Notes under the pieces: model-generated
Databases searched by the model: none
Told to the model about the DNA's origin: nothing
What the model saw: only the letters and a program-made list of their open reading frames with translations
Made by a program: the position numbers and the translations under genes
In this document: positions 1-64,000 of the stretch, piece after piece
Layout: each line of letters opens with the position of its first letter
Position numbering within the stretch: the first letter of the stretch is position 1
Virus record (IMG/VR): IMGVR_UViG_3300035490_000050
Coordinates: 64,001 to 128,000 of that record
DNA length: 64,000 nt
Source of the DNA: a virus
Direction: 5' to 3' (one strand)

Positions 1-13
1 CATACCTAAGCAA

Positions 14-691
14 ATGATCCCTCGTGTTCAAAAACAGATTCTTTTGGACACAATATATGAAGCGACAGGAAAAGAAACAAAAGCGTTCGATGAAAAACTA
101 TTTGCCAAGAGAATGCTTCAAATAGGAGATGAGAGAGGAGAGGTATTATTCGGTAGAAATTGGCCTAAAATAAGGGATTTTTCGGAATTATTGAACAAGA
201 TAAGCGAGAGCGGTGGCTTACAAGCTGCATCTCTATCAAATCCAGAAATAGCCAAGCAAACAAGCAGGTTTATTTTGGAAACAGTTTTTGCAGGAACAGG
301 TGCTCACGTTACAGGCACTTCACTTACAACTGCTGCAATTCCTGTGATGTCAGAGGCTATTTTATGGAAGACTGCTGCTGCTGCTCTCACCCATCCAGCG
401 GCAGCGGAAAAAATAATCATTGCAATGCAAATCCTTGCCCGGTTAACTCCTTACGCTGGAAGCGGAGCATATTACATTCATAAGGAAGCGCATAGGGACC
501 ATACTAAGCCATCACATAATATAGAGGATATAAAGAAGCAGGCAGAGGAACTTCAAAAGTCAATGCACTTAGGAGGATTCGCACCTGCACCGAAAGAGAC
601 ACCACCACCTGCTCCGGGGCCACAGTCGAATACAAAGCCTGTATGGACTCATGTGTTTAATCCCACCACGGGCGCAATTGAGGCTGTCTGA
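14..691 (+). CDS. Phage virion/internal protein, C-terminal part (probably begins upstream of the window)
   Basis: Long ORF coupled (TGATG overlap) to the next gene; no recognisable motif. Confidence 0.5.
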   Translation: MIPRVQKQILLDTIYEATGKETKAFDEKLFAKRMLQIGDERGEVLFGRNWPKIRDFSELLNKISESGGLQAASLSNPEIAKQTSRFILETVFAGTGAHVTGTSLTTAAIPVMSEAILWKTAAAALTHPAAAEKIIIAMQILARLTPYAGSGAYYIHKEAHRDHTKPSHNIEDIKKQAEELQKSMHLGGFAPAPKETPPPAPGPQSNTKPVWTHVFNPTTGAIEAV

Positions 692-3600
692 TGGCCGAAC
701 CCAAGCGGAAACTCGTCAAAGTGGACGATAGCATTATTGCTTTTCCTGACGCGATGCCAGATGAGCACGTCGCAAGAGCTATAAAGTCCTTTCGCGCAAA
801 GAAAACTCCTCAACCTCTAGCGACAGAGGAATCGGAACAGGACCGTCAACTTAAGCCTGCACAGCCGTTAAGCACTGCAATTCCTAGCCTTCCACAGTGG
901 GCAAATACTCCTTTGTCTCCTATCCTCGATAAGAAAGTGGATTATGTAGATCGCGCTCTGTGGCCGGGAGGAACTGCGAACTGGGATAAAGGTACAGCGG
1001 CAGCGGAAGCCGATAAACAGAAATTCATGACTAACCATCCTATCGGCGGTGGGATATTTGAGGGCGTTTCTGAGACGGCTGAGGGACTGACGACACCGGC
1101 CAATTTAGCGTTGATGATATTAGCGCCGGAGTCAAAGATCATGAGCGGTCTGTTCGCTATCCAGTCGCTCCACGGCTCGTACAAGGACGTAGAAGAGGCT
1201 AGGAAGGCTTACAGGGAGGGAAGGAACGCCGAGGCAAGCAAGTACGCCACACAAGCCATCCTGAATCTAGGAATAGCTGGTCTAGCAGGGCATCACGCAG
1301 TCAAAGATATTCCTGTTCCTGAGCCGGTAAAGGCGTTCATGAAAGATGAAAGTGGATTTGTCGATCCAATCAAGCAATGGCCTCAATTCAAGCAGTGGTT
1401 CGGGAACTCTAAGGTTGTAGAACAAAACGGAGCACCACGCGCTGTATTTCATAGCACCCCAGAAGAGTTTGATGAGTTCGACCCACGTAAGAGCCACGAT
1501 ATAGGAATCCATTTTGGTACGCCTGAGCAAGCAGACGCGGCGGCAAAACCTATAGGAAAATACAGAGAAGGTACTCGCCTTATTCCAGCCTACATTAAGG
1601 TGGAAAATCCTCTTCGCGTTAAGGATATGTTCTCCACATTGAAAAACAGATTCATAAACCGAGCAAAAATCCTAACGTTGGATACGCCGGGACTGTATTT
1701 CAGCAGTGACGAAAGGGCAGAGATTTACGACGCCGCAAAAAAGGCTGATGCGGCAAGGAGTAAAGCAGGCGGGGATTATAGTATTGAGCTAATCCCATCC
1801 AACGCAAAGTTGCGAGAAGAATACAATACTCAAAGCAAACGGTTTTGGAGTGTAGCTGAGAAAGCGATACGACGTAACGGTTACGATGGTCTTGTCTACA
1901 ACAATAAAGTGGAAGGCAAAGGAGACAGTTACGCTGTATTTGAACCTACGCAAATCAAATCCGCCATCGGCAACAGTGGAGCATTTGATCCTAAGAGCGG
2001 AAGCCTAACAGACCCACGTGCTCCCAAACTTGCCGACGTAAAGGCTAAAGCAGCCGAACTCAAGCCCACCACTGCGTACAAGTCAGCAGACCAGTCTCAG
2101 CCGTTCTACCTAAAGTCTGAGAACCTGATTAACGAGAAGATGAAAGGTCCAATGCCCGCAGAGGACGTTCACAGGATGCTCTTATCGAACGGGGTAAAGC
2201 CAGAGGAGATGAAGTGGACAGGATTGGATGAATTGCTAACGTCAAAGGGCAAGCAAAAGGTAACGCCACAGGAGATTCAGGAGCATCTGGCAGGGAATAA
2301 TCTTCAGATTCAGGAAGTGACAAAGGGTGCTCCTTCCCGCCCTTCTAGTGGCCTAACTTTTGACAGTGTTGCGAATCAAGAGTACGGGAAACCATTCAGC
2401 GAGTTGACAGATAAGGAAAAGGGGATCGTAAAGCGCGTCTTTGATGAACAGTTGGATTCTTTTCAAGCAGGAGAACCAACCAAGTTCGGCTCCTACGCTC
2501 TTCCCGGCGCAGAACCAGGATCATACAGAGAACTACTGGTAACGATGCCACCGAAAACAGCGCCACAACATTTCATCGCGTACAAAGGTGGTCCAACAAT
2601 AGGGCAAGGATACGCTAACCTAACGGAAGCGCAATCTGAGATGGCCGATCTGTTTCCTAATCGAGACGATATTGAAATTCGTCAAGGTAGAGGCGACAGG
2701 TCCACAACAACTAGGACACCTGAGAATTTCCGCTCCTCTCACTGGGACGAACCCAACGTACTAGGACACGTCAGATTCAATGACAGGACTGGTCCTAACG
2801 GGGAGAGGATTTTGCATCTGGAGGAGCTTCAGAGCGATTGGGGACAACATATTAGGAGCGAAGGAGTTAAAAAATCCCCTGTGGAATTAGCCAAACTCCC
2901 GATGAAAGCCGCAAGACACGCTGGATTTTGGGAAATCCATACTGAAGATGGACAATTCGTAACGAACGTACAAGAGTGGGAACATCCAGATGTTAAAACT
3001 GATGAAGATGCCATAAAGGAGGCGCGTAGAAGGATAATTGAAGCTCCGAACAGGACGAAGATTGTGAATAAAGGTCATCCCGACATGCCCTTCAAGAAGA
3101 CGGAGGATTGGGCAGGACTTCTCTTTAAGAGAATGATGCGCTATGCCGCAGAAAAAGGATACGACGGTATTTCATGGACACCGGGAGAGGAACAGGTAAA
3201 AAGGTATCCTAATCTTTCGGAAGTCACAGACAGGTTGATGTATGATCCAAAAACAGAAACGTTGAGGACTTGGAAATACGATAACAATGAAAGCCAATCG
3301 TTCAACGTCCCGCCTGAAAAGCTGTCGGATCATATAGGAAAAGAGGCAACACAAAGGCTATTGAACTCTCCGCTAGAAGAAGGAGAGCATGTTTTGGAAG
3401 GAGAAGGCTTAATAACAGGCGGCAAAGGACAGCGTGTGTTTTATGACACGATGGTTCCGCAAATGGCCAACAAACTAGGAAAGCAGTGGGGCGCGAAGGT
3501 AGGAGAAACGAAAATAAATACTGGACGCCCTACATCTGGCGAGGGTTGGGAACAAACAAAGATGTGGGACCAGTTAAGATCAGATGGGCGTCGTGGACAG

Positions 3601-3927
3601 ATGCCATTATATGCAATCTTTGATAGAGGGGGGAATTGGGTAGGCACAACGGGTGACCCATCTTCGGTAGATGATTCTGGAGGGGAAGAAACAGCCGTAA
3701 AAGTAATAGACGAAAAAGGAAACCTACTCAAAGATGCGAAGTTGCCATCTACACAGAAATCCGTCCCCTACCTTCCCATCACTCCCCAGATGCGGGCAGG
3801 AGTCAAGTCTATTCCTTATTCTCTTTTCTCTATTCCTCTGGCTGCTGGTGCGCTAACATTGCAACAGGTGAAGGCGCAGGGTGATGAATTGCAAAAGAAA
3901 TTCAAGCCGACAGGAGTGACAAAGTGA
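691..3927 (+). CDS. Large polyvalent phage protein with ADP-ribosyltransferase-like (ART-PolyVal-type) domain
   Basis: FKQWFGNSKVV..FHST..GIHFG..GYDGLVY..YAVFEPTQIKSAIGNSGAFDP, followed by SHW..NVLGHVR..EELQSDW..GYDGISW segment typical of phage polyvalent proteins. Confidence 0.65.
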   Translation: MAEPKRKLVKVDDSIIAFPDAMPDEHVARAIKSFRAKKTPQPLATEESEQDRQLKPAQPLSTAIPSLPQWANTPLSPILDKKVDYVDRALWPGGTANWDKGTAAAEADKQKFMTNHPIGGGIFEGVSETAEGLTTPANLALMILAPESKIMSGLFAIQSLHGSYKDVEEARKAYREGRNAEASKYATQAILNLGIAGLAGHHAVKDIPVPEPVKAFMKDESGFVDPIKQWPQFKQWFGNSKVVEQNGAPRAVFHSTPEEFDEFDPRKSHDIGIHFGTPEQADAAAKPIGKYREGTRLIPAYIKVENPLRVKDMFSTLKNRFINRAKILTLDTPGLYFSSDERAEIYDAAKKADAARSKAGGDYSIELIPSNAKLREEYNTQSKRFWSVAEKAIRRNGYDGLVYNNKVEGKGDSYAVFEPTQIKSAIGNSGAFDPKSGSLTDPRAPKLADVKAKAAELKPTTAYKSADQSQPFYLKSENLINEKMKGPMPAEDVHRMLLSNGVKPEEMKWTGLDELLTSKGKQKVTPQEIQEHLAGNNLQIQEVTKGAPSRPSSGLTFDSVANQEYGKPFSELTDKEKGIVKRVFDEQLDSFQAGEPTKFGSYALPGAEPGSYRELLVTMPPKTAPQHFIAYKGGPTIGQGYANLTEAQSEMADLFPNRDDIEIRQGRGDRSTTTRTPENFRSSHWDEPNVLGHVRFNDRTGPNGERILHLEELQSDWGQHIRSEGVKKSPVELAKLPMKAARHAGFWEIHTEDGQFVTNVQEWEHPDVKTDEDAIKEARRRIIEAPNRTKIVNKGHPDMPFKKTEDWAGLLFKRMMRYAAEKGYDGISWTPGEEQVKRYPNLSEVTDRLMYDPKTETLRTWKYDNNESQSFNVPPEKLSDHIGKEATQRLLNSPLEEGEHVLEGEGLITGGKGQRVFYDTMVPQMANKLGKQWGAKVGETKINTGRPTSGEGWEQTKMWDQLRSDGRRGQMPLYAIFDRGGNWVGTTGDPSSVDDSGGEETAVKVIDEKGNLLKDAKLPSTQKSVPYLPITPQMRAGVKSIPYSLFSIPLAAGALTLQQVKAQGDELQKKFKPTGVTK

Positions 3928-4139
3928 TTGAACTAGCTGAAGGTGTTTGGATTGCTCCAGAGCATGTAACGATGGTCAAAGAGGCGGGAGAGGATAAATG
4001 CCTTATCTATTTTGTAGGTCAAAGCACGTTGGAAGGGTTTGCTCTTCCTTACCCGGCAAGTGAAGTCGCAGAGGCGATTGAGGACTCGTTTTGCGATGAC
4101 GGAAATGACGTAGAGGATGAACCGGACGAAGAAGAATAG
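3924..4139 (+). CDS. Small acidic hypothetical protein
   Basis: GTGA overlap with upstream stop; GGAG RBS. Confidence 0.6.
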   Translation: MIELAEGVWIAPEHVTMVKEAGEDKCLIYFVGQSTLEGFALPYPASEVAEAIEDSFCDDGNDVEDEPDEEE

Positions 4140-4398
4140 GAAAATGATTGGATTAAATAATCCTCGAAGTCCATGTATTATTGCCGTTTAGATGGCACGA
4201 ATATACTTGAAACACCATGCCTATGGTGTGTCTGCTACACAGGGTCAAAGGAGGATTATCCTGCACTTATCGACTTACATAAGGTCAAGTGGATGCGTAA
4301 AAATTTGAAAAGACACAACTTAGGTCTTGACAAGAACATAAGAATGTGCCTTTGATAGGGAATGAGTGTTTCTGCTGAATCCGCAATCGCGCAACCGC

Positions 4399-4677
4399 TC
4401 AACCGTGTTCCTTCTTCAGCCGGTCCCGAACCTCAACCTCAGCCAACTGGGACTGTAGTAGAACTGTTTGAGGCTTGTCTCGAATTGGCTGCTCTTCGCG
4501 CAAGGCGTCGGCTAGAGAGTTGTAGACTTCATCCGACTCTTCAAGGAAAATCTTGTGAGCCGTCAGCCAATCCACCTCTGGATGCTCCTGTAAATAGCGG
4601 TACTCCTGAAACGTCATCCACAGATGCCTATGAGCAAACAGGAGTTCGGTAAATAGCAACATTTCAGCTTCTTTCAT
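4399..4677 (-). CDS. Hypothetical protein
   Basis: ORF coupled to 4674..4919. Confidence 0.5.
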   Translation of the reverse strand: MKEAEMLLFTELLFAHRHLWMTFQEYRYLQEHPEVDWLTAHKIFLEESDEVYNSLADALREEQPIRDKPQTVLLQSQLAEVEVRDRLKKEHG

Positions 4678-5324
4678 TTCTTCTTGTTCTCCAGTTCATC
4701 AATTCGCTTAATGATTCGGTTTGCCGCGTGGTCGATAGTCATTTTCAGAATCCAGGTCCAGCAAGTACCTGCAATAAGGGCAACATAAACGATTTGGTTG
4801 CTAGTCATATTCGTTTTCCTCGAAACTACAGGAGTGTGCCAAGATGCAAACGCTGCTAACGCAAGCCGAATTGATCTCCATTTACGACAGGCTGGCATCG
4901 GAAGATTTAGGTATTCCAACGCCCCTGTATTCTCACCGCGAACATCTCTTGTTGGCCCTTAAAAGGTGGATCGAGTCATTCGGGCCAACGACGGAATATG
5001 ACAAATGGTTCAACTCAATTTCGACCAGTTAATTGCTCCGAACAGTGTTCCATCGCTCTTGATTTGGACTTGGGCCAGCCAAGCGGTGCAGTTTGTGTTA
5101 CGTGCCGCTCTTGCAACGATGGCTTTCTGTTCCACCAACTCACCCTTCCGCCGTTGTGGTACACTACGGCTAGAAAGGGTCAGGGTAGCGATCAGGGGGG
5201 CAACCCTGGCGGCTATCGGCCCAGCGCAACAGCTAAATTAGGTATATCCCCGCCACTCGCCACGAGCAGCCGGTACTTCTATGCGAATCTTCGCACAGGA
5301 CTGGCCCTACATGCAATCCCCACG

Positions 5325-5636
5325 CTATTCGGAGTCTTCTTCCTCAAAGATCAGCCACTCGACATCGCCGCGCGAGACGACCATTCTGCCAGGTTCAATG
5401 GAAAACTCCGCCGTCGTCACATCAAACTGCCCAAAGGAATGCATAGCTTTCCCCACGACTCCAACCAAAGACTGCTCCCAATCCAGCCCGCAGATTCGGA
5501 CAGAGAGCGCGTCCTCCGGCTGGCCGCGCTCTATGACTGTCACTTTGAGCCAAGTTTTATCCTTGCTCCACGTCGAGAATTTCTCGAATGCTTCAGATGC
5601 AGAAGCCATGTTCTTCTTCACCCTCTTTTTTCGCAT
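5325..5636 (-). CDS. Hypothetical protein (island cargo)
   Basis: Protein-like composition; no motif. Confidence 0.5.
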   Translation of the reverse strand: MRKKRVKKNMASASEAFEKFSTWSKDKTWLKVTVIERGQPEDALSVRICGLDWEQSLVGVVGKAMHSFGQFDVTTAEFSIEPGRMVVSRGDVEWLIFEEEDSE

Positions 5637-6474
5637 GTGCGCTAATGCGAAGACTTTGACGCGCGATGCAGACGGGAAGTGCGACCGCGCAAGTCAAGCG
5701 TTCATTGCGGCACTGGAAGGCATCACCGGCCCACCGGATTATAGTATTCTAAAAGCGCATCCTCAATCAAAGGGATAATTGTTCCGATCGGTAAACAAAA
5801 CCGGCGAATTTTGGCCCGTTTGAGCTGGTTTTGAGCCAAAGGACAACGCTTTTCCGCCCAAATCCCCGAATATCCGCGCCTTCATTCGCCTTTGCCTGGC
5901 GCGTATAATCGCTCCGGCGTCTCAACGGAAGGAAGGAGTCTGCGAATGCGCGCCAAGCTGCTTCTCGCGATTGCGTTGTCCGCCGCCGCCATTCTTCCCG
6001 CGAACCCCTCCCCTACGCCAAATTGAAGGGCGGGGATAATCCGTTCTAGTCGCTGGCAGGTTCGGCACGTTTACGGCGTGGGGATGTGCCGATTACGTCC
6101 TTGAGCGGCAAGGGTTTGGTGCTGATGATCTTCCGAAGTACAGCATCGAACTTGTCTTTATCCACCATTATTTCTTGAGGTTCTGGCGAAGGTGTGTCCA
6201 TTGGGAATATCCTAACATCTTATCGAAAAAACACTTGCATAGACGTGCAAGATCAACTACACTAGGCAGCGTAACCAGTAGTACCGAGTGCCACTCGGAA
6301 TCCCGATGGCACCCGGCATGAAGGTTGGTCTGGAGTGTCCGCTCCAGTCGGTACAGCAAGGACGAGGAAGAATCTTAAGCATAGTACTCCTCGTTTGTCG
6401 GCTTTCTGCTGTTTTGGTGCTCCCACACCGTTCAGATCAGGATTGCCGAACCTCGTAATATCCAAGCCCCGGTC

Positions 6475-6888
6475 CTAAGCCGGGGCTTCGGTTTTTCCCT
6501 CTCCTTTCGTCCAAAGTTTCGCTAGACCTCTCTTGCCAACATTCTGCACTTGGTCCTCCAGCGAGACCAAGGCTTCATTTACGGCGATCATCGGCGTCTG
6601 GGAAACGAACACAAAGCCACTTCTCTGCATGGCGTCGGCGATTTCCTGAGTAGTTATTCCTGGATGTCCAGCAGGCGGAAGAGTTTCCCAGACCCTGCGC
6701 TTCAGTTCCCCGTAGGGCCGTGGCCGTGGTCGTATGGAGAAGTTGCCAGTCGTCGGCGGCGCGGCAATCTGGCTGATTCTGGGGTCAAGGAAGACGGCTT
6801 TTGCCCTTTCCCAGAATGCCACTTCCTCTTTGGCTTTCGCCAACTTTTCGTCAATCGTGTTGAGATCAATACTTGGCATGTTCCTCAT
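6475..6888 (-). CDS. Coiled-coil plus winged-HTH-like protein
   Basis: N-terminal coiled coil, C-terminal ITTQEIADAMQRSG helix pattern. Confidence 0.5.
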   Translation of the reverse strand: MRNMPSIDLNTIDEKLAKAKEEVAFWERAKAVFLDPRISQIAAPPTTGNFSIRPRPRPYGELKRRVWETLPPAGHPGITTQEIADAMQRSGFVFVSQTPMIAVNEALVSLEDQVQNVGKRGLAKLWTKGEGKTEAPA

Positions 6889-6947
6889 TACCCATTTAGA
6901 TTCTCCTTCTACGCAGAGGAGTTGTCAAGATTCTTTACTATGCAAAT

Positions 6948-7199
6948 ATGGAATGTGCGAAACTCCGCACATTGCCAATGCCTGATCTTGCAGAGCAGCT
7001 AGGAACTCGGATTCGAGCCGCCAGAATCTCCAAGGGACTCCGACAGGAGGAACTCGCGGCGCGCTCCAACATGACGCGCGCGCACATCAGCCACATAGAG
7101 AACGGCCAGTTTAATATGCGCTTAGAAACACTTGAAGGGATTTGCAGAGGCTTACAGATTCAACCATTTACATTATTTGAGGGGATCAATATAGATTAG
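6948..7199 (+). CDS. XRE-family HTH regulator
   Basis: LGTRIRAARISKGLRQEELAA..HISHIENGQ. Confidence 0.85.
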   Translation: MECAKLRTLPMPDLAEQLGTRIRAARISKGLRQEELAARSNMTRAHISHIENGQFNMRLETLEGICRGLQIQPFTLFEGINID

Positions 7200-7331
7200 C
7201 GCCGTCCCTATAATCCTACGTCAAAGTGATAATCGTCCTAATTGATAAACACAGTAGGTTACCTAAGGAACCTCTGAAAAGCGCCGAGTTAGAAGAGTCC
7301 GTCGCCGGTATTTTTCTGCAAGGGCATGAAA

Positions 7332-7571
7332 TCAGCGCATTTTCGTATGTCCGGCAGGTCGTTTAACCCGCCGGAAGCCGCCGTGGCCTGCGGCGGGCAC
7401 ACTACGCCCCTTGGTGGGCCAGCCGAAGGTTGATCTTGGCCAGTCGCTTGCGGTTCCCGTAGAGGTTGGCCAGCGCATCGCGGCAACGAAATCAACGCAC
7501 ACGTCAGGGTCCGCGAAATAGCGGGTTGCCTGTAAGAGGCTTTTCGGCATATTGTTGGTACTCATTTTCAC
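7332..7571 (-). pseudogene. Truncated IS1595 transposase N-terminus
   Basis: MPKSLLQATRYFADPDVCVDFVAAMRWP matches the start of the intact transposase at 8944, then similarity stops. Confidence 0.7.
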
Positions 7572-7877
7572 CCCACAAGGATTAAGAAAACAGTTGCGGT
7601 CATCTCTGTAGAGGTGTATAGTTTCTACAGAGAGAAGCTCCTAGGACTCCCCACGCTTGATTGCGTAGGGAGCCTGATAGGCCATAGACTCCGGTGTTCT
7701 AGCACCATTGCCTGTGGGTATTACTGTGCGAAAGTACATTTCGCTTCTCCACCGTCCTAAGATTTGCCTGTCCGGGCTGAGGACGGAAATTCGTTGTACT
7801 CAAGGGACCTCTTTTCGGGGTCCCTTGTTTATTCGGCATAAATATACTTGAAACCGCGTTAGGCGTAGAATAACGGA

Positions 7878-8801
7878 ATGAACAGCCCCCAACTCCTTTC
7901 CGCGTATGAACGCTGCAATCGGGCGGGCGTATGGAACCGTGACTGGCGCAGGTGGAAAATCTCTGATACCGAGATGCTCCAGCGGTCCATCCGCGCAGGA
8001 CTCCTTTCCGATAGACCAGATTTCAATATCGCGTCAGGCGAAGAGACGATGACTCTGAGCGCGGAGCCGGGACTAGAAAGCAAAGAATACAACCTGTACG
8101 ACCAATGTGTTCACTTAGCCGCACTCTCAGACATCCTCACCGCCGCCGTCAGGAAGCCCTCAGAGCGGCCTTGGTTGCTTCCAGAGGATGTGAGGATAGG
8201 CGACGGACCTACGTGGCGCAGCGCGGCCTATCTCAGCCCCAGCGGTGATTATCTTAGGCGCATAGCGATTGTGAGCAATTGGGGGGATGATCGCCATTTC
8301 GGGGAATGCAGGGGCTGGTTTTCGATGGGAGAGATTTGCGCTTACTCTTTGCCGATGCAGTTGGTCGTAGCTGTCATTGGCCAGAGCAGGAGTGGGAAGC
8401 GCCACAGCCCGTTTACGAAAGGACTTTTACATCCCGCAAATAAAAAATTGCGATTCAAGAAAAAGAACTCGGTCAATGAACCTTTTAAGGCGTCATGGCT
8501 TCCCGTTTGGAGGGAAGATCACGATGAAATTTCAACCGAATCATGGCTTCAAAGTATGCTCACTGATTTAGTTCTTGAGGACCATCTCTTTAAGGTTGAT
8601 ATTCCTCTGCCAACCAAAGAAGCGCAAAGGAAAATAAGAGACTTGGCATCGAAGAAACTAGAAGAGATCGAAACAGCTAACATTATTCCTGACCAGCAAT
8701 TGTCAACCTGCGATCATCCTTATCCCTGCGTATTCCGAAACCCATGCCATTCTCAGCAAGAGCCGAGTGGACGGCATGGGTTTGTCAGAATTACAACCTA
8801 G
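7878..8801 (+). CDS. Cas4/AddB-like (PD-(D/E)XK-related) protein with 1+3 Cys cluster motif
   Basis: N-terminal LSAYERCNR and C-terminal CDHPYPCVFRNPC; catalytic residues not clear. Confidence 0.45.
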   Translation: MNSPQLLSAYERCNRAGVWNRDWRRWKISDTEMLQRSIRAGLLSDRPDFNIASGEETMTLSAEPGLESKEYNLYDQCVHLAALSDILTAAVRKPSERPWLLPEDVRIGDGPTWRSAAYLSPSGDYLRRIAIVSNWGDDRHFGECRGWFSMGEICAYSLPMQLVVAVIGQSRSGKRHSPFTKGLLHPANKKLRFKKKNSVNEPFKASWLPVWREDHDEISTESWLQSMLTDLVLEDHLFKVDIPLPTKEAQRKIRDLASKKLEEIETANIIPDQQLSTCDHPYPCVFRNPCHSQQEPSGRHGFVRITT

Positions 8802-8943
8802 ACGTTGCGTTGCATCGCAGGACAAAACGACACGCCACAAGACGGGATGAGGCGTAGTGGGGCGTTGTGGTGCGCGGCGGTGCGGATGAATTTATGGTAA
8901 TAATATACTTGACATTCCACGATTGTAGGTCTATATTTGAATC

Positions 8944-9909
8944 ATGGAAACGCCAAAGACTCTCCGAGATGCAATTATCTGGTTTGCGGATTTCGAGCAT
9001 TGCCGCAAGTTCATGGTACAACTGCGCTGGCCTGATGGCGCTGTAAAGTGCCCGATCTGCGGTGCGGAGAAGGTCACCTATCTGGAAAAGCAGCGTGTGT
9101 GGAAGTGCTACGCCAAACACGAGCGACCGACATTCTCCCTCAAGACTGGCACGATATTTGAAGACTCTCCGATTCCGCTGGAGAAGTGGCTGTGCGCGGC
9201 ATGGCTGCTCATCAACTGCAAGAACGGGATTAGCTCGTATGAAATACATCGTGATCTTGGTGTGACACAGAAAACAGCTTGGTTTATGCTTCACCGGATT
9301 CGGCTGGCAATGCGAGAGGGTGGATTCGACAAGTTGGGTGGTGAGGGTGGCCCAGTGGAAGTCGATGAATGTTTCATTGGCCCGAAGCCTCAGAAAATGC
9401 ATCGCTATAAGAGACTCGCCTTGCAGAGCGGCATCAACGCAAGGGCGAAGAATCCCATTATGGGGATGCTGGACCGTGAGAGCCGTAAGGTCCGCGCGAA
9501 GGTAGTTCCAGATGTGAAGCGGAGCACGTTGCAGCGGGAGATTCTGAACCATATCGAAAAGGGTTCCAAGGTCTACACCGATGGGTGGCCGGGATATGAT
9601 AATCTGGCCGCGCAGGAGTACATTCACGAGACGGTCAACCACGTCGAGGAATATGTACGTGGACAGGTTCACACTCAGGGAATCGACAACTTTTGGAGTC
9701 TCCTGAGACGCGGCCTGACCGGAACGTATATTGCCGTGGAACCGTTCCATCTTGACCGCTATGTTGGGGAGCAGGTATTCCGCTACAACAACCGCTTGAT
9801 CTCCGACGCTGAGCGGTTCACTACCGTCATGAAGCAAATCGTCGGTCGTCGGCTGACGTATGATGAACTGACAGGCAAGACTGAACGCTCATCAGAGATG
9901 CGTCCTTGA
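8944..9909 (+). CDS. IS1595-family transposase
   Basis: RWP..CPICG zinc ribbon; VEVDECFIG, VYTDG, HTQGIDNFWS, RYN, GRRLTY. Confidence 0.95.
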   Translation: METPKTLRDAIIWFADFEHCRKFMVQLRWPDGAVKCPICGAEKVTYLEKQRVWKCYAKHERPTFSLKTGTIFEDSPIPLEKWLCAAWLLINCKNGISSYEIHRDLGVTQKTAWFMLHRIRLAMREGGFDKLGGEGGPVEVDECFIGPKPQKMHRYKRLALQSGINARAKNPIMGMLDRESRKVRAKVVPDVKRSTLQREILNHIEKGSKVYTDGWPGYDNLAAQEYIHETVNHVEEYVRGQVHTQGIDNFWSLLRRGLTGTYIAVEPFHLDRYVGEQVFRYNNRLISDAERFTTVMKQIVGRRLTYDELTGKTERSSEMRP

Positions 9910-9961
9910 AGCAGAAGAAGAGGCAGGGACGCGGCAAGCGCAAGCCCGCTTCGGGAGGGTT

Positions 9962-10153
9962 ATGACGGAACCAGCCTTCGATTCAACGCCAGAATTCCAA
10001 CACTTCACGGAAGTCATGCGAGGCGTGTTGTCGGTTCCTAAAAAGCGTTTAGATGAACTCGTTGCGGCTGCAAAGGAAACTTCGCCTCGCAACGGCAATC
10101 GGAGTGCGCCTGGGAGAAAGGCCGGAACTGTCAAGAGGCGCAAACGGAAGTAA
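9962..10153 (+). CDS. Small IS1595-associated protein
   Basis: GGGAGG RBS; EFQHFTEVMRGVLSVPK. Confidence 0.6.
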   Translation: MTEPAFDSTPEFQHFTEVMRGVLSVPKKRLDELVAAAKETSPRNGNRSAPGRKAGTVKRRKRK

Positions 10154-10162
10154 TTCTTGGAC

Positions 10163-11257
10163 TTAGGAGCCTTTACCAACCTTGTAGGCTAAATCCCAAA
10201 GGCTCCGAGCAATCTTCCGAACATTCACTTCAGCATCTCTCCCACTAATGGGTAAGGATAACGCCGCAGCCTTGAGTCCCCTTAAAGCGAAGAGGTTGCT
10301 CAGTAGTTGGACCCGCATGGAGAAGCGTTGGAGGGCATAGCCTGCCTCCACTCTGTCGCACCACGTCTTAAGCGGCCCAGTAAATTCATGTCCCTGCGGA
10401 TAGTGAAATTCGCAAGCATCCGTATAGTCCACATCATTCGCATCGATCAGGGAACGCATCTTTGCGTCCGGCATGGTACGTACCTCTTCTTCTGTGTACT
10501 TGGGCGTCGGTCGTGGTCCAAGTTCATTTAGGAACTGGAGCAATTTTACCGAGAGTCGAAGCGCATGTCTCTGTAGAGGCTCAAGCACAATATCCTCTGG
10601 TAAAACCAACAGATCATCTTCCATACTCTCGGTCGTCACAGGTGGGTCGTTTTGATAAGAGTACGTGACCTCCACTCGCTTTATTTGGCCCTCAAACGGA
10701 TCGCGGGAAACAGGATCAAGTCCAGGTGCCTTAAAATCGCCTCTGTCCACCTTAAACACCAAACTATCGCCGACGATTTTGTGCTTCAATACTTCTGTTA
10801 CATCAGGTTTGTCGCCTCCTTCAGCGAACGCTCGGAACTCGGCTTTGATGATGTTCAACTGCGATGCAGATGAGTCAGTTCTTGACAACTTTTTTAACAA
10901 GGCATCTCTCTCCACAATTGCGGCCTGCTGAGATTCCATGGAACCTTTCAATCGCATCACAGAAATAGTAGTGCCGAACGTGCATAGCACCACAAAAGCC
11001 CAAGGAATCGCTATAGAGACCGTTCCGTTTTCAGCCAAAACAACTCCGACCCCTACGGCGAGAAGAAGTGCCGCAATTGCAGGCCAATAAAGTCCAATTT
11101 TATTGCGCCGAGTCGTCTCAGGCATTTTGATACCCGCCTGAGCAGCGAATATCCTGTTCTGCTCTCTGAATATTTGGTTTTGCTGCCAGCCGAAGAATAT
11201 ACCTGCCGCGTTGCTTGTGATCGCAACAATCGCAACGATCAAATCGAACGTGCTCAT
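10163..11257 (-). CDS. Membrane-anchored passenger protein
   Basis: Three hydrophobic segments at N-terminus; lies inside the IS ends. Confidence 0.75.
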   Translation of the reverse strand: MSTFDLIVAIVAITSNAAGIFFGWQQNQIFREQNRIFAAQAGIKMPETTRRNKIGLYWPAIAALLLAVGVGVVLAENGTVSIAIPWAFVVLCTFGTTISVMRLKGSMESQQAAIVERDALLKKLSRTDSSASQLNIIKAEFRAFAEGGDKPDVTEVLKHKIVGDSLVFKVDRGDFKAPGLDPVSRDPFEGQIKRVEVTYSYQNDPPVTTESMEDDLLVLPEDIVLEPLQRHALRLSVKLLQFLNELGPRPTPKYTEEEVRTMPDAKMRSLIDANDVDYTDACEFHYPQGHEFTGPLKTWCDRVEAGYALQRFSMRVQLLSNLFALRGLKAAALSLPISGRDAEVNVRKIARSLWDLAYKVGKGS

Positions 11258-11552
11258 ATTCCAAGCCCTCGAAGCAGTTGCCTACAAAGGTAAAGGAACG
11301 CTCGTGGAATGTCAAGTATATTATTGCCATTTCTTTTCCTCTCCCTCTACCTGCGTATTCGGCCAGCGTTTCCTTGCTTCTTCGATGGGCATTTCCTGTG
11401 TGAACTCAATCATGCTAGGCAAATCCTGCGGAAGAGGATCAAGAACTTGAAACTCAATCTTTCCCTCGGCGAACATAGTCCTGTGCGCGAACAGGAGGCT
11501 GTACAGTGCCAACTCCTCTTGCGTTGGAGGAGGAACGCGATGAATCGACCCA

Positions 11553-12017
11553 TCACTCCATTGGTAAAGCATATCTTTTCTCCTTAAACTCAAGCGCGTC
11601 AAGATAGTCCTTGCGCTGAGGGCATCGACACTCTTCCACTGCACCGAAAGGCATACCGGGAACTATGTGAATGTGAATCATACAGAATGGATGCGTTCCA
11701 ACGGTACGGTGTGCTTCAATCTCGTTCTTGTAGGGAGCAAAATTAGGACGCATAGCCTCCCATGTTTCAGGACTCATATCCGCTCCGTTTTGATATTTGA
11801 GCGGCTCAGGAAACTGCTTGTCGAAATCCTCTTTCATCTTGAGAAGTCCGCTAAGAGTAATAGGTTGAGTCTCTATTGGAGATGGATGGTACGGAGCGTT
11901 GTTGATCGGAGTGCCATTAAACATCCCTGTTACGGCATCCTGAGAGGCAAAGAACTCTTCCATCTCCTCTGGCGACCACTCTCTTTCACTTGGCGGATTC
12001 TGGTTTGCGTCCATCAT
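11553..12017 (-). CDS. Hypothetical phage protein
   Basis: GGAGG RBS; part of tightly packed leftward gene string. Confidence 0.6.
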   Translation of the reverse strand: MMDANQNPPSEREWSPEEMEEFFASQDAVTGMFNGTPINNAPYHPSPIETQPITLSGLLKMKEDFDKQFPEPLKYQNGADMSPETWEAMRPNFAPYKNEIEAHRTVGTHPFCMIHIHIVPGMPFGAVEECRCPQRKDYLDALEFKEKRYALPME

Positions 12018-12350
12018 TAGCCTCCAACATTAAATCGTCTGCTCTTCCACAACCGGGAAAACCAAAGTAGCACCTTCCCATATCCTTTTTTGGTAATCCG
12101 CAGTAAATACAATCCAAATCACTCTTGGCCAGTATGCCACGGAGCTTATCGTTCTCATCTTTGAAACGCGCTAGGATTTTCTCGTGGTCGCTAGTCCACA
12201 TCATCGAACCGTTAGGCTCATCGGCGCTGTCTACGAGAGCCTGCAACCTATCGGCCTTAGCTTTCGTGCAGGACATGCATAGGTCACCTTCTTCGAACTC
12301 GTAGCCGTCAGGAACGTGGACGGAAACGTTGCAGTTGGCGCACTCGCTCA

Positions 12351-12773
12351 TCAGTATTCTCCGATCATCGTGCCGCAACGCTTGCAATGAATGGAACCAC
12401 GCTCTTTCGTCGGCCTTCCCTCAAGCCATTTATCCCTGACCCAGTCGTTAAGTCCGCGTGCGGAGGACTCCATAAAGAACCGAGAAGGAGTACTGTAGTC
12501 CAGCGGCTCATTGAGCGCCGTCGCCACACCGCCATCTGGATAAAAGTCATGCGGTCCATCGTGAAACATTTGGAGACGACAAATTCCTCCCGGTCCTGGA
12601 TTCTGGCATACGGGTATGGAGCGTTTGCGGTTCTCCTCTATCTGCACTTTAATGTTGTCCCAATAAGGATCGTCATCATAGACGCCCTTCCACGGAACAA
12701 ACAGCGGTATCCGTACACCGTCTTGGTGCCCCTTGAATCGGCAGACAAAGTTGCGCATGAACCATTTTTTCAT
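12351..12773 (-). CDS. Hypothetical phage protein (Cys/His motifs)
   Basis: CRFKGH..CKRCG. Confidence 0.55.
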   Translation of the reverse strand: MKKWFMRNFVCRFKGHQDGVRIPLFVPWKGVYDDDPYWDNIKVQIEENRKRSIPVCQNPGPGGICRLQMFHDGPHDFYPDGGVATALNEPLDYSTPSRFFMESSARGLNDWVRDKWLEGRPTKERGSIHCKRCGTMIGEY

Positions 12774-12939
12774 TCAGTCCCTCTGATCGCCTTCTCGATA
12801 CGTTCGGTGTAGTAATGGCGAAACACCTTTGTTAAGCAATACGCCGCTTCTGCGTAATCAAGCGTTCTGGATTCATAAATAACATCCTTAAATAGTGCAT
12901 CAAATACTCGCGCTGCCGCTTGTTTGATTTCGTCTTCGC

Positions 12940-13356
12940 TCATGGCTTTTCCACCTTACAGTCTTTGAGAGGCTTTCCTGGTATCCACTTATAGCGTCCA
13001 GCCTCAACACGTTCTCCAGTAAGACCGTCCGCCAGTTTCTCCGCTTCTGCATCGGAGAGGTCGAATACGGTTATAGGCATGGTTCTCAGTAACTCACCCC
13101 GAAGCCGATTAGACTCGTTCAACATGCGCTCCATCTCCCCGTACAGGATTTCTCCAAACACCCAAAGCATAGCGCGTAGTTCTTCATCGTTTGCAGGGAG
13201 TTCATCGTTTATCCATGACGCGAAGGCATCAGCAGTCATGCGGATAGGATGCATCTCAATGTGCATCATCTCGTTTGCTTTCCTTGGAACATCAGGCTTC
13301 TTCGGCATGATCTCCGCAAGTCTTTTCATCAGGGGTGAGCGATGGTCAGGCATCAT
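12940..13356 (-). CDS. Hypothetical phage protein
   Basis: Coupled ORF with GGAGGA RBS. Confidence 0.55.
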   Translation of the reverse strand: MMPDHRSPLMKRLAEIMPKKPDVPRKANEMMHIEMHPIRMTADAFASWINDELPANDEELRAMLWVFGEILYGEMERMLNESNRLRGELLRTMPITVFDLSDAEAEKLADGLTGERVEAGRYKWIPGKPLKDCKVEKP

Positions 13357-13700
13357 TTCTCCTCCAACGGGTACTCACCCGGCATAGCAAGTTGCAACCC
13401 CACTGGCATCATCGAGTGATGATGTGGTTGAGAGAGGATAAGGTCAGCACCTTTCGCTATTGACTCACGCTCACTGTCTGAAAATCGGAAGCGTGTAAAA
13501 GAAACAGGATTAGGAGAATCGCAATCTCTATGGTCTGGCGACTCGCACCAAATTCTCGCCACGATGATAGGATAATATTCCTCTTGGCCAAGAGCGATAA
13601 CCTGCTCGGCTTCAACTTCGCGTTCAGTGAGAACTGGAGATATAGAATTCATTGTTTCCTCCCCCGTAAGCATCGTCTCACAAGCAAGCATAATATGCAA
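13353..13700 (-). CDS. Hypothetical phage protein
   Basis: Coupled ORF. Confidence 0.5.
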   Translation of the reverse strand: MHIMLACETMLTGEETMNSISPVLTEREVEAEQVIALGQEEYYPIIVARIWCESPDHRDCDSPNPVSFTRFRFSDSERESIAKGADLILSQPHHHSMMPVGLQLAMPGEYPLEEK

Positions 13701-13945
13701 GCATTAGTTCGGTTTTATTTCAACAATAGGAGATGTTTGGTGATCTATCTCTTTGTTAACCCACTCGAACACATCCCATTCTGAAACATTGAAAGCCTTT
13801 GCCACATGGCGCACAATATCTGCGATCACGATTCCGTACTCTTCGTATCGCATATTGTCGCTGTGAATGTGCGTCTCTATGTCGCCGTCACCATTCTTAA
13901 AGACGACCAAGAGAGGATTTTCAATCGGGATGATCTTCTCCATCG

Positions 13946-14683
13946 CTATACTCCTTTCGCATCGACTCCAAAGTTCTTCTCGTCAAACTGCTCATTGTAT
14001 TCTTTACTCCCAATAAAAAATCCCCATTTGTCTCTAAATGTCAATCTATCAGCGTCGGCTTGCATTTCAATTTCCTTCTTCTCTCTTGGTGGTGCATTCT
14101 TGATTGTAGAGCTACCATAGTGGAAGAAAGGTACTTGGGCATGATTCAACCGTATCCCTTTCCTATGCGCTCTAACATGGAGGTCGCAATCCGAAGCGTA
14201 ATTTATCATGGTTTCGTCCAGTCCCCCAAACTTATTCCATGCTTCCTTGCGCCATAGGAGACAAGAGAAGTCTGGATTCGGATTGATAGGCTGGACAGGA
14301 AAAGGCTTTTCTAAGTCTTCCATCGTTACTCTGTGACCGTCAATGTCCTGCACACCTGAGACGACAGGAAGATTGAGTTCAAGCAGTAGACGATAGTAGG
14401 ACGGCGGCATGATCGTGTCTGATCCGGGGCATAGGCAATAGTCGGCGCTCATTGCATCGAACACCCACTTCAAGCCGACATTGATTCCATGGCTAAATCC
14501 AGTGTTGGTTTGTAACCTCATACATGGAATATCTTCCACGCATGAAAAATACACCACGGTATCATCACTGCTCCCATTGTCAACGATGAATATGGAAACA
14601 GGTATATCCTGCTTGCGCAAGGACTCGACACATTGTTTTGTAAGGTCCAGATTATCGTGCGTGAGTATGAGTACAGGATTCAT
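13946..14683 (-). CDS. Glycosyltransferase family 2
   Basis: ILTHD..IFIVDNGSSD..GFSHGINVG..GGLDE..DCDL; start re-called at MNPVL. Confidence 0.9.
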   Translation of the reverse strand: MNPVLILTHDNLDLTKQCVESLRKQDIPVSIFIVDNGSSDDTVVYFSCVEDIPCMRLQTNTGFSHGINVGLKWVFDAMSADYCLCPGSDTIMPPSYYRLLLELNLPVVSGVQDIDGHRVTMEDLEKPFPVQPINPNPDFSCLLWRKEAWNKFGGLDETMINYASDCDLHVRAHRKGIRLNHAQVPFFHYGSSTIKNAPPREKKEIEMQADADRLTFRDKWGFFIGSKEYNEQFDEKNFGVDAKGV

Positions 14684-14687
14684 AATG

Positions 14688-15344
14688 TCACCATTTCTTT
14701 CTGTCTGGATGAAGTTTGTCATAGGCAGAACTAGTAATTGCTCTGCAAATCTTACATGTTCTTCCGCCATGTCTTTTGTCAATATACACATTATCATCTG
14801 ATAAAACATGACCACGCTTGCAATGAGTTCTCTTTCTACGGTTGATAACCTGTTCATGAGGTGTAGCCCAACGAACATTACCCGGTTCATAATTTCCGTT
14901 TGTGTCGGGATAGCGGTCAATGCTCATCGTGAAATCAGGTCGCGGTCCCATATAGTCAAAAAATTCTTCAAAGGAATTTTCCCATTCTCGGCAAACGCGA
15001 ATTCCTCTCCCTCCGTACAGGTTATAATCTTTGAACTTTGGGTTGTTGCAGCGAGTTTTCATCGCAGCCCAAATTCTATATTCGGCAGTTGTAGCGAGAA
15101 CGCGAGATTGGCCATGTGTAGTCGTCCTAGCGATGGTGTTTTCATCTCGTAGGCATCCGCAACTGCGAGAATTTCCATGTGTCAAATGATATGTATTTAC
15201 TCTTGTCTCTTTTCCGCACATGCATTTGCATATCCAGATTGTTTTCTTGTCTTTTTGGTCTTTGAAATACGACATAACAGTTAAGCGTCCGAACACTTGG
15301 CCGATAAGATTGATTGGTGGTACAGTTGCTTGTGGGGTTGTCAT
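14688..15344 (-). CDS. Phage HNH-type homing endonuclease-like protein
   Basis: GQVFGRLTV..CKCMCG..SCGC..YGGRGI..SIDR..GNYEPGNVRWAT and C-terminal HCKRGH..CKIC. Confidence 0.85.
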   Translation of the reverse strand: MTTPQATVPPINLIGQVFGRLTVMSYFKDQKDKKTIWICKCMCGKETRVNTYHLTHGNSRSCGCLRDENTIARTTTHGQSRVLATTAEYRIWAAMKTRCNNPKFKDYNLYGGRGIRVCREWENSFEEFFDYMGPRPDFTMSIDRYPDTNGNYEPGNVRWATPHEQVINRRKRTHCKRGHVLSDDNVYIDKRHGGRTCKICRAITSSAYDKLHPDRKKW

Positions 15345-15404
15345 TCGTCCTCCTGTGACGATAGGTGAGAGCCGGGGTTCCAGCCCCGACAACCCCATTA
15401 TACA

Positions 15405-16031
15405 TCAACTGTGGACAACCATACACTGAGTAAATCGCCCATGTTTGATACCTTTGGCTACTAACTCGTTGATTAGTATACCATCACTTACGCCATACAT
15501 ATCTACTTTATGTGGCCACTCTTCAGGAAACCAATCCCGCCGAATCAGGTACGCCGTTTTGTCGCAACGACACGCTTCAGGGTATGCGTCGAAGTAGAAA
15601 TACGGCATGTCTGGACGCCCCTGTACAAAATTGCAAATCACTAGTTCAAAGTTTCCTTCCTCCGCAAATGGGATCACTCTTTCGGCAAAGTATTTTGCGT
15701 ATATTGAATCGCAATTTGGGAACATTAGATATTTTCCCGTCGTCATCTTTACGCCGATCTCTGCTGCATCGTAAAGTGAGGGGATGCCAACTCGCGGGAA
15801 GTTCGTTAATGCGTTGTCATGAGTCCACTCATAACGAATGCGCGGGTCCATTCGACACAGCAATTCAATCTTTGCTCTGCACATAGGATCGTCACTGTTA
15901 TCGGTGACGATGGCTTCCCAGTCCGTGAACGTTTGGTCGATAATAGACGAAAGGCAGGTTCGCATACTGTTTGGGCGATTGAAACTTCCGATAATCCACG
16001 ACAGCAGAGGTTCACTCATAACTCTCCCCAT
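15405..16031 (-). CDS. Glycosyltransferase family 2
   Basis: SFNRP..SIIDQTFTDWEAIVTDN. Confidence 0.85.
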   Translation of the reverse strand: MGRVMSEPLLSWIIGSFNRPNSMRTCLSSIIDQTFTDWEAIVTDNSDDPMCRAKIELLCRMDPRIRYEWTHDNALTNFPRVGIPSLYDAAEIGVKMTTGKYLMFPNCDSIYAKYFAERVIPFAEEGNFELVICNFVQGRPDMPYFYFDAYPEACRCDKTAYLIRRDWFPEEWPHKVDMYGVSDGILINELVAKGIKHGRFTQCMVVHS

Positions 16032-16693
16032 TCTCTACCGATATTCCTAACGGTAGGTTCTGACTTTTTGCGTTCATATACTGACTGGTTGGCATACAGT
16101 TCGTAAACCGCTGGCGGATGCCATTGATGATGTACGAGAATATCGGTGAAGATAAACTCTACTCCTTCGCGCCGAAGTCGATCTGCAAAATCATCGTCTT
16201 CCCATCCCGCTCCGATAAAGTCTTCATCGAATCCCCGCAGCCGTTCAAACCACTCACGCTTGATCGCTCCGCAGAAAAAGTAGGGACGAGGACGGTCGAT
16301 TCCACAATAGAGTTCACGTTCTGTTCCGTCCTCATTCAAGGCAATCACTCTGGCAAACACGGCGTTTGTAGGCGTCACGAGCGCAGTAAGTTTCTCAATA
16401 GTCTGCGAGTCAATATGCTTGCACTCTGCGTTTTGGAGAATGATAATATCTCCTATCGCCTGCCGCAGACCGCAATTCAACGGTCTCGCTGAATTACGTC
16501 GAGCGGTAGGATCGGGGCGAGAAGGATGACAATATCTCACCCCATACTCTTCGCAAATCACTGGAGTCTCATCGTCTGCGCCATCGTCTACCACGATGAT
16601 TTCGTAGTCTTTGAAACTCTGGAGACGAATTGACTCAAGTGTATTCCTTAGTTGATGAGGACGATTGTAAGATGTCATTACTATTGAAAGCAT
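16016..16693 (-). CDS. Glycosyltransferase family 2 (GT7C-like C-terminus)
   Basis: SIVMTSYNR..IIVVDDG..GFDEDFIGAGWEDDDF..HQWH. Confidence 0.9.
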   Translation of the reverse strand: MLSIVMTSYNRPHQLRNTLESIRLQSFKDYEIIVVDDGADDETPVICEEYGVRYCHPSRPDPTARRNSARPLNCGLRQAIGDIIILQNAECKHIDSQTIEKLTALVTPTNAVFARVIALNEDGTERELYCGIDRPRPYFFCGAIKREWFERLRGFDEDFIGAGWEDDDFADRLRREGVEFIFTDILVHHQWHPPAVYELYANQSVYERKKSEPTVRNIGREWGEL

Positions 16694-17190
16694 CACCTTT
16701 TCCTCCAAAGTAGAGCCGTCCATGGAACTTGGCGGTCATCGACTAAAATCAGTGTAAGACCAGCAGATGCATCCTGATATTCTGTCCTCTCAAAGTCATG
16801 CGCCACAACTAAAGAGCGTCCTATGTGTGAAGCTACCCATTTCAGGGTATCGCAGCGCCTATCCAGAGATAAACTATTGTCAACAAAAATCAAGTCAAAA
16901 GCATCTAAGGACACATCTTCAAGAAACAGTTCGATAGGTTCAGGACAGATCACTATCTTATGGCGCGGATCGTCCTCGGCAATTACCCACTTTCTGTCCT
17001 GCTCTACGGTTACAAGTTCTCCAAGGTTGGGATAGTATCTACGGCTTAGAAATGTGCGCGTAGAGAACTCTCCCGCGCCAAGCTCAAGAACGCTTGTGAT
17101 GCCAGGACCAATGAGACGCAGCAGGTTCAAATGCGTAGCGAATATGTCTGACTGCGGCTCGTATTCAGAGATCGCCTGTGAAAAGTTCAT
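16693..17190 (-). CDS. Class I SAM-dependent methyltransferase-like protein
   Basis: VLELGAGEFST..FDLIFVD..VVAHD. Confidence 0.7.
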   Translation of the reverse strand: MNFSQAISEYEPQSDIFATHLNLLRLIGPGITSVLELGAGEFSTRTFLSRRYYPNLGELVTVEQDRKWVIAEDDPRHKIVICPEPIELFLEDVSLDAFDLIFVDNSLSLDRRCDTLKWVASHIGRSLVVAHDFERTEYQDASAGLTLILVDDRQVPWTALLWRKR

Positions 17191-18269
17191 AGTTGTCTCG
17201 TCGCTTTCAATGCGGCGGCTACCACCTGATCCATATTCAGGTACTTGTACTGTGCCAGCCTTCCAATGAATATAACATCCTTTTCTTTTGCTGCCAACTG
17301 ACGGTACTGGGCAGCAAGAGCCTCGTTTGCTGCGGTGGGAATAGGATAGTACGGTTCTCCTTCGGCTTCTGGGTATTCCCACACAATCGAAGTTCCATCC
17401 ACCCTTTGCCCGGTCAAATGCTTGAACTCTGTGATACGAGTATAAGGGAAATCATTGGGATAGTTGACTGTCCCGACTGGCTGTAATTGGCTTATGAAAA
17501 GATAGTCATGCTCGAAGCGGAGGGAACGATACGGAAGAGAGCCAAGGCAGGAACCGAAGTAGGCATCTAATGATCCAGTGTAGACCGTAAAGTGAGCGGA
17601 GAAGGAATCTCTTTTCTTGAAGTAATCTGTTTCCAGTTCTATGCGGATATTCTTATGGTCCAGTATCCTTTCAAACATCTTCGTGTATCCGTTTCCCGGC
17701 ATGAACTGAATGGCGTCCGTAAAATAGCGGTCGTCATAGTTGGTACGAACTGGAATCCGTCCTGTCACTCCTGGACTTAATTCCGATAGTTCTAACCCCC
17801 ATTGTTTACGAGTATAGTTGCGATAGAACTTGTCACAAAGGTCGTGACCGACACTGGCAAGCACAGCATCCTCACTGGATTCGATACGATCCTTGGGAAC
17901 GCGGACGCGGCTCAGGAATTCTCCTGCTTCGCAAGTGCTCATAGATAGATCATAAACCTGATTCAAAGTATCGCAGTTTATTGGGAAAGGAACCAACTTG
18001 CCGTCTATTTGAGAAAGAACGCGATGCTGATAAGCGTGCCAGTCTGTGAATCGGGAAAGGTAGGCAAAGACTGCTTGGCTGTTTGTATGGAAGATGTGAG
18101 GGCCGTAGCGATGAACTAATACGCCATGAGCATCATACTCATCGTAGGCGTTTCCTCCAAGATGATCTCGCTTGTCGATGATGAGGATGGAGTGTCCTGC
18201 GGAGGCTAAACGCTCTGCGACAACACACCCAGCAAATCCAGCACCGACGACTAATACGTTCATCGTCAC
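17187..18269 (-). CDS. glf: UDP-galactopyranose mutase
   Basis: VVGAGFAG, GGNAYD, HRYGPHIFHT, YTRKQWG, LPYRSL, TRITEFKH, EPYYP, GRLAQYKY. Confidence 0.97.
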   Translation of the reverse strand: MTMNVLVVGAGFAGCVVAERLASAGHSILIIDKRDHLGGNAYDEYDAHGVLVHRYGPHIFHTNSQAVFAYLSRFTDWHAYQHRVLSQIDGKLVPFPINCDTLNQVYDLSMSTCEAGEFLSRVRVPKDRIESSEDAVLASVGHDLCDKFYRNYTRKQWGLELSELSPGVTGRIPVRTNYDDRYFTDAIQFMPGNGYTKMFERILDHKNIRIELETDYFKKRDSFSAHFTVYTGSLDAYFGSCLGSLPYRSLRFEHDYLFISQLQPVGTVNYPNDFPYTRITEFKHLTGQRVDGTSIVWEYPEAEGEPYYPIPTAANEALAAQYRQLAAKEKDVIFIGRLAQYKYLNMDQVVAAALKATRQL

Positions 18270-18988
18270 AATCCTCTAATCCTATGCGCTTCAAACATAT
18301 CCTTTGGCATGAACGGCTCAGGAGAGAACCCTAAATGGCTTGTGATTGCATTGTTTCCTGATTGTGGTCCAGTCAAGAAATAGTGAGGCGTATTGACGAT
18401 GTATCTCCAATCTACATGAAGACGAATACCTTTGTCTCGCAACCTGTCTCCAACCCAAACATCGTCCCACGGTATAGCAACTGGCGCGTCAAGAAGGAAT
18501 TCAAACGCCTTTCGGCTGATCCAGTAACCTGCGCCTCCAGAGGCATACTCCAGATCGTCTCGGTAGAAGGGTGTGCCGATGTAGTCGAACTCTTGAAACC
18601 CGCTCTCCAGTAACCGAGGAACATCAACATAGGTGTCGGTATCAACTTTGAATACATAATCGTATCCGCGCTCCCATGCCCACCGAAAGATTTCTCTTAC
18701 CTTAAAAGGCAAATGTTTGAAGTCGTAGGGAACAGGAAGCAGGACTTCATCGTTTTTCGGGATGTACGATGTGAGAACGCTTTCGGAAGGTTTGTCCCTG
18801 TAGTTCCAAGGGCGATTATTCCATTCAACGTCGATAAGATCGTCATTCTCATGGACAGGTGTTCCGTCGCCCATAAAGAAACGGTAGTCTAAACCGTCCG
18901 CCTTTGTGAGCCAAGTGTCGCGGGAAGACTGATGATCTCCATTTTCCGCACTTGGAGGCCAACTAGCGATTGCGAGTAGAACTTTCAT
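18266..18988 (-). CDS. GT31/Fringe-like glycosyltransferase
   Basis: YDYVFKVDTDTYV, YASGGAGYWISR, DDVWVG. Confidence 0.85.
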   Translation of the reverse strand: MKVLLAIASWPPSAENGDHQSSRDTWLTKADGLDYRFFMGDGTPVHENDDLIDVEWNNRPWNYRDKPSESVLTSYIPKNDEVLLPVPYDFKHLPFKVREIFRWAWERGYDYVFKVDTDTYVDVPRLLESGFQEFDYIGTPFYRDDLEYASGGAGYWISRKAFEFLLDAPVAIPWDDVWVGDRLRDKGIRLHVDWRYIVNTPHYFLTGPQSGNNAITSHLGFSPEPFMPKDMFEAHRIRGL

Positions 18989-19809
18989 TCCGAATACTTC
19001 CTTTGAATAGCTTCGGCAAGAGATACATCACGGTCGTACTGATGCAAGATAGGAAACACGACATCGCTTCCTGGGGTATAAACCACAGCGTTTTCCTTAT
19101 CGAAAATAGGCCATACATCGTTAACCCACGGCTTCCATACGGCCTCGTAGCAGGACAGATACCATGAGCAGGTTGCAATGAAACCAGAACTCATATTGAC
19201 TTCGCGGGTAACTTCCTTGAGTGGAGGAATTCTGAGCAGGTAATTAAAGTATGCCTGATCGTATCCCCATCCTGAAATCTTCGCTGCGAACTCACACATC
19301 TTTTCTACTACATAGCTCACAGCTTTTATGGTTCCCACGATAGTGCCGCAGCAGAGAACGTCATACTCACCTAGCCAATCGAGAACCTCCTGTCCCAATG
19401 TATTCCGAATCCACTCAGAGTTTGTCGGTTGATGTTTGATGAGCATACACTCTGACGGTCCTATGATCTCCGCAGGAGAAAGGTTATTTTCTAACCAGAG
19501 TGACGGATCGGATTGAAACACAGCGTCTCTCACATCTACATAAAGTACATACCTGTACCGTTCGATATTATCTTTCAAAAAGTCTCTGACTGGGATATGT
19601 CGTGCTGTGGCGTAGGACTGTGAAGGATCGGCCACAACCTCGATCAAGGTCCAGCCTTTGCTCCTGAGCCTATCCTGAGCGTCCTGTGTGACGTTCTGCA
19701 TGAACATCACCTTGTCGCCAGAGAATCCGGACCTCTCAACTGAGACGATAAAAGCCATGATTTCCGGCCAGCCATAGTTTGCGACTGTCGTTACGATCAC
19801 ATCTTGCAT
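18985..19809 (-). CDS. Putative GT-A glycosyltransferase
   Basis: YVDVRDAVFQSDP, DQAYFN, ILHQYDR. Confidence 0.75.
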   Translation of the reverse strand: MQDVIVTTVANYGWPEIMAFIVSVERSGFSGDKVMFMQNVTQDAQDRLRSKGWTLIEVVADPSQSYATARHIPVRDFLKDNIERYRYVLYVDVRDAVFQSDPSLWLENNLSPAEIIGPSECMLIKHQPTNSEWIRNTLGQEVLDWLGEYDVLCCGTIVGTIKAVSYVVEKMCEFAAKISGWGYDQAYFNYLLRIPPLKEVTREVNMSSGFIATCSWYLSCYEAVWKPWVNDVWPIFDKENAVVYTPGSDVVFPILHQYDRDVSLAEAIQRKYSE

Positions 19810-20576
19810 TCGAGTCTCCTTTTTAGTTCCGGAAGGAATCGTTGAATCTCCTTATCATCTACATCCCAACCCTGAATCTCATCAAAACACTTTTCTGGAC
19901 TTGGACCGCAAGCCACACAGGGTTTGCCAAGGAGTTGACGCTTGACCCACTCCTGCCGGGATTTGGAACCGTAGTGGTTGATGCGAAGAATGTCATGTTC
20001 ATGCGGTATGGAGTGAGGCCCAGACGTGATTCTTCCCGATGGAGTAAATGTTGAAGCGTTAGCACAGTGAGGGTCTTGAATAGTGAAATGTTTATCCATG
20101 CGGACGATAGGCTTGACATAGTGATTGGAGGGGATGTCGGCAGGCTTCCTCCATGTAAACCTTTCGATTACTGGAATGTCTTTCCATTCCTGTTCTCCAC
20201 TAGAGCCAAAGCACATCCAGTTTACCGCTATGGATTGCCAGTGTGCAGGAAAGGAATCGAGCGCCTCTATAACGGTATCGTATTTTGGTGAAAAAAGAAA
20301 TTCATCTATATCTATGAAGCCACACCACTCTGACATTCCAATATGACCTTCAATGTAGTTATTGTAAGCCTCTATCTGGCAGGGAGGCGGATAGGGCCAG
20401 TCTGTAACTTCCACTAACCCGCTATCGATGTATGGTTGAAGCACAGATTGCCAGTCATCCACGCTTCGATTCTGGTAAAGAAAGAACTTCTCACAGCCTT
20501 GAAGCGCATGGAATTGGACCCACTCGCGCAAGTATTTGGATTCATCACGAAAGATCGCGCAGATGGAGAGTTTCAT
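19797..20576 (-). CDS. GT92/DUF23-like glycosyltransferase
   Basis: LSICAIFRDE..LREWVQFH..FIDIDEF..INHY. Confidence 0.85.
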   Translation of the reverse strand: MKLSICAIFRDESKYLREWVQFHALQGCEKFFLYQNRSVDDWQSVLQPYIDSGLVEVTDWPYPPPCQIEAYNNYIEGHIGMSEWCGFIDIDEFLFSPKYDTVIEALDSFPAHWQSIAVNWMCFGSSGEQEWKDIPVIERFTWRKPADIPSNHYVKPIVRMDKHFTIQDPHCANASTFTPSGRITSGPHSIPHEHDILRINHYGSKSRQEWVKRQLLGKPCVACGPSPEKCFDEIQGWDVDDKEIQRFLPELKRRLECKM

Positions 20577-20908
20577 TCTCTCTCCAGATTTTCGATCTTG
20601 ACCACTTCCAGGTTATCTAGTCTGTTGTTAAGCACGTTCCCGTCTTTGTGCAGCACACCCTCTTTTGTCGTCAATTTGCGTCCAAGATGGTGGGCTACTA
20701 TTTCGTCTTCCATGTACACGATTTTGCCTTCCTCTACTCTCCAAGCGTGGCCAGGACGATTGTGCTCTGCTTCGGCGGCGTAACAAGCCATACATTCCCT
20801 GTAAATGTAATCATCATGACACACGTCGTTCATGTGCGAGACGTATGGATGGAACTTGTAGAAACGGCGTGGACGCTTGCGGATTGGACCTGAGTACGTG
20901 CGAACCAT
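20573..20908 (-). CDS. Small HNH-motif protein
   Basis: LGRKL..VLHKDGNVLNNRLDNL. Confidence 0.75.
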   Translation of the reverse strand: MVRTYSGPIRKRPRRFYKFHPYVSHMNDVCHDDYIYRECMACYAAEAEHNRPGHAWRVEEGKIVYMEDEIVAHHLGRKLTTKEGVLHKDGNVLNNRLDNLEVVKIENLERE

Positions 20909-21582
20909 GAGTACCTCCGAGAATCATTGTACTACCGTAGCCACCACCTTTTTTCCGATGGCTCCTTGTAGGGATAGGCGGCAGGATCGACAATCTCCCA
21001 ATCGTCAGCTTGCAGGTCTTCGGGACTGAATCTCCAGCATGACGAACGGAACCATTCACCGGGAGCAAGAGGATGATCTAGGTAGAGCATCCAATATTTA
21101 ATGCGCTCTTTTGGGTCACGTTCGTAGCGGTAGCCATCGAAAGAACCGTGGCGAACTATATCCTTGCCTTCCTGTAAGGCTTTAGCGGCTTCGATGATGT
21201 TCATTTTCCATCCTCAAATACTACGGTAGAAGTGCCATTCATTTCACGCTCCGCCAAAGCCAATGCCCCGGTTTCCGATTCGGTGTCAAGCAGAAAATCT
21301 GCTAGTTCACGGCTGTAAACTTTCTTCTCAAGAGGAAGATTAAGATGTACGTCGTCTACATAGGGAAGCAGGGTTGCTACCCGAAGACGCTCTTTTATTG
21401 TGTGTTCACTCATTTCGCCGCCTCATCCCATATATGCATGACAGAAATTCGATACCCGGTCCAGCGGAGCACACCGTCTTTTTCAAGTTCCTTCACAAAT
21501 CGCAAACGCAGAGCATTCTTTCCAAGCAACCACCATCCAATCTTCCGCCGGACCGAATCTACTAGTGATCGCAACTTGGTTA

Positions 21583-22818
21583 TCATTTCGCTGCCTCCCG
21601 CAGGTATGTTTCCCATGCCTTCCAGTTGTTTTCCCAATCGTACTTCGGGTCAAGACTTGTTCGCTTACCGATCCATTCCTCAGCCTTTGCAGCCCACTCC
21701 TCTGCGCGATAGACAGGACGCTTACACGCATAGGAACCTTCGTAATAGAATCCGATTGGATCAACAAGCATACCAGGATCAACCAGCGCAGCCCCTCCCG
21801 CGTAGGAGCCGGTCACGCAAGGTACGCCGCAGGCCATACCCTCCGCATGGACGTAGCCGAAGCCTTCGGGGGCGATACCAAGAACAAGATCGGCTGCGCT
21901 GTAGATAGTTGCCATCCTTGAGTCGGTAATATTGCCGAGCGAGATCACTGTTTTGTCCAGCATCCCAAAATCTGCCAAAAGATTAGGAATTGACCAATAG
22001 CGTTCAAGCGAATCTATGTGTAGATGCAGCCTTATTTTGTGCTTTTGCGCCAAAATGCCTGCTGTTTCAATCCCAAGCGCAAAATTTTTCCGACTCTGAT
22101 TTGTCCCTAAGATCGAAACCAACACTTCATCATCCGCGATAGGAGCAGTAGTTTTGACCTGTCCTATCATGTGGAAGAAGTTCTGTGCCCCAGTGTAGTC
22201 AAGGAATAGTTTTCTGCTCAACTTGCGCGGGAGTTCATAGAAAATCTCGGAATCAATACCATGAGGAAGGTGAGTCAAATGCCTCTGGTTAGCGTTCTCA
22301 TCCCCTATAGTCCTGCGGATAACGCCCTCTCCGAACGGCCCATAGGCCAACAGGCGGTCGAAGCCGAGTAGTGTCTTCATGATTGGAAAGGTAAGGCGGT
22401 CGTTAGGCCCAGAAGAATCTATCGGCACATAACCCCACAACTCAAACGGTCTGCTCATGGCCCACTGCTGGAGGCCAGGGAACTTGCTAAAGAGTTCGTT
22501 GCATCCTCTTGGCGCGGCAAGCCATGTTAAGCGATGAAGATCCCAAATCGTAAGGATGGTCGCTTTTTCTTTACCGAAGAAGTCGTCGCATACCTGCGGT
22601 AAGGAAGGCAGAATCCAGTCACTCATCCCCTCCATTGGAAATTGCGGAACCTTGATTTTGGATGTTCCTACTCCGCCGTAGCCCATGGTTGCTACTTCAT
22701 AGACATCACTCAAGTTTTCGATGATCTTTCCAACCAGATCGCGGTGGATTCTTCCCAAGCCAGTCTGCGCTGAAATCGCATCACTGATCGTTAATAGCTT
22801 TCTCTTCTTGTCGGCCAT
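21583..22818 (-). CDS. GT-B (family 4-like) glycosyltransferase
   Basis: TGLGR, PHGID, NQSRKN, EGFGYVHAEGMACGVP. Confidence 0.9.
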   Translation of the reverse strand: MADKKRKLLTISDAISAQTGLGRIHRDLVGKIIENLSDVYEVATMGYGGVGTSKIKVPQFPMEGMSDWILPSLPQVCDDFFGKEKATILTIWDLHRLTWLAAPRGCNELFSKFPGLQQWAMSRPFELWGYVPIDSSGPNDRLTFPIMKTLLGFDRLLAYGPFGEGVIRRTIGDENANQRHLTHLPHGIDSEIFYELPRKLSRKLFLDYTGAQNFFHMIGQVKTTAPIADDEVLVSILGTNQSRKNFALGIETAGILAQKHKIRLHLHIDSLERYWSIPNLLADFGMLDKTVISLGNITDSRMATIYSAADLVLGIAPEGFGYVHAEGMACGVPCVTGSYAGGAALVDPGMLVDPIGFYYEGSYACKRPVYRAEEWAAKAEEWIGKRTSLDPKYDWENNWKAWETYLREAAK

Positions 22819-22913
22819 GACGAAAACTGTACCGCATAAGAGAACGGCTGTCAAGCGGAAAATAAAGCAAAAAAGTTCTTGACAAGCATATTCGCTTTTG
22901 CTAGTCTCGCTCC

Positions 22914-23171
22914 ATGAAACTTGCAGACATGAAGCCGTCCAAGCGCGTATTGGCGACAACAAAGAAGCCAACTAAAACGCGCCTACTTGTTGATCTTCAA
23001 GGGTTAAGGGAGGGGAAAGGGGTAACAATCCGGCAGGTAGAAAAGGCAATTAAGGTGAGCAACGCCACGCTCTGCCAGATTGAGCATGGATGCACCCCGC
23101 GTTTGGATTCCGCTTTGAAGATTGCGGCATTTGTTGATATTCCTGTTGAAAAGATTTGGGCGCTGAAGTAA
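22914..23171 (+). CDS. XRE/Cro HTH protein, likely leaderless
   Basis: LREGKGVTIRQV..LCQIEHG; TTGACA-17-TAGTCT just upstream. Confidence 0.85.
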   Translation: MKLADMKPSKRVLATTKKPTKTRLLVDLQGLREGKGVTIRQVEKAIKVSNATLCQIEHGCTPRLDSALKIAAFVDIPVEKIWALK

Positions 23172-23223
23172 AAGTGAGGAACTAGCGAAGTATCCTGACG
23201 GGATTCCATTTTAGGAGAAACAC

Positions 23224-23631
23224 ATGAACGCACAAGATATTCGTACTCTTAACGAGAGGATTCAGGAGCAGATGCTCAACGCACAGACTGTAGGTGAGCA
23301 GGAGGCTGGATTTAAGTCTCTATTACTCTCGCTGCTCTCTGAATTGGCCGTACAGATGGCCGATGCGAACGACTACCTGAAAATGTACTCTAACCCACCG
23401 ATGGTATTTGAAGGCACTCACCTTAATCCTGCTGATTTCTCGGATTTACCTCAACCTATTACTTTTACGCCCGCAGAGCCACGCGCCACCCTGCGCGATC
23501 AGTTTGCTATGGCGGCGATGCAGGGGATACTTGCGAGACCGTTGGCCGGTTATCGCCCTAGTAGAGAAGAGCTTGCAAAGGATGCATATTTCTACGCGGA
23601 AGGAATGCTGGAGGCTCGCAATGCCAAGTAA
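23224..23631 (+). CDS. Phage protein with LRDxFA motif
   Basis: TLRDQFAMAAMQG..AY.YAEGML.AR. Confidence 0.7.
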   Translation: MNAQDIRTLNERIQEQMLNAQTVGEQEAGFKSLLLSLLSELAVQMADANDYLKMYSNPPMVFEGTHLNPADFSDLPQPITFTPAEPRATLRDQFAMAAMQGILARPLAGYRPSREELAKDAYFYAEGMLEARNAK

Positions 23632-24056
23632 CGACCTTCCTAAGTGCTGTGAGGAATGCGGCGATCACGGTTCTCTCTACCTCCACAGCAGGTGTCATCC
23701 TGACGTTCCCACATGGTCTGTGCTGACAGGAAACGTGCTAACCATTCAATGCGCTGAGTGTGAAAACGTGATCGTTAGGTTGAAGGTTAGCGACGTGGTG
23801 AAAGAGGAGACGATTCAGTGAGCAGACATCCGTACACTTATGCAGATGATTATGTTCGTCATCTTGCGGGATATAATGAAACGGGTACAATCCTATCCAG
23901 ATCAGATGCCTCTAGGATATTGGAAGGTATTGCGTTAGCGATAGGATTGGAACATGAGCAACTCGCCACAAAGTTAAGCCTGTATTACCAAGATCACGAA
24001 GAAGAGTTCACAAACCAAGATGTAGAAGCATTTATTGCCTCTACTGGAGTACGCTA

Positions 24057-24332
24057 ATGGCAAAAACACCGAAGTATGCAGGAATCAACCCGATAGAACG
24101 TCTACACAGGGGCGAACCCTACTTTTTCATTCGCGGGCAGGACCGTTTAAGTGTAGCCGCCGTCATTGAATACAGCCATCTCTTACGCCATGAGTCGGTC
24201 AATTCATCTCTGCGTGGAGACAACGAACTGTCAGACTCTCTCGATAAACAGGCAGACGAAGTTTTATCCTATGCGCAGAAGTTCAAGGACTGGCAGCGCG
24301 AGAACCCAGACAAGGTGAAGTACCCGGATTAG
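24057..24332 (+). CDS. Hypothetical phage protein
   Basis: EPYFFIRGQD..KYPD. Confidence 0.6.
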   Translation: MAKTPKYAGINPIERLHRGEPYFFIRGQDRLSVAAVIEYSHLLRHESVNSSLRGDNELSDSLDKQADEVLSYAQKFKDWQRENPDKVKYPD

Positions 24333-24535
24333 CGAACTAGCGGATGACCGAAGCCACCACCGAAGCCACTAGCCAGCGGGACCAAAAGGTACAGAAGCCA
24401 GATGCAGAATATTACGACGATCACAACTCTGGCGATTTGTGCAAACGGGGCAGGAAGAGGAATCTGAGTGAAAATCCACCAGATCAGGCCGAAGATGATG
24501 CACATTACAAGTACCGTTATCAGCAGAGAAAGCAT
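24329..24535 (-). CDS. Small two-TM membrane protein
   Basis: Two hydrophobic helices joined by IPLPAP. Confidence 0.65.
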   Translation of the reverse strand: MLSLLITVLVMCIIFGLIWWIFTQIPLPAPFAQIARVVIVVIFCIWLLYLLVPLASGFGGGFGHPLVR

Positions 24536-25168
24536 GAGGCACCTCAGATTCCATTGAACGCCGATTTGATTGTGTAAGTTGAGCAAAACAGGACAGGAGA
24601 ACGAAAATGGCTTACGAAGAATTTTCACATTACGCCCAAAACCGTACTAGCCTCTGGTGTCCGATCTGCGGAGCTGCGGAAGGAAAGGGATGTAACGAAG
24701 TACACGGACTGCGGTTTTCTGGCCATAATTCCTTCGCGCTAGGACAGGTAAGACAAACTCCATCTGTACTTCACTACTACGACCCGCCAGCGTTCTTGGA
24801 CGTTTACCCTGCGCGTAAGGACAAGCCAAGAATAAGTTCAGGGCTGAGGGGATGGGTAAATTGACGAAAAAGAAATTCGAACACGCTCCAGAACTCAACA
24901 CCGATAGTCCTGCTTACGATAAGGTTATTTGTGAGTTGGATAAGATAATATACAGTGACCCGGAAGATGTGGCACAAGAGCTAACGCTCAGAGATGCTTA
25001 TATTTCGATTGAATCTCAGTTGGGAGATTTTATTACCCCGTTTGGAAAGACAAAAGAAGCGCGGCAGGAAGAAGTAAGAAAGTTGTCTGAGGTTTTGCAT
25101 CTGGACCTCACTTTGGGTACGCCAATCTGGAAGATTGTTAAGGACTACGAATCTATGATGAGGGTGAA

Positions 25169-25492
25169 TTGAAGACCACGAAGACTATTGAGATCACAAT
25201 TTGTGACGTGTGCGGAAACGAGAAGCGGCATCAAGACTGGCCGTGTTCTCGCTGCGGTCGGGATATATGCGATGGATGCGAAGAGCATTTTTACGTTGAG
25301 ATGCGTCACACGTCAAAAGAGAGAACATACGGCTCTGGAATGCGTGGATTTCATACGTCTCATATCGCACTAGGAGACTCAAAGCGTGTATGCAAAGAGT
25401 GCGCTGTGGCTATCGTGGAAGGTTTGAACGCCTTGGGGCTTGTGGGAAAGCCGCAGGATGAAGTAGACAAATTTATGGCGGTTATGGATTAA
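25169..25492 (+). CDS. Cys-rich zinc-finger protein
   Basis: Several CxxC pairs. Confidence 0.6.
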   Translation: MKTTKTIEITICDVCGNEKRHQDWPCSRCGRDICDGCEEHFYVEMRHTSKERTYGSGMRGFHTSHIALGDSKRVCKECAVAIVEGLNALGLVGKPQDEVDKFMAVMD

Positions 25493-25495
25493 CGC

Positions 25496-25524
25496 TTGAC
25501 ATCCATTTGATTCCGTGGGAGTAT
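25496..25524 (+). promoter_or_regulatory. Sigma70-type promoter of tRNA operon A
   Basis: TTGACA-17-GAGTAT. Confidence 0.6.
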
Positions 25525-25534
25525 TGAAACTGAC

Positions 25535-25618
25535 ATGCGATTCCTATTATCCAGTTCGCGCTATTGCCTCTCATCGTTGCTGAGAGCAGGCTCGCCATAT
25601 CTGGATAAAGGGATATAA
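25535..25618 (+). CDS. Attenuator leader peptide A (MRFLLSSSRYCLSSLLRAGSPYLDKGI)
   Basis: Leu/Ser/Tyr/Cys codons match the 10 downstream tRNAs; followed by antiterminator and terminator. Confidence 0.85.
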   Translation: MRFLLSSSRYCLSSLLRAGSPYLDKGI

Positions 25619-25642
25619 GATTTCAGAAATCCAGAGTTTGAC

Positions 25643-25673
25643 GAGCCGCTCAGAAATGGGCGGCTTTTGTTTT
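25643..25673 (+). terminator. Attenuator terminator A
   Basis: GAGCCGCTC-AGAAAT-GGGCGGCTT followed by TTGTTTT. Confidence 0.85.
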
Positions 25674-25675
25674 GT

Positions 25676-25760
25676 GCGAGATTGGCGAAATTGGGAGCCG
25701 CGTCCGATTTAAGATCGGATTCCTTTGGGAGTATGGGTTCAAGTCCCTTATCTCGCACCA
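25676..25760 (+). tRNA. tRNA-Leu(TAA)
   Basis: Cloverleaf, V-arm, CCA. Confidence 0.9.
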
Positions 25761-25761
25761 T

Positions 25762-25836
25762 GTACCGGAAGCCAATCGGTTAGGCGGCGGATTGCAGACC
25801 CGCTCTTGGCGAGTTCGATTCTCGCCCGGTACTCCA
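25762..25836 (+). tRNA. tRNA-Cys(GCA)
   Basis: Cloverleaf, U73, CCA. Confidence 0.9.
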
Positions 25837-25847
25837 AGTTTAGTAAG

Positions 25848-25930
25848 GCCCGGATGGTGGAATTGGCAGACACACCAGCTTGAGGGGTTGGCGCGAAAGC
25901 ATACGAGTTCAAGTCTCGTTTCGGGCACCA
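25848..25930 (+). tRNA. tRNA-Leu(GAG)
   Basis: Cloverleaf, V-arm, CCA. Confidence 0.93.
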
Positions 25931-25931
25931 T

Positions 25932-26014
25932 GGGGTTGTGGCGGAATTGGCAGACGCACCCGGCTCAGGACCGGACGCTTTGGCATAAGAGTTCGACTCT
26001 CTTCAGCCCCACCA
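25932..26014 (+). tRNA. tRNA-Leu(CAG)
   Basis: Cloverleaf, V-arm, CCA. Confidence 0.93.
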
Positions 26015-26021
26015 TAAGTTT

Positions 26022-26106
26022 GTCGATGTGGCGAAACTGGAAACCGCGATAGGCTCAAACCCTATTGTCTTATGACTTGCCGGTTCGATCCCGGCCATCG
26101 ACACCA
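26022..26106 (+). tRNA. tRNA-Leu(CAA)
   Basis: Cloverleaf, V-arm, CCA. Confidence 0.93.
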
Positions 26107-26114
26107 AGTTTTAC

Positions 26115-26204
26115 GGAGACGTGGCACAATGGTACTGCACAGCATTGCTAACGCTGCGATACCCCATAAAGGTATTGGGAGTTCAAGTCTCCCCGTCTCC
26201 GCCA
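26115..26204 (+). tRNA. tRNA-Ser(GCT)
   Basis: Cloverleaf, long V-arm, G73, CCA. Confidence 0.92.
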
Positions 26205-26213
26205 TGTTTTAAC

Positions 26214-26304
26214 GGAAGGATGAGCGGAATTGGTATCGCACTCGCTTGGAAAGCGAGCTTACGTCGAAAGGCGTATGCAGGTTCGAGTCCTGTTCCTTCC
26301 GCCA
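26214..26304 (+). tRNA. tRNA-Ser(GGA)
   Basis: Cloverleaf, long V-arm, G73, CCA. Confidence 0.93.
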
Positions 26305-26305
26305 C

Positions 26306-26395
26306 GGTAGAGTTGGGCATGGCTGGCAAGCCCACCGCTCTCGAAAAGCGACGTACCGCAAGGTACTGGCAGATCGTTCCTGCCCTCTACCGCCA
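26306..26395 (+). tRNA. tRNA-Ser(CGA)
   Basis: Cloverleaf, long V-arm, atypical T-loop ATCGTTC. Confidence 0.85.
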
Positions 26396-26400
26396 AGTTT

Positions 26401-26490
26401 GGATACGTTAGGCATGTGCCAAGCCTACCCCGTTTGAAGCGGGACGCTCCTGAAAGGGACTTGGGGGTTGAACTCCCTCCGTATCCGCCA
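26401..26490 (+). tRNA. tRNA-Ser(TGA)
   Basis: Cloverleaf, long V-arm, T-loop TTGAACT. Confidence 0.85.
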
Positions 26491-26495
26491 GTTGT

Positions 26496-26586
26496 GCGCG
26501 TGTGGCTCAGTGGCGACGGCGGCAGTCTGTAGAACTGCTACCCTTTGCGGTGAACATCGGTGGTTCGACTCCATCCACGCGCACCA
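26496..26586 (+). tRNA. tRNA-Tyr(GTA)
   Basis: Cloverleaf, V-arm, CCA. Confidence 0.92.
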
Positions 26587-26588
26587 CT

Positions 26589-26741
26589 CTACTTTGCCAG
26601 CGCCCGTTTTACAGTTCTCTTTTTCTGAGAAACCTTGGTGTAGGGAGTCTGGTTGAGGGCAGGTTTCACTGTTCCTGAGACCTTGTGTTTGGTGTACGGT
26701 TTTTCTTGCAGGGCTGGCTTGACTTCGCGCTTCGTTGGCAT
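26589..26741 (-). CDS. Small basic repeat peptide (50 aa)
   Basis: GAGG RBS; VKPAL/VKPAL/VKRAL and two PYTK repeats; below ORF-track cutoff. Confidence 0.55.
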   Translation of the reverse strand: MPTKREVKPALQEKPYTKHKVSGTVKPALNQTPYTKVSQKKRTVKRALAK

Positions 26742-26849
26742 TGATTCCACCTCATAAACAGATTAGCACAATAGGAATGTGTGGTACAATTCAGGTATTC
26801 CGTCGTTCCGGCCCGACGTTAAGCAACCGGAAAATCTGAAAGGAAAACC

Positions 26850-27311
26850 ATGAGCAAGATAAAAGGTGTAGACACGTCCGTTTCATCCACCCCAAAATTC
26901 TCACAGAACAAGCCTTCAGGCGATTTCACCCACAAAGACCTCAAGCCGTGCGGAGAAGGCGGTTGTCTCCCACTAGAACAGCCTGTAGGATTCGATGAGG
27001 TTGATATTCCTGAAGTGACCTCTCCTATCCCAACCAACTTTTCTACGGTCGTCCAGATCGTCAACGGCGTAGTAACGCCAACGCTGCAAGTACTGCTCTA
27101 CGATGTACTAAGCGTGATCGACGCCTCAATCCCAAACAAGGATCAGAATCGGGCGGTCAAGAAGTTGATTCACGATGGCTTTGACAAGGCGTATCTGGAC
27201 ATCATCCGAGAAGCCTACCCTGATTCCAACTTTGCAATTGGACCAGGACACGCCTTAACGCCTCTAGCCGACAAGAGTATGGCAATTCAGGCGGCAATCA
27301 GCAAGGTGTAA
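26850..27311 (+). CDS. Hypothetical protein
   Basis: AGGA RBS, 153 aa. Confidence 0.65.
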   Translation: MSKIKGVDTSVSSTPKFSQNKPSGDFTHKDLKPCGEGGCLPLEQPVGFDEVDIPEVTSPIPTNFSTVVQIVNGVVTPTLQVLLYDVLSVIDASIPNKDQNRAVKKLIHDGFDKAYLDIIREAYPDSNFAIGPGHALTPLADKSMAIQAAISKV

Positions 27312-27328
27312 AAAGCGCAGAATTATCC

Positions 27329-27357
27329 TTGACAACTCAGGAAAACGGTAGTACCTT
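27329..27357 (+). promoter_or_regulatory. Promoter directly upstream of tRNA-fMet
   Basis: TTGACA-17-TACCTT. Confidence 0.7.
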
Positions 27358-27363
27358 GGGAAA

Positions 27364-27438
27364 TGCGGGTTGGTAGCGCAGTGTCATACGTCAGGCTCAT
27401 AACCTGAAAATCTGGTGCAAGTCCAGTACCCGCAACCA
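27364..27438 (+). tRNA. tRNA-Met(CAT), initiator-like
   Basis: TCAGG-CTCATAA-CCTGA arm, CCCGCAACCA end; atypical D and T loops. Confidence 0.8.
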
Positions 27439-27646
27439 ATCTGGAGGATGTCATGGGAAATGGCATAATTCCGCATTAGCGGCTAGAAACCGCTAATCAG
27501 TAGAGCGAGAATCCGCTGCGGGAGGTAGTATATGCAGCAGCAGAAAAGGTTGGGGGAGATGGAGAAATCCCTCCCCCAGTCTCACAAGTAAAACGAGGCG
27601 TCGACACAAACCCACGCCTATCGCCTACAAATGAAAGTGGTGTGTT

Positions 27647-28330
27647 TTGAAAATCATCGGCGGTCATGATTATTATGATGTAGCACTGTCGATGGGCATT
27701 GATCCACGGATTGTTCTCTTGCGCGGAAAGAGTAAGAGCATACCAGTAAAGGCTGCTGGCGGGAGTTTGCTTGATCGGTACTTGGAACTCAAGCCACAGG
27801 TTACGTACAACACCTACGGCATAGGAATTGAGAATGTTGCCGTGGCATTTTGTGGGAAGGTTTATCGTGGCGCTGTAGGATTGAAGTCGCTGGAGAAGCC
27901 AGAAGGACTCTGGTCAGCAGATAAGGCAAGAGCATTCGTCGCGCAGGAAAAGAATAGAAAGATTGACGTGGACTCACGGTGGTATGATCGCAGAAACAGG
28001 ATGACCATGGAGGAATATTTCACTCCTTTTGATGCTCCTGATGCTTTGCGGAACTACATGATCGCCAACAAGATTTCGATTCTGGTTGAAGAGCCGCCAA
28101 AGTACCGTGGCGAGGAAAGCTATTTTCAGGTCAATCCTTTCACGCTGAAGCAACTAGGATTCGCAAAGGCTCTTGACCCATACACGGCTTTTCAGGAACT
28201 TTCGATGTGGATCGGTGGAGTTCTTGGGGGAACGAGTCCAGAGATCGTGACGATCAAGGATGACAAGGTTTTGATTGAGAATCACGGGTTTGACAACCGA
28301 TTCTCATTTCGCGGTCCTCGGATCGCATAG
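27647..28330 (+). CDS. Conserved-looking phage hypothetical protein
   Basis: DYYD..DPYTAFQELSMWIGG..HGFD..SFR. Confidence 0.7.
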   Translation: MKIIGGHDYYDVALSMGIDPRIVLLRGKSKSIPVKAAGGSLLDRYLELKPQVTYNTYGIGIENVAVAFCGKVYRGAVGLKSLEKPEGLWSADKARAFVAQEKNRKIDVDSRWYDRRNRMTMEEYFTPFDAPDALRNYMIANKISILVEEPPKYRGEESYFQVNPFTLKQLGFAKALDPYTAFQELSMWIGGVLGGTSPEIVTIKDDKVLIENHGFDNRFSFRGPRIA

Positions 28331-28337
28331 GATTTAC

Positions 28338-28413
28338 GCAACCGTAGCATAGCGGCTAATGTACTTGATTGTCGATCAAGGGTACGCCAGTTCGAATCTG
28401 GTCGGTTGCGCCA
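28338..28413 (+). tRNA. tRNA-Asp(GTC)
   Basis: Cloverleaf, G73, CCA. Confidence 0.92.
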
Positions 28414-28428
28414 TAATCTGAGGACGCC

Positions 28429-28935
28429 ATGAGAGATCGCGCAAAGACAATAGCATCTCTCAGACGGCTTATAGAGCGTCCTGGTACGCCGCAGGAAGGC
28501 GAAACAGCAAGACGCCTATTAGAAATGATGGGCGGGAAGGATTGGGTTCCGCGTCCTTTCGATGCAAGCATGTATCCTTGCGGAACTGAGGTTTTCTACT
28601 GCTACTGGACATACGATAACGAACATGGAGTGGTTTGCAAGCAGCCGCCAAAGATAGAAAGAGGCCAATGGTGGATGCGAATCAAATTCGATAAGCTGAA
28701 GCAGCCGCGTTGGGTAGCAGTAACGAGCGAACTTGGATGCCATTTAGGTTTTGAGCCGTTCAAGGGAAACGACAAGGAAGTTCTCTACCATCGGGATATA
28801 GAATGGGAAGAGACGTATCGGAAGATGATTGAAGAATTCAGGGCGCTAGGAATTGACGTAAGCCGACTTGAGCACGAAGAGGTACAAGATGCACGCGATA
28901 CCGGGTTGGATGTGCGGAGTGGACTTCTCCTGTGA
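28429..28935 (+). CDS. Hypothetical protein (DUF2786-like N-terminus)
   Basis: IASLRRL..TPQEGETARRLL. Confidence 0.55.
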   Translation: MRDRAKTIASLRRLIERPGTPQEGETARRLLEMMGGKDWVPRPFDASMYPCGTEVFYCYWTYDNEHGVVCKQPPKIERGQWWMRIKFDKLKQPRWVAVTSELGCHLGFEPFKGNDKEVLYHRDIEWEETYRKMIEEFRALGIDVSRLEHEEVQDARDTGLDVRSGLLL

Positions 28936-29183
28936 ATTAGGGGAAGCGAACGGCGGGAATACGATCTATCCGTCAGAGGAAAATCTCCGCGCCAACAGGA
29001 AATGCGTAAATTCCTCAGCGCCAGAGGATAAGATGTGCTACCCTGTTGAAGTCGTCACGATGTCGAAAGAGGACTTTCTTGAACTGGTAGAGAAGGCTGG
29101 CATTGATCCTGCGGCGATTCGGTCAAGCAATTGGGGACCAGCGGTTTGGACGAAAGAACAGGGATTGATTCAGTAGAGTTTTT

Positions 29184-29261
29184 GAGATGGCAGAGTGCGT
29201 TGGTTTGCTCCACGGCTTTTCACACCGTGCCACGCGGGTTCGATTCCCGTCCATCTCGCCA
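29184..29261 (+). tRNA. tRNA-Glu(TTC)
   Basis: Cloverleaf with 31:39 mismatch, CCA. Confidence 0.8.
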
Positions 29262-29267
29262 AGTTTT

Positions 29268-29345
29268 GGGGTCACCGTCTAAATGGATTTGGATACCTGA
29301 TTCTCACTCAGGAGATTGCGAGTTCGATCCTCGCTGACCCTACCA
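29268..29345 (+). tRNA. tRNA-Glu(CTC)
   Basis: Cloverleaf, CCA. Confidence 0.9.
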
Positions 29346-29423
29346 CAATTCAAGACTCGCGACCTGATCTGAGTCAACGGGCTGGCACGGTGACCAGTGC
29401 ATCAACCGAAAAGGAGAATAACG

Positions 29424-29798
29424 ATGCGTACCCGTTGCAAGTTCAGAGTCGTTGGTATTGAGAGTGTTGAACACGCGATCTTCAAGAAGGTATACAAGGC
29501 CGATGTGAGCGCCGAAGAATATGAAGCGATCACATCTCAAGAGTGGACCGAATATCCTCCCAATCCAGACAGGCGTCTCGGTGGTGGTCCTGAGCCAAAG
29601 TTGTACAAGCAGATATTTCTAGCGAACGCTCAGAATATCCGATTGGCTGCTCAGTACGACCCTTCCATTCCCGAAGATCAGCGGTTCATGGAAGCCACAC
29701 CCTCTGGGGAAATCAAGATGTATATTTCCAATCCCGCAGTGATAAACGGCTTCAAGATCGGAACGAACTACTACGTTGATCTGACGCCCTGCGATTAA
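29424..29798 (+). CDS. Phage hypothetical protein
   Basis: AGGAG RBS; RCKFRV..FMEATPSG..YYVDLTP. Confidence 0.7.
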   Translation: MRTRCKFRVVGIESVEHAIFKKVYKADVSAEEYEAITSQEWTEYPPNPDRRLGGGPEPKLYKQIFLANAQNIRLAAQYDPSIPEDQRFMEATPSGEIKMYISNPAVINGFKIGTNYYVDLTPCD

Positions 29799-29886
29799 CA
29801 TTGTCTGCCGTACCAGCACAAAAAGAGAAGCCCACCGATGTCTTGGTGGGCCTTTCTTTGCACTCCCCTCGTAAGGTGATACCAGT

Positions 29887-30636
29887 TTACTTCTTTGGAC
29901 TTCCCATGTCAACAGGAGCCATCCGACGCGACATTCCTGCCGCTCTCATTGCCCGCACGGGAACGCTCTTGTAGAAGTCGTTCGTCGTTCGTCCAACGCT
30001 TGCGGAGAACGCCATCGTAGCGTGCGCAGTGTTGGCGTAGGCTGCTCTTACATTGCTTTGGTCGAAGACAACCGAATTGGAGAGATTGATGCCCATTGAA
30101 TCTCCAGCCGTGAACGCACTGAGATCAGCGCCGAGGAAGACGAAGGTCCAGTTTCCTTCCTTCTCTTTATTCTCGATCAGTTCCTTGATCTTCGCAAGAT
30201 TGAATTCTCGTGACGAATTTTCCTGCCCGTCCGTCAAGATGACGGTGAGAATCTTTGGCATCATCCCAAGTGACGGAACGCCTGCAAATGATGCTTCGAC
30301 CTTGGAAACAGTGGACCCGATAGCGTCGAGAAGCGCGGTGCCGCCGCATGGAACGTAACTCTGCTTGGTGAGTTCCGGCACCTCAGAGAGAGCGATGGAT
30401 ACGTGACGGTTTTCAAACCGCGTATCGAACAATGTAAGGCTGAAAGCATACGTCGATTTCTTGTCTTTTTTCAACTCACTGATATACGTGTTGAAACCGC
30501 CGATGGTGTCGTCCAAACAGGTAGCCATGGAACCGGACTTGTCGAGAACAAAGTTGATGAGAACCTTACCGTTTTTTGCGGCGGCTGGATTTGACTTCTT
30601 TGCAATCTTCTTTGGTGCGGATTTCTTTGCTGGCAT
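29887..30636 (-). CDS. vWA-domain protein
   Basis: MIDAS DKSGS, GGTALLDA, TDGQENSS. Confidence 0.9.
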   Translation of the reverse strand: MPAKKSAPKKIAKKSNPAAAKNGKVLINFVLDKSGSMATCLDDTIGGFNTYISELKKDKKSTYAFSLTLFDTRFENRHVSIALSEVPELTKQSYVPCGGTALLDAIGSTVSKVEASFAGVPSLGMMPKILTVILTDGQENSSREFNLAKIKELIENKEKEGNWTFVFLGADLSAFTAGDSMGINLSNSVVFDQSNVRAAYANTAHATMAFSASVGRTTNDFYKSVPVRAMRAAGMSRRMAPVDMGSPKK

Positions 30637-30907
30637 TCGTATTCTCCTGTGCTGCTAACGCGGTTGAAAGTGTTGATTCAGGTACGCGGTAGCACCGCTC
30701 CGCGCCAAGGAAGCTGTAGATTGCAGGTCCAGGTTCACGCCGCGAGTTGTAAACGTCATTCAGATATTGCGGCGAGACACCCATCGTCTGCGCAAATTCC
30801 TTTTGCGTCCTCTCCCCTTGAATCTTCTGCATGATTTCCAAGAGTCCTGCGATATTCGTCACCCTGTACATAAATACTATAATACGCGGATTTGTGGTAT
30901 AATGCAA
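30566..30907 (-). CDS. HTH protein
   Basis: TQKEFAQTMGVSPQYLNDV..REPG. Confidence 0.6.
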   Translation of the reverse strand: MHYTTNPRIIVFMYRVTNIAGLLEIMQKIQGERTQKEFAQTMGVSPQYLNDVYNSRREPGPAIYSFLGAERCYRVPESTLSTALAAQENTNASKEIRTKEDCKEVKSSRRKKR

Positions 30908-30933
30908 GTAGAAAGTTTTTGAAAAGGAGTTTC

Positions 30934-31524
30934 ATGGGAGCGAAGCGTTTACCTGCCACCGTAAAAAATCTGACGCCTATGCGTGCTGCATGGCTTGCTG
31001 CTCTGATTGATGGAGAAGGAACAATCAGTATCCACCTAACGCCTAACGGATCAAAACGTGCGTGGATCGCGGTTTACAACACAAACACCGATATTCTTGA
31101 CAAATGTGCCTATGTGTGTGGCGCTGGCGTTGTTCGGAAGAAAATGCCGGGAAAGAAGAATGATGGATTCAAACGATTGCAAATGTGGGAATGGGAACTT
31201 GATAGAGCAAGAGATGCTCACCATCTTCTATGCCAACTTTATCCGTACCTGATAATCAAGCAACACAAAGCAATAGACCTCATTGTTCATTGGAGGGACG
31301 AAAGAACCAACGATATTTCAGAAAACGACCACGACGACGTAAAGGAAATGAAGATGGCGCAGCGTCATTTAAGCAACAGGGAATTTTCGGTCGCACTTGG
31401 TTTCGGATACGGATGCGTCAGCGGAATATATTCTCGGAATGATCCGCTTTCATCGAGAGTCAGAATCGCGTTGGATAAATACAAGACAGAAATGCCAAAC
31501 AGAAAAGAATTATCTTGGCGATGA
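30934..31524 (+). CDS. Free-standing LAGLIDADG endonuclease-like protein
   Basis: AWLAALIDGEGTI..LYPYLIIKQ. Confidence 0.85.
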   Translation: MGAKRLPATVKNLTPMRAAWLAALIDGEGTISIHLTPNGSKRAWIAVYNTNTDILDKCAYVCGAGVVRKKMPGKKNDGFKRLQMWEWELDRARDAHHLLCQLYPYLIIKQHKAIDLIVHWRDERTNDISENDHDDVKEMKMAQRHLSNREFSVALGFGYGCVSGIYSRNDPLSSRVRIALDKYKTEMPNRKELSWR

Positions 31525-31533
31525 AAATAGTCC

Positions 31534-31562
31534 TTGACAGCGATTCCCATCTGCGCTAAGGT
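31534..31562 (+). promoter_or_regulatory. Promoter of tRNA operon B
   Basis: TTGACA-17-TAAGGT; ATG 8 nt after the -10 box (leaderless). Confidence 0.75.
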
Positions 31563-31569
31563 AGAAAAC

Positions 31570-31650
31570 ATGAAGACGCGATTCCAAAACGCCAATCCAA
31601 CAGCGACGGCAACGCCGCAGGGTCATGGTGCGGAATCAGGGTCTCAGTAG
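31570..31650 (+). CDS. Attenuator leader peptide B (MKTRFQNANPTATATPQGHGAESGSQ)
   Basis: Codons 3-21 use only the nine amino acids of the 11 downstream tRNAs. Confidence 0.85.
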   Translation: MKTRFQNANPTATATPQGHGAESGSQ

Positions 31651-31683
31651 GATTTTTACTCGCATAGAGCGAGTAAAACTGAA

Positions 31684-31724
31684 GAGGCCCGGTCCAAAGA
31701 AGCGGATCGGGCCTCGGTGCTTTT
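31684..31724 (+). terminator. Attenuator terminator B
   Basis: GAGGCCCGGTCC-8nt-GGATCGGGCCTC followed by GGTGCTTTT (weak U-tract). Confidence 0.7.
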
Positions 31725-31732
31725 AGGGATGT

Positions 31733-31808
31733 TCCACGGTCGTCTAACTGTGAAGACACCGAACTGTTAATTCGGGTAATGCAGGTCAGAATCCTGCCTG
31801 TGGAGCCA
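31733..31808 (+). tRNA. tRNA-Asn(GTT)
   Basis: Cloverleaf, atypical T-loop TCAGAAT. Confidence 0.88.
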
Positions 31809-31817
31809 GTTTGAAGT

Positions 31818-31893
31818 TGGGGAGAAGTTCAACGGGTGGAACAATCGGCTCTGACCCGATAGGCAGAAAGTTCGAGACTTTCCTCCCCAGCCA
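31818..31893 (+). tRNA. tRNA-Gln(CTG)
   Basis: U1:A72, cloverleaf, CCA. Confidence 0.9.
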
Positions 31894-31900
31894 AGATCGT

Positions 31901-31974
31901 TGCCCGTTCGTTCAACGGTAGGACACCGCCCTTTGGAGGCGAGGATGGCGGTTCAAGTCCGTCACGGGTAGCCA
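31901..31974 (+). tRNA. tRNA-Gln(TTG)
   Basis: U1:A72, cloverleaf, CCA. Confidence 0.92.
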
Positions 31975-31981
31975 AATTAAC

Positions 31982-32055
31982 GCGGGCATAGCTCAGTGGT
32001 AGAGTGCTGGCTTGCCGAGCCGGAGACGCGGATTCAAGTTCCGCTGCCCGCTCCA
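31982..32055 (+). tRNA. tRNA-Gly(GCC)
   Basis: Cloverleaf, U73, CCA. Confidence 0.93.
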
Positions 32056-32136
32056 TATTGAAAGAGGAAGACGATGAAGGTTGATTTGGACGCCAGCATG
32101 GAATCGGTATACGGAAGGCTGGCAGGAAGGTTTCAG

Positions 32137-32211
32137 GCTGCTGTGGCAGAGAGCTTATGCGCTGACCCCGTAAGTCAGAATACAAGGGTTGAAATCCCTT
32201 CGGCAGCTCCA
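32137..32211 (+). tRNA. tRNA-Thr(CGT), C33 variant
   Basis: CTGAC-CCCGTAA-GTCAG arm, CCA. Confidence 0.85.
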
Positions 32212-32236
32212 GAATGTGACGAAAGCGAGTAGGACG

Positions 32237-32782
32237 ATGAACTTACTGAAAAAACCCGTACTTTTGCTCAACGCATCGTATGAGGCAATTCGCATAATTT
32301 CAGCAAAGAGATCGCTGACTCTCTTAACGAAAGGAAAAGTTGCGGTCGAACTTGCAACGGACAGGGAAGTTTATCCTGGCGTGTTTTTGCCTAGCGTTAT
32401 CCGTCTTCTTGTCTACAAGCATGTTCCCGTCAGAATGCAGCAGATGACGCGCAAAAACCTGTACTTGAGAGACGGTTACAAATGTGGCTATTGCGGTGAG
32501 CAGTTTTCTGGAAGCGAACTGACTTTGGATCACATTATCCCAAAGGCGCAAGGTGGAAAGAACACGTATGAGAACTTGATTACCTGCTGCCGCAAGGATA
32601 ACCATCGGAAAGCGGATCGGACGCCTCAACAGGCAGGAATGGTTTTGTTGAGACGGCCTATCCCGGCAACGGTTCACACTGGTAGGCACATCATGCGTTC
32701 GCTAGGATTAGAAACGCAGGGATGGGCAAAATATCTTTGGGCTGATGCTGATGGTGAGCAGAGGTTAGTGGCAAGAGGATGA
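32237..32782 (+). CDS. HNH endonuclease (McrA-like)
   Basis: VLLLNASYE..PSVIRL..RDGYKCGYCG..TLDHIIP..N..KADRTP. Confidence 0.93.
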   Translation: MNLLKKPVLLLNASYEAIRIISAKRSLTLLTKGKVAVELATDREVYPGVFLPSVIRLLVYKHVPVRMQQMTRKNLYLRDGYKCGYCGEQFSGSELTLDHIIPKAQGGKNTYENLITCCRKDNHRKADRTPQQAGMVLLRRPIPATVHTGRHIMRSLGLETQGWAKYLWADADGEQRLVARG

Positions 32783-32786
32783 GTTT

Positions 32787-32861
32787 GCACTCTAAACATT
32801 GCTGGTGATGCCTTCCCCTGTAAGGAAGTTTAACGGAGTTCGAGTCTCCGAGAGTGCTCCA
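32787..32861 (+). tRNA. tRNA-Thr(TGT), C33 variant
   Basis: CTTCC-CCTGTAA-GGAAG arm, CCA. Confidence 0.85.
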
Positions 32862-32864
32862 AGT

Positions 32865-32941
32865 GTGGCCGTAGTTCAAGAGGAAGAACACATGCCTGTG
32901 GCGCATGTATGATGGGCTTTCGAGCAGCCCCGGCCACCCCA
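32865..32941 (+). tRNA. tRNA-His(GTG)
   Basis: Cloverleaf, C73, CCA. Confidence 0.9.
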
Positions 32942-32946
32942 TTTGT

Positions 32947-33021
32947 GGGGGTGTAGTGACAATGAGAACACGTCCCGTTTGCACCGGGAAAATCGGAGTT
33001 TGAATCTCCGCATCTCCACCA
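32947..33021 (+). tRNA. tRNA-Ala(TGC)
   Basis: G3:U70, cloverleaf, CCA. Confidence 0.9.
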
Positions 33022-33031
33022 CGTAGTTTTT

Positions 33032-33107
33032 GTCTACTGAGCTAGTGCGGTCATAGCAATCGCCTGAAGAGCGATGGAATCCGGTTCGACTCCGGGAGTA
33101 GGCACCA
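33032..33107 (+). tRNA. tRNA-Phe(GAA)
   Basis: Cloverleaf, CCA. Confidence 0.92.
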
Positions 33108-33108
33108 T

Positions 33109-33182
33109 CAGGGAATAGTGTAGTGCTAACATCCGTGTTTTGGGCACACGTGTCCGGGGTTGGAATCCCCGTTCCCTGACCA
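33109..33182 (+). tRNA. tRNA-Pro(TGG)
   Basis: C1:G72, cloverleaf, CCA. Confidence 0.9.
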
Positions 33183-33187
33183 TTTTT

Positions 33188-33262
33188 CAACCCGTCGTTC
33201 AACGGAAAGGACGATGCGCTACGAACGCATAAATGGGGATTCGACTTCCTCCGGGTTGACCA
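33188..33262 (+). tRNA. tRNA-Arg(ACG)
   Basis: Cloverleaf, A20, CCA. Confidence 0.9.
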
Positions 33263-33298
33263 TAGTTCGCAAGCACGAAATAAAGTTGAAAATAATGC

Positions 33299-33327
33299 TT
33301 GCAAATGTCTGGAATGTGTAGTAGGCT
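33299..33327 (+). promoter_or_regulatory. Promoter of ncRNA/HNH/TROVE operon
   Basis: TTGCAA-17-TAGGCT. Confidence 0.65.
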
Positions 33328-33355
33328 TGATTTCGTTGGGTTTTGAAACACAGGT

Positions 33356-33482
33356 TTGCGTCTACTGTTGAGCGTACATGATGACTAGCTCACTCGGTAG
33401 AGCGATTCCCTTCAAAGGAATAGGTCACTGGTTCGATTCCAGTGTCATCTACTTCGGTAGATCGCTCAACGTCTTGACGCAG
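33356..33482 (+). ncRNA. Y-RNA-like tRNA mimic 1
   Basis: tRNA core (D, anticodon TCA, T arms) closed by extended stems GTTGAGCG/CGCTCAAC and TGCGTC/GACGCA; no CCA. Confidence 0.7.
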
Positions 33483-33487
33483 TAAAT

Positions 33488-33605
33488 TTGGGTGTAATTT
33501 TCGGCTTACATGAGCCTGTTTGGTCAGGCACTTGCCGTTGGAGCAAACTAACCCGGTTCGATTCCGGGATGTTACCCGAAAGGGTTGCCGAGAGACTTCA
33601 CCCAA
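33488..33605 (+). ncRNA. Y-RNA-like tRNA mimic 2
   Basis: Same layout: TTGGGTG/CACCCAA, TCGGC/GCCGA, T arm CCCGG-TTCGATT-CCGGG, extra GAAA hairpin. Confidence 0.7.
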
Positions 33606-33613
33606 TAAGTTGT

Positions 33614-33731
33614 GGGGGACCGCTTAGTAAACCGAGGACGACTTCTCGGAAACGAGTACGGTTCTAGGATACATGACAAGCATACAGCCGAAAGGCTGTG
33701 TATCGTGGCTAAACACCACGGTCCTCCACCA
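33614..33731 (+). ncRNA. 118-nt tRNA-like RNA with Ala-type acceptor stem
   Basis: GGGGGAC/GTCCTCC-ACCA (G3:U70), T-like arm CGTGG-CTAAACA-CCACG. Confidence 0.6.
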
Positions 33732-33752
33732 AAGTTTTGTAGTACAAGTTGT

Positions 33753-33873
33753 GGCGGGTTAGCAAAACGGAAAAGCTCTGCATGTCTTGACGCGCAATCG
33801 TCTATTTTGCAGGTTACATGCACATTCACTCGGAGAATGCACAATCTAGGTTCGACTCCTAGACCCGCCACCA
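33753..33873 (+). ncRNA. 121-nt expanded tRNA-like RNA
   Basis: GGCGGGT/ACCCGCC-ACCA, canonical T arm, enlarged anticodon and variable regions. Confidence 0.65.
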
Positions 33874-34082
33874 TAAGATTTACCGCATGGGAGTGCGGAA
33901 ACGAGTTTGGCTGACACTGGTTTCGTGGATACATGTTTTTGGGGATCATATCCCCACCCCCCGCCTAAGCCCTTTGGCAACGGAGGATTTAGGCGGGGGT
34001 TCTGAGGGCCGCAAGGCTGCTTAGAAAACAATTGCCCACAACCGACTTTCAGCCACTATTTTTGTGCCTTGGGAGAGGGAAT

Positions 34083-34643
34083 ATGGCCAGCGGTGATCGT
34101 TTCTACATGCTATCCTTGCGCCATCGCCCTGCGGTGTACGGCGATCTCGGAAACATCCTCAAAATCGAAGGTTTGGTGGTAGGCGGAGAAGGGGCGCATG
34201 TAATTCTTACGCTTCCCTCTTCCGATCTAAAAACTGATACCTACTGGGATGCTAATACATTCCCAGCAATTCATCAGTTATCCCTTGAGGAGTGGACCGA
34301 TTTTCTAGCGCGTACTGACGATCCAGAAATTCTAATCGGTCAAGCGAAGGCTTTCCATCGCAAATGCCGTTATGAAATTTCAGGGGCGGTACAGCAGAAG
34401 ATATGGGTAGCTGATGGTCTAAAGTGCATGTACTGCGGAGTCAGGATGGGCAGGGCACAACTCACAGTGGACCATTGGGAATCGCTTGAGGCTGGTGGAA
34501 AGAACGATAGCTCAAATTTTCTCGCAGCCTGCAAGACGTGTAATAAGGCCAAAGGTTCCATGCCGCCGCGTGACTGGTGCAGCCTTCGCAAAATTGATTA
34601 CGACTTCTTTGTGGAGTATCTGAGAACGAGGAAGTTGCCTTAA
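34083..34643 (+). CDS. HNH endonuclease
   Basis: DGLKCMYCG..LTVDH..GG..N..ACKTCNKAKG. Confidence 0.88.
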   Translation: MASGDRFYMLSLRHRPAVYGDLGNILKIEGLVVGGEGAHVILTLPSSDLKTDTYWDANTFPAIHQLSLEEWTDFLARTDDPEILIGQAKAFHRKCRYEISGAVQQKIWVADGLKCMYCGVRMGRAQLTVDHWESLEAGGKNDSSNFLAACKTCNKAKGSMPPRDWCSLRKIDYDFFVEYLRTRKLP

Positions 34644-34671
34644 CACTTTTCGCACCGGGAGGGCGAATACT

Positions 34672-36165
34672 ATGGCAGAAACAGGGCTTACACGTCAAAG
34701 AATTTTGTCGGAATTGTCGAAGAGTCCACACGGCTCTTTGAAAGAGTATCTTCCTATCGGCAAACAGGCCGTTCAACAGGAAGGTGAATTTTATCAACAC
34801 ATGCTTGCCTGGGATAGGACGCATGGGCAGATTAGGGACAGCAAGGTTGCGCTTCCTGTGATCGGCTTGGCTTTTGAGAAGGATGAGGAATTACTCGACA
34901 ACAGCCTTGCTCACATCGCTCTTTTGGGGCCGCGTGAACTGGCAAGAGCATATCGGTTTGGATTGGAGATTCGTCTCCCTGGCAAGATGCGTCAGTTGCG
35001 TAGGCTTGTCGAAGACTACCTACACCAAAAGGAGCAAGACAAAGGTTGGGATCATCTGGCAATCCAGCACAGGGGTACGCTGAAGGAACTCTACTCTCTG
35101 GCGCACGCAAAGCCTGAAAAGGAGAGAACCAACGTCGTTCTCTATGGCAGGAACTTCGACAAGACAAAGGCACCGCTGCCCAAGGGATCAGTCTTTGAGG
35201 TAGTAGCAAACCTCAAGAACATGAGTCCTACGGAGGCTGCTGGTTCGATCATGAAGTACCGGATTCCTTTCCTTATCGCCATGGGCGCGTTAGGCGCAAA
35301 GGCGAAGGAGCCGGATTTGGTACTGGCTTTGATCGGAGCCATGTCTGCAACGGAGTTGACCACGAACGTCAAGATGCTGGAGAAGTTGGGCCTGAAGACG
35401 AATCCTGCGCTGCGTGGGGCATTCGACAACGCATTGGCTAAGGCGGCTACGTCGAAGAAGAATACGCTCAAGACGACTCAGGCGGTCGAGGCCGTACAGG
35501 ACGAGGGATTGAAGGAGAAGCTCCGTGGACTACAGGCAAAGCAGATAGCGGCTGCGGGTGGTCCAGACGGCGACTGGGTAATTTTAGTTGACAAATCTGG
35601 ATCGATGCACCATGCAATCGAAACTGGTTGCCATGTTGCAGGGGCGCTCACACAGTTCGTCAAAGGAAAGGTTGGGTTGATTTTCTTCGATACCTCTCCT
35701 ATGGCGGTGGACGTAACCGGCTTGTCGCTGGACCAAATCAAGAAGGCGACACGACACTTCACAGCGAACGGTGGAACATCCATCGGCTGCGGTCTGAATC
35801 GGATGCTGGTAGAGAAAGTTGCTGTGGATGGAATTGTGATCGTGTCGGACGGTGGAGACAACACTGCTCCACTATTCCATGACGTATATCCGAAGTACGC
35901 GAAATTCTGCGATAAGGATGTGCCGGTGTATTTCTACCAACTTAGCGGAGAATCGGACAAGCTGACGCCGAACATGCAACGGGCAGGAATCGAGATGACA
36001 ACATTCGATTTGCGCGGTTCAAAGCTGGACTACTACAGCATTCCGAACACGGTCAAGACGCTTCGCAGTAACCAGTACAGTTTGGTTGAGGAAATACTCT
36101 CGACCCCGCTTTTAACCCTCAACACCGTGCTCAAGGGAGCGCAGAAAGGACTGGTGACAGTCTAA
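34672..36165 (+). CDS. TROVE/Ro60-like protein with C-terminal vWA
   Basis: About 300-aa helical N-terminus (EFYQHMLAW..IRDSK) plus VDKSGSM, GGTSIG, VSDG MIDAS; Ro60-like length; next to Y-like RNAs. Confidence 0.7.
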   Translation: MAETGLTRQRILSELSKSPHGSLKEYLPIGKQAVQQEGEFYQHMLAWDRTHGQIRDSKVALPVIGLAFEKDEELLDNSLAHIALLGPRELARAYRFGLEIRLPGKMRQLRRLVEDYLHQKEQDKGWDHLAIQHRGTLKELYSLAHAKPEKERTNVVLYGRNFDKTKAPLPKGSVFEVVANLKNMSPTEAAGSIMKYRIPFLIAMGALGAKAKEPDLVLALIGAMSATELTTNVKMLEKLGLKTNPALRGAFDNALAKAATSKKNTLKTTQAVEAVQDEGLKEKLRGLQAKQIAAAGGPDGDWVILVDKSGSMHHAIETGCHVAGALTQFVKGKVGLIFFDTSPMAVDVTGLSLDQIKKATRHFTANGGTSIGCGLNRMLVEKVAVDGIVIVSDGGDNTAPLFHDVYPKYAKFCDKDVPVYFYQLSGESDKLTPNMQRAGIEMTTFDLRGSKLDYYSIPNTVKTLRSNQYSLVEEILSTPLLTLNTVLKGAQKGLVTV

Positions 36166-36464
36166 TGAATATCAACGCACTGAAGAACTTCAACGCCGAC
36201 CGTATGGACTTGGATGACATGGTAGGCTTGCTTGCGGACTGCAAGGCACTCCGCGCTGAGTACGAGGCGCTCCAGATCGAAGAGCCTGAGTATATCGACA
36301 CAACCATCAAGGCAATTCGCCGGGAGATCACATCCCGCAACGCTGACAAGATCGCGGCTCGTAAGCGTGAGCTTGCCGCACGGATCGACAGCCTCAAGAC
36401 TCCTGCACAGAAGAAGGCAGAACTTGAGAAGGAGCTTGCCAAGTTGGAAGCCGTTCCTGTCTAA
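36165..36464 (+). CDS. Small coiled-coil protein
   Basis: TAATG coupling to the TROVE-like gene. Confidence 0.75.
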   Translation: MNINALKNFNADRMDLDDMVGLLADCKALRAEYEALQIEEPEYIDTTIKAIRREITSRNADKIAARKRELAARIDSLKTPAQKKAELEKELAKLEAVPV

Positions 36465-36485
36465 CCCATCAACCATTTGAGCGAA

Positions 36486-36515
36486 GGGGCACAGGATAAC
36501 GTGCCCCACTTTTTT
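36486..36515 (+). terminator. Terminator of TROVE operon
   Basis: GGGGCAC-8nt-GTGCCCC followed by ACTTTTTT. Confidence 0.75.
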
Positions 36516-36518
36516 CTC

Positions 36519-36547
36519 TTGCATTCCTAATCGACCTGGGGTACAGT
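36519..36547 (+). promoter_or_regulatory. Promoter of tRNA operon C
   Basis: TTGCAT-17-TACAGT. Confidence 0.65.
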
Positions 36548-36557
36548 TTCTATAGTG

Positions 36558-36638
36558 ATGAAGAGGATCATTGGTATCACCTCTTTTCTGTTCGCCCACC
36601 CCCTTCGGCTCTCCCAAGTGTCCGGGGATGTAGGCTAA
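36558..36638 (+). CDS. Upstream leader ORF C1 (MKRIIGITSFLFAHPLRLSQVSGDVG)
   Basis: Near-leaderless start; begins AAG AGG ATC ATT GGT ATC ACC; its stop overlaps the RBS of C2. Confidence 0.5.
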   Translation: MKRIIGITSFLFAHPLRLSQVSGDVG

Positions 36639-36645
36639 GGAAAAC

Positions 36646-36732
36646 ATGCAGACGACCACCAGACGCGGGACCATAACCAGAATGACCAAGCGGGTCATTT
36701 GGGGAATAGTGCGCGAGGGTTGGGACGATTAA
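36646..36732 (+). CDS. Attenuator leader peptide C2 (MQTTTRRGTITRMTKRVIWGIVREGWDD)
   Basis: TAAGGA RBS; codons 3-23 use only the eight amino acids of the downstream tRNAs. Confidence 0.85.
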   Translation: MQTTTRRGTITRMTKRVIWGIVREGWDD

Positions 36733-36756
36733 ATCTGCAAAAAGATTGAATCTACC

Positions 36757-36782
36757 AGCCCGGTCTTAGGATCGGGCTTTTT
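36757..36782 (+). terminator. Attenuator terminator C
   Basis: AGCCCGGTC-TTAG-GATCGGGCT followed by TTTT. Confidence 0.88.
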
Positions 36783-36811
36783 GATGTTTGAAAACTGAAA
36801 CGAATAATCAT

Positions 36812-36886
36812 GCCTCGTTAAGCTAGTTGGGAAACTGTCGGTCTCCAAAGCCGAACTCAGGGGTTCAAATCCTCTACGGGGTGCCA
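36812..36886 (+). tRNA. tRNA-Trp(CCA)
   Basis: Cloverleaf, G73, CCA. Confidence 0.9.
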
Positions 36887-36891
36887 TTTTT

Positions 36892-36969
36892 GCCAGTGTA
36901 GTTCAGTCGGCTTAGAACGCTGCATTCATAACGCAGAGGTCAACAGTTCAATCCTGTTCACTGGCACCA
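36892..36969 (+). tRNA. tRNA(CAT), elongator Met or Ile2
   Basis: Cloverleaf, CCA; identity cannot be settled by eye. Confidence 0.88.
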
Positions 36970-36973
36970 AGTT

Positions 36974-37071
36974 GGAGCGGCGGCGCATAATTCACTGGCG
37001 GTATCGGACAGCTAAGACTACCGAGACGTGCAGAACTCACCGAAAGGTTAGCCGTTGCAGTGGGCCGCTCC
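36974..37071 (+). ncRNA. Unknown structured RNA within tRNA operon C
   Basis: Closing stem GGAGCGGC/GCCGCTCC with internal CACTG/CAGTG and a GAAA hairpin. Confidence 0.45.
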
Positions 37072-37158
37072 GAAAGTTCACGGCTGTAAAGCCTATACCG
37101 ATGGCGCAAGGCCATCCTGCCGTGATTAAGTTTCGAGTCCTAGTGGGGGCACCATAGT

Positions 37159-37245
37159 GGAACCGTGGCCTAGTCTGGTTTTGGGCACCCGGCTCTTACC
37201 CGGCGCAGAAATGCAACGCAGGTTCAAATCCTGCCGGTTCCACCA
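37159..37245 (+). tRNA. tRNA-Lys(CTT) with long variable arm
   Basis: Cloverleaf plus GCA-GAAA-TGC V-arm. Confidence 0.88.
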
Positions 37246-37255
37246 ACACTTTTAC

Positions 37256-37341
37256 GGAGTCGTACTCGAATTGGATGCAGAGACCTGACTTTTAATCAGC
37301 GGGGTAACCCAATGGGGGTTCGAGTCCCCCCGGCTCCACCA
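37256..37341 (+). tRNA. tRNA-Lys(TTT) with long variable arm
   Basis: Cloverleaf plus GGG-GTAA-CCC V-arm. Confidence 0.88.
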
Positions 37342-37346
37342 GTTAC

Positions 37347-37423
37347 GCGGCGGTATTCCCCTCGTCTTCTAAACGAGTAAGGATAATTGGAATATGTGAG
37401 TTCGATCCTCACCCGCTGCTCCA
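37347..37423 (+). tRNA. tRNA-Arg(TCT), D-loop-relocated topology
   Basis: Intact acceptor, anticodon and T arms; 7-nt 5' linker; 18-nt post-anticodon segment. Confidence 0.8.
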
Positions 37424-37427
37424 TTTT

Positions 37428-37504
37428 GGTCCCGTACCGGCCATGTTTCCTAAACATGTAACCGTAAGTGGATGATGTCAGTTCGAGCCTGACCGGGACT
37501 TCCA
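37428..37504 (+). tRNA. tRNA-Arg(CCT), D-loop-relocated topology
   Basis: Same geometry, 77 nt. Confidence 0.8.
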
Positions 37505-37508
37505 TTTT

Positions 37509-37585
37509 GCTGCCGTACCAGCCGCGCCTCCGAAGCGCGATACTGTAACTGAATGATGCAGGTTTGAGTCCTGTCGGCAGCGCCA
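37509..37585 (+). tRNA. tRNA-Arg(CCG), D-loop-relocated topology
   Basis: Same geometry, 77 nt. Confidence 0.8.
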
Positions 37586-37590
37586 GTTTT

Positions 37591-37668
37591 GGGAACGTGG
37601 GCCAGCGGCGACGCCACCTGTCCTACAAACAGGTATTACCGGAAGTTCGAGTCTTCCCGTTCCCACCA
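37591..37668 (+). tRNA. tRNA-Val(TAC), C33 variant
   Basis: CCTGT-CCTACAA-ACAGG arm, CCA. Confidence 0.87.
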
Positions 37669-37744
37669 AGTTCGGAGTCCTACGGTTAGAAGCCGTGGGA
37701 GGTTACAACGAGCAGATGCAACACCTGCTACTCTGGGATGATTT

Positions 37745-37818
37745 GCCGATGTAGCTCAGTGATAGAGTGCCGCACTGGTATTGCGGTGACGAGGGTTTGA
37801 TTCCCTCCTTCGGCCCCA
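37745..37818 (+). tRNA. tRNA-Thr(GGT)
   Basis: Cloverleaf, CCA. Confidence 0.9.
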
Positions 37819-37819
37819 T

Positions 37820-37897
37820 GGCGGTCTAGCTCACATTGAGAAGAGCGCAGTCCTGATAAGACTGAGGCACCCAGTTCAATTCTGGGGACCGCCACCA
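37820..37897 (+). tRNA. tRNA-Ile(GAT)
   Basis: Cloverleaf, CCA. Confidence 0.92.
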
Positions 37898-37903
37898 TAG
37901 TTT

Positions 37904-37979
37904 GCGGGAGTAACTCAGCGGCTAGAGTGTCAGCCTTCCAAGCTGTTCGTCGAGGGTTCGAGTCCCTTCTCCCGCTCCA
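37904..37979 (+). tRNA. tRNA-Gly(TCC)
   Basis: Cloverleaf, U73, CCA. Confidence 0.93.
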
Positions 37980-38098
37980 TGCTTGACATCAATTCCTATG
38001 CTCTGTACTCTATTCCTAGTGCGAAGTGATCTCCATCGCCTAGCGCCCATTGACTAGCCTACTCCCATAGGCTTCTCTCCCTAAAGCGGGCCGGTCAA

Positions 38099-38458
38099 CC
38101 TTCCCGGTAAACGGCCCGCTGCTCTCACTTATCAAATCTCACTCTCGCATCAAGATATGCCTCAATAAACTTCCAACTCTTTTTCTTACAGTACACGCCT
38201 CGATTGTTCTCAACACTTATGAGTACGATACCCTCTTTCAAAACAACAAAGAACCACCAGCATCCAGAACTCCAAGCCTCAGACCTCGCCTTTTTCATTT
38301 CCTCGCTTACCGCTTCACAGTAAACCATATCCTCATCGGTAACAGGTTCATCTGAAAGCTCCTGATCGTTGTAGAGGACGAAACTCTTGCCGCTCGTCTC
38401 GGCCACGAATACGTCGCTCATGGTTTTACCCTTCCCGGTAAACGGCCCACTGCTCTCA
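38099..38458. repeat. 29-bp direct repeat (38099-38127, 38430-38458) bracketing one small ORF
   Basis: CCTTCCCGGTAAACGGCCC(G/A)CTGCTCTCA. Confidence 0.9.
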
Positions 38459-38700
38459 AGCATAAAGCAAATCTTCTGTCATCTCTCTAGTCTTCTTTAT
38501 GATTTCCTCTGCCTGATCCTTAGCGGATTCAGGAGTTTCGTAGACAGGTCCACTTTCGAGTAGCACTCGCGGCCTCGAACATCCTGACGGCGTTTTGTCG
38601 TCGAATACTACTGCAAGGCCATACTTCCCACCTATGGGACCATAAGAATCTCCATAGATTAGATTGTCTGGGTTGCGGATTATAAGAGCGGTCAGACGTG

Positions 38701-38985
38701 TCATTGAGCCTCCAGAAGTTTCCTGTATTTCTTTTCTTCCTCTGCGCCGTGGATTACCCGAATCGTTTTCATGCAATCCTCGTATCGACCAGGAGTTCCT
38801 TCCCATGTTTTGTCATCGTCTGCGCGTTGAACTTTCTCTTCCGATCCCTTCGGTCCAAGATCGTATTCGTCCACACAATACTTGACCGCTTCTTCTCTTG
38901 TGGCGTTGTACATAACGAAATGGTCTACGGGGTCGGAGAAAGCTGCATACTTACCGTTGGGGGTCTTGACTATCCTGTGGGCCAT
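38701..38985 (-). CDS. Hypothetical phage protein
   Basis: Coupled to the RNA ligase stop. Confidence 0.65.
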   Translation of the reverse strand: MAHRIVKTPNGKYAAFSDPVDHFVMYNATREEAVKYCVDEYDLGPKGSEEKVQRADDDKTWEGTPGRYEDCMKTIRVIHGAEEEKKYRKLLEAQ

Positions 38986-39953
38986 TACGACTTCTCCATA
39001 TAACTGTTGCCCACGAGCTTCAAGTGGACCCGTCCAAGGTGTTCATGTATGCGCTCAGGTAAAGGCCGTACTACGATTCCTTCGCGGATATGGTTTGCGC
39101 CAGGAATTAGGCTAGGACCGTCAGATAACTTTACAAGCATATTAAAGTCGAACGGACCACCAAAGACGACAGGAACTCGCTTCTCTTCGGATAAATGAGC
39201 GGTCCAGTCATCGTATTCTCTCCATTCCCCGTTATGAAGCACATCGAAAGCGCGGAAGAAAACATCGTTGGGTTTAGCTCCGTACTTGAGGCTCTGCACG
39301 TTTCCGAAGACTTCCCCATAGAGAATATCGCTAGGAAACTTACGGCAGAATTCCTCAATCCACGGATGCTTTTCTAGCGCTCTCCACCATAGATTCCCCT
39401 CGTTCTTTGCCTTCCACTCGCCACGGCTACCGCAGTACATCCGGTTCTCTTCTGGCGCATAGACGAACCTGCTATTGGCTCCGTGAATCTTCTCGGTCGC
39501 AACGACCGGCTCCCCTTCCACGAATAGACTCTTGTAGCGGTACATTGACTCTACGTCGTACTTTGGAGCGTAAAGGCCGATAGGACCACCTTCCACTTCA
39601 CCGCAGCGCTCTCCGGGGATTGGAGGCTCGTAGTGAGTTACTCCGTAGTATTCAGCAACGTCATCCCCTTCCTGTGCGCCTTCGGGCGCTGGCATAAGCA
39701 GCCCCATAGAAACTACGCCGCGCAACTTCTTGACCTTGATGCGCTCGTGCCCTACCAGAAAATCGAACTCAGGACGTGTCGAGTCCACAACAGAATCAGG
39801 TTGAATGTAAGCAGCCAATTGGCCGTCAACAAATGATCCTTTGAGGACGCAGCAAGTGAATCCGAATATACGGGCAACGTCAAGCCTTTCCGCGTTGCCG
39901 TGGGGTTCAATTTTCACTCGCACAACTTCTACCTTATGCGTCTGCTCTGCCAT
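38985..39953 (-). CDS. ATP-dependent RNA ligase (DRB0094/Rnl5-like)
   Basis: N-terminal OB-like HGNAERL..LRGVVSMGL; TEKIHGAN (motif I), LYGEVFG, FRAFDV, REGIVVR, LK. Confidence 0.9.
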   Translation of the reverse strand: MAEQTHKVEVVRVKIEPHGNAERLDVARIFGFTCCVLKGSFVDGQLAAYIQPDSVVDSTRPEFDFLVGHERIKVKKLRGVVSMGLLMPAPEGAQEGDDVAEYYGVTHYEPPIPGERCGEVEGGPIGLYAPKYDVESMYRYKSLFVEGEPVVATEKIHGANSRFVYAPEENRMYCGSRGEWKAKNEGNLWWRALEKHPWIEEFCRKFPSDILYGEVFGNVQSLKYGAKPNDVFFRAFDVLHNGEWREYDDWTAHLSEEKRVPVVFGGPFDFNMLVKLSDGPSLIPGANHIREGIVVRPLPERIHEHLGRVHLKLVGNSYMEKS

Positions 39954-40310
39954 TTTCCTCTCCCTTCAATCCTTCCACTCCATCTTTAAGTCCACGCCTA
40001 TATGCTTCTTCTATACGGTCGTTTATATCTTCAGTATCCACAGAGATATGATCTGGGTAATACCAAACAGAAATTCTTAAATCTCGTATTCTCTTTGTTC
40101 CTTCCGGATCAAAGTGCCCAGGACTCAGCTCCCCATTTGTACTGCGATGCACTTTCCCTCCTACTTTCTCCATATTCACTCCACACTCAGAACAAAATAT
40201 CTTATGCCATTCAGGTACTATCCTGTTCTTGTCGGATAACCATTTAGGAATTTTCAATGTCTTAGCCGTGTCTCCCAACGTCACATTAGATGTCGAAATA
40301 TTATTGTCGA

Positions 40311-41684
40311 TCATACTTCTCCCTTCAACAGCTTGGCATTGCGCTTCCTGGCCTCTCTACGTGCTTGCAGGGATGCGTTAGCGCAGGTTCGGCATTCAAG
40401 TATCTTCTTGCCGTCTCGGATGCGTGTGATGAGGTTCTTGCCGCTTTTCCGGTGGCCTCGTTTGCAAAATAATGATGACTTCTTTACCTCCTCCAAATTC
40501 CGGCGGGAACTTTCATAGTTTCAGGAAATTCTTTTGGCCCCAGGAGATTATACTGATCCTTGAAGAAGTTCTTTCCCTTTTGCCTTAGCCCTCTCGCAAC
40601 TATCCTGCCATTCTTAGTAGTGGACAAGACAGAGAACGCGTGTTGTCTGCCAACGCCGGGGGCGCTTGCCTTGTGTGCAAATCTCATTGCCTCAAATACG
40701 TTGTAGACCGTTTGGTGCAGGGGCAAATCCTCGTTTTGCCCCCTAAAACACAGCATCGAATTCGCTACTACGCTTCCGGTCCCGATTGTTAAGAAGTTCT
40801 CGTCGGGAATTATCAATCGCTCTTCCGGCATCGTTGAAAAATCGCCACTGACTTGGAACATAAGTGGTATGCCTGCGGCGAAAGAACAGAGGATCAGACT
40901 ACAATCGGCCTTGATTTTCCCGATATTCTTCCAGACTGTGCTCCATACCGAAGGATCAACTTTGTCCTTGTTATCCCGGAAATAATCAAACGTAAGGTTT
41001 GTATGCGCTCTGACATATTCCTTAGTGAACTTTTCCTTATGGGCCAGTAGAGCTTCCATGATCCGATCTCTGGCATTCTCTTCTGTGATTCCCTTGCGAT
41101 TAAAGCTAGTTCGGAAGGTAGCAATCATATCCAAAGCATCGGACGTAGTTCCCGCTATGAGAGTGGGCCATGCATTGGTCCAAAGCCAATAGAGCTTGTT
41201 TTGGATTTCTGCTCCGGTGTATTCACCAAGTTCGGTTTTCCAATCTGAGGCGAGCACGATACAGCGGTTATTGTGTTCGTCCATGCAAGTAGCGGCAATG
41301 CAAAGAGTCATTCTCTGCCTCCAAGGTTGTTCTTTGATGCGAACCTGCTCATTAGGCATCATTGGACACCCCCTCCGAACCCTTTGTCAAGTAGATAATC
41401 TTGATGCTTTGCATGTCGAGTGGGAACATTCTTCCTTCCGCGTCGCGGCATTTTGGACAGCATCCGTTGACTAGCTTTAGATCGTGCTCTTCGCAATAGG
41501 ATTCGTATTTCATACCTCTCCCTTCAAAAGTTTCGCGTTGCGCTTCCTAGCCTCTCGCCGTGCTTGCAGGGATGCGTTAGCGCAGGTTCGGCATTCAAGT
41601 ATCTTCTTGCCGTCTCGGATGCGTGTGATGAGGTTCTTGCCGCTTTTCCGGTGGCCTCGTTTGCAAAATAATGATGACTTCTTT
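40311..41684. repeat. About 175-bp direct repeat (40311-40485, 41510-41684) encoding a CKRGH..CRTC mini-protein
   Basis: Near-identical DNA; same peptide in ORFs 40311..40496 and 41510..41698. Confidence 0.95.
40484..41311 (-). CDS. Ntn-hydrolase / proteasome beta-like peptidase
   Basis: GGAGG RBS; M-T1-LCIAA..ASD..K..LIAG..TIGTGS..APGVG. Confidence 0.7.
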   Translation of the reverse strand: MTLCIAATCMDEHNNRCIVLASDWKTELGEYTGAEIQNKLYWLWTNAWPTLIAGTTSDALDMIATFRTSFNRKGITEENARDRIMEALLAHKEKFTKEYVRAHTNLTFDYFRDNKDKVDPSVWSTVWKNIGKIKADCSLILCSFAAGIPLMFQVSGDFSTMPEERLIIPDENFLTIGTGSVVANSMLCFRGQNEDLPLHQTVYNVFEAMRFAHKASAPGVGRQHAFSVLSTTKNGRIVARGLRQKGKNFFKDQYNLLGPKEFPETMKVPAGIWRR

Positions 41685-41698
41685 GGTTTCCTAAGCAT
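41510..41698 (-). CDS. Small Cys/His (CKRGH) DNA-binding-like protein
   Basis: Same motif as the C-terminus of the HNH protein at 14688. Confidence 0.65.
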   Translation of the reverse strand: MLRKPKKSSLFCKRGHRKSGKNLITRIRDGKKILECRTCANASLQARREARKRNAKLLKGEV

Positions 41699-42805
41699 GG
41701 AATAATTCTGCGCCTTGTCTGGAAAGTTGTCAAGCGGAAAAGTGCAGGAATTTACGCGGCGATCTCGTCAAAGTCGAAGCCGAGTTGGGATACACGGAAG
41801 CCTTCGTCAAGGATGAGCATATCGGGATCGTGGCGAGTAGGATGACCAAGGTCGAGATCGTACCACTCGACTATTGCCTTGCCGGAGCGGTCAAAGCCGA
41901 TAACGCACCCAGGATCGCCAGCTACCGCAATCTTTAGGTACACTCTATCGCCGAGATTGATCCTTGCGTCCATTGCAAGCAGTATGCAAGGATTTTTTGT
42001 AAATGTCAAGCATTTTAACGAAATGCTTACAGAAAAGTAAGGATTCTTACTGCTTGCATCCGCATTCCCGGCAGACTTTCAGGTGTTCTCGCCGCCTCTG
42101 TAGGAGCATCTGAGCGGTTCTTTCCCATTCCTCAGCGCACTGGGTGCCTTCGTTGCATGACTTGGCGATGCGGCGACAGGTGATTTCCTCTAGTTCGAGG
42201 TATTGGCAGTGATTACACTTCATGCTGGCCTCTTGCAACCATTCCATCCCATCCTGGACTCGTGATCTTGCCACGATGAGACAGGCGAGTGGCAGTTCAT
42301 GCAGTATTCCAGCGGCGGATAGCTGATGTGCTTTACTCGTGCCTCTCTGACCGCTAGAGGCTTGTGATAGGGGTCAACAGGCTTTGGCTTCTCCTTGCGC
42401 TCTGGGGGCGTCCTGGAGGCCGCAGGACGCGGTTTAGGCGGTGTACTGACCCAGCTTGTCAGTCCTAGTTTCTTGATTTGTTTCCTAACGCCTTCGGTAG
42501 AGCGTCCGATCTGGGTGCTGATGTACGGCGCAGAGAAGTGACCGGCGAGTTCCTTGAGTTGGTTGAGTTCAAAGTCAGACCACGGACTAAACTGATTTCC
42601 CATGACTAAAATAATCCCTTCGATTCCTTTGTGTCTGTATTTCCTGTCGGATTATGACAATCCTTGTGTCTAATTCTACCATCACTTCCGATCTGCCACT
42701 TATGCCTTTTGCGAATTGGCATACCGCATAGAGAACATATCCTTCGGTTCGCTGGCTGTACGCCAACGTGCATGGGGCGGCTGCAATATGGGCATAGATC
42801 GGGTG

Positions 42806-44530
42806 TCATTTGAGCATATCCTCTACCATTTGAATCCTTTTTCCTATCCACGCCACGCAAGGAACAGCGAAGCCGTTTCCGATCATTCGGTATCGCGGTC
42901 CATCTGATGACTTCTCCGTAATCTTTGTCCAACCGTCAGGTATGCCTTGTAACCGCTCACACTCTGTAGGAGTAAGACGGCGTACTTGCATCCCAGTGGA
43001 TATGCCATGCACATCAGTTACGTTTAAGGTAAATGAGCAGTCTTCTTTGATTGTACTTCCTTGCGAATTCTGTGAAGTCTTCCCCCCACCCTGTAACGCA
43101 AAGGCAACAGCGGGAGGATGATCTTGCGCCAAACTATCCGTTACTTCTTCGGAATGAATTGGACCTTGAGCAGATGTTTGATTCGTCCTAAACGCAATCG
43201 TTGGCGCATCCGAACCTTTGGCGAGTGTATGACATGGATCGCCTACTTGCGGATTGGAACGGTTTGTTTTGCTGGTTACTTGTGTCGTGTCAAAGGCAAG
43301 GATTTGTGTGCAAGGATCGGTATTTGATGTCAGTGCATCGGATTTATCTCCTTGAGGATCAACCTGTCCAGCCGCATTTGTACGATAGGCAAGATAAGTG
43401 GTCTGATGTGTTCCTGTTTCCGCTGAGAGCGATCCTGAAACCTCTCCTTCATCGCCTATTACTCTAACTTCATCTCTTGAGTTTTGAGTGAAGGCGACTG
43501 GAATAACATATCCAGAGTCTACCCCTTGATTACTTTGGAAGTTCCCTGCGTCGTGCCCGTTTGGTCCTGTATTGCAAGCCATAGTGCCGACTATATACGG
43601 TTGCTCATGTGTGGCGTTAAGAGCCAAGGCTTGATCTTCCGCAAAAGCAGCGTTAACCTGTCCATCGGTTGCATAAATAGGCTTGGATGTTAGTATGTGA
43701 TGATCCCCTTTGAATGCTTCCTGATCGCCTAACCCCCACTTATCTCCGTAGTTTGCACAGAGACACGGAAATGTATCCTTACCGCTTCCAGTTGGGCCTA
43801 CAGGAACAAATGCCCCTGCTCCGTCATGGTTCTGCCATCCTCGTTCTCCGCTTCCTCCTCCCAGAGTTCCAGCGACTTCAATGAGTCCTCCTCCGTTTCC
43901 ATCAGAGGGATCGGGCCAGCCACGCTCTCCAGAGCCACCTTTAAGGCATCCGGCAACGCCTTTCCCCGCTTCTCTGCGCGGCGCAGGATACCCTGACAGG
44001 CTTTGGCGCTCAAATAGTACCGCTGCGGCACGACGCCAGTCTCCAAGATATCCGACAACGAAGACCCTACGCCTTCGCTGTGGAACTCCGCAGTATTGAG
44101 CGTCAAGAATTCTGTAAGCGAACCCATACCCGAATTGCCCCAAGATTCGGAGAAAGGTTCCAAACGCTCGTCCTCCGTCAACCGACAGCACACCGGGAAC
44201 GTTCTCCCAGACCAACCATCTGGGCCTGAGTCTCTCAGCAACCCTAGCGAACTCGATTGTGAGTTGACCACGATCTCCGTCCATTCCTGCTCTGAGACCG
44301 GCGACTGAGAAATCTTGACAAGGTGTTCCTCCGACCAAAAGGTCGATTGTTCCGACATCTTCAACTCCGATCTTTGTAAAATCTCCCAAGTTAGGTACGT
44401 CTGGAAATCTTGCTTTAAGCACAGCGCAAGCAGAGGAATCTATTTCGCATACAGCCGCACACTCCCATCCTAGAGAAGTAAATGCTAACTCCGCACCACC
44501 TAATCCTGAGCAAACCGAAAGGTATCTCAT
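42806..44530 (-). CDS. dcm: C5-cytosine DNA methyltransferase with long repetitive variable region
   Basis: SVCSGLGG, GGTPCQDFS, WENVPG, PQRRRR, RRLTPTECERLQG, IGNG. Confidence 0.95.
   Translation of the reverse strand: MRYLSVCSGLGGAELAFTSLGWECAAVCEIDSSACAVLKARFPDVPNLGDFTKIGVEDVGTIDLLVGGTPCQDFSVAGLRAGMDGDRGQLTIEFARVAERLRPRWLVWENVPGVLSVDGGRAFGTFLRILGQFGYGFAYRILDAQYCGVPQRRRRVFVVGYLGDWRRAAAVLFERQSLSGYPAPRREAGKGVAGCLKGGSGERGWPDPSDGNGGGLIEVAGTLGGGSGERGWQNHDGAGAFVPVGPTGSGKDTFPCLCANYGDKWGLGDQEAFKGDHHILTSKPIYATDGQVNAAFAEDQALALNATHEQPYIVGTMACNTGPNGHDAGNFQSNQGVDSGYVIPVAFTQNSRDEVRVIGDEGEVSGSLSAETGTHQTTYLAYRTNAAGQVDPQGDKSDALTSNTDPCTQILAFDTTQVTSKTNRSNPQVGDPCHTLAKGSDAPTIAFRTNQTSAQGPIHSEEVTDSLAQDHPPAVAFALQGGGKTSQNSQGSTIKEDCSFTLNVTDVHGISTGMQVRRLTPTECERLQGIPDGWTKITEKSSDGPRYRMIGNGFAVPCVAWIGKRIQMVEDMLK
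43798..44358 (-). CDS. Out-of-frame overlapping MTase beta-type subunit
   Basis: SSLSDILETG..YYLSAKACQGILRRA..GK.LP..L..AL; GGAG RBS inside dcm. Confidence 0.75.
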   Translation of the reverse strand: MSEQSTFWSEEHLVKISQSPVSEQEWTEIVVNSQSSSLGLLRDSGPDGWSGRTFPVCCRLTEDERLEPFSESWGNSGMGSLTEFLTLNTAEFHSEGVGSSLSDILETGVVPQRYYLSAKACQGILRRAEKRGKALPDALKVALESVAGPIPLMETEEDSLKSLELWEEEAENEDGRTMTEQGHLFL

Positions 44531-44913
44531 GCAACCCCATAAAATCCGTGAGTTCTACTTCCACGAGCAGCGTTGCAAGTGGCGTGTGCAGCCGCAATGT
44601 TTTCCTGGCGGTCGTCTATAGACCCGGCTCCCATGCCACGGACTCGGATATGGTCTACTGTAGAGTCTGCCCAGTTTAAGTGAAGGTGGCAAATAGAGCA
44701 CAGTTTCCCTTGTTTTTCCCATGCGATGCGCTTACGCTGCTGGTAAAGATCACGGCCTTCCTTGCAATTCTGATTGATTTTCGTTCTCCCATCTCGGAAG
44801 GTATGCTCAACTTCAATCTCTTTTTTCACTTCACATGGCCTCGGAATTGCTAGAGGTATCCTCTCAACAGGAGGCTTAGGTGGTTTACGCTTGATGTAGC
44901 CGCCACGCTTCAT
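44527..44913 (-). CDS. HNH endonuclease
   Basis: CSICH..TVDHI..N..AHATCN. Confidence 0.8.
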   Translation of the reverse strand: MKRGGYIKRKPPKPPVERIPLAIPRPCEVKKEIEVEHTFRDGRTKINQNCKEGRDLYQQRKRIAWEKQGKLCSICHLHLNWADSTVDHIRVRGMGAGSIDDRQENIAAAHATCNAARGSRTHGFYGVA

Positions 44914-45520
44914 GTCACTCTCTCGGTTTCTTATCTCCATAAACGTAAGCCTGTGCCATCGCAACGGACTGAATAGCCGAATGGATAGATTGAAGAGCGT
45001 TTTCGTAGAAACATTTAGCGGAGATGTTATTGTGAATGAATTCTTCTCCATGTGCTTGCGCTGCTACTTGCGCGTGGGCGCGAAGGAGAAGACCTGTTAT
45101 GCTTTCATCGCTCATGCTCCAACTCCAAACTGGCTGTTGCTTGCAGCCTCTTCTTTCCTCAACTCTTCCGCGCAAGGAATACATAACGCGATACAGGTTT
45201 CAGGGTCGTAACTAGGTTTATCCATGCAATCAGGACAAACATCGTCACCACATTCTTTACACCACGCATAGGCGGTATATTCGACTGATTCCTTACCGCA
45301 CTTATCGCAAACGGAATGAAACATCACTGTGCTCATGCTTGCCTTTCTCTAAATCCCCACGGAGGGCGTCTGTCGAACATAGGTTCGTTGTGAGGTGTAG
45401 GAGGATCAACTGTAATCTCCTTAACCTCAAATAGTTTTGCGCAGGAACCGCAGACGTAGAACTGTTCATCATGCTCATCACTCTTACGTTTACGGCGTAT
45501 GACATTATGCGGACAGTTTC

Positions 45521-45826
45521 TCATTCCACTACCTCTTCCTCATCCTCTTGATACTGTTCTTCGTCTCTCAATCTTTCCATCTCCCAATACTCCTGCCGCC
45601 TACGTTCGGCTCTGGCTTCTTCCTGACGGCGTTCCTCGCGTTCCTGTTCTTCTTTTTCCTCGCGGCGGCGCTCCTCTTCGCGTTCGGCTTGCCTATAGCC
45701 GTCCATGTAATCCCCATCAGGCGTATAGGATGATGCGTAACGATCACGGTTATAATCCCTATGCCCGCGTCTTTCAAAGTCACGTTGACCTTGAGCATAA
45801 TCTGAACCCCATCCATATCTGCTCAT
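45521..45826 (-). CDS. Glu/Arg-rich protein
   Basis: GGAGG RBS; charged helix. Confidence 0.65.
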   Translation of the reverse strand: MSRYGWGSDYAQGQRDFERRGHRDYNRDRYASSYTPDGDYMDGYRQAEREEERRREEKEEQEREERRQEEARAERRRQEYWEMERLRDEEQYQEDEEEVVE

Positions 45827-46275
45827 GCTACTACCTCCATTTCTTGCACCACAAGACGCTCCGGCGCTACGCCCTTCTTCCATCCCTTGTGCGGCCCACG
45901 TCGCCGCTGGACCATAATCCTGATGCGCTCAAGCAAATCAGCCATTGATGGTTTATGCATCACTGCATCGGCTAAACATCCTGTCACATCTGCTCCTTTA
46001 TCGTATAGGACTACTGTCGGCATCCTATCGTCAATAGCCTTTGCATGGCTTAGGAGCGATTCCAGGGACGCGACAGGACACTGACAGAGCATCAAGTCGT
46101 ATTGGTTCCTCCTGAGCCATCCTAGCGCCTCTTGTGCTGTGTTTGCTGAGGTAACAGTATAGACGCGCCCTTTCTTATCCAGCGGCTCTGGCTGTGAATT
46201 GGACAGGACATAGCGGAGAGGACCGAGTGTGTCGTCGTTCTCACCTACGAGCAAAATCGTTCGTGCTGGGCGCAT
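45823..46275 (-). CDS. Degenerate response-regulator receiver protein
   Basis: ILLVGEND..EALGWL..YDLMLCQ..LLERIR..RRRGPHKG. Confidence 0.75.
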   Translation of the reverse strand: MRPARTILLVGENDDTLGPLRYVLSNSQPEPLDKKGRVYTVTSANTAQEALGWLRRNQYDLMLCQCPVASLESLLSHAKAIDDRMPTVVLYDKGADVTGCLADAVMHKPSMADLLERIRIMVQRRRGPHKGWKKGVAPERLVVQEMEVVA

Positions 46276-46277
46276 CT

Positions 46278-47027
46278 TTACTCCCCTGGAAACTCGCGGA
46301 TTAGTAATTCGGCTGGGATTAACCTTGCACCTTCTTCTGGAGTTCGTGCCCCGAACTGCTTCATGAAAAACTTCGTTCCACGCTCTGCACATTCCTTTTG
46401 AATGTTTTCAACCCAATATTTCTCCATGGGTCTACGATTTGCACCGCTTTCCGCACCACAAATCAACCAATCAAGTTGCCAGTTTGGACGAGTGCTTAAA
46501 GTTAGGGGTCCAAGAGCAGGTTCGTAGCTGATAAATGCAACCGTCCCGCGATCAATACTCGCGTCAATTAAATGATCGGCACGAATCTCGAAATTCTTTT
46601 GGTTCTCAGCACTCATGCCAAGCCACACATTACAATACTTGAACTCTTTCGGCAGGTAGCGCATGTACCGCTGTGGTCGCTTGGTTAGCAGTTGCCAAAT
46701 AAGATTAGGAGTGTTGTCAATCAACTCCCATAACCTTTCCCGCTGACCAGCAGGAGCTTCGTCGTCCATCACATCGGCCATCGATGCACAGAATACTTTA
46801 TGCTTGACTCCTTCCTTTTCGGCGTTAGCGTTCCACCGCAAAGGTTGCCTCCAATACGCATCACTCATTACCTTACGGGATACGCCCTTTCCCCAGTGCG
46901 GATCGCCGCCCCAACGTGCGTCAAGGACACGGGCATAGCAATTGTCGCAGCCAGGAGATACCTCAGTACAACCATGCCACGGATTCATCGTGTGCGTCGT
47001 CCAACTTATACCAGTTTTTTCACCCAT
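46278..47027 (-). CDS. Phage Gp37/Gp68 (DUF5131) protein
   Basis: GCTEVSPGCDNCYA, LLTKRP, SYEP, GAESG, FMKQ. Confidence 0.92.
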   Translation of the reverse strand: MGEKTGISWTTHTMNPWHGCTEVSPGCDNCYARVLDARWGGDPHWGKGVSRKVMSDAYWRQPLRWNANAEKEGVKHKVFCASMADVMDDEAPAGQRERLWELIDNTPNLIWQLLTKRPQRYMRYLPKEFKYCNVWLGMSAENQKNFEIRADHLIDASIDRGTVAFISYEPALGPLTLSTRPNWQLDWLICGAESGANRRPMEKYWVENIQKECAERGTKFFMKQFGARTPEEGARLIPAELLIREFPGE

Positions 47028-47235
47028 TCTGTTTCCTCGCTTCTAAAAGTCTGCGGCAGTGACGTATTCTCCGCTGTCCCGAATCCGTGCAGCAATGCTC
47101 CCCTACCTCAGCACCGCAGGATTTGAGCGGACAGGCTACAGAAAGTGCTTCTAAATCCTCTCGGTCCATACGTGCATTAAACTCGTTGATTCCTTCTTCG
47201 TCTGTGCATAGTGCGGAATGTCTCAATGTGCGCTC

Positions 47236-49113
47236 CTAATCGTTGTTGTAAGGCATTCGCGGTTGAACCTCAGTTGAAGATTTAACGCGCCCGTTACCAT
47301 TTCCATTGCCATTATTATGCCTCTCGATTTTCTCTACCAATAGAATCCGGGATTGATTTTTGTCGTCCGATTGCCAATACTTCACTGAGCGTGGAGCTAT
47401 TAACCCCTGAGCTTTGGTTTTTATGGTCACTGTCTTCAAAGATTCATCTATGGGGTCTTGTTCGAGTTTACAGATGAAGTCTGCCCAACCCTCAATCGTT
47501 GTAGAACCACGCGAGTTTCCTGTACGCCCAAGGTGATGAATAACACATATCTGAGAACCAGACAATGCTGCCAGTTCATCAAATTTTATCATCACTTTGG
47601 TCATATCGTCAGTAGAATTTTCATTTTGGAAATGCAGCCTATTCAACACATCGACTACACAGAATTCTACTCTTCCCGCCTTTAACCATTGCGCCATCTC
47701 CTCAAGTTCTTTTTGTGAGTCAATATGAAAACTGGAAGACTGTTTCACGGTATTCACAAGGATGTACGGATTTACTTGCTCAAGACTCAAACCTCTACCT
47801 GCCGCAAGTTGTGTAAGTCTTCTCTTGACTAACTCTGGCCCATCCTCTCTGCTGATAATAGCCGTCCTGATTGGATGATTGGAAGGCTCTACACCAAGGA
47901 ATCTAGTTTGCGATGCAAGGGACACACACATATCGAGGAATAGAAGCGACTTCCCAACCTTCGGCGGAGCAACAACCAAGCCGCGTTGCCCACGCTCAAT
48001 CAACCCATCTACTAGCCAATCAACCTGTGGCTTTGTTTCTCTTCCTGTTAGCTCGACAGGATGAACTAACACCACACGAGGTTCGTTCCTGTCTCCTACT
48101 TTTGTTTCCTTTGGTTTCGCAACCTCCCACTTCTTTAAGCTAGTCTCCATCAGTTTAATCAAATCTTCTATCGTGTGATCTTTGAGATAATCTGAAATGT
48201 CCTCTTTCTCTCCAACAGGTAATTCTAGCGTGTAGAGTTGCAGAGCATACTTGGCAACGTCTTTGCATACAGCGGCGTCATGTAGGCGACCAGGAGCATC
48301 GTTATCGCCGAGTTTAACTACCACTTTCCCGGTGAAGTATTTTCCGTATTCGTATTCCAGCTTCCATCCTGACGAACCTCCCATGTTCGTTGTAACACCT
48401 ACGCGGTCAAGAAGTAGGTTTGCAATCTTAAAACCGTTTGTGCGTGAGATGTAGAGCGCCAACGCACGGCTCAGGTTATTTACGTCTTTCTCGCCTTCTA
48501 CCACAAAGCAGAAACTAGACTGGATAATGTCTGGAAGCCTGTACAGGACTCTCCGAACATCCTTGGCACCCCATACCCTACCATCCACGCAACCAGCCTC
48601 ACATTCGGCGTCAGGATTCCTTTGGCAAGCACAGGCGTGATCTGGCGGCGTTACCTTATTCCCGCTGCGGTCTACGAACCTCCAAACGCGATACAATTCC
48701 CTTCCTAGTTCATCTTGATAAACGTAGTAATCCTGCGCTTGCTTGCGATCCCATCCGGTTCCTTTTGCCTTATTCGGAATGTCTTCTTGGTAAACCCTGC
48801 TGACGAACGGTGTTCCTAGCACCGTATGAATCGACTCAGTGACCTTCCCTGCCTCCGGCGCTTGACCTGAATTGCTTTCATGGCGGAGAAGTACCTGTTC
48901 AAAAGAATAAATCCCTCCGCCTTTTTCTTGGCATGAAAAACAACAAAACCCTCCAGTCGCAATATCTACCCAAAGCGAATTAGGATTATCCCCGCCATGC
49001 AGGATACACCGCGACCTCCACTCGTTTCCCTTGACGTGATGAAATCCTGCACGGTCAAGCCGGATGCGGTAATACTGCTCGATTTCGGATTGAGTAAACT
49101 GACTAAGAGACAT
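47236..49113 (-). CDS. Primase-helicase (Zn finger, TOPRIM, RepA-type AAA)
   Basis: CILH..CFSC; VVEGEKD..DNDAPG; APPKVGKS, VVD, IHH..RGS. Confidence 0.9.
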   Translation of the reverse strand: MSLSQFTQSEIEQYYRIRLDRAGFHHVKGNEWRSRCILHGGDNPNSLWVDIATGGFCCFSCQEKGGGIYSFEQVLLRHESNSGQAPEAGKVTESIHTVLGTPFVSRVYQEDIPNKAKGTGWDRKQAQDYYVYQDELGRELYRVWRFVDRSGNKVTPPDHACACQRNPDAECEAGCVDGRVWGAKDVRRVLYRLPDIIQSSFCFVVEGEKDVNNLSRALALYISRTNGFKIANLLLDRVGVTTNMGGSSGWKLEYEYGKYFTGKVVVKLGDNDAPGRLHDAAVCKDVAKYALQLYTLELPVGEKEDISDYLKDHTIEDLIKLMETSLKKWEVAKPKETKVGDRNEPRVVLVHPVELTGRETKPQVDWLVDGLIERGQRGLVVAPPKVGKSLLFLDMCVSLASQTRFLGVEPSNHPIRTAIISREDGPELVKRRLTQLAAGRGLSLEQVNPYILVNTVKQSSSFHIDSQKELEEMAQWLKAGRVEFCVVDVLNRLHFQNENSTDDMTKVMIKFDELAALSGSQICVIHHLGRTGNSRGSTTIEGWADFICKLEQDPIDESLKTVTIKTKAQGLIAPRSVKYWQSDDKNQSRILLVEKIERHNNGNGNGNGRVKSSTEVQPRMPYNND

Positions 49114-49942
49114 GAATCCCTGTGTCTTTCCAGAACTCCTGTGGCGAAACTTCCACAATGTCGTATTGCGGCGGCGGCTTCAAATCGTCATCTTCGTATC
49201 GCCCTTGATTAAACCAAGTAGCCGGGTGAGGAATAAATTCCTTTTCTAGTTTTCCATCAGCAATTCTCTTTGCCGTCTGAGCAGCGTAAGCCTGTACGAT
49301 GGGAAGGAGTACATCAAAAGGTTTTTCTTTTAATGCCTTTTCGATTGCCTTACGCGCTGCTTTTGGAGCGGTGTGACGGGGGTAGGCTTTATAAAGAGCA
49401 TCAATTTCTTCGCCTGTAGATGCTGTTTGTTTTTTTGTATTTGTTAATGTACCTGTTATTGTGTTGGCAGAGCGTGACGGTGTGCCATTAGTCACCGTAT
49501 GGTCACCGTCTTGATTGTCTTCGGTGACTGTAGAAAATAAACGCGGTGACCGTATTTCTGTGGTTTTTATTGCCGCAGCCTTTCTTGCTTCAAATATTCT
49601 TTTTGCTTCTCTCCATTCTTCATAGCAGACGCTATTCCGCAATCTTCCATTGCCGCTTACAGGAAAAAATTTACGCAAAATACGAGCGCCGCATTTTTCC
49701 CAAAGATCATCGCCAAGTCCGCTAGTTTCTGCTAAATCGAGAGGATCGGAAGAAATCGTACAATCTTCGCTTTGCCATGAAGCCATCAAAAGGCGAAGGT
49801 ATCCCATCTGGGCGGATGGAGACATGGCTTGAACAGCAGGACTACCTAAGAAGCGGTCAATATGGAGCGGCATCCATTGTTGCCATTTTGCGGACAAAAT
49901 ATTCCCCCTTTTCCCTAATGACAGGGAAATCCTCATAGCCAA
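49103..49942 (-). CDS. Phage replication initiator-like protein (DUF1376/YdaU-like N-terminus); start uncertain
   Basis: WMPLHIDRFL..GYLRLL..W; YPR..PHPATWFNQGRYED. Confidence 0.8.
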   Translation of the reverse strand: MAMRISLSLGKRGNILSAKWQQWMPLHIDRFLGSPAVQAMSPSAQMGYLRLLMASWQSEDCTISSDPLDLAETSGLGDDLWEKCGARILRKFFPVSGNGRLRNSVCYEEWREAKRIFEARKAAAIKTTEIRSPRLFSTVTEDNQDGDHTVTNGTPSRSANTITGTLTNTKKQTASTGEEIDALYKAYPRHTAPKAARKAIEKALKEKPFDVLLPIVQAYAAQTAKRIADGKLEKEFIPHPATWFNQGRYEDDDLKPPPQYDIVEVSPQEFWKDTGIHVS

Positions 49943-50830
49943 AATTCCGCAGCCGTTGAAAAGGTATCCGAACAGCGCCGTTCTATCTTGAAGGTGGTTG
50001 GGGCCAGTCTGGGCAACCGGCCCCCAGACCTGTTCGGATAGAGGGCATCCAAGGGAGCTACCCCGGACATCACCACCCTATCGAATCCTCTGCGGTTTGT
50101 CAAGAACTTTTTTTGCGCAAAATTTCTCACAAGTCTTTTGCTTTCATATTCCTGCGCCTTTATGCGTTCTGTAAGCGCCGCTAGGAATATCGTTTTTGTA
50201 GGTGTAATTGATTTTCGCAAACCATAGAAAACAAAGGATGATAAAAATAATTCAATTCCATGCTTGACAAAGGCGGAAACAGGGTATACCGTAATCACAA
50301 TCGACCGGGAGGGAGAGAAATGCCAGAATACCTGAAAGCGTTTCTATCGGGCCTGACGCCGGAGCAGGCGGATGAGGTGTGGCTGTGGTTTGACGGAAAC
50401 CCTAATGCGGTAGGAGAGATGATCGAAGTGGTAGCTCCTATCGCGCAGCCGGAAGAAGTGCCGTTTAGCGAGAAAATCGCGCTGGGGTAATAGTAGGGGA
50501 GAACGAGGATGCCAAAGGAAGAATGGCTTACTTATGAGCGGGAGTGGAGTGGGTCTGTAATGCGGGTCACTCAATTAAGCACAGAGCCGCGTCCACGCAC
50601 AGGATTCAGCCAGCCGCCGCGTCCGGCAACCAAGGTTGAGATCACAGAAGAAAAGGCGAAGCGGGCGAAACGAGAGCAAGATCGTGTTCTGCGGGCGAAA
50701 TTTGAGGAGCGGCAGGATTATAAGGATGCCAAAGCAATCCACGACATTCTTGAGTGGATGGAACCTAACAGCCATCCTCTTGACCGCCTTACGCCTGCTG
50801 AGTGGGCAGAACTGAGACGGAGGTTGACCG

Positions 50831-51274
50831 ATGGCCGCTGATTTACATATTCACATCTACGAGGGAATCACGGAAGCCGATCTAGCAGACTTCAATTCCA
50901 ATGTCATAGGGTCAAAGTGGTTTGCTGGGTTTGGACTGATACCTCGTGGAAAAAGGACTTACGAGGAACAGTTTGGTCCGGGGTCTGTCCATCAACGCAT
51001 CACTGATACTCCTAACGTTTGGGTAGGAGAGGTTAGCTGGCTCAAGGCAAAACTAACAGGAGACAATGAATCATTTATTCCTGACGTAGTAGGGAAAATC
51101 AACGAACTAATCGGTGAGGATTTGCCAGTCATCGACGATGATTTTCTGGACAAGGTTCGTGCGATTTATGCAGCAGCAAAGGAGCATGAGCATTACGGCG
51201 TAGCAGCGGAAAAAGACGTACTCCCGTTCTTGGAAGCAAACAAAGGCAAACAGGTATTCACGATTTCGTGGTGA
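50831..51274 (+). CDS. Hypothetical phage protein
   Basis: GGAGG RBS; coupled gene string. Confidence 0.65.
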   Translation: MAADLHIHIYEGITEADLADFNSNVIGSKWFAGFGLIPRGKRTYEEQFGPGSVHQRITDTPNVWVGEVSWLKAKLTGDNESFIPDVVGKINELIGEDLPVIDDDFLDKVRAIYAAAKEHEHYGVAAEKDVLPFLEANKGKQVFTISW

Positions 51275-51627
51275 CGGAGGTTGACGGCATGAATTTCGGA
51301 GAGTGGGCAAAGAGCCAAGAGGCGGCAGGATTAGCGGAAGTTCACACGCTTACCGAACTCCAGTACGCGGAGATCGGTGAAGGACCGTGGAAAATCTACT
51401 GTTACCAACGTGACGGTTATCACAGCGGAGGCATGTGGTTTCGCAAAGGACCGATGAAATATCCTGACGAGGAAATCACACTGTCCGAAGCTAAACGGCG
51501 TTCTGATGCTTATATAGCCAAAGGACTCGAAGTGAAAGTCTGCGACGGCGGGGATATGCTGGTATTCCATTCAGTGAACGGCGCTGTGGTCTACGGTGAG
51601 GGATTTTGGGAGGCGGTGACGGCATGA
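51268..51627 (+). CDS. Hypothetical phage protein
   Basis: Coupled ORF. Confidence 0.55.
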   Translation: MVTEVDGMNFGEWAKSQEAAGLAEVHTLTELQYAEIGEGPWKIYCYQRDGYHSGGMWFRKGPMKYPDEEITLSEAKRRSDAYIAKGLEVKVCDGGDMLVFHSVNGAVVYGEGFWEAVTA

Positions 51628-51929
51628 GCGAACCTAAGTTCACACAAGGGCCGTGGGTGGCAAAAGATCACAACGGTTGCCAATGGGAAATATCTGTCGC
51701 TGGCGAGAGGTTCCATTTTATCGCTATCACATCTCAAGGCAACGATGAAGCCAACGCTCACCTTATCGCCGCAGGACCGGATATGTACGTTGCTCTTGAG
51801 CAGTTAATTGACGACGAACCATGCCAGTACGATCACCATGGAAACTGTCAAGCGCATAACCTTGGAAATCCTTGCGGCGTAGCCATGGCAATAAAAGCGT
51901 TGGCTAAAGCGCGAGGAGAGGTAAAATAA
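51606..51929 (+). CDS. Phage protein (TxGPW..ANAxLIAA motif)
   Basis: FTQGPW..EANAHLIAAGPDM. Confidence 0.7.
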   Translation: MGGGDGMSEPKFTQGPWVAKDHNGCQWEISVAGERFHFIAITSQGNDEANAHLIAAGPDMYVALEQLIDDEPCQYDHHGNCQAHNLGNPCGVAMAIKALAKARGEVK

Positions 51930-52564
51930 CTGCATGGGATTAGGATCAGCACCTACGTGTGATTTCCCCGGTTGCACAGCCCAGCGCCGAGAGGTAAATA
52001 ATTGGTATGTAGTCCTTCCTGAATCCTCTGGCGTTCATGTGTACCACTGGGATGAGTGTCCTCAAAAGGCAATGAAAGAGGGAAAGCATTTATGCGGGAT
52101 AGGACACATGATGCAGACGGTGAGCAACCTGATGACGCCTGACACAACCGTGGCAAATCGGGAATCGACTTTGGAATTAAAGCCGCCGCTGACTAGGGAA
52201 GGGACCGTACCAGCAGCCAAGGAACAGGAAACGACGGGAGAGAAAGAGAATGACACTATTAGATCACTTGAGGTTCCAACATCCCAATCTGATGAAGCAG
52301 TTTGACAGAGCACCTTGGGATTTCAAAATCTTTGGGCCTATGGGGATGGATGATGACGCAAGCGTAGCCGTTTACCTATATTTTGGGAGAAAGCGGTGTA
52401 CGAGAACGGCGATTATTGATATGCCTTTAGGCGGTCCATCGACTATTCGGGAAGACAAACCCGGCAATCCAAGAGGATGGGCCGCAAGTGAGAAATTAAG
52501 GCAATTAGAGCAGGAGTAGTGGAACATTTTGAAACCACACCGGGAGAACCGGAAAAGGAGCAGC

Positions 52565-53746
52565 ATGGCGAACGAGGAATACCTTCCACCAGAGAATGAA
52601 TCAAATTTGGAGATTATTGACTCATCTCCTTCGACATTAGCGATTATCACACAGTCGGAATATGCGGCCATGGTTGCCACAGCAAACCTTCCAGCGAACA
52701 GGAGAAACATTACCACTTTTCAAAAGCAACTCATGTCCTACGCAACCCATTCTCAGCCTGTTGCACTGAGCATGTTTTATACGCTTCCCCGCGCAGGAAA
52801 GCAGATTGTCGGACCAGGAGTTCGCTTTGCTGAGATTGTGGCTCCAACATGGAGAAACACGTCCACAGCAACAAGGATTTTTGGAAGCACAGACGACACT
52901 ATTACCGCGCAAGGCGTGTTTCTTGACTACGAGTTTAATAACAAGAACGCCAAAGAGGTTCCTCGCCGGATCACAGACAAAGAAGGCCGGAAGTTCAATG
53001 CCGATATGATCCTAACGACCGGAAAGGCTGCGTTGAGCATTGCTTACCGCGATGCAGTTCTCAAAGGCGGCGTTCCGATGGCTCTTTGGGACCCAGCCTA
53101 CCAACAAGCGAAGCTGACCGCCGTAGGACAAGCTGTAAGCCATTCACAGCGCATCGACGCGGCTATGGAGTACCTGACGAAGCTGGGCGTGAGCGAGTGG
53201 CAGATCATGAACGCGGTAGGAGTCACTTCGCCAAAGGAACTGGAGATCGACCACCTTGTCACCCTGAAAGCTCTCTGTGAGGAGATTAAGAAGGGCGTCA
53301 GGACGATTGAAGAGGTATTCGGTTCTCCATTTGACAAGGAGATTGAATCTCTGTTTACTCAACTCGGCAAGAACGAGACAGAGAAGCGTCTTCTCAAGAA
53401 CTCATACATGGGACGGGCGAAGGAGTTGCTTGAGTACCTACGTGGACGCCTAGCGCCGACAGGACAGACAGTAGCCAAGACGGAAACGAAGGCAACTGAG
53501 AAGCCAGCGGAGCAAGCAACACAGCAAGCATCGCAAGCAGAGGTCAAGACTGAGCAAGCAAAGACCGAGACGCCGCAGGAAACGGAAGTGAAGCGCGGTC
53601 GTGGACGGCCAAAGAAGATCGACTCAGCGCCAGAGGAGAAGCCTGAGCCGCAACAGGAAACACAAGAAACCAAGCCCGCGCAGGACGAGAAACCGGCACA
53701 GCAAGCGGAACCAGGGCGACCGAAGACGTTGAACTTGGAATTTTAG
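52565..53746 (+). CDS. Conserved phage protein, possibly recombination-related
   Basis: FYTLPRAGKQIVGPGVRFAEI..WRN; C-terminal AT-hook KRGRGRPKK. Confidence 0.65.
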   Translation: MANEEYLPPENESNLEIIDSSPSTLAIITQSEYAAMVATANLPANRRNITTFQKQLMSYATHSQPVALSMFYTLPRAGKQIVGPGVRFAEIVAPTWRNTSTATRIFGSTDDTITAQGVFLDYEFNNKNAKEVPRRITDKEGRKFNADMILTTGKAALSIAYRDAVLKGGVPMALWDPAYQQAKLTAVGQAVSHSQRIDAAMEYLTKLGVSEWQIMNAVGVTSPKELEIDHLVTLKALCEEIKKGVRTIEEVFGSPFDKEIESLFTQLGKNETEKRLLKNSYMGRAKELLEYLRGRLAPTGQTVAKTETKATEKPAEQATQQASQAEVKTEQAKTETPQETEVKRGRGRPKKIDSAPEEKPEPQQETQETKPAQDEKPAQQAEPGRPKTLNLEF

Positions 53747-54168
53747 ACCTTTCGGCAGCTAGGGGAGTTGTCGAGAGTGCGCGGCGTGTCCCTCTAAGGC
53801 ACATCGGGTCGCGTCCGGGCGAAGTCTCAGCATCCGAGCGCCGCGCATCAACACATTGGGAGAGGGACAATGAAAATCATCGGAACTATAGGAGACGGGA
53901 ATTTTCTCGTTGAGGCGACTTTTCGAGAGATTGACTACCTAGCAGGTCGAACAGTAGGTTCACAGCAAGGGTACTACTCAAGCGACCGTAAGATTCAAAC
54001 CGGAACGACCTTCAATATCGTCAAAGCCTTCGATCAGATTCACCGCAATAACCAACGTAAGAGTGAGGTTGAGAGTCTTCGTGCCACGCTCAAGGCTATT
54101 CTGGTAGGACTCGACATGATTGAGCCTTTGATTGAGGAACCGAAGGTAGAGGGAACGGAGACTTCTGA

Positions 54169-55218
54169 GTGAGCGAACTACAACTCATCTACGACAAGCT
54201 AGACGGAGCCTGCTGCCCAGAGGATGTGTTTGGTTCTGGCGACGATCCAGCAATAGTCTTTCGTAAACTTGCTCGTGCTTGCCATCCAGATCACAATCCT
54301 ACGGAGCCTATCGCAAAGAAGGCTTTTCAAAAACTCAACGAACTCAAGCAAATAGCCGATGAGAGAGTGAGGAAAGGAATATGGGGCAAGAGAGTACCTT
54401 TACCTCACTGTGTCCCTCTGGAGATCGGCAAGTACAAAGCCAAGCCTCATCCGCATATAGGAGACATAGCAGACCTTTACACGGTTGAAGGCGGAAAGAT
54501 TCTGGTAAAGGTTGCTCGCTCTCACGACGACAATGATCTTCTACGCGCAGAAGTCAATGCGCTCAAGATTCTGGCAAAGATTGATGGTCCTGTCCGAGAC
54601 GGTGTTCCTGAGTTGGTAGGCAACTTTTGGGTAGAGGGACTGTGGAAGCGAGAGGCGAATGTTATTACTCGCTTCCCTGGGTTCGTGACGGCTCAGGAAG
54701 TTCATGCAAAGTTTGGAGACAACACAGTAGAGAAGAAGACTGGAGTGTGGATGTTTAAGAGAATCCTAACTCTTCTTACCTGGGTTCATCATTTCAAGAT
54801 CATTCATGGAGCCATCCTTCCGCCTCACGTTTTATTTTATCCAGACAATGACGGAAACACGATAACAAAAGACTCAAGAAAACATTCGATCAGGCTCGTG
54901 GATTGGTGCTATAGTGTTGACTATACCCAGAGGACGAGACTTTCTTCGTGGGTTCCTGCGTGGCAAGATCACTATGCTCCAGAATTGCTTTCAAAGAAGT
55001 ACATTGGGCCACCATCCGACATCTACATGGCAGCGCGGTTAATGACATATCTGTGCGGAACCTTGTGGCTGCCGGAGTTAGGAAAAGTTCTATCGAAGTG
55101 TCTTGATGAAAATCCAGATAAGCGTTACCAGAAAGCCGGTGATGTTCTTGAGGATTGGAAGCAAGCTGCTGCTAAGGGGTACGGCTCCCCTAAGTGGGTT
55201 GAATTTAACTTGCCGTAA
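54169..55218 (+). CDS. J-domain plus kinase-like protein
   Basis: FRKLARACHPD; VKVA..E, IIHGAILPPHVL, LVDW, APE, SDIYM. Confidence 0.8.
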   Translation: MSELQLIYDKLDGACCPEDVFGSGDDPAIVFRKLARACHPDHNPTEPIAKKAFQKLNELKQIADERVRKGIWGKRVPLPHCVPLEIGKYKAKPHPHIGDIADLYTVEGGKILVKVARSHDDNDLLRAEVNALKILAKIDGPVRDGVPELVGNFWVEGLWKREANVITRFPGFVTAQEVHAKFGDNTVEKKTGVWMFKRILTLLTWVHHFKIIHGAILPPHVLFYPDNDGNTITKDSRKHSIRLVDWCYSVDYTQRTRLSSWVPAWQDHYAPELLSKKYIGPPSDIYMAARLMTYLCGTLWLPELGKVLSKCLDENPDKRYQKAGDVLEDWKQAAAKGYGSPKWVEFNLP

Positions 55219-55235
55219 AGAAAAGGAGACAAACG

Positions 55236-56180
55236 ATGGGCGGGGGAGCCTGGGATAGCGGTGCATATCATTCGTCAGCAACCACTCGTAAGGCAACCGG
55301 CGTAGCCGATTTTGCCTATACCAAAACAGCAACGTCAGTTCACACGAACCTTGACCCGCTGAGGATCAATAGCAAGCCTTTCGGAAAACTCGAAGCGCGT
55401 GACTCGACAGAGCATCCACAATCCAACCCTGTACTAGTTTGCTTTGACGTGACAGGCTCGAACTATGAGCGAGCAGTGGACGCGCAGAAGCGTTTGCCTA
55501 ACCTGATGGAACTGCTCAACAAGTACCTGACTGATCCGCAAGTTGCGGTTGCGGCGAATGATGACTACAACTATGCGGGGTCCAACTGTGTTCAGCTTTC
55601 AGACTTCGAGAGTGACAACCGCGTAGACGATCACATTCGCAACATCTATCTGGTCTGTCTTGGAGGCGGCAATGATGGTGAGTCTTACGATCTGCTGCTC
55701 TACGCGGCAGCGCGGAAGATGGTGCTTGATTCTGTCGAGAAACGTGGGAAAAAGGGCTATATGTTCCTGTATGCCGATGAGCCAATCTTCACCCATGTTC
55801 AAGCGAAGGAAGTGAAGGCGATCTTCGGCGATACCATCGAAAAAGATATTCCTATCGCGGAGATCATCGAAGAGGCCCGCAGGAACTTCAATATCTTCGT
55901 GATCTGGCCGGATGGTGGATACCGTCATGCTCGTGAGCAGTACGTCAGACTGTTTGGCGAGGAATCTGTGCTAACCAGCCAGCATCCAAATCTGCTTTGC
56001 GAGTTGATTGCTTCGACTATTGGCCTGTATGAGTCCAAGGCAACTCCGGCGTCGGTGGTCACTGACCTTGTGGCTATCGGCGTAGGAGATAGCGAAGCCA
56101 AGGCTCTAGTCAAGTCAATGAAGCATGTTACCACTGACTCACTGGCTACGTCTGGAGCGGGGAAGGCGGCAAGGCTGTGA
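55236..56180 (+). CDS. vWA-like protein
   Basis: MGGGAW..FDVTGS..GGGNDGESY..YADE. Confidence 0.8.
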   Translation: MGGGAWDSGAYHSSATTRKATGVADFAYTKTATSVHTNLDPLRINSKPFGKLEARDSTEHPQSNPVLVCFDVTGSNYERAVDAQKRLPNLMELLNKYLTDPQVAVAANDDYNYAGSNCVQLSDFESDNRVDDHIRNIYLVCLGGGNDGESYDLLLYAAARKMVLDSVEKRGKKGYMFLYADEPIFTHVQAKEVKAIFGDTIEKDIPIAEIIEEARRNFNIFVIWPDGGYRHAREQYVRLFGEESVLTSQHPNLLCELIASTIGLYESKATPASVVTDLVAIGVGDSEAKALVKSMKHVTTDSLATSGAGKAARL

Positions 56181-57298
56181 GAGCAATCTCTGTAGCCGGG
56201 TTAGGTTTCGGCGACGAGTCCAAAGGGGCTACGGTGGATGCACTCTGCCGTAGCCTTCCAGTGGACTTAATCGTGCGGCATGGGGGTGGATCGCAATGCG
56301 CTCATAACGTGATTACCCCCGAAGGCGTACATCATACCTTTTCCCAGTTCGGCTCTGGAATGATGGCGAACGATCAAGTTAGGACGCATTTATCACGTTT
56401 TATGCTTATCGATCCAATTACCATGTTGAACGAGGCGGATGAGTTAGCCAAGAAAACTCCTGGCTGGTGGAGAAGATTGACCATATCCGCCAGATGTGTT
56501 GTTATTACACCTTTTCACAAGCGTCTCAACCGGCTTAGAGAGACGGCGCGTGGTACGGGACGGCATGGAAGTTGTGGGATGGGAGTTGGGGTGGCGCGAG
56601 AGTTTGAATTGAAATACGGGCGCGATAATGTGCTCTGCGCGGAGGATATTTACGATTGGGTGGACCTGCGAGAGAAATTGAAATTTCAGAAAAACCTTGT
56701 TCAAAAAGAAATGGGAGTAGAGGCTACCTCTGATCTAAATATTGAAGATATAAAGGTTGGGTATGATCGCTGGAAGGCATTTGTTCGTTTAGTACCGGAG
56801 GACAGTTCAATCATTGGCGAATCGAGGTGCATGGTTTTCGAGGGAGCGCAGGGAGTAATGCTGGACGAAAAGCACGGTACTGCTCCGCACAACACATGGA
56901 CGAACACTACCTTTGAGAACGCCGATACGCTGCTTGACGAGATCGGTTGTACGGACAGAATGAGGATTGGATGCCTGAGAACGTACTACACTCGTCACGG
57001 AGTAGGACCATTTCCGACCGAAGATAACACTCTTGATCTTCCTGAGCCGCACAATGGAAACGACGGATTCCAAGGTAAGTTCCGCGTAGGACGCTTTGAC
57101 TTCACTTTGGCTAAACAAGCACTAAGCATTGTTGGCGGGGTGGATGTATTGGCTTTGAGTCATCTCGACTACCTACCCCGCTTAGGATGGCAGGAACGAG
57201 TGTTTATTGATCGGGTCAGTGAACTCGCTCCTGTTGTTATGCAAGGGAGAGGCCCGACAGCGGCGCACAGGACAATCAATATGGAGGTAACGGCATGA
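56177..57298 (+). CDS. Adenylosuccinate synthetase-like protein
   Basis: GFGDESKG, HGSCGMG, FEGAQG.MLD, TRHG.GPFPTE. Confidence 0.88.
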   Translation: MRAISVAGLGFGDESKGATVDALCRSLPVDLIVRHGGGSQCAHNVITPEGVHHTFSQFGSGMMANDQVRTHLSRFMLIDPITMLNEADELAKKTPGWWRRLTISARCVVITPFHKRLNRLRETARGTGRHGSCGMGVGVAREFELKYGRDNVLCAEDIYDWVDLREKLKFQKNLVQKEMGVEATSDLNIEDIKVGYDRWKAFVRLVPEDSSIIGESRCMVFEGAQGVMLDEKHGTAPHNTWTNTTFENADTLLDEIGCTDRMRIGCLRTYYTRHGVGPFPTEDNTLDLPEPHNGNDGFQGKFRVGRFDFTLAKQALSIVGGVDVLALSHLDYLPRLGWQERVFIDRVSELAPVVMQGRGPTAAHRTINMEVTA

Positions 57299-57709
57299 AG
57301 AGAGGAAAGAATAAAGGCAAGAGCGGTGCCATCAAAACGGTTGAAGACTTGAGAAGGATAGGTGAGGCACGTATCCTTAACGAAAAGATAGAGCAATCGA
57401 ACAACCGTCACAAGTTGATGGCGAAGTTGGACCCGAAGACGGCGGAATTTACCCGACGTGAGTTTGCCAGATTAGGACTATTTTAGGAGGTACCAGCATG
57501 GTATTCGTAAAGAAGCGGCGTACATTTCGTAAGCCGAAGGATATACTAACTCTTGCGCTCAAGAGCCTATGGGCTGGAGAGGAATTGCTCTGCACGTCAC
57601 GCACCTATGGAAACATACGTGAGCGTGTGGATGCGTTTTCCGTGTCGCACAAGGACCGGAGACTGGCTACGATTTCATGGGGCGAGATAAAGAAGATTAG
57701 GAGGGTTGC

Positions 57710-58267
57710 GTGACTATAGCAGTCGAGCAGGAATTCAAAAACGTAACTAGTGTGCAGCACATGGGCGGCTATGCGATTCGTATTCAGATACAAGGCATAG
57801 AGCGGGAGTTTACCGAAGATGAAAAGTTTGCGATTGATAGAGCGCGAGATTCGATTGACGACGCTCTCCTGAAGGGAGAGACAGGAGCCAACCCAAAGAC
57901 GCACGAGAAAGCCGCTTGCGACAAGGCGAAGATTCTTGAATGTTTTGGTCGTCACGCTCTATATATGGAAGAGATTCCTAACGGCTATTGTAGTCGTGGA
58001 TGCTGCGCTTTTTACCCTTGGTTTATCGTGGCAACTCCGAAGGGAAGGATTAAGATTGGATGGAGAAAGAGTGTCATCCATCTTGAGTGGACGGATTCCG
58101 AAATAAAAGCTGATGCATCTGAAATCTTTCCGAAGGAAGAAGCGTGGCCGGGATACGAGACAACGCAGTACGACCATGTAATTCATGCTCACGGATACGA
58201 CGCGGCAAAGAGTTACATCGACAGGTTAATGGTTTTTGACTGCACACAGAAAGGACTGAATGCCTAA
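57710..58267 (+). CDS. Hypothetical phage protein
   Basis: EIPNGYC..PWF..GRIKIGWRK. Confidence 0.65.
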   Translation: MTIAVEQEFKNVTSVQHMGGYAIRIQIQGIEREFTEDEKFAIDRARDSIDDALLKGETGANPKTHEKAACDKAKILECFGRHALYMEEIPNGYCSRGCCAFYPWFIVATPKGRIKIGWRKSVIHLEWTDSEIKADASEIFPKEEAWPGYETTQYDHVIHAHGYDAAKSYIDRLMVFDCTQKGLNA

Positions 58268-59645
58268 GAGAAAATCTACCGAGTTGGTTCAAATTCAGAA
58301 GAGTCCTATCCCACCACTCAGGCAGTCCACTCAGGAAACGATGGCCTGTCCTCGTTTCTATACGGAAGTATTCATTAAAGGAAATAAACCACCGGGAGGA
58401 CTTGAGGCGGCGCGTGGAACTGAAATCCACAAGACAATGGCGCTTTATCTCTCCCACTGCGCCCGTAAATCGGTAGGGATGGACTTGGATGCCTTTGAAT
58501 CTTTCAGTCATGGCGCAGGGCCACAAGCGGCTAGGATTCTATCAGGACTCCGCGATGGATTTGTAGTTGACCACGAACATTTATTTGCTACAGAACTAGG
58601 CATGGCTCTTGATGAGCATTTTCAGCCTACCGATGTGGCAACGGAGGTAGAAGGGATAAGCGGAGACAGTGGGTTGCCTCCATGCTATCAGGGAACACTT
58701 GACGGCGTGTACGTCTTCCGCACAGAAAACAAGATTCTAGTGGATGACTTCAAATCACACGCTCGCGCTTTTGAGCCAAGCGAAACAATGCAGGCTAAGA
58801 TGTACGCGCTTTTTATTTATCAACACTTTACATGGGTGGAGACTGTTGTATTCCGTTTGACTTTCGTCCGTTACAAAAATATGACTAGGACGGTGGAATA
58901 CACGCGCCAAGACGTTCCTAAGTTGATTGAGGAAGCGAAGGCTGCGAGAGAGCGCCAGAAAACCATCCATGTGAGTTTCGACGGCGGCAAGGAAATTGAA
59001 GCAATCTCAGGCGCTCAATGTGTCTACTGCCCTCTTCTTTCCAACCGTGAGTGCCCCATTAGCCAATGGAACCCTCAAATGCAACTAGAGCCAGTTGATA
59101 GGCTCCGCTATCTGCTTTGGTACAGTGCTTTTTCAAAGGTCAACAGCAAGACGCTGCGCGATTATGTTAACGGGACAGGAAAGAGAGTAGTTCTCAAAGA
59201 CTACAACGGGAAGGCTTACGTCTTCGGACCCGTCGAGAGTGAATCTAGCGTGTATCCTCTTTTCAGGACAACAGGAGAAAGTATCGCAACTAGGTGTGAC
59301 TGCGGAAAACAATTCGACTATGTTCCTGAAAATGGACTATGCCCAAAATGTAAGGAAGGAAGAGTCAGGCCGATAATGCCGATTGCGGATTTGATCGTAG
59401 AAGATTACGCTTTCGGTAATACAGGCGATACGGCATGGATGGGAAAACTGGTTATCTCTTCAACCAAGCTCAATAGCTATTTGGGAACAAAAAAGAGGGC
59501 GTTTCTTGACCAAGCCTGTCAGGACACCGCAGACAAGGTAACGAAGGCAACGCTCAAGGTGAGCAAGCCTTTGGACGCGGTTCCTGACGAGGAGCAGGAA
59601 GAGGACAGCGAAGGGGAAGGATGGGGAGATGAAGATGAGTTCTGA
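58260..59645 (+). CDS. PD-(D/E)XK (Cas4/RecB-like) exonuclease
   Basis: CPR..RGTEIH..GTLD..DDFKS..QAKMY..CVYC..C. Confidence 0.85.
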   Translation: MPKRKSTELVQIQKSPIPPLRQSTQETMACPRFYTEVFIKGNKPPGGLEAARGTEIHKTMALYLSHCARKSVGMDLDAFESFSHGAGPQAARILSGLRDGFVVDHEHLFATELGMALDEHFQPTDVATEVEGISGDSGLPPCYQGTLDGVYVFRTENKILVDDFKSHARAFEPSETMQAKMYALFIYQHFTWVETVVFRLTFVRYKNMTRTVEYTRQDVPKLIEEAKAARERQKTIHVSFDGGKEIEAISGAQCVYCPLLSNRECPISQWNPQMQLEPVDRLRYLLWYSAFSKVNSKTLRDYVNGTGKRVVLKDYNGKAYVFGPVESESSVYPLFRTTGESIATRCDCGKQFDYVPENGLCPKCKEGRVRPIMPIADLIVEDYAFGNTGDTAWMGKLVISSTKLNSYLGTKKRAFLDQACQDTADKVTKATLKVSKPLDAVPDEEQEEDSEGEGWGDEDEF

Positions 59646-59797
59646 GGTAGACGAAGGCGATCCGTGCCCTATAGATGGATGCGAAGGAAGGATGATCTAT
59701 CCTCCATCGGAGAACTGCACATGCTTTAAGAGTGCGCCGTGCGGATCGTGCATGGACGTGGTTTTAACCTGTAACACTTGCGGATGGGAGAGAGAAG

Positions 59798-61702
59798 ATG
59801 CGTCTGAAGAAACTGACACTCAAGGACTATAGGATTCATGAAAACTCCACGCTCGACTGCGGAGACGCCTCTTTCGTAATCCTTCGCGGTAAGAACATGA
59901 GCGGCAAGACGAGTTTCGCGGAAGCTTTGTCGATGAATCTTGCGCAGACAACTGTATCCCTTTCCAGTGATGGTAAAGGATTCCAAAAGAAGATTCGGCA
60001 AGGCGAGAGCAAGGCAATAATCACAGCGGAGATTCAGGGCACACATCTGTTGCGAAATATTGTAACGCTCAATACTAATTCGAGCGGTCGCACCGTGAAT
60101 ACTGAGTGCTTGGATGATCCCGATAATAGCAAAATTGTGAATGGATTCAAGAACTTCCTTGCCGACAGGAAAGCAGCGATGTTGATTGCCACGGCGACAG
60201 ACTACTTCTCACGTCTAGATGAAAAGGCTCAGACAGACCTATTAGCCAAGCTGGTTCTTCCGCCGCACTACGACTTTCCAAAGGACAAGACGGATGCCGT
60301 GGAGGAGATGTTAGGCGAAGGAAAGGTTGACTTCGACGCAGAGCCTTTCACTGTGATTACAGGTGCGTATAAGTTGCTCCACAAGGAGCGTGAAACGACC
60401 AATCGACAGGTAAAGGACTTCGTAATTCCTGACGCCTTACCTACGCCGAGAGGAGTAGACTCAGAATCTCTCCAAACCAAGTTGACTGAGATTAAAGCAA
60501 AGCGCCACAACCTGCAACTGGAGCGGGATACAGCGGTTGCAACGGCTAACAATATCGAGGTCAAGCGCGGCAAATTACAGACCAAGATCGAGGGTCTGAG
60601 AGCGGAGCTAGGTAAGGGAAAGGCGAGACTAGAGCAGCTAGAGACGGAAATCCTCAGCGCGGAACAGGTAAAAGGATTTACTGCGACCGCTGCAAAGGCT
60701 CAAGAATTAGCCGAACTCAACAAAAATCACGCTAGTTGGCTTGGTGGTATCCAAGTATCCAATGAGCAGATAGAAAAACTCAAAGGATTATTAGGCGATC
60801 AAGCCAAGTGCCCTATGTGCGAACAGGACATAGACGCTACCAAACTAGAAGCCATGATTAGCGATCTTCAAAAAGAGGTTGCCGATTCAGATCGAGAGAT
60901 TCAATATGTAGACAAACAGATCGAGGCGATAGGAGACATCGGAGCAGCAAAGGAATCACTCAGAAAGCATGAAGCGGCGGTCAAGGAAAAGATCACACTT
61001 GAAGCGTCTTTGACAGAGACGGTCAAGGCGGGTAAGGCAACCAAGGCCGAACTGGAGGCACTACCAGAGGCAGTCAACGCCACGCTCCCGTTCAACGACC
61101 CTCTGGCTACCCTACAGGCTGAGGAAGATAAGGTTAACGAGCAGCTACGTCCTGTCATTGCGGCTGAGGAGAGAGCGGCGGAAAGGACACGACTGACAGA
61201 GCAGTTGACGAAGCTGCAAAAGAAAGCGGCAACGCTGGATTCCCTAGTCAAGTATTTCGACAAAGACGGCGTGAAGAAAACCTTGATTGAGGAATATATC
61301 GGTGGTTTTGAATCGAAGCTCTGTGAGGTTATGAGCGCCTTTGGGTACGAATCCTCTTTGTCGGAAGACCTTCGCTTTGAGGTTAAAACCGCACGCGGAT
61401 ACGTTGGCCCGGTCAAGGAAATCTCAGGCGCGGAGGAACATATCTTCAAGGCGGCTTTCCAGTGCGCTGTATCTATCGCCGCAGGAATCAGGTTGGTAGT
61501 CATTGACGAAATGCAGGAGCTTGGTGAGGATATTCGTCCCTTCTTGTACGGTTCTGTCCTAGACTTGATTAAGCGTGGTCAGTTGGATCAGGCTATCCTT
61601 ATCGGTTTTAGTTTGGATAAGACTTTGCCTCCAAAGGAAAAGAGAGCGGAAGGTACGAAGTGGTTCTTCGTTGAGAATGGAACAGTGGAGGAGTTGAAGT
61701 GA
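59798..61702 (+). CDS. Rad50/SbcC-like SMC ATPase
   Basis: GKNMSGKT, coiled coil with CPMC hook, ISGAE, VVIDE. Confidence 0.9.
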   Translation: MRLKKLTLKDYRIHENSTLDCGDASFVILRGKNMSGKTSFAEALSMNLAQTTVSLSSDGKGFQKKIRQGESKAIITAEIQGTHLLRNIVTLNTNSSGRTVNTECLDDPDNSKIVNGFKNFLADRKAAMLIATATDYFSRLDEKAQTDLLAKLVLPPHYDFPKDKTDAVEEMLGEGKVDFDAEPFTVITGAYKLLHKERETTNRQVKDFVIPDALPTPRGVDSESLQTKLTEIKAKRHNLQLERDTAVATANNIEVKRGKLQTKIEGLRAELGKGKARLEQLETEILSAEQVKGFTATAAKAQELAELNKNHASWLGGIQVSNEQIEKLKGLLGDQAKCPMCEQDIDATKLEAMISDLQKEVADSDREIQYVDKQIEAIGDIGAAKESLRKHEAAVKEKITLEASLTETVKAGKATKAELEALPEAVNATLPFNDPLATLQAEEDKVNEQLRPVIAAEERAAERTRLTEQLTKLQKKAATLDSLVKYFDKDGVKKTLIEEYIGGFESKLCEVMSAFGYESSLSEDLRFEVKTARGYVGPVKEISGAEEHIFKAAFQCAVSIAAGIRLVVIDEMQELGEDIRPFLYGSVLDLIKRGQLDQAILIGFSLDKTLPPKEKRAEGTKWFFVENGTVEELK

Positions 61703-62081
61703 ACTTCAAACAGATCGCAGTCGCTGTTGACGCAGAGGGAAATGAATCTCTTTACGCCCTCAGCGAATCTGGTCGTTTATTAGTCAAGAAATCATCTTAC
61801 ACATTTGTACCAGATGGACGTGGAAACCGCAGGGAATGGCGTTATTGGTGGGAAGAAGTCGATCATCCTATCGGCGATCCAACGGCAAATACTCCAGTTC
61901 CGCAAGAGCCGGTGTTTAGGCATCTCTGGACCGATGAAGAGGTAGAAAAACTTAAAGCGAAAGGACTCATCAGTACGGAGCCTCCAGCATCCACGCCCGG
62001 AATATGTGTCCACTGCAACACGCCAACAGGAGACGAAAGCTCTGTTTGCAAGGACTGTGAGTACCCATTTTAGGAGAGCCA

Positions 62082-62567
62082 ATGAACGTCATCGACTATG
62101 TACGCGAAGAGGTAACGCGCCAAGGACACGATGTAGAGTCTCTTGACGGCATAGAGCGTGTAGGGTGGATGCTGGATGCGTGGAGCTACGCGCTTAGGAA
62201 GACTTCTATTTCAGACAGGAAACCGACGGTCAAAGATGTGATTGCTCTTGGAAAATTGGTTGAACGGAAAAAGAACAAGCAAGGACTGCGAACCTGCGGG
62301 GTTTATGTGCGGACAAGGACAGGGATAAAAAGATTTCCAGAATGGCAGGAAGTTCCTCGGCTTTTGGATATATTATTTAACCAGTGTCCAGAGAACAAGA
62401 GAGAACTGGAACCGCTAGAGTTTTACAAGGCTTTCGAGGGGATACACGCATTTGTAGATGGCAACGGGCGAGTTGGTAAAATCCTCTTGGCTTGGCTAAG
62501 TCACACCCTCTACTATCCTGAGTTTCCACCAAACGATCTTTTTGGAGAATGGATTGCAAACCCGTAA
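62082..62567 (+). CDS. Fic-domain protein
   Basis: [13 protein letters not shown]. Confidence 0.88.
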
Positions 62568-62581
62568 GAGAAAGGAAAGAC

Positions 62582-62788
62582 ATGAAAGGCGTTGTAATCT
62601 GGTTCAATAACAGCAAGGGCTTCGGGTTTTTGAAGCCTGACGACGGAAGTGCCGATGTGTTCACGCATTTCAGTGCCATCCAATGCGAAGGATACAAGAA
62701 GCTCGAACAGGGACAGAAAGTCCAATTTGAAATAGAACAGGGGCCAAAAGGAAAGCCGCAGGCCGCAAACGTAGTTGTGGTGGACTGA
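62582..62788 (+). CDS. csp: Cold-shock protein
   Basis: [24 protein letters not shown]. Confidence 0.95.
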
Positions 62789-62789
62789 C

Positions 62790-63278
62790 ATGCCTGACCG
62801 CATATCCTTTACCGTTCTTGGACGCCCACAGCCCCAAGGCTCAATGAAGGGATTCGTCTTGCCGGGTAAAGATGGCAAGAAGCCACGAGCCATTCTAACG
62901 AGCGACAACACAAAGATGAAGCCCTACCGTCAGCAGGTAGGATGGGCCGCTCTGGACGCCCGTGCAAAGGCAGGATACGCTGGTTTATTTGCAGAGAAGC
63001 AAGTGGCGGTAGGAGTAGAAATGAAGTTCTACTTTGAAAAGCCTCCATCTATATCTAAGAAGCGCCAGCACATCTCTGTAAAACCAGATATAGATAAAAT
63101 CTGTCGCAGCAGCATAGATGCCATGACTGGAGTGTTATGGGCAGACGACGCGCAAATCATTCAATTGATAGCCTCAAAGCACTATGGAATACCAGAGAGG
63201 GCGGAGATTGTCGTAACTAATCTGGAGAGCACAGAGACGCCGCGTATGTTGTTTGAGAGTGGGTATCATCCATTCTAG
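62790..63278 (+). CDS. rusA: RusA-family Holliday junction resolvase
   Basis: KPDIDK..DAMTG..DDAQI. Confidence 0.9.
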   Translation: MPDRISFTVLGRPQPQGSMKGFVLPGKDGKKPRAILTSDNTKMKPYRQQVGWAALDARAKAGYAGLFAEKQVAVGVEMKFYFEKPPSISKKRQHISVKPDIDKICRSSIDAMTGVLWADDAQIIQLIASKHYGIPERAEIVVTNLESTETPRMLFESGYHPF

Positions 63279-63549
63279 GGAGAGGAATTATGTGGAAGTA
63301 TCTCAAGCGTGAGTTTTTTGGTTGGTTCTCAGGATTCAAGGACTATATCAGAGGGTTGGATTCCTGCGAACTGTGTGGAAACGAAATAGCCGACAATATC
63401 TGTGTAGGTTGCGACCGCAGGATATGTAATATGTGCAATTCAGGCTACTATGAAGACGCTGAGTTATGTCAAGCCTGTCGGCACGATATAACGCCGGAAG
63501 AGGAAGAAGAGGACCGCAGACTAGCGGCGGAGTTGGATGGAGATACCGA

Positions 63550-63999
63550 GTGAAAGCATTATCTCTCTGGCAACCCCACGCTCAAGCGATAGGATTGAAG
63601 TTGAAGCCTTACGAAACGAGAGGCTGGAAAACTGACTATCGTGGTCCTCTGGCGATCCACGCGGCAAAGAAACTTTTCAATTACAAAGACTATCTTCTCG
63701 ACTATTATCAGGAAGTGGGTAGGAGATTTAAGCAGATCGATTTTCCTCTGTACGCTCTGGACTACGGAAAGGTACTCTGTGTAGTCGATCTAGTTGATTG
63801 CGTTCCTACAGGCAAGCTGAGGGGCAGGATAGGGGACTGTGAGTTTTGGGGAGACTTCCGAGACAAAGGAGACGACGGCAAGGACAGGTATGCATTCAAA
63901 CTGGAAAATGTTCGATTGATTCCTGCGCTCAAACGGCCAGCGGTGACAGGACGGCAAGGATTCTTTAACGTACCAGATGAACTAATCGTTTGGGAGTAA
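63550..63999 (+). CDS. ASCH-domain protein
   Basis: LSLWQPHA..KPYETRGW..YRGPLAIHA..GRQGFF. Confidence 0.9.
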   Translation: MKALSLWQPHAQAIGLKLKPYETRGWKTDYRGPLAIHAAKKLFNYKDYLLDYYQEVGRRFKQIDFPLYALDYGKVLCVVDLVDCVPTGKLRGRIGDCEFWGDFRDKGDDGKDRYAFKLENVRLIPALKRPAVTGRQGFFNVPDELIVWE

Positions 64000-64000
64000 C

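What the first reader, a model, noticed from the sequence alone, without database searches (positions are those of the whole stretch)
36558..36782. Attenuator C with two leader ORFs in tandem
C2 codons 3-23 encode only T, R, G, I, M, K, V and W, the eight amino acids of operon C. Antiterminator GGGTTGG pairs with CCAGCCC, which overlaps the terminator arm. C2 lacks AGG and ATC, and these occur at the start of an upstream ORF C1 (AAG AGG ATC ATT GGT ATC ACC). The C1 stop TAA forms part of C2's RBS (TAAGGA), suggesting a coupled two-stage sensor. AAA is in neither leader. The two ATA codons hint that the CAT tRNA may be Ile2.
Basis: partly seen in the sequence, partly recalled or inferred. Interest (0 to 1): 0.78.

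Follow-up and report, generated by a model that had tools for sequence, protein, structure and literature searches.

The report
Leader-peptide attenuator gating phage tRNA operon
A tiny gene written in the codons that the downstream phage tRNAs read, wired to a switchable transcription stop, probably lets this phage make that tRNA set only when ribosomes read those codons slowly; the proposed second, upstream tiny gene is peculiar to this one genome and is probably not part of the switch.

Summary
C2 (36646-36732) is very probably the leader ORF of a trp/thr-style ribosome-mediated attenuator in front of tRNA operon C (36812-37979). Its 21-codon run of T/R/G/I/M/K/V/W is the longest such run in all six frames of the 136-kb genome. 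The promoter, leader ORF, antiterminator, terminator and tRNA layout recurs in 111 related phage loci (61 distinct leader ORFs). An analogous layout occurs in the isolated Tunturiibacter phage Tunturi_5, where the operon also holds tRNA-Asp/Glu and the leader holds Asp/Glu codons. Leaders A and B of the same window mirror their own operons. The evidence is computational only. C1 is not supported as a second sensor. It lies in a 91-nt insertion with no homolog in 160 other loci. The closest relative has the promoter abutting the C2 start. Only 2 of 6 insert-bearing relatives with a mapped promoter have any ORF spanning the insert. The Ile2 hint is not supported: a 90%-identical CAT tRNA co-occurs with tRNA-Ile(UAU) in a relative. 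This scan has noted such tRNA attenuators before on other phage DNA. My six literature searches found no published account.

The parts
36486..36507 (+). Intrinsic terminator of the upstream gene (36165-36464). It shows that the leader unit starts a new transcript.
   Evidence: 7-bp stem, 6 GC pairs, T-run; sequence
36519..36547 (+). Sigma-70-like promoter, TTGCAT-17 nt-TACAGT. It is conserved in relatives as TTGCA(A/T)-17-TAC(A/T)(G/C)T.
   Evidence: inference from consensus, no transcription start data
36555..36645 (+). 91-nt lineage-specific insertion between the promoter and the C2 start. It holds ORF C1 (36558-36638) and brings the SD AAGGA (36637-36641). Its C-rich part (36592-36607) can pair with antiterminator arm 2.
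   Evidence: no homolog in 160 other loci or elsewhere in the genome; the closest relative L133 lacks it; folds
36646..36732 (+). Leader ORF C2 (28 codons). The regulatory codons are 3-23 (36652-36714).
   Evidence: homologs
36680..36700 (+). Conserved hairpin GAAUGACC-AAGCG-GGUCAUUU inside the leader. It is a possible RNA polymerase pause hairpin (inference).
   Evidence: L005 keeps it as CCAUC-AAGCG-GAUGG
36717..36761 (+). Antiterminator: GGGUUGG (36717-36723) pairs with CCAGCCC (36755-36761), enclosing a small hairpin (36732-36747).
   Evidence: MFE when the terminator 3' arm is absent; family-wide analysis
36757..36788 (+). Intrinsic terminator (attenuator): 9-bp stem AGCCCGGUC/GAUCGGGCU, loop UUAG, tail UUUUGAUGUU.
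36812..37979 (+). tRNA operon C: Trp CCA, CAT, 189 nt unassigned, Lys CTT, Lys TTT, three Arg-like (TCT, CCT, CCG), Val TAC, Thr GGT, Ile GAT, Gly TCC.

Best explanation
C2 is the leader ORF of a multivalent ribosome-mediated transcription attenuator that gates tRNA operon C. Transcription starts at the TTGCAT/TACAGT promoter. A ribosome translates C2. If it reaches the stop at 36730-36732, it covers GGGUUGG (36717-36723), so the terminator 36757-36778 forms and transcription ends before tRNA-Trp. If the ribosome is slowed within codons 3-20, GGGUUGG stays free. Those codons are ACC, AGA, ATA, ATG, AAG, CGG, ATT, TGG and GGA, which are the codons read by the tRNAs encoded downstream. The free GGGUUGG pairs with CCAGCCC and removes 5 nt of the terminator's 5' arm, and RNA polymerase reads into the tRNA genes. 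The element would thus work as a homeostat or alarm for the supply of exactly the tRNAs the operon encodes. The anatomy, its non-randomness and its conservation are shown. Translation, stalling and read-through are inferred. C1 is most likely an incidental ORF, or at most a lineage-specific one, in a 91-nt 5' insertion. It opens at the position where the leader itself starts in relatives. It is not a conserved part of the switch.
For: (1) The layout is promoter, short ORF, antiterminator, terminator, tRNAs, and the upstream gene has its own terminator. (2) The run of 21 in-set residues is the longest in six frames of the genome. Codon-level scores are at the extreme of 272,784 windows. (3) Leaders A and B of the same window mirror their own operons and not each other's. 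In-set residues: A 15 of 26 for set A, 8 for B, 7 for C; B 2, 21 of 25, 9; C2 0, 15, 23 of 27. Leader B is the top-scoring window genome-wide for its codon set. In A and B only about 10 and 17 nt separate the terminator from the first tRNA, which leaves no room for a separate promoter. (4) The untranslated RNA folds better than shuffles: z = -5.7 for C, -4.4 for B, -2.8 for A. (5) Conservation. All 5 loci found through the neighbouring VWA protein that reach operon C carry a homologous leader. A motif scan gave 111 loci with tRNAs downstream, 61 distinct leader ORFs and a conserved tRNA order. (6) Codons outside the search motif are held at the synonymous level among the 40 leaders of 23 codons: AAA 39 of 40, ATA 38, AGA 37, ATG 38, GTG 37. 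Each is the Watson-Crick cognate of an operon tRNA. (7) A hairpin plus T-run was found in 70 of 72 distinct sequences, with 24 different 5' arms. The arm after the stop pairs with its own terminator flank better than with others' (-16.4 vs -13.9 kcal/mol; 1 of 10,001 permutations). The sequences are related, so this is not a true probability. In the column count 89.4% of cells are paired, against 33-56% when the partner is slid. (8) An SD (AAGGA) precedes the leader only where an insertion separates it from the promoter. Otherwise the start lies 6-7 nt (13 sequences) or 19-21 nt (38 sequences) after the -10 element. (9) In Tunturi_5 the 49-codon gp308 plus a terminator precedes Trp-Asp-Met-Met-Lys-Val-Lys-Arg-Arg-Glu-Glu-Arg-Arg-Val-Ile-Gly. 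33 of 48 codons are cognate, and the leader includes 7 Asp and 3 Glu codons that C2's regulatory part lacks.
Against: There are no experimental data: no transcription start, no ribosome footprints and no termination assay. True compensatory change in the antiterminator is scarce: 5 cells in 3 of 8 pairs, not above shuffles. Support there is conservation plus the slide control. Most relatives were retrieved with a motif inside the leader, so the core TKRVIWG is conserved by construction. The relatives are also not independent. Leaders of the largest clade also hold codons with no operon tRNA (CAG CAG, TTC/CTC, CAC, TGT/TCT). In the window 4 of 21 regulatory codons (ACG, CGC x2, GTC) are not cognate to operon C under simple wobble rules, and no ATA-reading tRNA was detected. 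Variable sites are not 3-periodic (18/20/21), so there is no classical coding signature. A conserved TTTGA(A/C)AA motif follows the terminator, and a promoter-like site lies at 36781-36808. RNA-library contigs show neither starts nor ends.
Confidence: 0.7

Rival explanations
1. This is the first reader's reading: a coupled two-stage sensor. C1 is translated from the near-5'-terminal GTG/ATG and samples AGG and ATC, which are absent from C2. Its termination inside TAAGGA controls C2 initiation, so both ORFs set read-through.
For: C1 starts 7-10 nt after the -10 element, where relatives start their leader. Its first 7 codons after ATG are all in the operon's amino-acid set, which holds for 17 of 4025 ORF starts in the genome. 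Its stop is 7 nt from the C2 ATG, inside the SD. C1 codons 12-17 overlie a C-rich tract that pairs with antiterminator arm 2 in the MFE fold. L005 has a non-homologous 25-codon ORF that also spans its insert and overlaps the leader ATG.
Against: The insert has no homolog in 160 other loci or elsewhere in the genome. The closest relative, L133, with the same terminator stem arms (the loop differs by one base) and the same region 2, has the -10 element, then 6 nt, then ATG. Of the 6 insert-bearing sequences with a mapped promoter, only the window and L005 have a spanning ORF. L118, L137 and L065 have none, and L155 has an in-frame extension. C1 codons 9-26 are unrelated to the operon set, and C1 overall scores 12 of 25. 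The C1/C2 nucleotide resemblance is not above shuffles (33% reach it). The C1 start lies in a 7-bp hairpin.
Confidence: 0.12
2. The small ORF with its terminator is an independent short gene: a conserved micropeptide or a small RNA. The tRNAs are transcribed from another promoter, and the codon resemblance is a by-product of peptide composition.
For: The peptide core ITRMTKRVIWG is strongly conserved. A conserved TTTGA(A/C)AA motif and a promoter-like site (36781-36808) lie after the terminator.
Against: Three unrelated peptides in one genome each track their own downstream tRNA set. Tunturi_5's leader gains Asp/Glu codons together with tRNA-Asp/Glu. In A and B there is no room for a promoter after the terminator. 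The predicted start of the 36781-36808 site would fall inside tRNA-Trp, and in relatives the motif abuts the tRNA with no -10 element. The segment after the stop is complementary to the terminator flank throughout the family.
Confidence: 0.08
3. The terminator/antiterminator switch is real but is not read by a ribosome. A protein or an RNA (for example a tRNA) binds the conserved hairpin AUGACC-AAGCG-GGUCAU or the G-rich arm.
For: Nucleotide-level conservation of the hairpin includes synonymous sites. L005 shows a compensatory variant. Variation is not 3-periodic.
Against: An open frame with a start codon, and a stop placed at or just before arm 2, is kept in all 61 distinct leaders despite indels. 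An SD appears only when the start is far from the promoter. The codon-to-anticodon match has no role in this model. No T-box or other Rfam family matched.
Confidence: 0.1

Closest known systems
Multivalent leader-peptide attenuators of enterobacterial amino-acid operons (thrL sensing Thr+Ile; ilvL/ivbL sensing Ile/Val/Leu; trpL, hisL, pheL). Recalled from textbook knowledge; Rfam Trp_leader was the only one tested here.
   Same: A promoter-proximal short ORF is followed by alternative 1:2, 2:3 and 3:4 hairpins. The terminator lies directly before the regulated genes. The stop codon is placed so that a terminating ribosome masks arm 2. Several different regulatory codons are present.
   Different: The regulated genes are tRNAs, not biosynthetic enzymes. 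Each regulatory codon matches a different encoded tRNA, about one codon per anticodon, rather than runs of one codon. The element therefore reports tRNA supply rather than supply of one amino acid. It lies in a phage. There is no sequence membership: Trp_leader scored 24 bits against a gathering score of 41.
pheST (Phe-tRNA synthetase) attenuator with leader pheM. Recalled, not checked here.
   Same: Leader-peptide attenuation is applied to a gene of the translation apparatus rather than to biosynthesis.
   Different: It controls a synthetase through Phe codons only, and it is not a tRNA operon.
Leaderless polycysteine short ORFs acting as attenuators in mycobacteria (bioRxiv 10.1101/834739; I saw the search listing and the start of the abstract only).
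   Same: The leader ORF starts at or within a few nt of the transcript's 5' end, as in 13 relatives with 6-7 nt between the -10 element and the start.
   Different: It senses cysteine for cysteine-related operons, in bacteria, and it is not linked to tRNA genes.
Anabaena long tRNA array (trn operon), silent until translational stress and repressed by TrcR (PMC8421152, PMC10272220; listing and start of the abstracts only).
   Same: An accessory tRNA operon is switched on when translation is impaired.
   Different: Per those abstracts, control is by a transcriptional repressor protein. There is no codon-matched leader ORF plus terminator.
Tandem leader ORFs: mgtM/mgtP of Salmonella mgtCBR (PMC3641672) and ermBL/ermBL2 (PMC8274638). 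Listing and start of the abstracts only.
   Same: Two short ORFs lie in one leader; this is the model for the C1+C2 idea.
   Different: There both ORFs are reported to act in regulation. Here C1 is not conserved.

Membership tests
Ribosome-mediated (leader-peptide) transcription attenuator | A short ORF with a usable start lies just downstream of a promoter and upstream of the regulated genes. | tested here: met
   C2 has the SD AAGGA 5 nt before its ATG. Relatives have the start 6-7 or 19-21 nt after the -10 element. The promoter is a consensus match only.
Ribosome-mediated (leader-peptide) transcription attenuator | The ORF is enriched in regulatory codons tied to the product of the regulated genes. 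| tested here: met
   21 of 21 residues are in the set, the longest such run in the genome. 15-17 of 21 codons are cognate. Leaders A and B, and Tunturi_5, each track their own operon.
Ribosome-mediated (leader-peptide) transcription attenuator | An intrinsic terminator lies between the leader ORF and the regulated genes. | tested here: met
   Terminator at 36757-36778 plus a T-tract. Found in 70 of 72 distinct relatives.
Ribosome-mediated (leader-peptide) transcription attenuator | A mutually exclusive antiterminator exists whose 5' arm is masked by a ribosome at the stop codon. | tested here: met
   GGGUUGG, 7-13 nt before the stop, pairs with CCAGCCC, which overlaps the terminator arm. Family-wide, 89.4% of cells are paired against at most 56% when slid. 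Own pairing beats cross pairing. Masking by the ribosome is inferred from geometry.
Ribosome-mediated (leader-peptide) transcription attenuator | An anti-antiterminator (1:2) forms in untranslated RNA. | tested here: inconclusive
   In the window CGACC pairs with GGUUG (5 bp) in the MFE, or the insert's C-tract pairs with arm 2. In relatives CAGACC at codons 2-4 is complementary to GGUCUG; I read this by eye and did not quantify it.
Ribosome-mediated (leader-peptide) transcription attenuator | Read-through depends on translation of the leader and on supply of the cognate charged tRNA. | not testable with these tools
   This needs reporter, Term-seq or Ribo-seq experiments. RNA-library contigs cannot show it.
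Rfam Trp_leader (RF00513) and other curated leader families | A score at or above the gathering threshold. | tested here: not met
   24.0 bits against 41, E = 0.046, at 36715-36785. Nothing but tRNAs was found at gathering level.
T-box riboswitch | A match to the T-box model (specifier and antiterminator bulge). | tested here: not met
   No hit.
Tandem-leader attenuator (two functional short ORFs) | Both ORFs are conserved among relatives. | tested here: not met
   C1 and its insert are absent from 160 loci. A spanning upstream ORF is present in 2 of 6 insert-bearing sequences.
tRNA-Ile2 (CAU, lysidine) | Ile2-type identity rather than elongator Met. | tested here: inconclusive
   The tRNA is 90% identical to the L050 CAT tRNA, which co-occurs with tRNA-Ile(UAU). 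The nearest annotated phage hit is labelled tRNA-Met. The E. coli TilS determinants I recall (C4-G69, C5-G68, G27.U43) are absent, but these are not universal.

The most novel reading that the evidence does not exclude
The attenuators are alarms for tRNA damage rather than simple homeostats. When host anticodon nucleases or phage-induced turnover deplete Lys, Arg, Thr, Ile or other tRNAs, ribosomes stall on the codon-matched leader. The phage then transcribes replacement tRNAs. In this genome several of these have remodelled bodies (D-arm-less Arg, long-variable-arm Lys) that could escape the nuclease. An RNA ligase and a Ro-like protein are encoded beside them. In this lineage the C1 insertion would add an extra gate, through its C-tract pairing with arm 2 and through translational coupling.
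Probability: 0.2. Interest if true: 0.9.

Novelty: new variant of a known kind. Interest (0 to 1): 0.7.

Why it matters
If read-through responds to decoding speed, this is a ribosome-based sensor of the tRNA pool that controls tRNA genes themselves. My searches found no such regulatory logic described for tRNA genes. It would explain how large phages dose their tRNA sets. It would link phage tRNA arrays to host tRNA-targeting defences. It would also offer compact, codon-specific sensors for synthetic biology. The family is large: 111 loci from wetland and soil metagenomes. An analogous unit sits in a cultured phage-host pair (Tunturi_5 and Tunturiibacter psychrotolerans), so the idea can be tested directly.

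Tried and rejected
Searching GenBank phages with 5 kb around the site found only tRNA-sized matches and no close relative.

The 17-nt promoter pattern in viral contigs gave only the L005 contig plus two unrelated hits.

BLAST and nhmmer of the C1 insert against all held loci and the genome found nothing.

I considered C1 as a partial duplicate of the C2 core (AAGAGGATCATT vs AAGCGGGTCATT). I rejected this because the similarity is not above shuffles.

Codon-position periodicity of variation in the leaders was uninformative (18/20/21).

A column-wise covariation count was possible only for the antiterminator. Terminator loops of 4 and 5 nt shift the columns, so I did not count the terminator that way.

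The 189-nt stretch 36970-37158 has no Rfam match at E <= 10 and no fold signal (z = -0.1). Its function is left open.

The identity of the CAT tRNA could not be settled.

RNA runs: four metatranscriptome runs hold parts of the stretch as Logan contigs. One identical 159-nt contig spans 36767-36925, and one identical 181-nt contig spans 36878-37058. Contigs of relatives cover leader parts. Contigs show no starts, ends or strand, and DNA may be present, so I draw nothing from cover or from gaps.

I did not use complex prediction, structure prediction or the protein homology searches, because the question is about RNA and codons.

Supplementary files of papers were not consulted.

Full report
WHAT IS THERE

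The window is 64001-128000 of a 136,454-bp viral record rated complete. All 31 tRNA genes that ARAGORN finds in the genome lie in the window on the + strand. They sit among HNH endonuclease genes, an RNA ligase gene and a VWA/Ro-like gene.

The finding lies between a 99-codon gene (36165-36464) and tRNA-Trp (36812). That gene has its own terminator at 36486-36507.

- C1 is 36558-36638.
- C2 is 36646-36732.
- C2 codons 3-23 use only T, R, G, I, M, K, V and W.
- AGG and ATC are absent from C2 and present in C1.
- AAA is in neither ORF.
- The C1 stop lies inside TAAGGA.
- GGGTTGG (36717-36723) is complementary to CCAGCCC (36755-36761), which overlaps the 5' arm of a 9-bp terminator (36757-36778 plus a T-tract).

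One caveat concerns arginine. It belongs to the operon only through three Arg-tRNA-like genes (37346-37586). ARAGORN and the Rfam tRNA model do not call them. They carry TCT, CCT and CCG anticodon loops in the same order as the canonical Arg tRNAs of relatives, but they lack a D arm and have about 13 extra nt after the anticodon arm.

IS IT MORE THAN CHANCE?

I scanned the whole genome in six frames.
- The 21-residue run is the longest run of that eight-amino-acid set anywhere; the next longest is 17. The set makes up 0.397 of sense codons.
- With codon sets derived from the operon's anticodons by simple wobble rules, C2 scores 15 of 21. Only 34 of 272,784 windows reach that score.
- If ATA is counted, C2 scores 17 of 21. 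Only 8 windows reach that score, and 4 of them are C2 itself.

The two other tRNA clusters of the window have the same layout: promoter-like hexamers, a 26-27-codon ORF, and a terminator 10-17 nt before the first tRNA. Leader A is MRFLLSSSRYCLSSLL... before Leu x4, Cys, Ser x3 and Tyr. Leader B is MKTRFQNANPTATATPQGHGA... before Asn, Gln x2, Gly, Thr x2, His, Ala, Phe, Pro and Arg.

The composition matrix is diagonal:

| Leader | Set A | Set B | Set C |
|---|---|---|---|
| A (26 residues) | 15 | 8 | 7 |
| B (25 residues) | 2 | 21 | 9 |
| C2 (27 residues) | 0 | 15 | 23 |

Leader B is the top-scoring window in the genome for its own codon set. The untranslated leaders fold better than shuffles: z = -5.7 (C), -4.4 (B) and -2.8 (A).

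RELATIVES

No close GenBank phage exists. A search with the neighbouring VWA protein gave 9 viral loci at 65-78% identity. All 5 loci that extend to operon C carry a homologous leader and terminator. A leader motif then retrieved more viral loci and 104 metagenome stretches, of which 80 were fetched.

In all, 111 loci have tRNAs downstream. They hold 61 distinct leader ORFs and 74 distinct leader-to-terminator sequences. The tRNA order is conserved: Trp, (CAT), Ile-TAT, Lys-CTT, Lys-TTT, Arg-TCT, Arg-CCT, Arg-CCG, Val-TAC, Thr-GGT, Ile-GAT, Gly-TCC.

The motif search fixes the codons ACC AAG CGG GTC ATT TGG GGA by construction. The informative positions lie outside it. Among the 40 leaders of 23 codons the counts are AAA 39, ATA 38, AGA 37, ATG 38 and GTG 37. 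These codons are held at the synonymous level, and each is the Watson-Crick cognate of one operon tRNA.

Against the model, that clade also keeps CAG CAG, TTC/CTC, CAC and TGT/TCT, for which the operon has no tRNA. Variable sites are not 3-periodic (18/20/21).

THE SWITCH

A hairpin plus T-run was found in 70 of 72 distinct sequences, with 24 different 5' arms. The segment at or just after the stop (GGGUCUG, GAGGGU, GGGUUGG, GAGAGUCUGA and others) is complementary to the flank and first bases of each genome's own terminator arm.
- Own pairs average -16.4 kcal/mol and cross pairs -13.9. One of 10,001 permutations reaches the observed mean. The sequences are related, so this is not a true probability.
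- On an 18-sequence alignment, 89.4% of cells pair, against 33-56% when the partner is slid. Only 5 cells in 3 of 8 pairs show changes on both sides, which is no more than shuffles give.
- The pairing is therefore conserved, but it is only weakly proven by covariation.

In the window, folding up to the terminator's 5' arm gives the antiterminator as the MFE. Adding the 3' arm gives the terminator.

The geometry fits the classical logic. A ribosome at the stop (36730) would cover arm 2. A ribosome held at codons 3-20 would not. This step is inferred.

START-CODON LOGIC

In 13 distinct relatives the leader start lies 6-7 nt after the -10 element, which is effectively leaderless. In 38 it lies 19-21 nt after. 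An AAGGA Shine-Dalgarno sequence appears only in the few sequences where a 50-100-nt insertion separates the promoter from the leader. This pattern is what one expects if the ORF has to be translated.

INDEPENDENT LINEAGE

In Tunturiibacter phage Tunturi_5 (PP885688.1) the annotated hypothetical gp308 (49 codons) is followed by a terminator. The operon that follows is Trp, Asp, Met, Met, Lys, Val, Lys, Arg, Arg, Glu, Glu, Arg, Arg, Val, Ile, Gly. Of its 48 codons, 33 are cognate to those anticodons. They include 7 Asp, 3 Glu and 6 CGC codons. The regulatory part of C2 has no Asp or Glu codon, and the window's operon C has no tRNA-Asp or tRNA-Glu. Leader composition therefore follows operon content across lineages.

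C1

C1 lies in a 91-nt insertion (36555-36645).
- The closest relative, L133, has the same region 2 and the same terminator stem arms (the loop differs by one base). It reads TACAGT-TTCTTT-ATGCAGACGACC. The window reads TACAGT-TTCTAT-[insert]-ATGCAGACGACC.
- The insert has no homolog in the 160 other loci or elsewhere in the genome.
- Other relatives carry different, mutually unrelated inserts at the same site. Of the 6 with a mapped promoter, only the window and L005 have an ORF running from the transcript start to the leader start. L118, L137 and L065 have none, and L155 has an in-frame extension.

Some points favour C1:
- Its first seven codons are all in the operon's set, which is true of 17 of 4025 ORF starts in the genome.
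- It opens where leaderless leaders open.
- It ends in C2's SD.
- It overlies a C-rich tract that pairs with arm 2 in the MFE fold.

These points are post hoc and rest on a single sequence. The resemblance of C1's start to the C2 core is not above shuffles. I rate a functional C1 sensor at about 0.12.

THE CAT tRNA

The CAT tRNA is 90% identical (70 of 78) to the CAT tRNA of L050, whose operon also has tRNA-Ile(TAT). Many relatives carry both. The leader keeps an internal ATG that a Met tRNA would serve. In the window no ATA-reading tRNA was detected. The 189 nt at the place where relatives hold tRNA-Ile(TAT) match no Rfam family and show no fold signal. The Ile2 idea is therefore possible but unsupported. 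The two ATA codons look like a legacy of a lost tRNA-Ile(UAU).

EXPRESSION DATA

Four metatranscriptome runs hold parts of the stretch, but only as contigs. They cannot show starts, ends or strand, and I draw nothing from them.

COMPARISON WITH WHAT IS KNOWN

The logic is that of multivalent leader-peptide attenuators (thrL, ilvL; recalled). The difference is that the genes controlled are tRNAs, and the codons are matched roughly one-to-one to the encoded anticodons.

The element is not a member of any Rfam leader family. Trp_leader scored 24 bits against a gathering score of 41.

Six full-text searches found no paper describing such control of tRNA genes. The nearest items, seen only as listings and starts of abstracts, are:
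- leaderless polycysteine attenuators of mycobacteria (10.1101/834739);
- the stress-induced Anabaena tRNA operon under the repressor TrcR (PMC8421152, PMC10272220);
- the tandem leaders of mgtCBR and ermB (PMC3641672, PMC8274638).

Much of the older phage T5 tRNA-gene literature is probably outside the searched library, so I could not check it. In PMC4810235 I read passages only; the two 'attenuat' hits were unrelated entries in its reference list.

I treated those notes as leads, not as support.

VERDICT

C2 with the antiterminator and terminator is very probably a leader-peptide attenuator of tRNA operon C (confidence 0.7, computational evidence only). It is a new variant of a known kind of control. 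The tandem-sensor role of C1 and the Ile2 reading are not supported.

Noticed in passing
window 37346-37586: Three Arg-tRNA-like genes carry anticodon loops TCT, CCT and CCG and end in CCA. They lack the D arm (about 15 nt missing) and have about 13 extra nt after the anticodon arm. ARAGORN and the Rfam tRNA model miss them. Relatives have canonical Arg tRNAs at the same positions.
   Followed up: partly
window 37159-37341: Both tRNA-Lys genes (CTT and TTT) are 86-87 nt long, with a 3-bp stem-loop in the variable region (ARAGORN drawing). Relatives' Lys tRNAs are mostly 75-79 nt long.
   Followed up: no
window 36970-37158: 189 nt between the CAT tRNA and tRNA-Lys have no Rfam match and no fold signal. 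Relatives hold tRNA-Ile(TAT) in this interval. A metatranscriptome contig of a relative continues from this sequence into a tRNA-Ile(TAT)-like 5' end.
   Followed up: partly
window 36785-36800 and the same place in relatives: A conserved motif (C)TCTTTGA(A/C)AA(T) lies directly after the terminator T-tract and before tRNA-Trp. Its role is unknown. It could be a processing signal, or a -35-like box with no visible -10 element.
   Followed up: no
L005 7880-7970, with L065, L131, L137 and L123: A conserved element of about 70 nt (AGCCTGGGA..GGCTAGAGCGGGAAACCCCTCGA..AAGGA) is inserted between the promoter and the leader start in five relatives. No conserved ORF spans it, so it may be a structured 5' UTR module.
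   Followed up: partly
window 33379-33452; L003 10002-10077; L005 8452-8537: tRNAs with stop-codon anticodons occur in these operons: TCA in the window (called SeC by ARAGORN), CTA in L003 and L010, and TTA in L005 and L065. They are candidate suppressor tRNAs.
   Followed up: no
window 25535-25618 and 31570-31650; L003 669-752; L002 52-126: Leaders A and B mirror their own tRNA operons. Leader B homologs in two relatives keep the N/Q/G/T/H/A/F/P/R composition.
   Followed up: partly
L163 4011-4220 (PP885688.1, about 251573-251780): gp308 of the isolated phage Tunturi_5 looks like a codon-matched leader ORF with a terminator before a 16-tRNA operon. That would make it an experimentally tractable example.
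   Followed up: partly
window 29268-29342: Rfam calls a tRNA here (46.6 bits) that ARAGORN does not list. It lies directly after tRNA-Glu.
   Followed up: no

What the first reader, a model, noticed from the sequence alone, without database searches (positions are those of the whole stretch)
37347..37585. Three tRNA-Arg genes with rewired topology: D-loop moved 3' of the anticodon arm
All three are 77 nt: 7-bp acceptor, 7-nt linker with no D-arm, normal anticodon arm, 18-nt segment, normal T-arm, CCA. Linker and segment covary as a 3-bp helix: TCC/GGA, CGG/CCG, CAG/CTG. The segment continues TAATTGGA, TAAGTGGA or TAACTGAA, which reads as tRNA positions 13-20 with A14, G18, G19 and the ArgRS identity base A20. 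In Arg(CCG) position 19 is A and the T-loop is TTTGAGT (U56), a compensatory change of the 19:56 tertiary pair. A15 and U48 are retained in all three. Their codons (AGA, AGG, CGG) are in the operon's leaders, which argues for function. Inference: an L-shaped tRNA with swapped strand connectivity that tRNA scanners would miss and nucleases may not recognise.
Basis: partly seen in the sequence, partly recalled or inferred. Interest (0 to 1): 0.92.

Follow-up and report, generated by a model that had tools for sequence, protein, structure and literature searches.

The report
Phage arginine tRNAs with rewired D-arm
Three neighbouring phage genes are very probably working arginine tRNAs whose D-arm pieces are strung in a different order from the universal cloverleaf; gene finders miss this conserved design, and it also lies unannotated in many well-known E. 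coli phages.

Summary
Confirmed. At 37347-37585 lie three tandem 77-nt genes (anticodons TCT, CCT, CCG). Each has a normal acceptor stem, anticodon arm, T-arm and CCA, but only 7 nt where the D-arm should be. ARAGORN and Rfam skip them.

The 3-bp helix between that linker and the 18-nt segment behind the anticodon arm is real. I collected 111 distinct relatives from phage, metagenome and MAG contigs. In the 85 gapless 77-nt members:
- the helix is 99% paired, with double-sided changes at all three pairs;
- the segment's D-loop-like box covaries with the T-loop (G19:C56 80, A19:U56 4);
- it also covaries with the base before the T-stem (A:U, G:C, G:G).

Every member carries an arginine anticodon, which no search imposed. 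Within tRNA arrays, rewired copies supply the Arg anticodons that canonical copies lack (1 overlap in 64). These are therefore very probably working tRNA-Arg with the two D-stem strands on either side of the anticodon arm.

No charging or decoding data exist, and nuclease evasion is untested. Relatives lie unannotated or mislabelled in 251 cultured-phage records (Felixounavirus, phi92, 121Q). My paper searches found no description. Earlier agents of this scan reported the same design on other genomes.

The parts
37347..37423 (+). Rewired tRNA-Arg(UCU) gene, 77 nt, CCA encoded; reads AGA
   Evidence: sequence; fold; model R1, 95.9 bits. Missed by ARAGORN and Rfam tRNA.
37357..37359 (+). Gene 1, 5' strand of the rebuilt D-stem (TCC), in the 7-nt linker 37354-37360
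   Evidence: Pairs with 37381-37383 (GGA) in the MFE fold. These are columns 11-13 with 35-37 of alignment A4, which are 99.2% paired.
37381..37395 (+). Gene 1, 3' strand of the rebuilt D-stem (GGA, 37381-37383) followed by the D-loop-like box TAATTGGAATAT (37384-37395)
   Evidence: The box is conserved in 106 of 111 distinct relatives.
37428..37504 (+). Rewired tRNA-Arg(CCU) gene, 77 nt, CCA encoded; reads AGG
   Evidence: 96.3 bits. A near relative (L116 405-481) has the same acceptor stem, box and T-arm but helix CTC/GAG instead of CGG/CCG.
37438..37440 (+). Gene 2, 5' strand of the rebuilt D-stem (CGG)
   Evidence: Pairs with 37462-37464 (CCG).
37462..37476 (+). Gene 2, 3' strand of the rebuilt D-stem (CCG) followed by the box TAAGTGGATGAT
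37509..37585 (+). Rewired tRNA-Arg(CCG) gene, 77 nt, CCA encoded; reads CGG
   Evidence: 95.1 bits. A copy differing by 1 nt lies in L090/L093.
37519..37521 (+). Gene 3, 5' strand of the rebuilt D-stem (CAG)
   Evidence: Pairs with 37543-37545 (CTG).
37543..37557 (+). Gene 3, 3' strand of the rebuilt D-stem (CTG) followed by the box TAACTGAATGAT; A at the '19' place is 37552
   Evidence: A19 goes with T56 (37565) here and in all 4 of the 85 members that have A19.
37565..37565 (+). Gene 3, T-loop base '56' = T, partner of A19 (37552)
   Evidence: column 57 of A4.

Best explanation
The three genes encode working arginine tRNAs (UCU, CCU, CCG) that are not cloverleaves.

Proposed route. They are transcribed within the phage's tRNA array and trimmed like their neighbours. 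The acceptor stem and T-arm are ordinary.

Proposed fold:
- The D-stem is made from two strands that lie on either side of the anticodon arm. The 5' strand is in the 7-nt linker, directly ahead of the anticodon stem. The 3' strand lies 3 nt behind the anticodon stem.
- The helix therefore stacks on the anticodon stem as a D-stem does.
- The D-loop sequence (A14, R15, G18, G19, A20, A21 equivalents) leaves this helix on the other side and runs to the T-loop. There it forms the usual elbow contacts (G18:psi55, G19:C56, R15:N48, U8:A14) and enters the T-stem directly.
- The result would be a normal L-shape with a different chain path.

Proposed function. The host ArgRS would read A20, C35 and U/G36 as usual. 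The tRNAs would supply AGA, AGG and CGG decoding, which make up half of the phage's Arg codons.

Shown here: the anatomy, conservation, covariation of the helix and of two tertiary pairs, exclusive arginine identity, and complementarity with canonical tRNA-Arg genes.

Inferred: the three-dimensional shape, processing, charging and decoding. Why the design exists is unknown.
For: Family.
- Pattern scans filtered with covariance model R1 gave 139 hits on 107 loci, 111 distinct sequences.
- Hits lie on 82 of 109 metagenome stretches, 3 of 20 genome contigs stretches and 20 viral contigs.

Structure.
- On the gapless 85 x 77 alignment A4, the whole structure is 98.6% paired. Shuffles give 72.2% (0 of 500 reach the observed value) and slid partners give 36-47%.
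- The linker-segment helix is 99.2% paired, with 7 helix types.
- RNAalifold predicts the same structure unaided.
- The 16 strongest APC-corrected mutual-information column pairs are all proposed pairs, including 12:36 and 40:49.

Elbow.
- 19:56 is G:C 80, A:U 4, other 1.
- 15:48 is A:U 78, G:C 3, G:G 4.
- G:C and G:G at 15:48 appeared when the search did not fix that box.

Identity.
- C35 is invariant. Anticodons are CCT, TCT, CCG, ACG and TCG only, and no pattern fixed them.
- The bacterial Arg determinants are A/G/U73, A20, C35 and U/G36 (PMC9976931, Table 1 and arginine section, passages seen). All are present.

Function.
- In 44 distinct loci that also hold canonical tRNA-Arg, 64 rewired anticodons overlap a canonical one only once. 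The permutation mean is 19.8 and the minimum 8 in 10,000.
- In 17 loci, canonical plus rewired copies give exactly ACG/CCG/CCT/TCT.
- Encoded CCA mostly follows the neighbours: L038 34/34 neighbours and 1/1 rewired; L048 0/17 and 0/1.
- The window's genome has only ACG as canonical Arg. It uses AGA 309, AGG 303 and CGG 196 of 1588 Arg codons.

Re-ordering test. Putting the segments in cloverleaf order inside a script turns 0 of 85 ARAGORN calls into 85 of 85 tRNA-Arg calls.
Against: - There is no experimental evidence of any kind for processing, charging or decoding.
- RNA data are nearly silent. One low-depth contig of one metatranscriptome covers 37421-37506, and DNA carry-over cannot be excluded.
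- The helix has only 3 pairs. 67 of 85 members share CGG/CCG, so covariation rests on 18 sequences and at most about 15 events on a poorly resolved tree. 2 of 85 have G.G at the inner pair.
- A19:U56 rests on 4 sequences, probably 3 lineages.
- Many 'invariant' columns (8, 9, 14, 21, 25, 38-40, 42, 43, 45, 48-50, 54-56, 59) were fixed by my search patterns. Their constancy is partly ascertainment.
- The re-ordering test discriminates poorly. ARAGORN also accepts 54 of 85 with the moved block shuffled and 85 of 85 with a block whose helix does not match.
- Single-sequence folding z-scores are weak.
- The three-dimensional feasibility of the new chain path is reasoned from textbook tRNA geometry, not computed.
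Confidence: 0.8

Rival explanations
1. They are charged and used in translation but do not form the L-shape. Like D-armless mitochondrial tRNAs, they would be floppy or Y-shaped, and the GG box would be a loose variable loop.
For: There is no D hairpin. E. coli translation can use an engineered tRNA without any D-arm (PMC11551756, passages seen). The rebuilt helix has only 3 pairs.
Against: - The T-loop is fully canonical, and the GG box covaries with it (A19 always with U56, 4 of 4).
- 15:48 covaries.
- The box is conserved even when the search does not fix it.
Confidence: 0.07
2. They are tRNA look-alikes that are not decoders: decoys for a host tRNA-Arg nuclease, sponges for ArgRS or a modification enzyme, or processing or regulatory elements of the array.
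For: The window's array also holds other odd tRNA-like RNAs and an RNA ligase gene. There is no expression or charging evidence.
Against: - A decoy should accompany the canonical isoacceptor, not replace it. Rewired and canonical anticodons overlap in 1 of 64 cases.
- The anticodon loop keeps U33, C35 and A37, and the acceptor end keeps CCA.
- The window phage would have no tRNA for codons that make up 51% of its Arg codons.
Confidence: 0.07
3. The RNA is cut and re-joined after transcription into normal cloverleaf order, as permuted tRNA genes are, perhaps by the phage RNA ligase at 38985-39953.
For: - An RNA ligase gene lies 1.4 kb downstream (Pfam RNA_ligase, E 6e-22).
- Every covarying pair fits the re-ordered RNA equally well.
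- Re-ordered sequences are accepted as tRNA-Arg.
Against: - Undoing an internal block move needs two cuts and two exact joins. A single circular permutation cannot do it (reasoning).
- No such pathway is known (recalled).
- I saw no splice-like motif.
- Whether relatives in the Felixounavirus and Pseudomonas phage genomes have a ligase was not examined.
Confidence: 0.03
4. They are decayed tRNA genes, or chance look-alikes without function.
For: Standard finders reject them.
Against: - 111 distinct conserved relatives exist, with compensatory changes in every helix.
- All carry Arg anticodons.
- The same tandem trio is present in several other contigs (L090, L037, L050, L116, L157, L162).
Confidence: 0.02

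Closest known systems
Canonical class I bacterial and phage tRNA-Arg (Rfam RF00005), for example the window's own tRNA-Arg(ACG) at 33188-33262 and the four Arg tRNAs of Tunturiibacter phage Tunturi_5 (L001)
   Same: - 7-bp acceptor stem, discriminator and CCA.
- Anticodon arm with U33, C35 and A37.
- T-arm with the TTCGA loop.
- D-loop content A-R-N-Y-G-G-A.
- Total length of 77 nt.
- The window's CCU gene shares its acceptor stem with Tunturi_5 tRNA-Arg(CCU).
   Different: - The order of the parts along the chain differs. The 3' D-stem strand equivalent follows base 9 directly. The 5' strand equivalent and the D-loop come after the anticodon arm, and the loop runs straight into the T-stem.
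- It is below Rfam's tRNA threshold.
D-armless mitochondrial tRNAs, e.g. mammalian mt-tRNA-Ser(AGY) (PMC9427863 seen only in a search listing; described in PMC11551756 and PMC7609411, passages seen)
   Same: No D hairpin between the acceptor and anticodon stems, only a short connector.
   Different: - The mitochondrial tRNAs have lost the D-loop/T-loop contact and are described as Y-shaped or flexible.
- Here a full D-loop sequence is kept elsewhere in the chain, the T-loop is canonical, and the two covary.
- The mitochondrial cases are organellar; this one is in phages of bacteria.
Permuted and split tRNA genes (Cyanidioschyzon merolae, Nanoarchaeum); recalled, not looked up here
   Same: The gene order of tRNA parts differs from the cloverleaf order.
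   Different: In those cases the mature tRNA is an ordinary cloverleaf after processing. Here the simplest reading is that the mature RNA keeps the new order, and the rearrangement is an internal block move rather than a circular permutation.
Viral tRNA-like structures such as the TYMV 3' TLS; recalled, not looked up here
   Same: A tRNA-like L-shape reached by a chain path other than the cloverleaf, and chargeable by a host synthetase.
   Different: A TLS is the 3' end of an RNA virus genome, has a pseudoknotted acceptor stem and does not decode. These are stand-alone 77-nt genes in tRNA arrays, with normal acceptor stems and Arg anticodons.
Engineered D-arm-less 'mini HisT' of E. coli (PMC11551756, passages seen)
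   Same: It shows that bacterial translation can use a tRNA without a D hairpin.
   Different: It is artificial, has no D-loop at all, is unstable, and needed a pnp mutation. That paper's abstract says all known bacterial tRNAs are cloverleaves.

Membership tests
tRNA (elongator, class I; Rfam RF00005) | 7-bp acceptor stem, discriminator base, 3' CCA (encoded or added) | tested here: met
   All three genes. The acceptor helix is 99.0% paired in 85 members. CCA is encoded in 78 of 111 distinct members.
tRNA (elongator, class I; Rfam RF00005) | T-arm: 5-bp stem, 7-nt loop T54-T55-C56-R57-A58 | tested here: met
   (100% paired). Part of the loop was fixed by my patterns.
tRNA (elongator, class I; Rfam RF00005) | Anticodon arm: 5-bp stem, 7-nt loop with U33 and a purine at 37 | tested here: met
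   (96.9% paired). U33 and A37 were fixed by my patterns; the anticodon was not.
tRNA (elongator, class I; Rfam RF00005) | D-arm hairpin between positions 9 and 26 (cloverleaf secondary structure) | tested here: not met
   Only 7 nt lie between the acceptor and anticodon stems.
tRNA (elongator, class I; Rfam RF00005) | Score at or above the family's gathering threshold (29 bits) | tested here: not met
   No RF00005 match in 37342-37590 at gathering score or at E up to 10.
tRNA (elongator, class I; Rfam RF00005) | Elbow: D-loop G18, G19 against T-loop 55, 56; Levitt pair 15:48 | tested here: met
   Comparative evidence only. 19:56 is G:C 80, A:U 4, other 1. 15:48 is A:U 78, G:C 3, G:G 4 of 85. 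No structure was probed.
tRNA-Arg (bacterial identity set) | A20, C35, U/G36, A/G/U73 (PMC9976931 Table 1) | tested here: met
   - GGA box in 106 of 111.
- C35 in 76 of 76 and U/G36 in 76 of 76.
- Discriminators A 39, G 38, T 25, C 9 of 111; the window's are T, T, G.
tRNA-Arg (bacterial identity set) | Charged with arginine by ArgRS and used by the ribosome | not testable with these tools
   Needs bench work. The only indirect evidence is that rewired and canonical Arg anticodons do not overlap within arrays.
D-armless mitochondrial-type tRNA | No D-arm, and loss of the D-loop/T-loop contact (relaxed T-loop) | tested here: not met
   There is no D hairpin, but the T-loop is canonical and the GG box is conserved and covaries with it.
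Permuted tRNA gene | 3' half upstream of 5' half, resolved through a circular intermediate to a cloverleaf | tested here: not met
   The 5' and 3' acceptor strands are in normal order. The change is an internal block move, which one circular permutation cannot undo (reasoning). The mature RNA was not observed.

The most novel reading that the evidence does not exclude
The rewired chain path is an adaptation, not an accident. It would keep everything that ArgRS, EF-Tu and the ribosome touch, while changing the backbone route through the tRNA core. A host defence nuclease or other factor that recognises tRNA-Arg by its D-arm would then no longer bind or cut it.

On this reading, phages, including classical E. 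coli and Salmonella phages, would carry a natural class of non-cloverleaf, defence-proof elongator tRNAs.

The neighbouring tRNA-Lys genes with class II-like arms, and the RNA ligase gene of this window, would belong to the same counter-defence kit.
Probability: 0.25. Interest if true: 0.95.

Novelty: new variant of a known kind. Interest (0 to 1): 0.85.

Why it matters
The cloverleaf is treated as universal for cytosolic tRNAs. A 2024 paper states that all known bacterial tRNAs adopt it and that natural armless tRNAs exist only in mitochondria (PMC11551756, passages seen).

What this family would change:
- It would be a natural elongator tRNA outside organelles whose secondary structure is not a cloverleaf, yet which seems to keep the L-shape through a different chain path.
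- It says that what the translation machinery requires is the shape and a few contacts, not the connectivity.
- It gives a natural scaffold for engineering orthogonal tRNAs.

Practical consequences:
- tRNA counts of phage genomes are too low where this gene is present. It is unannotated or mislabelled in most of the 40 sampled rows of 251 cultured-phage records.
- Arg codon-supply analyses for such phages are therefore wrong.

It can be tested directly, because relatives sit in phages that grow on E. coli K-12 MG1655 and Pseudomonas aeruginosa.

Tried and rejected
Searches and tests that led nowhere or gave weak results:
- blastn of the 239-nt stretch against cultured phages gave no full-length relative, only partial T-arm or acceptor matches. 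Relatives in isolates appeared only with other family members as queries.
- One pattern scan was mis-spaced by one N. It found only four 78-nt members and cost one scan.
- Sequencing runs. 20 of 24 listed runs hold part of the stretch, mostly peat, wetland or soil DNA. Of three metatranscriptomes laid, two have no contig over 37169-37865. One (X20) has a 246-nt contig of depth 2.2 over 37421-37506 that runs on into unlike sequence. This does not show transcription and is not used as evidence.
- The re-ordering test with ARAGORN is only weakly discriminating, as its controls show.
- The promoter/terminator scan of 36400-38300 was no better than shuffles.
- Folds of the unassigned spacers 36970-37158 (z 0.06) and 37669-37744 (z -2.07) gave nothing clear.
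- E. coli complete genomes hold no copy of the coliphage relative at megablast sensitivity.
- The leader-peptide argument was checked only by reading the codons. Attenuation was not tested.
- tRNAscan-SE and R-scape were not available. No RNA 3D modelling was possible.

Readings rejected: pseudogenes, decoys, post-transcriptional re-ordering and a shapeless D-armless tRNA (see rivals).

Papers. Eight full-text searches found no description of a tRNA with this layout. The 2020 review of non-canonical tRNAs (PMC7609411) contains the word 'phage' 0 times. Papers outside the held library were not searched, and no supplements were consulted.
Full report
THE OBSERVATION

The window is bases 64001-128000 of a 136,454-base virus record that CheckV rates complete. 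ARAGORN finds 31 tRNA genes in it, in several arrays. Between tRNA-Lys(TTT), which ends at 37341, and tRNA-Val(TAC), which starts at 37591, neither ARAGORN nor Rfam at gathering scores (28 tRNA matches) reports anything. At E up to 10, Rfam gives only a 22.5-bit tRNA-Sec match on the first unit.

Read directly, that gap holds three 77-nt units, 4 nt apart: 37347-37423, 37428-37504 and 37509-37585. Each has these parts, in order:
- a 7-bp acceptor stem;
- a 7-nt linker;
- a 5-bp stem with a 7-nt loop carrying TCT, CCT or CCG after a T and before an A;
- an 18-nt segment;
- a 5-bp stem with a TTCGA-type loop;
- the 3' acceptor strand, one base, and CCA.

The triplets TCC/GGA, CGG/CCG and CAG/CTG in the linker and segment are complementary. 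The minimum-free-energy fold of each RNA uses them, although the single-sequence z-scores are weak (-2.85, -1.10, -1.60). A scan of the whole window for a 7-bp acceptor closure next to a T-arm, outside known tRNAs, returns only these three and one 121-nt RNA. Model R1 finds no further copy in the rest of the genome.

RELATIVES

I built a covariance model (R1) from the three genes with the proposed structure. I used IUPAC patterns of fixed spacing to pull candidates from public collections and kept only those that R1 scores far above ordinary tRNAs. Ordinary tRNAs score about 30 bits or less; family members score 45-96 bits.

- A strict pattern found 5 viral contigs, all true.
- A looser pattern found 21 viral contigs, 16 of them new, and 4 of those 16 true.
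- The same kind of pattern found 109 metagenome stretches, 82 true, and 20 stretches in species-representative genomes, 3 true, all on MAG contigs.
- A pattern anchored on the helix CGG/CCG and the T-loop, which leaves the D-loop-like box free, found 12 viral contigs, 7 of them new, all true. A mis-spaced version of it found 4 contigs with 78-nt members.

In total there are 139 hits on 107 loci and 111 distinct sequences. Of these, 85 are exactly 77 nt and the rest are 75-83 nt.

THE HELIX AND THE TERTIARY PAIRS

The 85 distinct 77-nt members align without a gap (A4). On this alignment:
- The whole proposed structure is 98.6% paired. Column shuffles give 72.2% (0 of 500 reach the observed value), and partners slid by 1-3 columns give 36-47%.
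- The linker-segment helix (columns 11-13 with 35-37) is 99.2% paired, and each of its three pairs shows changes on both sides. The helix types are CGG/CCG 67, CTC/GAG 5, CAG/CTG 4, CGG/TCG 4, TCC/GGA 2, TGG/GCA 2 and CTG/CAG 1.
- A clear case among close relatives: the window's CCU gene and L116 405-481 share acceptor stem, box and T-arm, but have CGG/CCG and CTC/GAG respectively.
- RNAalifold predicts exactly this structure without being told.
- In an APC-corrected mutual-information ranking of all column pairs, the top 16 are all proposed pairs.

After the helix every member continues with a box that reads like tRNA positions 13-21. T-A-R-N(1-3)-G-G-A is present in 106 of 111. Four of the other five have G-A-A together with T at T-loop position 56.

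The pair '19:56' is G:C in 80, A:U in 4 and other in 1 of 85. The one exception has a box shorter by one base and is misaligned.

The base after A14 and the base just before the T-stem ('15:48') are A:U in 78, G:C in 3 and G:G in 4. The non-A:U forms came from the search that did not fix the box and from second copies in the same loci.

A rough tree built from the other columns needs at least 15 changes of helix type, 4 changes at 19:56 and 5 at 15:48. A tree from 67 columns is poorly resolved, so these figures are upper-leaning estimates.

Caveat: columns 8, 9, 14, 21, 25, 38-40, 42, 43, 45, 48-50, 54-56 and 59 were fixed by one or more patterns. Their constancy is partly built in. The helix columns, the anticodon, and columns 44 and 57 were never fixed.

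WHY THEY ARE ARGININE tRNAs AND PROBABLY WORK

- No pattern constrained the anticodon, yet C35 is invariant and the anticodons are only CCT, TCT, CCG, ACG and TCG.
- The bacterial arginine identity set is A20, C35 and U/G36 with A, G or U at 73 (PMC9976931, Table 1 and the arginine section, passages seen). The family has all of these.
- In the same arrays, G-G-A in the D-loop occurs in 75 of 83 canonical tRNA-Arg but in only 79 of 564 other tRNAs. The relocated box therefore carries the arginine mark.
- The strongest functional argument is complementarity. Among 86 distinct loci, 44 also hold canonical tRNA-Arg genes. Their 64 rewired anticodons coincide with a canonical Arg anticodon of the same locus once, whereas shuffling among loci gives a mean of 19.8 and never fewer than 8 in 10,000 trials. 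In 17 loci the two kinds together give exactly ACG, CCG, CCT and TCT.
- Encoded CCA mostly follows the habit of the neighbouring tRNAs, with a few exceptions (L044, L114, L127, L140, L079).
- The window phage has a canonical gene only for ACG. Its 91 ORFs of 150 aa or more use AGA 309, AGG 303 and CGG 196 times out of 1588 Arg codons, or 51%.

HOW IT MOST LIKELY WORKS

In a cloverleaf the D-stem stacks on the anticodon stem. One strand (22-25, 26, 27-31) is continuous. The other is broken between 44 and 10.

Here the linker strand runs straight into the anticodon stem and so takes the place of 22-25. The strand behind the anticodon stem takes the place of 10-13 and is followed, as in any tRNA, by the D-loop. 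The loop then ends not in a D-stem strand but, after the A21 and N48 equivalents, in the T-stem. All helices and the tested tertiary pairs are kept; only three connections differ.

Putting the segments into cloverleaf order inside a script gives RNAs of the same length. ARAGORN calls these tRNA-Arg in 85 of 85 cases, against 0 of 85 for the native order. ARAGORN is lenient, however: it of 85 with the moved block reversed, 54 of 85 with it shuffled, and 85 of 85 with a block from a member with a different helix.

That the new connections are sterically easy is my reasoning from textbook tRNA geometry, not a computation. Processing by RNase P, charging by the host ArgRS and use by EF-Tu and the ribosome are inferred from the intact acceptor/T-arm half, the identity set and the elbow.

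CULTURED PHAGES

The design is not confined to metagenomes.
- Pseudomonas phage vB_PaeM_Ty has an 83-nt UCU copy, unannotated.
- Streptomyces phage Comrade and 13 related records have one next to tRNA-Arg(GCG), unannotated.
- Escherichia phage heid (Felixounavirus, host K-12 MG1655) has an 82-nt UCU copy with helix CTC/GAG. Its only canonical Arg gene is ACG.
- That copy matches 251 phage records at E below 1e-10, 250 of them over at least 80% of its length. They include Felixounavirus, phi92-like phages, Klebsiella phages and the jumbo phages 121Q and PBECO4.
- Of the 40 rows sampled across that ranking, most show no feature under the match. Four show 'tRNA-OTHER', one 'tRNA-TERM', one 'tRNA-Leu', and five a protein gene (three of them HNH-type).
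- REP11's record labels it 'tRNA-OTHER, Nd_NNN' with exact ends. 121Q's record calls it tRNA-Leu(taa). Both score 57 bits with R1 and carry UCU.
- Annotation pipelines have therefore glimpsed a tRNA-like gene without recognising what it is.
- ARAGORN overlaps 7 of the 139 family hits and calls them tRNA-Arg of 84-94 nt with wrong 5' ends.

COMPARISON WITH WHAT IS KNOWN

This works like a class I tRNA-Arg, but it fails two defining features of the tRNA family as catalogued: the D hairpin and the Rfam threshold.

It differs from D-armless mitochondrial tRNAs, which have given up the elbow contact. It differs from permuted tRNA genes, whose mature product is a cloverleaf (recalled). It differs from viral tRNA-like structures, which reach an L-shape by another path but are genome ends and do not decode (recalled).

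My eight full-text searches found no description. The 2020 review of non-canonical tRNAs does not mention phages. A 2024 paper states that all known bacterial tRNAs are cloverleaves and that natural armless tRNAs are mitochondrial only.

This scan's own earlier notes report the same design on at least eight other genomes, each with a follow-up agent reaching a similar reading. These are unchecked AI notes and not independent evidence, but they agree with what I found.

WHAT IS NOT SHOWN

- Nothing shows the RNA. Among three metatranscriptomes, only one low-depth contig touches one of the genes.
The context is suggestive only: two tRNA-Lys genes with long variable arms directly upstream, an RNA ligase gene downstream, and a VWA-domain protein and HNH genes nearby.
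- The leader-codon argument rests on codons that are indeed present, but attenuation is unproven.

VERDICT

The reading is a functional tRNA-Arg with a rewired D-arm, at confidence 0.8. I file it as a new variant of a known kind. It is of high interest and directly testable in E. coli K-12 phages.

Noticed in passing
window 37159-37245 and 37256-37341: Both tRNA-Lys genes (CTT, TTT) directly upstream are 87 and 86 nt, with a hairpin-sized variable arm, which is unusual for tRNA-Lys. Long Lys-sized tRNAs also sit beside the rewired Arg genes in relatives (L002 1055-1141; 86-89-nt R1 side hits in L157, L161, L162).
   Followed up: partly
window 38985-39953 (-): ORF of 322 aa with Pfam RNA_ligase (E 6e-22) and a PHA02142 OB-fold domain, 1 kb downstream of the tRNA array; a possible tRNA-repair function.
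   Followed up: no
window 33379-33452: A 74-nt tRNA with anticodon TCA (ARAGORN labels it 'SeC'; Rfam tRNA 63.4 bits); a possible UGA-reading tRNA. TGA is nevertheless the commonest stop of the long ORFs (39 of 91).
   Followed up: no
window 33753-33873: A 121-nt RNA-like unit with a 7-bp acceptor closure, T-arm and ACCA end but no tRNA call. It lies upstream of HNH (34032-34643) and a 497-aa VWA-domain protein (34672-36165). Streptomyces phage Comrade has a 'Ro-like RNA binding protein' in the matching place, and phage heid a vWFA protein.
   Followed up: no
window 36970-37158: A 189-nt spacer between tRNA-Met and tRNA-Lys with no RNA family match and no significant fold (z 0.06). Contigs of three RNA libraries cover parts of 36878-37128. 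A 61-aa ORF (36972-37157) lies in it.
   Followed up: partly
window 36558-36733: Two short ORFs ahead of the array contain AGG and CGG, and AGA twice plus CGG. They are followed by a terminator-like hairpin at 36757-36778. The attenuator reading of another note was not tested.
   Followed up: partly
L165 2495-2576 and 2540-2938 (Escherichia phage heid): The rewired tRNA-Arg overlaps the annotated start of an HNH endonuclease gene. HNH genes also interrupt the window's tRNA arrays (32189-32782, 34032-34643), which hints that homing endonucleases move these tRNA cassettes.
   Followed up: no
L064 1056-1132, L110 1775-1851, L164 2500-2576: A sub-class (including the Streptomyces phage copies) has TGG/GCA, with only two Watson-Crick pairs and a G.G at the inner place of the rebuilt helix. 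With A at column 10, the helix can instead shift by one register.
   Followed up: partly
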